Positions 1-20,000 of a DNA stretch of 20,000 bases are shown here, in pieces (within the stretch, counting starts at the first letter, position 1; every line of letters starts with the position of its first letter). A model generated the notes under the pieces. It did not search any database, was not told the origin of the DNA, and saw nothing but the letters and a program-made list of their open reading frames with translations. The DNA is from an uncultured virus (IMG/VR IMGVR_UViG_3300035080_000019) (lineage: Duplodnaviria; Heunggongvirae; Uroviricota; Caudoviricetes): IMG/VR virus record IMGVR_UViG_3300035080_000019; one strand, written 5' to 3'. Both the position numbers and the translations under genes were made by a program.

Positions 1-2
1 CA

Positions 3-485
3 ATCCAGGGATGGCGCAAGGATGCCGACATCAACCACCTGAAAGAAGGCATTGCCAGCGCCAACCAGGCAGCGGCCGACGCTCGCGCCGAACGGACACA
101 GAAGGTGCTCCAGGCCGAGCGCAACGCCCGTGATGCGCTCCAGGCCATCACCGACAAGCTCACCAACGAAAGGGACAGTGCCCATCATGAGAAAGAGACC
201 TTTATTGCTGGCGTGCGCAGTGGCGCTATCCGGCTGTCAGTCCCCGTCATCGCTGCAATGCCAGCCGGGGCCAGTTGCCCAGATTCCGCCACTACCGGGG
301 GAGCTGGCCAGGAAGCGCGAGCCGAACTTACGCCAGCGGCAGCAGAGTTTCTTGACGACATCGCCAGCGAAGGCGATGACGCCATCCGACAAGCCAATGC
401 CCTGATCGATGCCTACAATGCCTTGCGAGAAAAACTGAATGTACAAGCCCAACAATCTGCGGGACTACCTGCGCAAGGCCATTAA
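3..485 (+). CDS. Rz-like inner-membrane spanin (i-spanin), 5'-truncated by window edge
   Basis: Frame is open from position 3 (IQGWRKDAD...AERNARD...GAIRLSVPV...AELTPAAAEFL...). Ala-rich coiled coil with an Rz-type 'RLSV' motif, lying just before gpR and containing an embedded lipoprotein ORF. Confidence 0.8.
   Translation: MQGWRKDADINHLKEGIASANQAAADARAERTQKVLQAERNARDALQAITDKLTNERDSAHHEKETFIAGVRSGAIRLSVPVIAAMPAGASCPDSATTGGAGQEARAELTPAAAEFLDDIASEGDDAIRQANALIDAYNALREKLNVQAQQSAGLPAQGH
187..405 (+). CDS. Rz1-like outer-membrane lipoprotein spanin (o-spanin), embedded out of frame in the i-spanin
   Basis: ATG at 187 after AGGGA. MRKRPLLLACAVALSG/C is a basic N-terminus, hydrophobic core and lipobox. 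Pro-rich mature part; 72 aa. Confidence 0.8.
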   Translation: MRKRPLLLACAVALSGCQSPSSLQCQPGPVAQIPPLPGELARKREPNLRQRQQSFLTTSPAKAMTPSDKPMP

Positions 486-924
486 GGAACTGGCGCAGAA
501 CCCGGACAAGCTGCACATCTTCATCGATGAGGGCGGCACCCGCGCCACCGGTACGGCGGGCCTGTCCTTCGAGTATGAATACGTGCTGAACCTGATCTTG
601 ACCGATTTTGGCCTCGATCTTGATGTGGTATTTGTTCCTCTCTTGGCCTGGATGCGGGTTCACCAGCGAGAAGCCTTCGCCAATCCTGAGAACGCGAAGA
701 AGGCCGTGCGCTTCGAGGTGGACATGAACAGCGCCCAATCTCTCGATCTGTCGATCAAGCTCACGCTCACCGAGCGCACCATCGTGAAACGTCAGGATGG
801 TGGCCGGTTGCAAATTGATCATGCAGCCGAGCCGCAGCTCACCCCGCCCTTCGCCGATGACTTCTGGCAGCTTTACCGGGGCGATAGCCTGCTGGCCGAA
901 TGGGACGTGCCGAAGCTGCCATGA
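439..924 (+). CDS. R: P2 gpR-like tail completion protein
   Basis: MYKPNNLR..L...NPDKLHIFIDEG...SFEYEYVLNLILTDF signature; position after the lysis genes. Confidence 0.92.
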   Translation: MYKPNNLRDYLRKAIKELAQNPDKLHIFIDEGGTRATGTAGLSFEYEYVLNLILTDFGLDLDVVFVPLLAWMRVHQREAFANPENAKKAVRFEVDMNSAQSLDLSIKLTLTERTIVKRQDGGRLQIDHAAEPQLTPPFADDFWQLYRGDSLLAEWDVPKLP

Positions 925-1391
925 GTGATGACCTACAACGACTGGAAGAATGGGTCGCCGCCCTCATCGCGAAGGTACAGCCAGCGCAACGGCGCCAGCT
1001 TGTGCGCCAGGTGGCCAACGATCTACGGCGCGAGCACGCCAGGATGATCGCGCAGCAGATAGCGCCGGACGGCACGCCCTATCCTGCACGCAAGAATCGT
1101 AAGGAACTGCGCAGCAAGTCAGGCAGGATCAAGCGGCAGAAGGCGGCCATGTTCAACAAGCTGCGCACAAATGCTTACCTAAAGATCCAGGCAGACGCCA
1201 ATCAGGCATCGGTCGGCTTTTTCGGTAAGGTGGCGCGCATTGCGCGCGTCCATCATGAAGGGCGACAGGACAAGGTGGCGCCACATGGTCCAAGCTATAA
1301 ATATCCGGCCCGGCCACTACTTGGGTTTACTCAATCTGATGAAGTAAAACTAAGGGAAAGCCTCCTTTCTCACCTTGAAAAATACAACTAA
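921..1391 (+). CDS. S: P2 gpS-like virion morphogenesis/tail completion protein
   Basis: ATGA overlap with R; 'QQIAPDGTPYPARK', 'MFNKLRT', 'ARIARVHHEG' and 'YPARPLLGF' motifs. Confidence 0.92.
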   Translation: MSDDLQRLEEWVAALIAKVQPAQRRQLVRQVANDLRREHARMIAQQIAPDGTPYPARKNRKELRSKSGRIKRQKAAMFNKLRTNAYLKIQADANQASVGFFGKVARIARVHHEGRQDKVAPHGPSYKYPARPLLGFTQSDEVKLRESLLSHLEKYN

Positions 1392-1625
1392 GAGGTAGCT
1401 TTTTGAGCGACGCCGTCGCTTCGCCTCACTCTTTTTCCACACCAAAATACGCTATGAACGGCAGGCATACACTAGGGAAATTCTTACTTCGTTACAACCT
1501 CTTATAAACGCGTGCCATATCTATTTTTCTTCAGGAAAAAGTTACGTATTTCGATTACATTCAGATTCTTCGCTGAACTACTGACGAAGAATTAACTAAT
1601 CCACACTTAAACAGGAGCAAGAAAA

Positions 1626-2705
1626 GTGACAACTGCATACACAGCATCTAATCCTGTAGCAATGGCATCATTGCCAACCACAAATGGAATAATTCAAAGG
1701 TTCACGGTTAACGTTACAAACACATCTGACGCAACCTATGCTCCTGATGGTCTTGCTGCCGCTCCTATCTATGGGCTGGGTGGTCAGGCATTGCAAGGCA
1801 ATGAAATGGTGGCAAATAGCATTGCCACACTGGTTTCATACGTTGGTCCGTTATTGAATTCTGGTTCGTTGTGCTGGATACTCTTCGAGTGCATTGCAGG
1901 AGCACAACAGGTGGCTCCCGCTACCGCCAGTCAACATGCAGTTCAATTTGGTCAGGTTGCCGGCGTGGTCGGACAGTCGCGTAACGCGAGAATATCAATC
2001 CCCACGGCCTCTTCCAGCGCGACCTTCACAGTGGACGAACTGATCGTAGAAACTGCGCTGGGTGGCTTGCGGTACTGTCTCTCCAATCTGAATCAGAGCA
2101 TCAACCTAACCACTAGCGGCGTTGGTGGCATGGATACTGGCAGCGCACCGAACAACGGTACCGTGGCAGTGTATGAGATGTACAACCCTACTAGTGGTGC
2201 CAAAGGCCTGATCGGCTTCAACGCTACATCAGTGACTCCGGGCCAGGTCTACGGTGGGTCGAACGCCCCGGCTGGTTATACGGCATCCTCGCTAGTGGCA
2301 ATCCTGCAGACAAACGGATCTGGCCAGTTCAAACCAGCTTATGTAAGCGGGCGAAAGGTATCTCATGGCAGCTTCTCCGTGCTGAATACCTCGAATGCGG
2401 CTCCTGATGGGACATCGCTGGATATTTCTAGTGTTACTCCCAAAGGTGCCATTGCCGTGTCGGGTTACCTCGTTACCAGCAATACCACGTCGAGTGATGC
2501 GACGAATACATTATCCATTGCCGTAGATTCGGCGATGAACGGTGCTAAGATTTTGCAACCGAAGTTGACCTCTGCCAACGGCTGGTCCCAAGCGTTTGCT
2601 TTTGATTCGCTTTCCCTCTCCGCTGCTCAGACGATTTATTATGGTGCATCTGCTAGTGCCGGCTCGCCTACTTACAAGATCACATTGAGCGGCTACGAAT
2701 TTTAG
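1626..2705 (+). CDS. Moron: tail-fibre-like beta-rich protein (359 aa) lacking a baseplate-anchor N-terminus
   Basis: GTG start after AGGAG; AT-richer than flanks; S/T/G/A/N-rich. Segments 'APIYGLGGQALQGNE', 'VAPATASQHAVQFGQ' and 'GGMDTGSAP' recall proteobacterial phage tail-fibre shafts. The ORF is solid but the product call is tentative. Confidence 0.6.
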   Translation: MTTAYTASNPVAMASLPTTNGIIQRFTVNVTNTSDATYAPDGLAAAPIYGLGGQALQGNEMVANSIATLVSYVGPLLNSGSLCWILFECIAGAQQVAPATASQHAVQFGQVAGVVGQSRNARISIPTASSSATFTVDELIVETALGGLRYCLSNLNQSINLTTSGVGGMDTGSAPNNGTVAVYEMYNPTSGAKGLIGFNATSVTPGQVYGGSNAPAGYTASSLVAILQTNGSGQFKPAYVSGRKVSHGSFSVLNTSNAAPDGTSLDISSVTPKGAIAVSGYLVTSNTTSSDATNTLSIAVDSAMNGAKILQPKLTSANGWSQAFAFDSLSLSAAQTIYYGASASAGSPTYKITLSGYEF

Positions 2706-2867
2706 AAGTTATTTAATCACCGTCTCATGCGTCGTTTCGATGCTTCGAAAATGATTTGTTAACCTCAAAAAACGGAACGCGTGTAAGAAGACGATTCGCG
2801 AAAATTTAATCAAAAAATGTCCCTGAGGGACTTCCTAATTTTGAAGGTGTTCTAGAAGCGTTCTTAT

Positions 2868-2890
2868 AGCCCGCCCCGGCGGGCTTTTTT
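2868..2890 (+). terminator. Rho-independent terminator closing the moron
   Basis: AGCCCGC-cccg-GCGGGCT stem-loop followed by a T run. Confidence 0.85.
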
Positions 2891-3009
2891 ATGCGTGAAC
2901 TATGCGAGTCCGATCGAAAGTGCCACTTCTCGGCCTGAGCTACAGTAAGCCAACCTTTCCCGATGGGAGTTTAACGTCGCAGATGGGACGCTGTTGCGTC
3001 ACCTAAAAG

Positions 3010-3076
3010 TCGGTAAGGCGGATATCAACCCGTCGCTAAGTGCCTTCCCGCGCGCGATCCGGCAACATGGGTTGCA
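3010..3076 (+). promoter_or_regulatory. Putative Ogr-dependent late promoter (pV-like), leaderless transcript
   Basis: No SD before ATG 3076. A -10-like CAACAT (3063-3068) lies 7 nt upstream of the ATG, preceded by a CGCGCGCG tract. P2 gene V is known to be leaderless. No canonical TGT-N12-ACA is seen. Confidence 0.5.
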
Positions 3077-3720
3077 TGACGCCCGACCTCTCCGAACTCG
3101 TTCGCACCATCCCGAATTTGATCCGCACCGGCAAGATTGCCGAGATCAAAGCGGACAAGGTGCGCGTGCGCTTATCTCCCTCGCTGCTGACCACCTGGCT
3201 GCAATGGGTCGCGCTGCGCGCCGGGGATGTCATCGATTGGTGCCCGCCGTCCATCGGTGAGCAAGTCATCGTCTTTTCCCCTAATGGCGACCTGACGCAA
3301 GGCAAGGTGCTGGCCGGCCTGTTCTCGGCCGATTCACCAGCTCCGCAATCCTCTCTCAAGATCCGCTCCATCCACTACCCCGATGGCGCCGTAGTGCTGT
3401 ACGACTTCGCCAAGCACACGTTATCGGCCATCCTTCCGGCCGGCAGCTCGGCCCTGGTAAAAGCCGATGCGGTGACCGCTGACGCACCACAAACCACCTG
3501 CACCGGCAATGTGACCATCAAGGGCAATCTGCTGGTGGAAGGCTTCAGCGCATTGAACAATGGCGCCAGGGTTCAAGGCGGCGACGGTGGCGCCGCGATG
3601 GTCATCGATGGCCAGGTGCAAGCAACAGGCGACGTGATGGCCGGCAATATCAGCCTGCGCCATCACCCGCATGACCAGGTCAAACGCGGCGATGAGAAGT
3701 CAGGAGCACCGCTGCCATGA
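3076..3720 (+). CDS. V: P2 gpV-like baseplate spike protein
   Basis: 'NLIRTGKI', 'TTWLQW...RAG...WCPPSIGEQV', 'YPDGAVVLYD' and C-terminal 'SLRHHPH' metal-binding tip motif; start reassigned to ATG 3076. Confidence 0.93.
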   Translation: MTPDLSELVRTIPNLIRTGKIAEIKADKVRVRLSPSLLTTWLQWVALRAGDVIDWCPPSIGEQVIVFSPNGDLTQGKVLAGLFSADSPAPQSSLKIRSIHYPDGAVVLYDFAKHTLSAILPAGSSALVKADAVTADAPQTTCTGNVTIKGNLLVEGFSALNNGARVQGGDGGAAMVIDGQVQATGDVMAGNISLRHHPHDQVKRGDEKSGAPLP

Positions 3721-4061
3721 TAGCCATGAACGCCTCTAACGGCCGCAGCATGTCCCTGCTGGACCACATCCGCCAGTGCGTGCGCGACATTCTCATGACG
3801 CCGCTGGGTAGCCGCATCTACCGCCGCAACTACGGTTCCGAAATCCCCGAACTGATCGACCAGCCGCTGAATGGCGTTACCGTCATGCGCATCTATGCCG
3901 CCGTGGCCTATCGCCTGGCGCTATGGGAGCCGCGCATCTCGTTGTCGTCGGTCAATCTGAACCGGGATGCTACCGGCGCCGTGTCCGTGGTCTTGCAAGG
4001 CATCACCAACGGCCTGGCCGTCGAATTCTCTGTGCAGGTCCGGGAAGGGACGGTGCAATGA
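3717..4061 (+). CDS. W: P2 gpW-like baseplate wedge protein (gp25 family)
   Basis: 'HIRQCVRDILMTPLGSRIYRRNYGS', 'WEPRI'; ATGA overlap with V. Confidence 0.95.
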   Translation: MIAMNASNGRSMSLLDHIRQCVRDILMTPLGSRIYRRNYGSEIPELIDQPLNGVTVMRIYAAVAYRLALWEPRISLSSVNLNRDATGAVSVVLQGITNGLAVEFSVQVREGTVQ

Positions 4062-4981
4062 GTTCGCCTATCGATCTGTCGCTGCTGCCGGCGCCGCAAG
4101 TGCTGGAAACCCTCGATTACGAGACCATCCTCGCCAATCGCAAAGCGGCCGTCCTTGCACTGCTGCCGGAAGACCAGCGCGAAGCCGCCGCCAATGTGCT
4201 GTCTCTGGAGTCCGAGCCGGCCACCAAGCTGCTGCAAGAGAACGCCTATCAAGAGCTGTTGCTGCGCAACCGGGTGAACGATGCCGCCAAGGCGGTCATG
4301 CTGGCATTCGCCATCGGTCCAGACCTCGATCAAATCGGCGCCAATACCAACGTCAAGCGCCTGGTGCTGGTCGAGGCTGATCCTGATGCCTCGCCGCCCG
4401 TGGCCGAAGTGCTGGAAGGAGATGATGCCTACCGGCTGCGCATCCAGGAAGCACCCGACGCCTTATCGACGGCCGGGCCACGCAATGCCTATGAATTCCA
4501 CGCACGCAGCGCTGACGGCCGTGTGCTGGACGCGCGCGCTGTCAGCCCGGCGCCGTGCGAAGTCGTGGTGGCCGTCCTGGCCAACTCGGCCGACTGGCAA
4601 GCGCCGGCCGATCTGCTGGAGGCTGTCAATGCGGCGCTCTCGGCCGAGGATGTCCGACCGCTGGGCGATCTGGTTTCAGTCGTACAGGGCCAGGTCACGG
4701 ACTATGAGTTGGAAGCGGTGGTCTATGTCGAGAAAGGCCCGGAAGCATCGATTGCGCTCAATGCCGCCAGGACAAACGCCGCAGTCATGGCCAAGCCGTT
4801 GCGCCCGCTCGGCTACAGCGTTTATCGCAATGCCTACGTGGCTGCGCTCAAGGTCGAAGGCGTGCGCAATGTCCTCGTGAAATCACCGGCCGCAGACATT
4901 CTGTGCGGCCGGACACAGGCCGCGCGCTGTACCGGCATTCGCATCACCGCCGAGGTACTGGAAGAGGTAGACCGTGTATAA
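4058..4981 (+). CDS. J: P2 gpJ-like baseplate assembly protein
   Basis: Start ATG 4058 (ATGA overlap with W); 'IDLSLLPAPQVLETLDYE', 'LESEP..KLLQENAY', 'STAGP..AYEFHA'. Confidence 0.95.
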   Translation: MSSPIDLSLLPAPQVLETLDYETILANRKAAVLALLPEDQREAAANVLSLESEPATKLLQENAYQELLLRNRVNDAAKAVMLAFAIGPDLDQIGANTNVKRLVLVEADPDASPPVAEVLEGDDAYRLRIQEAPDALSTAGPRNAYEFHARSADGRVLDARAVSPAPCEVVVAVLANSADWQAPADLLEAVNAALSAEDVRPLGDLVSVVQGQVTDYELEAVVYVEKGPEASIALNAARTNAAVMAKPLRPLGYSVYRNAYVAALKVEGVRNVLVKSPAADILCGRTQAARCTGIRITAEVLEEVDRV

Positions 4982-5594
4982 CCCCGTCCCGACCTTGCCA
5001 CCGAATACCACGCCCTTGGAGCGCGCCATTGCGCGTGCCTGTGCGGCTCTGGCCGACACTCCGGTACCCATTCGCGACCTGTGGAGTGCTGACCGTTGCC
5101 CGGTCGATCTGCTGCCCTTCCTGGCCTGGTCATTTTCTGTGGATCGCTGGGACGACGCTTGGCCAGAATCGATCAAGCGCGGCACCATCAAAGCCGCCCG
5201 CTATATCCACCAGCACAAGGGGACCATTGCCGCCGTGCGTGGCGTGGTCGAGTCCCTGGGCTACATCATCAAGATTCGTGAGTGGTGGCAGACCGAACCG
5301 CGCGGCCAGCGTGGCACCTTCGCGCTGGAAGTCGGTGTGCTGGACGCCGGCATTACCGATGAGATGTTCCTTGAAATGGAACGCCTCATTGATGACGCCA
5401 AGCCGCTTTCTCGCCACCTGACGGGCTTGCGCATCCATTTGGAGGTCCGGGGCTCGCTCTTCGTCGGCACCTTTGCCCAGCTCGGCGAGACCGTCACGGT
5501 GTATCCCTGGACACCGGAGAGCATCGAGACCACTGGTGGCCCCTTCATCGGCTGTGCGGCTCACTTCATCGAAACCATGACCATTTACCCATGA
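4974..5594 (+). CDS. I: P2 gpI-like tail/baseplate protein
   Basis: 'LWSADRCPVDLLPFLAWSFSVDRWD', 'HQHKGT', 'EWWQ', 'AKPLSRHL'. Confidence 0.95.
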   Translation: MYNPVPTLPPNTTPLERAIARACAALADTPVPIRDLWSADRCPVDLLPFLAWSFSVDRWDDAWPESIKRGTIKAARYIHQHKGTIAAVRGVVESLGYIIKIREWWQTEPRGQRGTFALEVGVLDAGITDEMFLEMERLIDDAKPLSRHLTGLRIHLEVRGSLFVGTFAQLGETVTVYPWTPESIETTGGPFIGCAAHFIETMTIYP

Positions 5595-6814
5595 GCACTT
5601 ATTTTTCTATCCCTACTGAGATTGGCGAGGCCAAGATTGCCAATGCCTTGGCGCTAGGCGTACCGCTAAAGCTGACGCACATGGGCGTGGGCGACGGTAA
5701 CGGCGTGCTGCCGGTGCCAGACCGCAAGCAAGTTGCCCTGGTTCGGGAGCAACGTCGCTCACCGATCAATACGCTCGACAAAGATCCGAAGAACGCCAGT
5801 CAGATCATCATTGAGCAGGTTCTGCCTGCCGATGTGGGCGGTTGGTGGGTGCGTGAAATCGGCGTTTATGATGAGGCCGGCGACCTTTGCGCGGTCGCAA
5901 ACTGTCCGCCAAGTTACAAGCCGGTTATCACCGAAGGTGCAGGGAAAGACCAGGTGGTGCGCGTGGTGCTGCTGGTGGCGAGCACTGCCGCTGTTGAGCT
6001 GAAGATTGACCCGGCTGTCGTACTGGCTACCCGGAAATACGCAGATGACGCCATCGTTGCTTACGCAGCGCCCAAGGGGCATGTCCATGCGGACCTAGCC
6101 CCCCTGAAATCGCCCGCCTTCACGGGCTTGCCAACCACGCCCACGCCTGAGGCAGGAGCAAGTATTGAGCAAGTGACCAATATCGAATTCGTCGCAGCGG
6201 CTATCGCCAAAGCCATCGGTGGCGTCATTCCGTTCTTTACGGCCATCCCCACGAAGAAAGTCGGCGATATCGTCATCGTCAAGGGCATCGGCATGATGGA
6301 ATGGGCCGATGTCGCTGGCACTGGAGAATTTCACGGCTACCGTAGCTTGCGCTGCGGTTCCATTGAGTTCGGCACTACCTCCGCGCCACGCAGTTATGAA
6401 GCTGACCTCGTGGGCGGCCTGGGTTCCAAGAACAGCCAGGCTTCGATCTGGGCCTGGGCGCAGCAGAACGGTCATGCCGTATCCGCCAGTAACTGGACAC
6501 CCAAGGTCTTCAAATTCGCAGACGTGGACGCCAACACCTTCCGCTACCCCGACTTGCGCGATGTCTTCGCACGCTTCGCGGGCACCGATGCAGACACAGG
6601 GCAGGCAATGGCCCTGGGTTCGTACAAGGCTGACACGCTCAAGAATCACTATCACCCGACTGGCTACTGGGTTACCACCTTAGGCGGCCTGTACGGCACC
6701 AGTGCTGGCGGTACCTTCGCATCGTCCAATAACCCTGGGACTGTCACAGGTGGAAGCGGCTCGGCCGAAACTGCACCGAAACATACCGTATTTATGCCTC
6801 GCATCCATATCTGA
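5591..6814 (+). CDS. H: P2 gpH-like tail fibre
   Basis: Conserved N-terminal anchor (MGVGDGNG, GGWWVREIG, KIDPAVVLATR), 'APLKSPAFTGLPTTPTP', collar-like 'FRYPDLR' and C-terminal 'HYH...ETAPKH'. Confidence 0.92.
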   Translation: MSTYFSIPTEIGEAKIANALALGVPLKLTHMGVGDGNGVLPVPDRKQVALVREQRRSPINTLDKDPKNASQIIIEQVLPADVGGWWVREIGVYDEAGDLCAVANCPPSYKPVITEGAGKDQVVRVVLLVASTAAVELKIDPAVVLATRKYADDAIVAYAAPKGHVHADLAPLKSPAFTGLPTTPTPEAGASIEQVTNIEFVAAAIAKAIGGVIPFFTAIPTKKVGDIVIVKGIGMMEWADVAGTGEFHGYRSLRCGSIEFGTTSAPRSYEADLVGGLGSKNSQASIWAWAQQNGHAVSASNWTPKVFKFADVDANTFRYPDLRDVFARFAGTDADTGQAMALGSYKADTLKNHYHPTGYWVTTLGGLYGTSAGGTFASSNNPGTVTGGSGSAETAPKHTVFMPRIHI

Positions 6815-6815
6815 C

Positions 6816-7100
6816 ATGACACCGATTACTTGCTACCAGACCGACGACAGCGGCGTTTTCCTCCATACAGTAGCTGCTTATCCCTTCCCGATGGAAGAGC
6901 GCCTCAACGTGCCGTACATGGCCGTCCAGATTGCGCCGCCTGAAGTGCCCGATGGCCACCGGGCGCGCTGGGTTTCTCCCTTCCAACCGATGGACCCGGA
7001 ATACGACACTGCTGGCGAATGGATCATCGAAGAAATCCCGCCACCAGCACCGACAGAAGAACCTGAAGCGCCAGCCGAAGCCGCCCTGGCGCAAGCCTAA
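6816..7100 (+). CDS. Tail fibre assembly chaperone (gpG/Tfa position)
   Basis: ATG 1 nt after the H stop; 'YQTDDSGVFL...P......PPEVPDG..ARW' pattern typical of Tfa N-termini; 94 aa. Confidence 0.7.
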   Translation: MTPITCYQTDDSGVFLHTVAAYPFPMEERLNVPYMAVQIAPPEVPDGHRARWVSPFQPMDPEYDTAGEWIIEEIPPPAPTEEPEAPAEAALAQA

Positions 7101-7124
7101 CCCAACTCAAAAGGAGCTATCCCT

Positions 7125-8303
7125 ATGGCAGCCGATTATCACCACGGCGTGCGCGTCATCGAAATCAACGAAGGCACGCGCCCCATTCGCACCGTCTCTA
7201 CCGCTGTCATCGGCGTGATTGTCACGGCCGACGACGCCGATGTAGACGCCTTCCCCCTGGACACGGCCGTGCTCATCACCAACGTTGTCGCCGCCCAAGC
7301 CAAGGCCGGCAAGCGTGGCACCATGCGCCGCGTGCTGGAAGCCATCGCCGCCCAAGCCAAGCCCCTGGTTGTGCTGGTGCGCGTGGCCGAAGGCGCAGAC
7401 GAAGCCGAGCAAACCAGCCTGGTCATCGGCGGCGTGTCGCCTGAAGGTCGCTATACCGGCGCCAAGGCACTGCTGGCGGCGCAATCCAAGCTGGGTATCA
7501 AGCCGCGCATCCTGGGCGCGCCGGGCTTGGATACTAAGGCAGTGACCAATGCGCTGGCCTCCCTTGCACAGACCCTGCGCGCCTTCGTGTATGCCTCCTG
7601 CTGGAATTGCGCGACGGTGGTCGCTGCGACCGCCTATCGTTCCGAGTTCGGCCAGCGTGAAGTCATGCTGATCTGGCCGGAATTCGTATCCTGGGACACG
7701 ACCACCAGCAGCGATGCCAGCATCTCGGCCGTGGCCTACGCCCTGGGCTTGCGCGCCAAGATCGATGAGCAGACCGGCTGGCACAAGACCTTGTCCAACG
7801 TGGTGGTGAATGGCCCGACCGGTATCAGCCGCGACGTGTTCTGGGACTTGCAAGACCCGGCCACCGATGCCGGCGTACTCAATGCGAAGGAGGTCACCAC
7901 CCTCATCAACATGAGCGGCTATCGCTTCTGGGGCTCGCGTACCTGCGAAATCCAGGGCGGGTTCTTCCCCTTCGAGAATTACACCCGTACCGCGCAAGTG
8001 CTGGCCGATACCATTGCCGAAGCGCACATGGTTTACGTCGACCTGCCGATGACGCCCTCGCTGGTGAAGGATCTGGTGGCCAGCATCAATGCCAAGTTCC
8101 GTTCCCTGAAGGCCAGCGGCTACATCATCGACGGCGAGGCTTGGTTCGATGAACAGTTCAACGACAAGGACACCTTGAAGACCGGCAAGCTGACCATCGA
8201 CTACGGCTACACCCCGGTGCCCCCGGTGGAAAACCTGCTCTTCCAGCAGCGCATTACCGATCAATACCTGGCCGACTTCGCCGCGCGCGTCGCTGCCGCC
8301 TGA
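7125..8303 (+). CDS. FI: P2 FI-like contractile tail sheath protein
   Basis: AAGGAG SD; 'DYHHGVRVIEINEGTRPI', 'KPRILGAPG', 'GWHKTLSNV', 'GYRFWGSRT'. Confidence 0.97.
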   Translation: MAADYHHGVRVIEINEGTRPIRTVSTAVIGVIVTADDADVDAFPLDTAVLITNVVAAQAKAGKRGTMRRVLEAIAAQAKPLVVLVRVAEGADEAEQTSLVIGGVSPEGRYTGAKALLAAQSKLGIKPRILGAPGLDTKAVTNALASLAQTLRAFVYASCWNCATVVAATAYRSEFGQREVMLIWPEFVSWDTTTSSDASISAVAYALGLRAKIDEQTGWHKTLSNVVVNGPTGISRDVFWDLQDPATDAGVLNAKEVTTLINMSGYRFWGSRTCEIQGGFFPFENYTRTAQVLADTIAEAHMVYVDLPMTPSLVKDLVASINAKFRSLKASGYIIDGEAWFDEQFNDKDTLKTGKLTIDYGYTPVPPVENLLFQQRITDQYLADFAARVAAA

Positions 8304-8360
8304 GCCTAGGTGGCCAGGTGCTGGCCGCCAGTTTTTTACCAATTTCAAGGAGCCATCAAT

Positions 8361-8870
8361 ATGGGTATGCCCCACAAACTGAAGGATTTCAACGTTTTCC
8401 AGAACGGTATCGACTATTCCGGGATTGCCACGGAAGTAACGTTGCCCAAGCTGTCGCGCAAGATGGAGGAATACCGCGCAGCCGGCATGTCCGGCCCGGT
8501 CTCGGCGGACCTGGGCCAGGAAGCCATGCAACTGGAATGGACGGCCGGTGGCCTGGTCAAGGAAGCGCTCAAGCAGTATGCCGCCAACACACACGGCGCC
8601 GTGCAACTGCGCTTCGCGGGCGCCTATCAGAGCGATGACGATGCATCCGTGCAGGCAGTCGAAATCACTGTGCGTGGCCGCTATAAAGAAGTGGATATGG
8701 GCAATGCCAAAAGTGGCGACGACACCTCGCACAAGTTCAGTATGCCTCTGAGCGCCTACAAGCTCACCATCGATAACGAGGTGATTTTCGATTTCGACTT
8801 CATGAACGGTATCGAAATCGTCGGCGGCGTGGACCGCCGCGCCGATATCCGCAAGGCCATCGGCCTGTAA
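8361..8870 (+). CDS. FII: P2 FII-like major tail tube protein
   Basis: AAGGAG SD before ATG 8361; 'PHKLKDFNVF', 'TLPKLSRKMEEYR', 'GVDR...IRKAIGL'. Confidence 0.96.
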   Translation: MGMPHKLKDFNVFQNGIDYSGIATEVTLPKLSRKMEEYRAAGMSGPVSADLGQEAMQLEWTAGGLVKEALKQYAANTHGAVQLRFAGAYQSDDDASVQAVEITVRGRYKEVDMGNAKSGDDTSHKFSMPLSAYKLTIDNEVIFDFDFMNGIEIVGGVDRRADIRKAIGL

Positions 8871-8929
8871 CCACCGGGCGGCATCAGGCCGCCTGGTTCT
8901 TCGATTTTTCTCTCTGACAAGGAAACGCC

Positions 8930-9247
8930 ATGACCACCACCACCCCCGCCAAGATCGAAACCGTTGTTGTCGAACTGGACGAACCGCTCACGCGCGGCAC
9001 TACCCAAATCACCGAACTCACCTTGCGCCGTCCGAAGTCCGGTGCCTTGCGTGGCGTGAGCTTGATGGATCTGATGAACATGAACGTGAGCGCCCTGCAG
9101 GTGGTGCTGCCACGCATCAGCGAGCCGGCGCTGACGCAGTTCGACGTGGCCGCAATGGACCCGGCTGACCTGATCAAGTGCGGCATGGAAGTCTCTGTTT
9201 TTTTGGCACCGAAGGCGGACCGCGCCTTGGTCTCCCAATCGAAGTAG
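8930..9247 (+). CDS. E: P2 gpE-like tail assembly chaperone
   Basis: 'LDEPLTRG', 'LRRPKSGALRGVSL', 'LPRISEPALT', 'MDPADL'. Confidence 0.93.
   Translation: MTTTTPAKIETVVVELDEPLTRGTTQITELTLRRPKSGALRGVSLMDLMNMNVSALQVVLPRISEPALTQFDVAAMDPADLIKCGMEVSVFLAPKADRALVSQSK
9198..9205 (+). other. Programmed -1 frameshift slippery site (TTTTTTTG)
   Basis: T7G near the end of E, equivalent to the P2 T6G site; the -1 frame is open to 9369. Confidence 0.85.
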
Positions 9248-9369
9248 AAGACGCAATGGCCGACATCGCGACGGTGTTCCACTGGCCACCGGCCGCGATG
9301 GATGAGCTGGAACTAGCAGACCTCATGAAGTGGCGCGAGCGCGCCAGGGTACGAAGCGGGGCGGAATAG
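9198..9369 (+). CDS. E': gpE' frameshift extension (E+E' fusion, 8930-9369)
   Basis: The -1 frame encodes 'VEDAMADIATVFHWPPAAMDELELADLMKWRERARVRSG', the GpE' signature. Confidence 0.9.
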
Positions 9370-11994
9370 ATGGCAAACGAACTGAAAATGCAGGTGGTTT
9401 TCTCGATGATGGAGAAAATCACCGCCCCGCTGAAGAAAATCTCCAGCGGCGCCAAAGATACCGGCAAGGCACTCAAAGACACCAGTGACCGCCTGCGCGA
9501 GCTGAACAAGCAACAGAACGACCTCAACGGCCTGCGCGAGCTGCACCAGGGAATGCGCAAGACCAGTGCCGAGCTGGCCACCGCACAGCAGCGCGTTACC
9601 GATCTGGCGGCCAAGATGAAGGCCACCGAGAATCCTACTCGCGCCATGACGCGCGAATTTAACGCCGCAGTGCGCAGCGTCAAGTCGCTTCAGGAAGCCA
9701 GCGAGAAACAAGGTATCCAGTATCGTGCCTTGCGCGAGCGCCTGACCGACGCCGGCATTGGATCGCGCCAGCTCGCCAACGCACAGACCTGGCTCAAGAA
9801 CAGCATCGCCGCCACCAATGCCGAATTGGCCGACCAGCAGAAGAAGCTGACCGCCAGCCATCGTCAGCAGCAGGTCATGGCCAACGCTCGCCAGCGCGCC
9901 GACAAGCTGCGCAGCACGGCGGGTGGATTGGCTGCGGCCGGCGTGGGTGCTACCGCCAGCGGCGCGGCCGTGGGCGCGCCGCTCCTGGCCGGCTTGAAAG
10001 AGGCCAAGCACTACGAAACTGAGAATGGCCGGGTGCGTGCGCTCGGCCTGGGGCCGGCCGCGACCGCCGAAGCGATCAAGTTCGCGCGCGAGATGAAAAC
10101 CTACGGCACCAGCCAGCTCGACAACCTGCAATTGCTGCGCGATGGCATCACCGCCTTTGGTGATACGCATCACGCCGAGATGGTCGCCCCCATGATGGCC
10201 AAGATGAAATTCGGCAATCACGCCTTCTATGGCGAAGAGGAAGGCGCGGAGAACGAGCGCAAGTTCATGGACATGCTGAAGGTCATCGAAATGCGCAACG
10301 GCACCAAGGACATTGGTACGTTCTCCAAGCAGGCCAATATGGTGCAGCAGGTGCTGACCGCCACGGGCGGCCGGGTCGGCCCCGGTGAGTGGTTGAACCT
10401 GATCAAGACCGGTGGTATCGCGGCGAAGGGGCTCAAGGATGAATCCTTTTATTACCAGATGGAATCTCTGGTGCAGGAAATGGGCGGTAACCGCGTAGGC
10501 ACGTCCATGATGAGCGCTTACCAGAACCTGTACCAGGGCCGCACCACCAAGCGTTCCATTGCCATGCTGTCGGACCTGGGCCTGATTGGCGACCAATCCA
10601 AGGTGAAGCATGACAAGGCCGGCCAGGTCTCGTTCCTGAACCCCGGCGCCATCAAGGGCGCGGACCTCTTCCGCGAGAATCAATTCGAATGGATGGAAAA
10701 GGTACTGTTGCCACAATTGGCCAGCAAGGGCATCACCGACGAAAAAGGCATCCTCGATGCCATCGGCGGGATTTTCTCGAATCGCACGGCCGCGCAGCTC
10801 TTTTCGACGATGTACCAGCAGCGCGCGCAGATTCACAAAAACGAGAAACTGAACCGGGGCGCCGCCAATATCGACGAACTGGACAAGCTCGGGCGGGAAA
10901 CGGCCAACGGCAAGGAATTGGAAACCCTGGCCAAGGTGGCTGACCTGAAGCTGGAGATGGGAACCAAGATACTGCCGCTCTATGCGTCCGGCCTGCAGAT
11001 GGCCGCCAATGCCGTCCAGGCGCTATCGGGCTTCATGGAGCGCAACCCGACCACGGCCAAGGCCATGATTGTGGGTTTCAGCGCTATCGCCGCCATTCTG
11101 GTGGTGATGGGGCCGCTGATGCTGGCCCTGGCCTCCGTCATCGCTCCCTATGCCATGCTCCATGTCCTGTTCGCCAAGATCGGCTTGCAGGGCAATCTGC
11201 TCATGCCCGTCCTGCGCGGCATCGGGACGGTCTTCATGTGGCTGGGACGCGTGTTCCTGATGAACCCGATTGGCCTGGCGGTAACCGCCATCGCTGTAGC
11301 CGCCTATCTGCTGTACCGCAATTGGGAGCCTATTGCCGGCTTCTTCAGCAATCTATGGCAGCAGGTCCGCAGCGCCTTTGCAGGCGGCCTGGCCGGGGTG
11401 GCGGCACTGATCCTGAACTGGTCGCCGGCTGGGCTGTTCTACCAGGCTTTCGCGGGCGTGCTGGGCTGGTTCGGTATCGAACTGCCAGCAAAATTTACCG
11501 AGTTCGGCGCCATGATGCTGCGCGGCCTGGTCAACGGCATCACCAGCGGCATTGGTGCCGTGAAGAATGCCGTGCTGGGCGCGGGCGCCAGCGTCATTGG
11601 CTGGTTCAAGGAAAAACTGGACATCCATAGCCCTAGCCGTGTCTTTGCCGAGCTGGGCGACTACACCATGCAGGGCCTGGCCGTGGGGCTCAATCGTGGC
11701 CAGGATGGCCCGCTGTCCACCGTCAGCAGCCTTGCCGGCAAGCTGGCCAGTGCTGGCGCTGCTGTGGCCATTGGTGCCGGCAGCGTGCCGGCGATGGCCT
11801 TTGATAGTCGTCCGCCCATCAGCGGCGCCAGCACACAGCCGGTCGTCTACCAGGGCGACACGGTGCAGATCATCATCCAGCCGGCACCGGGCATGGATGA
11901 GCAAGCCATCGCCCGGGCGGTAGCCGCCGAGCTGGACCGACGCGACCGCATGAAAGCATCGCGCCAGCGTTCGAACCTCGCCGATTGGGATTAA
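9370..11994 (+). CDS. T: Tail tape measure protein (gpT position), 874 aa
   Basis: Follows E'; long Ala-rich helical protein with hydrophobic C-terminal segments, 'NPIGL...LYRNWEPI..FF' and 'IHSPSRVF'. Confidence 0.93.
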   Translation: MANELKMQVVFSMMEKITAPLKKISSGAKDTGKALKDTSDRLRELNKQQNDLNGLRELHQGMRKTSAELATAQQRVTDLAAKMKATENPTRAMTREFNAAVRSVKSLQEASEKQGIQYRALRERLTDAGIGSRQLANAQTWLKNSIAATNAELADQQKKLTASHRQQQVMANARQRADKLRSTAGGLAAAGVGATASGAAVGAPLLAGLKEAKHYETENGRVRALGLGPAATAEAIKFAREMKTYGTSQLDNLQLLRDGITAFGDTHHAEMVAPMMAKMKFGNHAFYGEEEGAENERKFMDMLKVIEMRNGTKDIGTFSKQANMVQQVLTATGGRVGPGEWLNLIKTGGIAAKGLKDESFYYQMESLVQEMGGNRVGTSMMSAYQNLYQGRTTKRSIAMLSDLGLIGDQSKVKHDKAGQVSFLNPGAIKGADLFRENQFEWMEKVLLPQLASKGITDEKGILDAIGGIFSNRTAAQLFSTMYQQRAQIHKNEKLNRGAANIDELDKLGRETANGKELETLAKVADLKLEMGTKILPLYASGLQMAANAVQALSGFMERNPTTAKAMIVGFSAIAAILVVMGPLMLALASVIAPYAMLHVLFAKIGLQGNLLMPVLRGIGTVFMWLGRVFLMNPIGLAVTAIAVAAYLLYRNWEPIAGFFSNLWQQVRSAFAGGLAGVAALILNWSPAGLFYQAFAGVLGWFGIELPAKFTEFGAMMLRGLVNGITSGIGAVKNAVLGAGASVIGWFKEKLDIHSPSRVFAELGDYTMQGLAVGLNRGQDGPLSTVSSLAGKLASAGAAVAIGAGSVPAMAFDSRPPISGASTQPVVYQGDTVQIIIQPAPGMDEQAIARAVAAELDRRDRMKASRQRSNLADWD

Positions 11995-12005
11995 GGAGTC
12001 ACATC

Positions 12006-12590
12006 ATGATGATGGTCTTGGGAATGTTCGTCTTCAGCCTGCCCACGCTCGCCTACCAGGAACTGCAACGGCAAACGCAATGGAAGTTCGCCAGCAATTC
12101 GCGCGTGGGCCGGCGCGATGCGCTGCAGTTCACCGGCAAGGGCGATGACGCCATCACCTTGTCGGGCTGGATTGCACCTGAGCTGACCGGTAGCGCGTTC
12201 TCGCTCGATGCCCTGCGCCTCATGGCCGACACCGGCAAGAGCTGGTTCCTGATCCAGGGNNNNNNNGGCGATGCCAAGCGCATCGAGTTCACCATCAAAC
12301 TCAAGCGCACCGACGACAGCGTGCTATCAGCGCTGGGCCTGGGCGATATCTCCGATCTGCGCAATATGGTTAATATCGACGGCATCACCAATAGCATCGC
12401 CGACAAGGCGCGCAATGTGGTGGGTAGTGCAATCGGTGGCGTAACCAGTGCTGCTGGGGCGATTGTCGGGAAGGTCAGTGGCGCGGCTGGGGCAGTGGGT
12501 AGCGTCAAGGGCGCTATCGGCAATGCGTCGGGCGCCGTGAGTGGTGCGGCCGGTTCTGCCGCTGGCAAAATCGGAGGACTCGGACAATGA
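12006..12590 (+). CDS. U: P2 gpU-like tail protein, interrupted by an N gap, with a Gly/Ala-rich C-terminal extension
   Basis: TAAGGAG SD; 'MMVLGMFVFSL.TLAYQELQR', 'ITLSG', 'RIEFTIKLKR'. Frame across the gap is unverified. Confidence 0.88.
   Translation: MMMVLGMFVFSLPTLAYQELQRQTQWKFASNSRVGRRDALQFTGKGDDAITLSGWIAPELTGSAFSLDALRLMADTGKSWFLIQXXXGDAKRIEFTIKLKRTDDSVLSALGLGDISDLRNMVNIDGITNSIADKARNVVGSAIGGVTSAAGAIVGKVSGAAGAVGSVKGAIGNASGAVSGAAGSAAGKIGGLGQ
12260..12266. other. Assembly gap (7 N)
   Basis: Run of n within gpU. Confidence 0.99.
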
Positions 12591-13816
12591 CCACCACCGC
12601 GCCGGCATTCCGCATCGTCATCGAAGAGAAGGACATTAGCCGCCCGGTCTCCGACCGGCTTATCAGCATCACCCTGCGCGAGTGCCGGGGTGATGAAGCG
12701 GACCAGTTGGATATCGAGCTGGACGATAGCGATGGCAAGCTGAAGATCCCGCCCAAAGGCGCCAAGCTGCAATTTGCGCTGGGCTGGCTGGGCTCCCCAT
12801 TGGTGGACAAGGGCGCGTTCGTGGTTTCCGAGGTGGAGCATAGCGGCGCACCGGATCGGCTCACCATTCGTGCCAGGTCTGCCAGCATGATCGACGCATT
12901 CCGTCAGCAGCGCGACCGCAGTTTCCATGAGACCATGCTTGGCGCAGTGGTGGACGCCATCGCTGCCGGCAATGGCCTGGCGTCCGGTATCTCGGCCAGC
13001 CTGCGCGGCATCGCCATCAAGCACCTGGACCAGACCCATGAAAGCGACTCTGCGCTGCTGCGCCGCCTGGGCAAAAAATATGATGCCGTGGCCACGGTGA
13101 AAAATGACACGCTGCTATTCATGCCGATCAACGAAGGCCGCACAGCAAGCGGTAAGCCGTTGCCGGTGGTCAAGGTGGTGCGTGCGCTGGGTGACCAGCA
13201 CCGCTATCACAGCTCGGAGTCGGATGCTTATAGCGGCGTGCGCGCTTTCTGGATGGATGAGAAATACGGACGGCGGCGCAGCGTGGTCGCCGGCCAGGCT
13301 GGCAACAGCAAGCGCCTGCGCACGACCTTTGCGAATGAGGCTGATGCGCGTACTGCCGCTGTGGCCGAGTGGCAGCGCATTGAGCGTGGCTTGGCCACCT
13401 TCGAGATGCAGCTTGCCCTGGGGGATGCCAACATCATGCCGCAATCACCCGTGGTGGTCACCGGATTCAAGGCGGATATCGACGCGACAGAATGGCTATC
13501 GAAAACGGTAACGCACTCGATCAGCGGTAGCGGTTTTACTACGCGCATCGAGTTCGAAACCAAGTCCGAAGCGGCCGACACCGAGCGTGAACTTGAGCAC
13601 GATCCAGAGGAAGGCATCACTGGAGTGACGGCCAATTGGCTCGACAAAGCCAAGTCAAAAAACAACAAAGGCGCCGAGCTGGTGGGCAAGGCCGACAATA
13701 CCAAGACACTGAAACGGACCTATGCCACCAAGCAAAGTGCTGCTCGCGCCGCTGCTCTGGAATGGGCCAAAATCAAGGAGGTCCGTGAGATTATTAGGGA
13801 GAACAGTACAGACTAG
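12587..13816 (+). CDS. D: P2 gpD-like baseplate hub ('late control D') protein
   Basis: 'EADQLDIELDD.DG', 'LVDKG.F.V.EVEHSGAPDRLTIRARSA', 'DQT.ESD'; ATGA overlap with U. Confidence 0.94.
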   Translation: MTTTAPAFRIVIEEKDISRPVSDRLISITLRECRGDEADQLDIELDDSDGKLKIPPKGAKLQFALGWLGSPLVDKGAFVVSEVEHSGAPDRLTIRARSASMIDAFRQQRDRSFHETMLGAVVDAIAAGNGLASGISASLRGIAIKHLDQTHESDSALLRRLGKKYDAVATVKNDTLLFMPINEGRTASGKPLPVVKVVRALGDQHRYHSSESDAYSGVRAFWMDEKYGRRRSVVAGQAGNSKRLRTTFANEADARTAAVAEWQRIERGLATFEMQLALGDANIMPQSPVVVTGFKADIDATEWLSKTVTHSISGSGFTTRIEFETKSEAADTERELEHDPEEGITGVTANWLDKAKSKNNKGAELVGKADNTKTLKRTYATKQSAARAAALEWAKIKEVREIIRENSTD

Positions 13817-13986
13817 AAAGGTCTCATTGTCACTGATATATCATATCTACTCTGTACTCAAAACGTACCTTCTCCCCCATTTATGCCGCTGTTTGGGGGC
13901 GAAGGATGCCTCAAAGAAATTAAATAGAATGTCGACTACCAATATTTTCTCAGCAGCATTGCAGAGGCATCAAGGCGTATAAGCAA

Positions 13987-14907
13987 ATGAGATCGACATT
14001 ACCGGAACTTGGGGCCGAGCTAGCGTTATATTCAATTGACGCAGTGAGCGACATGATTATTTGGCTCGACGAAGACGGATATTACGTATTCGTCAATAAG
14101 GCCGCCACAGAGTTTTTAGGCTATACATCTCAAGAGCTAGGACAATTGAGAGTCTGTGATATTGATCCAGACTTTGACGAGGTACGCTGGAAGGATCATT
14201 GGAAGGAGCTTGAGATAAAGCGGTCCGTTTGTTTGGAAACGACCAACAGGAACAAATCTGGACAGATTATTCCAATTGAAGTGAACGCAAGCCTAGTTCA
14301 ATTTGAAGGAAAAAAATTCAATTGCTCTATCGTTCGAAATATCTCTGAAAGGAAGCGTACTGAAGCCTCACTGCTCGCACTGAACAAGCAAATCTATTTG
14401 CTGAGCATTACCGACGACCTAACCCAATTGGGGAATCGACGTCATTTTGACGAGGTGTTTAAAAGAGAGCTTCAACGTGCTATTGAGCAGAAAATTCCTT
14501 TTTCTTTGGTTCTTATCGACGTTGATTATTTCAAGGCATTCAATGATCTATATGGGCATATACAAGGCGATCATTGCTTAAAACGCGTAGCAGCCACGAT
14601 AAGTGCATCAATTCAATCTACGAATGAATTAGCTGCGAGATACGGAGGAGAAGAATTTGTCTGCATTCTGCCGGGCATGTCCCCAAAAAATGTTTTGGGA
14701 TTTGGTGAAAGACTAAGACAAGCAATCCAAGATCTGGCAATTCCACACAGTGGATCGTCTTTTGGCACTGTCACAGCGAGTATCGGCGTGTCTACCTTAG
14801 AGATTACCGATAGCATCTCGCCTGAGAGCCTGTTCTTCGAGGCTGATCAACATCTCTATCGAGCCAAAGCGAATGGGCGCAATCGGGTCGAAGGAAAATC
14901 TAGTTAG
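13987..14907 (+). CDS. Moron: PAS/PAC-GGDEF diguanylate cyclase
   Basis: PAS (D.IIWLDEDG..VFVNKA..EFLGY) and PAC (IPIEVN...VRNISERK); 'TDDLTQLGNRR', 'LIDVDYFKAFNDLYGH..GD', 'RYGGEEF', 'ADQHLYRAKANGRNRV'; AT-rich relative to the phage core. Confidence 0.96.
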   Translation: MRSTLPELGAELALYSIDAVSDMIIWLDEDGYYVFVNKAATEFLGYTSQELGQLRVCDIDPDFDEVRWKDHWKELEIKRSVCLETTNRNKSGQIIPIEVNASLVQFEGKKFNCSIVRNISERKRTEASLLALNKQIYLLSITDDLTQLGNRRHFDEVFKRELQRAIEQKIPFSLVLIDVDYFKAFNDLYGHIQGDHCLKRVAATISASIQSTNELAARYGGEEFVCILPGMSPKNVLGFGERLRQAIQDLAIPHSGSSFGTVTASIGVSTLEITDSISPESLFFEADQHLYRAKANGRNRVEGKSS

Positions 14908-14965
14908 TCTGTAGCCTCATCCAGAAAGCGGAGTCACGATCATTTTAGAAAACAATTTCGACTGA

Positions 14966-15628
14966 CTATCTTGGTTTCGACCAAAGCGATTTACCGCTCG
15001 TGGCATCGAAGATGCATTCTTGGCGCAAGTCGCCTTCTGATCTGATAGTGAATCCTGTCGTGTACGCCTTGCCTTCGAAATAGCAGGTATTGTCTGCAAC
15101 CTGCTCCGGCTCAACCGGCGCGGGCATTTTGTAGAGTAGCCATCCGCAAGTCATAACCAGAACCAAAACTAGCAACCAATTGATGAACACTTGTTTCTGC
15201 GCTCGGGCGATCGCTATGTCCTTTTCGCTACAGACCGCACATTCATGGGCCTTGTGCTGTTCGCAGGTCGGCGGCAGCAGACGCGCTTGATCTAACGCTC
15301 GATCAGTTTTCGCGGTACCGGCATCAATCCAACCTTCGAGTGTCTCCTTGACCTTCGTGTAATGCTCGATAGGTAATTCTCGGAAATACTGGATGCCATA
15401 ATCTGCGATGAAAATTTTATAAATTTCGATTTCTTTATCGCCGCAAATTGCTGCCCACTCTTTCACCAGAACATTAATCCTCTTGCGCTGATAATCAGTG
15501 ATCCGCTGGACTTCCTTTTTACCCTCATTCAAATGCAGATTGACGACGTTGCTGAGCCTTGCAACTTGATGCACATCGCCTATCACCGCGTTTTCGACAT
15601 CCCCATGAAAATCCACTTTGTCCGACAT
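14966..15628 (-). CDS. Single-pass membrane protein: N-terminal motif shared with the repressor, ORF6C-like domain, TM helix, DUF1496-like C-terminus
   Basis: 'IADYGIQYFRELPIEHYTKVKETLEGW' resembles ORF6C; TM 'VFINWLLVLVLVMTCGWLLY'; 'CYFEGKAYTTG..I.....RQEC' resembles DUF1496. Domain calls are from memory of the family patterns. Confidence 0.65.
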   Translation of the reverse strand: MSDKVDFHGDVENAVIGDVHQVARLSNVVNLHLNEGKKEVQRITDYQRKRINVLVKEWAAICGDKEIEIYKIFIADYGIQYFRELPIEHYTKVKETLEGWIDAGTAKTDRALDQARLLPPTCEQHKAHECAVCSEKDIAIARAQKQVFINWLLVLVLVMTCGWLLYKMPAPVEPEQVADNTCYFEGKAYTTGFTIRSEGDLRQECIFDATSGKSLWSKPR

Positions 15629-15717
15629 GTAAAACCTGTTCTTCTAATTCATCAATACAACTGCTTTTGTGACTAAGGTTTGACCCAGCCTCTACACAGC
15701 ATTCCGCCATGCCGCGC

Positions 15718-16143
15718 CTATTTTTTTTTGCGCCCCACATAGACTGGAGCAGTGATGTCGCCAATCACCTGATGTCCCACTCTGCCATGGAAATTAATTT
15801 CTTGATTTCGTTGGACAGCCTTAGGGGCCTCTGCCTCATTCATTCCATCGGCTAAGCCCAACAGTCTTGCCTTCCCGCGAACATCCAGTTTCCGATACGA
15901 AATCACCAACTCATTTTCTTCGGGTGAAAGAGTTGTAGACGAAGTGATACCAGTCAACACGAATTGAACATCTACCCCCTGGCCTGCCAACTGGGCTAGA
16001 AATTCTGCATTGGGCACAAGCTTGCCCTGCTCCCAATCGACTTGTGAGCGTTTCGATGCCCCGCCTAACGCGGCAAATTCAGCCTGATTAAGGCCTAATC
16101 GCTCGCGCTCAGCTTTCAAGCGGCTCCCGATTAATTGACGCAA
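15718..16143 (-). CDS. XRE-family HTH prophage immunity repressor
   Basis: 'IGSRLKAERERLGLNQAEFAALGGASKRSQVDWEQGKLVPNAEFL...GVDVQFVLTG'. Likely TTG start at 16143 after AGGTG. Divergent from the early genes; no S24 peptidase domain. Confidence 0.9.
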   Translation of the reverse strand: MRQLIGSRLKAERERLGLNQAEFAALGGASKRSQVDWEQGKLVPNAEFLAQLAGQGVDVQFVLTGITSSTTLSPEENELVISYRKLDVRGKARLLGLADGMNEAEAPKAVQRNQEINFHGRVGHQVIGDITAPVYVGRKKK

Positions 16144-16159
16144 TTTTTCACCTTTTGTA

Positions 16160-16188
16160 TTTACAAGTGCGAGATTTCGCACTATATT
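16160..16188 (+). promoter_or_regulatory. Early (lytic) sigma70 promoter with an operator in the spacer
   Basis: TTTACA (16160-16165)-17 nt-TATATT (16183-16188); palindrome AGTGCGA-gatt-TCGCACT (16166-16183) fills the spacer. Confidence 0.8.
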
Positions 16189-16225
16189 TGCGTCATTGCT
16201 AAGTGACGTATACAAATTTTACTCT

Positions 16226-16450
16226 ATGTCTACATCCGCCATTTCGTTGCCACCAAGAAATGAAACTGACATTCCAGCTATCAGGGATGTCACATCGGTG
16301 GTTATGACCACCCGCCTGGATTCTCGCGAGGCGGAAAAAGTCTCGGCCTATGCAGTTCAAGACCATCGAACTCGCTCCTCCTTTCTTCGCCTCATGGTTC
16401 TGAAAGGTATTCAGGCCTACGAAAAAGAACACCAATCCGCAACTGCCTGA
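16226..16450 (+). CDS. First early gene (Cro/Cox position), probable ribbon-helix-helix DNA-binding protein
   Basis: Divergent from the repressor; 'VMTTRLD..EAEKV..YA....RTRSSFLRLMVLKGI' strand-helix-helix pattern. Confidence 0.6.
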   Translation: MSTSAISLPPRNETDIPAIRDVTSVVMTTRLDSREAEKVSAYAVQDHRTRSSFLRLMVLKGIQAYEKEHQSATA

Positions 16451-16463
16451 CCAGGGGAAATCT

Positions 16464-16706
16464 ATGTACGACGATCCGCGCCACATCCGCGATCACCGAA
16501 TCGTGATCCGCTGCAACGCAGACAACTACGCTTTCATGAAGTCGCTCGCCCAACTGCAGGGTGAAAACTTGGCGACCTTGGCCCACGACATGATGCTGCA
16601 TATGGCCGTCGAGTTCGTTGTTGCTCGTGATGTGCCTATAGTAATCAATCAAAACATGCAAACCAAGGCGCTGAAGAGCCACTTTTTAGTGCCTCAAAAT
16701 GCCTGA
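16464..16706 (+). CDS. Early hypothetical protein, possibly RHH-like
   Basis: AGGGG SD; 'MYDDPRHIRDHRIVIRCN' followed by a helical segment; operon position. Confidence 0.65.
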   Translation: MYDDPRHIRDHRIVIRCNADNYAFMKSLAQLQGENLATLAHDMMLHMAVEFVVARDVPIVINQNMQTKALKSHFLVPQNA

Positions 16707-16896
16707 TATCGAACTGACGCTGATAAGCCCTGCACTCGTTGAGGCATTGGAAATACTGATGGCGTGCGAGGGATTCGAGACAATCGAAGACGCCGCTGAG
16801 TTCGTTTTTTCCGCAGCGGTTCGTGAAGGTGCAAAGCGTGTTACCGGCAAGGCAAGAGTGCTTTATGCCGTTGAGGGGAAGAAGCCATGCGCGTAA
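16699..16896 (+). CDS. Early hypothetical protein
   Basis: Overlap-coupled to both neighbours; 65 aa. Confidence 0.6.
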   Translation: MPDIELTLISPALVEALEILMACEGFETIEDAAEFVFSAAVREGAKRVTGKARVLYAVEGKKPCA

Positions 16897-17147
16897 TCAG
16901 CATTCCATGCCCACACTGCCAACATCGTGTGAGAGCGGCTAAGAGCCGTACCATGTCGTTGATGATGAAGGAAATCACCTACCAGTGCCAGAACGTCGAG
17001 TGCGGCCACACCTTCGTGGCCACGCTTGAAGTTTCGCGCACCGTGTCGATGTCGGCCATGCCGAACCCGGAAGTGCGCATCCCCATCTCTTCGCGCGCAT
17101 TTCTGGCTGCGAAGAACCAAATGACGTTAGACCTCGCGACCGCTTAA
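16887..17147 (+). CDS. ogr: Ogr/Delta-like zinc-finger late transcription activator
   Basis: CPHC...SR......YQCQNVECGHTFV (C-x2-C...C-x4-C) signature. Confidence 0.95.
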   Translation: MRVISIPCPHCQHRVRAAKSRTMSLMMKEITYQCQNVECGHTFVATLEVSRTVSMSAMPNPEVRIPISSRAFLAAKNQMTLDLATA

Positions 17148-17226
17148 GCAGCCGCCCAACTTCCGATAAATCAAAACCTGCCGTGCGCCAATTGGCGCGC
17201 GCGGGATTCGCTCACCCTAAAAAATC

Positions 17227-17433
17227 ATGACCACTGCGAATCTGAATGCAAAGGATGTCATCAGGCAGTATTTCAACGATGATCTGGCCGCGTACCTTTG
17301 CGCACAGAAAATGCTGTACCGCCGCTCTATCACTGGCCTCCAATGGGACGTGATTTGGGAAGGGAGGAACGTCATCGGCAAGCGTCTTGCATCGCGGCTT
17401 CAGCTACTGGGCGGTCTGCTGGGGGAATGGTAA
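17227..17433 (+). CDS. Hypothetical early protein
   Basis: 68-aa ORF in the early operon, TAATG-coupled to the next ORF. Confidence 0.5.
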   Translation: MTTANLNAKDVIRQYFNDDLAAYLCAQKMLYRRSITGLQWDVIWEGRNVIGKRLASRLQLLGGLLGEW

Positions 17434-17519
17434 TGCGAACCGTATTTGCCCACTGCGTAGCGGCTTTACTGCTACTCGCCCCAGCATTGTTGTCGGCCCT
17501 CGGCCTGGTGAAAGGCTGA
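17433..17519 (+). CDS. 28-aa hydrophobic peptide
   Basis: MRTVFAHCVAALLLLAPALLSALGLVKG; GGGGGA SD-like site, TAATG overlap, ends 2 nt before the next start. Confidence 0.45.
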   Translation: MRTVFAHCVAALLLLAPALLSALGLVKG

Positions 17520-17521
17520 CC

Positions 17522-17875
17522 ATGCGCGGCGCCCGAATCAAGGACCATGCGTCATTCCGTCCCGTCACGGATCTGCTGCGCGAGCGTGCGGCACTGGCAC
17601 CGACGCCACCAGGCGATGAGGCCGCTAAGGCTGAATTGGAAAAAGCCATGACGCTGCTGCGCACGCGCAAGCGGCCCAATCATCAGATTGGCGTCGCCTA
17701 TTCCTGGGCGGCCACGGCCAAGCCGGTACGCCGACACATCCTTGCCCTGGCGGGACTCTCGCCGGATCGCTGGGAATCCCCCATTCACTCCTTCACCGAA
17801 GCCGAACGCCTGGCCATGCGCCATGCCGTGCTGCGTGCAATTACGACCTATGAAAGAGCGCTCAATGCAGTATAG
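17522..17875 (+). CDS. Hypothetical protein preceding gpA
   Basis: ATG 17522 after AAAGG; 117 aa; overlaps the A start. Confidence 0.65.
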   Translation: MRGARIKDHASFRPVTDLLRERAALAPTPPGDEAAKAELEKAMTLLRTRKRPNHQIGVAYSWAATAKPVRRHILALAGLSPDRWESPIHSFTEAERLAMRHAVLRAITTYERALNAV

Positions 17876-19916
17876 GAAAGTCGATGCGAAGACTCGGCGC
17901 CAGCATAGGGCGTTCACGGAGTCGCCGCAGTTCGCCAGGGAGCTGGCGCGCATCCCCTTGAAGTGGCGTGGCCGTGTGGTCAGTGAGGCTCTAGAGCTGA
18001 TGTCGGTCTGGCACTGGCGCCGCATCTTCGAGCCGGTGGCCGTCGAGTTCGTCCGTGACTTCGCAGAAAAGTACGTGCCGGCCGGCATCGATCTTTCTCA
18101 GGACGATGCGGATATCTGCGCCACGGCAGAAAAGGCCGCTGACAACGTCAAGAAAATGCTGTGGAAGGCAATTTCCGATACCCACGCCCGCGACATCATC
18201 GAGCAGGAATGCAGCGACTACGGTATTGACGTGCCGGAGGTAGATGATGACGACTTGCGCGCCATCATTGCCCGCGTGGTTGATCCTCGCTGGTGGCGCC
18301 GGCAGTTGCGCAAGGTGGTCGGTCGGGCCTTCGAGGGCGGCAATATCCGCCTGGGCTATGTCCACTACCATGGCGAGCCCTACGCCAGCAATGATGCCGT
18401 GCTGTCGCGCCTGGCCCAGAACAAGCGCAATGCTGCCGCGCTGGAAGCGACTATTGTGCGCAATGAAGCTGGCCAGGAATTCAGCATTGCCGAGCTGGCC
18501 GAGAAGACCACGGCCAATAAGACCATTCGCCGCGGCGAACTCATGCTGCGCATCAATGGCTTCGAGATGATCGCGAGGGAATGCAACGACCAGGGGCTGT
18601 TTCTCACCTGGTCCTGCCCGTCACGCTTCCATGCCACTCTGCACACGGGCAAGCCGAACCCCAAATATGACGGCTCGGACCCACGCACGGCCAATAAATA
18701 CCTTGGCAAGATGACTGCGCTGGCACGCTCGGCGCTGGCCCGGCGCGGCATCGGCCTGTACGGTTTCCGCATCGCTGAACCCCACCACGATGGATGCCCG
18801 CACTGGCACATGCTGGTATTCGTGCGCGCTCTGCCGGGCTACACCACGCCGCACGTCAAGGACGTGGCCAGCCGTGCTATCCGCATCATGAAGCGTTATG
18901 CCTGGCGCGTGGATCGCGGCGAGCCGGGTGCATTCAAGCGTCGCCTCGACGTGAAGCGCATCGACTGGTCAAAGGGCAGCGCTGCTGGCTATATCGCTAA
19001 GTACGTGGCCAAGAACATCGATGGCGTCGCCGACCATAAGACCAAGGAAGGCTATGTGGTCACTACCGACACAGCCGGCGACTACGAACTGACGCCATCG
19101 GCCCGCGTGGAAGCCTGGGCCGCTCGCTGGGGAATTCGTCAGTTCCAGCAGTGGGGTGGCGCGCCGGTGAGCGTGTGGCGCGAGCTACGCCGCGTTCCAG
19201 CGGAGATGGTGCAAGAGGCGCCACCGGCGATGGCCGCCGCCTGGGATGCTGTCCAGAAGATCGAAGGCGAGAAGCGTGCGTGCTGGGCCAGTTATCTGCG
19301 CGCGCAAGGTGGTGCCATCGTGAAGCGCGATGACCTGATGGTCACCCTGGCCAAGGAAACCAAGACTGTCACCGGTCGCTATGAAGAGTGTGAGCGAGTG
19401 ATGCCCTATGGCGTGCAGTGTCGCCAAATGGCCGGGGTGGTCTTTAAATCAGTTCGGCATACATGGACGCCAGTTCAAGGGCACGACGCCCGCGCATCGG
19501 CGGGGTCGGGTTTCCCTTGGACTCGTGTAAATAACTGTACGCAGCCCGCCACGCCTGACTTTGCGGCCGATGCGTCCTTCGAGCCGAAAGCGGCGCCCGC
19601 ACCGGTCATGTTCCAGCCCGACCAGGCCGCGCAGATCGATCATGCCTGGCTCGCCCTGGGCGCATGTCCCTGGCCTCGACCAGTGGTCAACGACATGCCG
19701 GCATGGCCAGGGCCAGCCGTGACCGCCGATGAGCAGCGCCGCGCACTGGCGGCCTGGGATGCCATCAAGGCGTGCCCCTGGCCACGCGTGGTGCCTGTGC
19801 CGGACAAGTCCCCGCGCCGCGGCACGCCGCGCCAGGTCGCCGACTGGCGCGCCGGCCGGCTCGATGTGACCGAACTTCCGATTAATCCCAACCCAACGAA
19901 AGGGAACGCCCCATGA
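17865..19916 (+). CDS. A: P2 gpA-like rolling-circle replication initiator (HUH endonuclease)
   Basis: 'WWRRQLR', 'RRGELM.RI.GFE', 'T.SCPSRFH', HUH 'EPHHDGCPHWH', catalytic 'GYIAKYVAKNIDG', 'WGIRQFQQ.GG.PVSVWRELR'; start reassigned to ATG 17865. Confidence 0.96.
   Translation: MQYRKVDAKTRRQHRAFTESPQFARELARIPLKWRGRVVSEALELMSVWHWRRIFEPVAVEFVRDFAEKYVPAGIDLSQDDADICATAEKAADNVKKMLWKAISDTHARDIIEQECSDYGIDVPEVDDDDLRAIIARVVDPRWWRRQLRKVVGRAFEGGNIRLGYVHYHGEPYASNDAVLSRLAQNKRNAAALEATIVRNEAGQEFSIAELAEKTTANKTIRRGELMLRINGFEMIARECNDQGLFLTWSCPSRFHATLHTGKPNPKYDGSDPRTANKYLGKMTALARSALARRGIGLYGFRIAEPHHDGCPHWHMLVFVRALPGYTTPHVKDVASRAIRIMKRYAWRVDRGEPGAFKRRLDVKRIDWSKGSAAGYIAKYVAKNIDGVADHKTKEGYVVTTDTAGDYELTPSARVEAWAARWGIRQFQQWGGAPVSVWRELRRVPAEMVQEAPPAMAAAWDAVQKIEGEKRACWASYLRAQGGAIVKRDDLMVTLAKETKTVTGRYEECERVMPYGVQCRQMAGVVFKSVRHTWTPVQGHDARASAGSGFPWTRVNNCTQPATPDFAADASFEPKAAPAPVMFQPDQAAQIDHAWLALGACPWPRPVVNDMPAWPGPAVTADEQRRALAAWDAIKACPWPRVVPVPDKSPRRGTPRQVADWRAGRLDVTELPINPNPTKGNAP
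19514..19540 (+). other. Putative replication origin (ori) inside gene A
   Basis: CCCTTGGACTCGTGTAAATAACTGTAC (encoding PWTRVNNC) resembles the P2 ori (CCTCG^GAGTCCTGTCAA...), which also lies within A. Confidence 0.7.
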
Positions 19917-20000
19917 CAGCGTTTCGTGTCGTCGTGCGCACTGCCAGCGCACGCCATTCCTACACCGCCATCGCAGCCCATAGCTGCGACGTGATCGCCG
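19913..20000 (+). CDS. Small hypothetical phage protein, 3'-truncated by window edge
   Basis: ATGA overlap with the A stop, AAGGGA SD; MTAFRVVVRTASARHSYTAIAAHSCDVIA open to the window end. Confidence 0.65.
   Translation, partial: MTAFRVVVRTASARHSYTAIAAHSCDVIA

What the first reader, a model, noticed from the sequence alone, without database searches (positions are those of the whole stretch)
14966..16143. Repressor C-terminus and adjacent membrane protein N-terminus share a homotypic (RHIM/BASS-like) motif: candidate amyloid-type switch controlling lysogeny
Seen: the XRE repressor ends in ...INFHGRVGHQVIGDI-TAPVYV (15754-15798). The next co-oriented gene begins MSDK-VDFHGDVENAVIGDV...SNVVNLHLN (15572-15616). 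The two align without gaps over 15 residues with 8 identities (FHG, V, VIGD) plus I/V, N/D and I/V substitutions, while the rest of the proteins are unrelated. Synonymous codons differ, suggesting conservation at protein level. The motif has alternating hydrophobic residues with G/N/Q/H and sits at the terminus of each protein, beyond a linker. Established: a short shared motif at the C-terminus of an effector and the N-terminus of an adjacent-gene receptor is the hallmark of fungal HET-s/NLR, mammalian RHIM and bacterial BASS amyloid signalling. The repressor lacks a RecA-cleavable S24 domain, so it needs another induction route. Inference: the membrane protein senses an envelope cue and templates or sequesters the repressor through this motif, forming an SOS-independent induction or immunity-tuning switch. 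I know of no description of this in P2-like phages.
Basis: partly seen in the sequence, partly recalled or inferred. Interest (0 to 1): 0.9.

Follow-up and report, generated by a model that had tools for sequence, protein, structure and literature searches.

The report
Repressor tail mirrors membrane partner's head
In this P2-like prophage and many relatives, the flexible tail of the lysogeny repressor and the first residues of the membrane protein encoded next to it carry the same short, co-evolving peptide motif, which points to an undescribed physical link between a phage repressor and the cell membrane.

Summary
The XRE repressor (15718-16215, minus strand) ends in INFHGRVGHQVIGDI and the next gene (14966-15628), a single-pass membrane protein, begins with VDFHGDVENAVIGDV: 8 of 15 identical, and the best local alignment between the two proteins. 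Comparative data make it robust. Every relative of the membrane protein with enough upstream DNA has a repressor with a motif tail upstream. Repressor homologues with a helical tail have no such partner. Motif variants change in step, in register, in many lineages, without DNA-level copying. Unrelated membrane proteins downstream of other repressors mirror those tails too.

Both segments are predicted disordered. Their G/Q/N/V/I-rich, L-poor composition matches published bacterial amyloid signalling motifs.

Most likely the two motifs pair directly and tether the repressor to its membrane partner, tuning repressor activity with allele-specific insulation between prophages. Binding, amyloid character, an envelope signal and an induction role are all inferred. 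I found no printed description. Earlier notes of this scan saw the same pairing in other genomes. Verdict: a new variant of paired homotypic signalling motifs, of high interest.

The parts
15718..16215 (-). Rep: XRE-family HTH repressor. The longest ORF is 165 aa. The probable real start is TTG at 16143, preceded by AAGGTG at 16149-16154, giving 141 aa.
   Evidence: ORF and sequence. Pfam HTH_31, E 1.4e-5, residues 29-77; phrog_8, phrog_4 and phrog_3, transcriptional regulator or repressor. AF2 gives an HTH plus helices to residue 128 and no S24 domain. Rep is divergent from an Arc-like gene and Ogr, the position of the P2-type switch.
15985..16131 (-). Rep helix-turn-helix DNA-binding domain (residues 29-77)
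   Evidence: Pfam HTH_31, HTH_3, HTH_19; pLDDT above 90.
15736..15801 (-). Rep C-terminal motif, residues E139-V160 (EINFHGRVGHQVIGDITAPVYV). The core I140-I154 lies at 15754-15798.
   Evidence: Conserved in 69 aligned homologues (G147 and G152 nearly invariant). AF2 pLDDT below 50 for residues 131-165.
15721..15732 (-). Polybasic end of Rep (RKKK), encoded in part by an A9 run at 15721-15729
   Evidence: K/R-rich ends are seen in most homologous tails.
15629..15717 (-). 89-nt spacer between Rep and Mem. No promoter-like or terminator-like site on the minus strand.
   Evidence: no unusual RNA structure (z -1.0). Contigs from RNA libraries of a relative run across it (weak).
14966..15628 (-). 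Mem: 220-aa single-pass membrane protein with its N-terminus in the cytoplasm; a member of phrog_6521
   Evidence: phrog_6521, E 2e-24. AF2 model; hydrophobic segment at residues 146-164; family of 472 cluster representatives.
15527..15619 (-). Mem N-terminal motif, residues 4-34 (KVDFHGDVENAVIGDV...SNVVNLHLN). The core V5-V19 lies at 15572-15616.
   Evidence: AF2 pLDDT below 50 for residues 1-37. The motif is at the extreme N-terminus across the family (91 of 150 representatives hit the motif HMM, and all 91 hits start within the first 30 residues).
15278..15508 (-). Mem cytoplasmic three-helix domain (residues 41-117)
   Evidence: pLDDT about 90; best fold matches are Red-beta C-terminal domain, Sak and NinB at Z 6.9-7.5, below the reliable range for helical bundles; 4 of 69 members hit GemA weakly.
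15137..15193 (-). Mem transmembrane helix (residues 146-164)
   Evidence: Kyte-Doolittle 19-residue mean of 1.98; helix 131-167.
14978..15103 (-). Mem small C-terminal (periplasmic) beta domain with a conserved Cys pair, DUF1496-like
   Evidence: DUF1496, E 0.01; 29 of 69 family members match at E <= 0.05, best 1e-4. C182 and C205 invariant in 5 sequences; five beta strands.

Best explanation
The repressor tail and the membrane protein's head are cognate homotypic interaction motifs. Each is an intrinsically disordered, Gly/Gln/Asn/Val/Ile-rich segment of about 20-30 residues. The two pair with each other, most likely strand on strand in the same register.

This pairing tethers the prophage's immunity repressor to the membrane-anchored protein encoded just downstream. 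The partner thereby changes how much repressor is free to bind its operators. It would act as a membrane-anchored antirepressor or immunity tuner in a phage whose repressor cannot be cleaved through RecA. The many motif alleles would keep co-resident heteroimmune prophages from cross-talking.

Shown: the motif pair, its terminal position, its conservation, its pair-specific in-register covariation, its restriction to repressors that have such a partner, the membrane anchoring of the partners, and the predicted disorder.

Inferred: physical binding, the direction of the effect on repression, and any signal sensed by the periplasmic domain.
For: 1. Universality. Of 66 sources examined (L001-L065 plus the window), 61 paired automatically as a Rep with a motif tail upstream of Mem. 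Four more (L005, L043, L044, L058) have the Rep hit but failed my coordinate filter. One (L049) is cut 129 nt upstream of Mem. In L023-L031 a small gene is inserted between the two, leaving gaps of 520-810 nt, and the pairing is kept.

2. Co-occurrence among 80 Rep-homologue loci.
- 40 have a Mem-HMM hit downstream, and all 40 have Gly-rich beta-type tails.
- Of the 40 without a Mem hit, 31 have helical tails.
- The other 9 have beta-type tails. Five of these (L082, L097, L121, L123, L124) have a non-homologous downstream ORF whose N-terminus mirrors the tail. Examples: L124 VRIKSKGKKSQAGFNISN against IRIKSKGENSQAAFNILN and EIKARGGNSQAAYNIYN; L082 FHGPVGGGVAGRDIVN against FQAAVEGGVAGRDITN and FHDTVSGGVAGRDIIN.

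3. Covariation.
- In 27 clusters the cognate tail/head score averages 41.6 against 33.5 for non-cognate pairs; 0 of 20000 permutations reached the observed sum.
- With 11 stringently separated lineages the means are 43.3 against 30.3; over 50 resamplings the median permutation p is 0.0005 and the maximum 0.0015.

4. Register. Identities at the same motif position number 196, against 152.8 +/- 6.1 with shuffled partners (0 of 2000 shuffles reached 196). The excess is +43.2 at offset 0, -5.7 to +9.5 at other offsets, and at most +15.5 on any antidiagonal.

5. No gene conversion. Nucleotide identity of the aligned motif DNA is 0.52-0.70, and 52 of 103 identical residues share a codon.

6. Partners are membrane proteins. 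60 of 69 Mem-family partners have a strongly hydrophobic 19-residue segment, and 5 of the 6 non-homologous partner ORFs tested have 1-2 such segments.

7. Both motif regions are disordered in AF2 monomer models while the flanking domains are confident.

8. Precedent. SinI, encoded next to the XRE repressor SinR, shares SinR's oligomerisation segment and inactivates it as a 1:1 complex (PMC3917956, passages read).

9. Weak hint of expression. RNA-library contigs of a relative, in three runs of one study, cover both genes and the spacer.
Against: - No binding has been measured.
- In the Burkholderia-type lineages the cognate score is not better than the non-cognate mean: L002 23 against 27.2, L036 25 against 32.5, L037 26 against 28.2. 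L057, L063 and L064 are likewise at or below their row means.
- Ralstonia loci L043 and L047 carry the same Mem head with two different Rep tails.
- Four of 49 beta-tail repressors (L088, L103, L132, L145) have no detectable partner within the 2.3-2.5 kb held downstream. The tail may therefore have a function of its own.
- Tail and head lie about 100-200 nt apart on the DNA, so one recombination event swaps both. Linkage inflates the apparent number of independent covariation events, although it does not explain why tail and head match each other.
- Lineages are related, so the permutation p-values are not true probabilities. At a 50% clustering threshold only 3 clusters remain and the test is uninformative (p 0.17).
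- Co-expression of an antirepressor with its repressor needs an extra, unknown control step.
Confidence: 0.55

Rival explanations
1. Amyloid-type (BASS/HET-s-like) templating. On a cue, the membrane protein's N-terminal motif nucleates in-register cross-beta assembly of repressor tails. This removes repressor from DNA cooperatively, giving a prion-like lysogeny switch. It is a special case of direct pairing.
For: - The topology matches amyloid signalling pairs: motif at the C-terminus of one protein and at the N-terminus of the adjacent gene's product (for Bab/Agp, section read).
- Motif length is about 20-30 residues.
- Composition: G 2.2x, Q 2.2x, N 2.4x, V 1.8x and I 1.4x enriched; L 0.09x, P 0.61x and K 0.71x depleted. 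This is the bias Dyrka et al. report for BASS (section 9 read).
- The same residue at the same position in both partners is what parallel in-register stacking predicts.
- Both segments are disordered in monomer models.
Against: - No fibril or prion data exist.
- No Pfam motif family (RHIM, HET-s and others) matches at E <= 10.
- Neither partner has the domains of known systems: there is no NLR and no Bell, HeLo or Bab effector.
- The protein carrying the membrane anchor has the 'sensor-side' N-terminal motif, the reverse of known systems.
- An irreversible aggregate is an odd way to control a repressor that must be re-established.
- In-register identity is equally expected from mimicry of a common site.
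Confidence: 0.18
2. Mimicry without direct tail-head contact. Both motifs bind the same third site, such as a pocket on the repressor body, a phage-encoded factor or a host adaptor or protease. The membrane protein's head then competes with the repressor tail.
For: - Identity at equivalent positions is what two ligands of one site would show.
- Four beta-tail repressors lack a detectable partner, so the tail may act on its own.
- Helical-tail repressor homologues have a downstream small ORF that mirrors their helical hairpin. This suggests a general theme of a neighbour copying the repressor's C-terminal interaction element.
Against: - Closely related phages of similar hosts carry at least six different matched motif alleles (WIN, L017, L019, L020, L069 and L081 types). 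An invariant host site could not drive this.
- A variable third site would have to co-vary as well, and none was identified.
Confidence: 0.15
3. The pair is a lysogen-expressed exclusion or abortive-infection module. The membrane protein is the effector, and the repressor tail holds it in check or triggers it through the motif. It would not be a regulator of the prophage's own induction.
For: - Position in the repressor operon beside moron genes (a GGDEF gene and small secreted proteins) is typical of lysogenic-conversion and exclusion genes.
- PHROG files the family under 'moron, auxiliary metabolic gene and host takeover'.
- The one experimentally studied bacterial motif pair in E. coli, Bab/Agp, is an Abi system located in a prophage (abstract, section 4).
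Against: - No PADLOC scan or toxicity test was run here.
- The partners differ in architecture and share only the motif and the membrane anchor. That fits a tether better than a conserved effector.
- Mem's cytoplasmic helical domain and small periplasmic domain show no pore-forming or enzymatic signature.
Confidence: 0.1
4. The two proteins are the halves of a split single-chain repressor (HTH-linker-C-terminal domain) that still dock through the peptide.
For: - Residues 26-101 of Rep match positions 5-80 of the 267-position phrog_17822 profile, so longer relatives of the HTH part exist.
- The pair is strictly adjacent.
Against: - Mem does not match phrog_17822 at E <= 0.01.
- No ORF6C or HTH family is found among the 69 Mem members at E <= 0.05.
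- 0 of 150 Mem-family representatives match the Rep HMM, and none has an N-terminal extension of 100 residues or more.
- Word-index searches for longer forms of Mem and of Rep found none (weak evidence by the tool's own statement).
- A split would not create the same motif on both sides of the break.
Confidence: 0.04
5. There is no functional link. The similarity is chance or a decaying relic of a local duplication, carried along by linkage.
For: - The motif is short and low in complexity.
- The window pair alone is only modestly significant against full-length shuffles (8 of 5000).
- Tail and head are linked on the DNA.
Against: - The motif is conserved at both termini across three phage genera and 472 family representatives.
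- Cognate matching exceeds non-cognate matching.
- Non-homologous partners with very different motif sequences match too.
- There is no DNA-level similarity.
Confidence: 0.03

Closest known systems
Amyloid signalling motif pairs: bacterial BASS1-10 in Bell/NLR gene pairs (Dyrka et al. 2020 preprint, 10.1101/2020.01.06.895854; abstract and section 9 read) and BASS11 in the E. coli Bab/Agp abortive-infection pair (10.1101/2024.11.07.622273; abstract and section 4 read)
   Same: - A motif of about 20-30 residues sits at the C-terminus of one protein and the N-terminus of the protein encoded by the adjacent gene.
- The composition is G/N/Q/V/I-rich and L/P-poor.
- Motif alleles are pair-specific.
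- The segments are predicted unstructured in the monomer.
- Bab/Agp also lies in a prophage.
   Different: - Here the C-terminal motif is on a DNA-binding repressor, not a membrane-targeting death effector.
- The N-terminal motif is on a small single-pass membrane protein, not an NLR or TPR sensor.
- No match to any Pfam amyloid motif family.
- Fibril formation is untested.
- The presumed output is transcriptional control of lysogeny rather than cell death.
SinI/SinR (with SlrA/SlrR) of Bacillus subtilis (PMC3917956, passages read)
   Same: - An XRE-family repressor and a protein encoded next to it share the repressor's C-terminal interaction segment.
- The neighbour forms a heteromeric complex that stops the repressor from working.
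- The two genes are partly co-transcribed.
   Different: - The shared segment in SinI/SinR is an alpha-helical hook. Here it is a Gly-rich, beta-prone disordered tail.
- SinI is a small soluble protein. Here the partner is anchored in the membrane and has a periplasmic domain.
- There is no sequence relationship.
Membrane-anchored anti-sigma factors such as RseA/sigma-E (recalled from general knowledge; no call)
   Same: - Same topology: cytoplasmic N-terminal binding segment, one transmembrane helix and a small periplasmic domain that could receive an envelope signal.
- A transcription regulator is held at the membrane.
   Different: - The regulator here is a phage HTH repressor, not a sigma factor.
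- Binding would be through a short homotypic peptide rather than a folded anti-sigma domain.
- No evidence of regulated proteolysis.
PHROG family phrog_6521 ('membrane protein', moron category), annotated as gp24 of Burkholderia phage phiE52237 and gp22 of phiE202
   Same: Mem is a member (E 2e-24). It keeps the same position after the HTH gene in those phages.
   Different: The family has no described function. A 2011 analysis of P2-like regulatory regions could not identify repressors in these phages (PMC3448106, passages read). The motif pairing is not mentioned in the papers I read.

Membership tests
Amyloid signalling motif pairs (BASS/FASS) | A short motif (about 25 aa) shared by the C-terminus of one protein and the N-terminus of the adjacent gene's product | tested here: met
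   The core is 15 aa and the extended motif about 22-31 aa. The genes are adjacent, or separated by one inserted gene in some relatives.
Amyloid signalling motif pairs (BASS/FASS) | Composition enriched in Q, N, G, V, I and depleted in K, P, L (Dyrka et al. 2020, section 9) | tested here: met
   on 1176 motif residues against 7969 other residues: G 2.20x, Q 2.22x, N 2.40x, V 1.79x, I 1.42x; L 0.09x, P 0.61x, K 0.71x (K only mildly depleted).
Amyloid signalling motif pairs (BASS/FASS) | The partner with the N-terminal motif is an NLR-like sensor (NOD plus repeats) or another large sensor | tested here: not met
   Mem is a 220-aa single-pass membrane protein. Pfam finds only a weak DUF1496 match. 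AF2 model.
Amyloid signalling motif pairs (BASS/FASS) | The partner with the C-terminal motif is a cell-death or enzymatic effector (Bell, HeLo, Bab, TIR and the like) | tested here: not met
   Rep is an XRE HTH protein.
Amyloid signalling motif pairs (BASS/FASS) | The motif forms cross-beta fibrils and templates its partner (prion-like) | not testable with these tools
   No experiment was possible. AF2 monomer models show only disorder.
Amyloid signalling motif pairs (BASS/FASS) | Sequence match to a described motif family (RHIM, HET-s PFD and others in Pfam; BASS1-11 profiles) | tested here: inconclusive
   No Pfam family at E <= 10 for either motif peptide. BASS1-11 profiles were not available to me.
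SinI/SinR-type antirepressor pairs | An XRE-family HTH repressor and an adjacent gene product that share the repressor's C-terminal interaction segment | tested here: met
   This describes how the pair is built, not descent.
SinI/SinR-type antirepressor pairs | The shared segment is the alpha-helical hook | tested here: not met
   The shared segment is Gly-rich and predicted disordered.
SinI/SinR-type antirepressor pairs | A heteromeric complex blocks repressor oligomerisation and DNA binding | not testable with these tools
   No experiment was possible.
LexA/CI-type autocleavable repressors (S24 peptidase) | A C-terminal S24 peptidase domain with a cleavage site | tested here: not met
   No Peptidase_S24 hit at E <= 0.1. 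In the AF2 model only helices to residue 128 and a disordered tail follow the HTH.
phrog_6521 membrane protein family | Full-length match to the family profile | tested here: met
   E 2e-24, residues 6-217 on profile positions 4-235 of 243.
   0 of 150 Mem-family representatives match the Rep HMM. No longer homologues were found (weak evidence). Mem does not hit phrog_17822.

The most novel reading that the evidence does not exclude
The paired motif is a true amyloid or prion-like signalling motif. On an envelope cue, the membrane protein's N-terminal segment nucleates in-register cross-beta assembly of the repressor tails. This cooperatively strips repressor from its operators. The result would be an SOS-independent, allele-specific, self-propagating lysogeny switch. 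It would be the first amyloid signalling motif on a transcription factor and the first used by a virus for its own life-cycle decision.
Probability: 0.17. Interest if true: 0.95.

Novelty: new variant of a known kind. Interest (0 to 1): 0.8.

Why it matters
How P2-like and many other temperate phages without a RecA-cleavable repressor leave lysogeny is poorly understood. For the Burkholderia, Ralstonia and phiCTX groups even the repressor was unidentified in a 2011 survey (PMC3448106).

A conserved, co-evolving peptide link between the immunity repressor and a membrane-anchored protein with a periplasmic domain gives a concrete, testable route from the cell envelope to the lysis-lysogeny switch.

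It would extend paired homotypic motifs, so far tied to NLR and cell-death signalling, to transcriptional control. It also offers a set of natural orthogonal peptide pairs. The finding recurs with unrelated partner proteins, and the family has 472 cluster representatives. It therefore looks like a general design, not a curiosity of one prophage.

Tried and rejected
- Complex prediction of Rep 90-165 with Mem 1-115, using my own alignments: score 0.00, below the mark, controls not run. The tool returned no verdict, so this is evidence neither for nor against binding.
- Foldseek of the Mem model against the PDB: no match at E <= 0.001. VIA wide search: best Z 7.5 (Red-beta C-terminal domain, Sak, NinB) for residues 38-109. 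That is below the reliable range for helical bundles, so the fold is unassigned.
- ESM Atlas look-up of Mem residues 38-120: no usable hit.
- Pfam scan of the two motif peptides at E <= 10: nothing.
- Searches for fused or longer forms of Mem and of Rep: none found, which the tool calls weak evidence.
- Genome-contig scan with the Mem alignment: only 2 loci, both Herbaspirillum.
I used the search for related loci instead, as the message advised.
- My first regex-based pairing missed many repressors. I replaced it with HMM-based pairing.
- Clustering at 50% identity left only 3 lineages, which is uninformative.
- Programmed frameshift at the A9 run to fuse Rep and Mem, by reading the sequence: one extra A extends Rep by 12 codons, and one fewer A enters the 15525-15764 frame, which is not Mem's frame. 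No fusion results, so I rejected this.
- N-terminal motif as a membrane-targeting or secretion signal: rejected, because the same motif sits at the C-terminus of a cytoplasmic DNA-binding protein.
- RNA runs: only contigs, from one study, at 90-97% likeness. Parts of the stretch without cover mean nothing, and DNA carry-over is not excluded.
- Literature: no paper holds 'amyloid signaling' together with prophage and repressor. The two BASS papers searched hold no HTH, repressor or lysogeny terms. Searches on antirepressor plus membrane protein and on phiE202/phi52237 repressors gave no description of this pair. Figures and bioRxiv supplements could not be seen, so a BASS-family listing that includes HTH proteins cannot be excluded.
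Full report
**What is there**

The window is part of a P2-like prophage.
- Tape-measure gene (9370-11994).
- Tail gene (11985-12590).
- gpD (12587-13816).
- PAS-GGDEF moron (13987-14907).
- Two genes on the minus strand, followed on the plus strand by an Arc-like gene (16196-16450), small ORFs, Ogr (16887-17147) and the replication nickase (17688-19916).

The two minus-strand genes are the subject.
- Rep (15718-16215) is an XRE-family HTH protein. Pfam HTH_31 matches residues 29-77, and the PHROG matches are repressor or regulator families. Its probable true start is the TTG at 16143, five bases behind AAGGTG, giving 141 aa. I number it by the 165-aa ORF.
- Mem (14966-15628) belongs to phrog_6521, 'membrane protein' (E 2e-24).

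**Check of the observation**

Rep ends ...EINFHGRVGHQVIGDITAPVYVGRKKK. Mem begins MSDKVDFHGDVENAVIGDVHQVARLSNVVNLHLNEGKKE.

The best local alignment between the two whole proteins is this stretch, with score 49. Shuffles reach it 8 times in 5000 for the full proteins and 0 times in 5000 for the tail against the head. Only 3 of the 8 identical residues share a codon, and nucleotide identity is 0.56.

**Structure predictions**

- With a 69-row alignment, AF2 gives Rep an HTH plus helices to residue 128. The tail, residues 131-165, has pLDDT below 50. There is no S24 domain.
- Mem has a disordered head (residues 1-37, pLDDT below 50) and a confident three-helix domain (41-117). A long helix contains the hydrophobic segment 146-164. 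A five-strand C-terminal domain (181-217) has a conserved Cys pair and weakly matches DUF1496.
- No solved fold matches convincingly.

**Relatives**

tblastn finds Mem in 63 phage records (37 Burkholderia, 26 Ralstonia) and Rep in 234.

In phiE52237, phiE202, Ralstonia YO124_1 and RsoM1USA the same gene order holds, and both termini carry the motif. Scans of IMG/VR gave 58 loci with Mem and 80 with Rep homologues. Two Herbaspirillum genome loci also matched.

With HMMs of both proteins, I examined 66 sources.
- 61 paired automatically as a Rep with a motif tail upstream of Mem.
- Four more have the Rep hit but failed my coordinate filter.
- One is cut 129 nt upstream of Mem.

In some relatives a small gene with a signal-peptide-like start lies between the two (gaps of 520-810 nt), and the pairing persists.

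The Mem family has 472 cluster representatives at E <= 0.001 in 1.84 billion proteins. Of the best 150, 91 hit my narrow motif HMM, and every hit starts within the first 30 residues. The others show variant heads by eye. None matches the Rep HMM.

**Co-occurrence among the 80 Rep-homologue loci**

- 40 have Mem downstream, and all 40 have Gly-rich beta-type tails.
- 31 have helical tails (for example ...AVMRLLRAFTLKK) and no Mem.
- 9 have beta-type tails but no Mem-HMM hit.

Among those 9, five have a different downstream protein whose N-terminus mirrors the tail.
- L082: FHGPVGGGVAGRDIVN against FQAAVEGGVAGRDITN and FHDTVSGGVAGRDIIN.
- L124: VRIKSKGKKSQAGFNISN against IRIKSKGENSQAAFNILN and EIKARGGNSQAAYNIYN.
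- L121: GGVQVGVNSGTIT against GGSIQVGCNSGSIT.
- L097 and L123 similarly.

Four (L088, L103, L132, L145) have no detectable partner in the DNA held.

Partners are nearly always membrane proteins. 60 of 69 Mem-family members pass a strict hydropathy threshold, and 5 of the 6 non-homologous partner ORFs tested do so.

**Covariation**

Cognate tail/head alignment scores exceed non-cognate ones.
- In 27 clusters: 41.6 against 33.5, with 0 of 20000 permutations reaching the observed sum.
- With 11 lineages linked by neither protein at 60% identity: 43.3 against 30.3, median permutation p 0.0005 over 50 resamplings.

The register test used 28 motif pairs. I started from 69 pairs. Ten did not fit the anchor pattern, duplicates were collapsed to 45, three mis-anchored rows were dropped, and near-identical rows were collapsed.
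- Identities at the same motif position number 196, against 152.8 +/- 6.1 for shuffled partners; 0 of 2000 shuffles reached 196.
- The excess is +43.2 at offset 0 and between -5.7 and +9.5 at other offsets. The largest antidiagonal value is +15.5.

The two segments therefore tend to carry the same residue at the same position. That fits parallel in-register pairing, or mimicry of one binding mode.

DNA identity of the aligned motif segments is 0.52-0.70, and 52 of 103 identical residues share a codon. Matching is thus kept at the protein level, not by recent copying.

**Results that cut the other way**

- In the Burkholderia-type lineages the cognate score is not above the non-cognate mean.
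- Two Ralstonia groups share one Mem head but differ in Rep tail (L043 against L047).
- Tail and head are neighbours on the DNA and will be exchanged together.
- The lineages are related, so the permutation figures overstate independence.

**Composition**

The motif residues are enriched in G (2.2x), Q (2.2x), N (2.4x), V (1.8x) and I (1.4x). They are depleted in L (0.09x), P (0.61x) and K (0.71x). This is the bias that Dyrka et al. report for bacterial amyloid signalling sequences (section 9 read).

No Pfam family matches the peptides.

**Interpretation**

The simplest reading is that tail and head bind each other. The immunity repressor is thereby tethered to a membrane-anchored partner, and this changes the pool of active repressor. 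The diversity of matched alleles among closely related phages argues for a direct, pair-specific contact rather than a shared host factor. It also fits insulation between co-resident prophages.

Two known systems frame this.
- SinI/SinR: a neighbour that shares the XRE repressor's C-terminal interaction segment inactivates it.
- Amyloid signalling pairs such as Bab/Agp: the motif is at the C-terminus of one protein and the N-terminus of the next, and the pair lies in a prophage.

The present pair is built like the second and may work like the first. It is a member of neither. The shared segment is not a helical hook, there is no NLR or death effector, and fibril formation is untested.

Whether the partner inhibits, stabilises or is controlled by the repressor is not known. 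Whether the periplasmic domain senses anything is also not known.

The spacer between the two genes has no promoter-like or terminator-like site on the coding strand. RNA-library contigs of a relative cross it (one study, contigs only, a weak hint).

**Novelty**

My literature searches found no description of this pairing. A 2011 survey could not even identify the repressors of the related Burkholderia, Ralstonia and phiCTX phages.

Earlier AI notes of this scan describe the same kind of pairing in other genomes. They are leads, not independent evidence. One of them read the pair as a split repressor, and I found no fused forms for this family.

Noticed in passing
window 13987-14907 (+): A PAS-GGDEF diguanylate cyclase gene (GGDEF E 3e-45) sits as a moron between Mem and the tail gene gpD, on the opposite strand to Rep and Mem.
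   Followed up: no
L111, L115, L118, L119, L143 (about +773 to +864 nt after Rep); L101, L108, L117 (about +542 to +545 nt): Rep homologues with a helical C-terminus (no beta motif, no Mem) have a small downstream ORF that mirrors the repressor's helical hairpin. Example: AEETEFVEILRSIDEPDRAVLQRTARAF against ERLFIELLRGLDEQRRQDLMRVLEVL, with scores 44-51 against background 31-34. This is a SinI/SinR-like arrangement.
   Followed up: partly
L023-L031, between Rep and Mem: A small gene of about 134-180 aa with a signal-peptide-like N-terminus is inserted between Rep and Mem in several relatives. The matched motifs are kept.
   Followed up: partly
L005 (Ralstonia phage RsoM1USA), locus 1229-2938: The Rep homologue of RsoM1USA is cut at its 5' end by an IS element (InsA/InsAB' transposase genes) and is annotated only as a misc_feature. 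Mem is intact.
   Followed up: no
window 15721-15729 (-): A run of nine A encodes the KKK end of Rep, directly before its stop codon. Reading with one A more or one A fewer does not join Rep to the Mem frame (read).
   Followed up: yes
L008 Mem residue 9; L027 and L028 Mem residue 9: The nearly invariant Gly of the Mem head is Arg in three loci (FHRDV in L008; AQRDIGQ in L027 and L028). L008 is otherwise almost identical to the window.
   Followed up: no
L043/L044/L058 against L047/L054/L055: Ralstonia phage loci with the same Mem head (NIVVKGDAGQVVAGDATHDG) carry two different Rep tails (IKVQGKVGQYIDGNHTGPTNIDM or IRVGGNVGQYVEGNQTGTVNIDM). This is a natural mismatch that could test specificity.
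   Followed up: no
L082 (+0 and +699 nt after Rep); L124 (+16 and +353 nt): Some loci encode two successive partner proteins, each with the mirrored head. In L082 the first has no strongly hydrophobic segment and the second has two.
   Followed up: partly
window 15086-16239: Contigs from three rhizosphere RNA-seq runs of one study, 90-97% alike, cover Mem, the spacer and Rep. X2 has one contig over 15254-15738 and another over 15743-16239. DNA carry-over is not excluded.
   Followed up: partly
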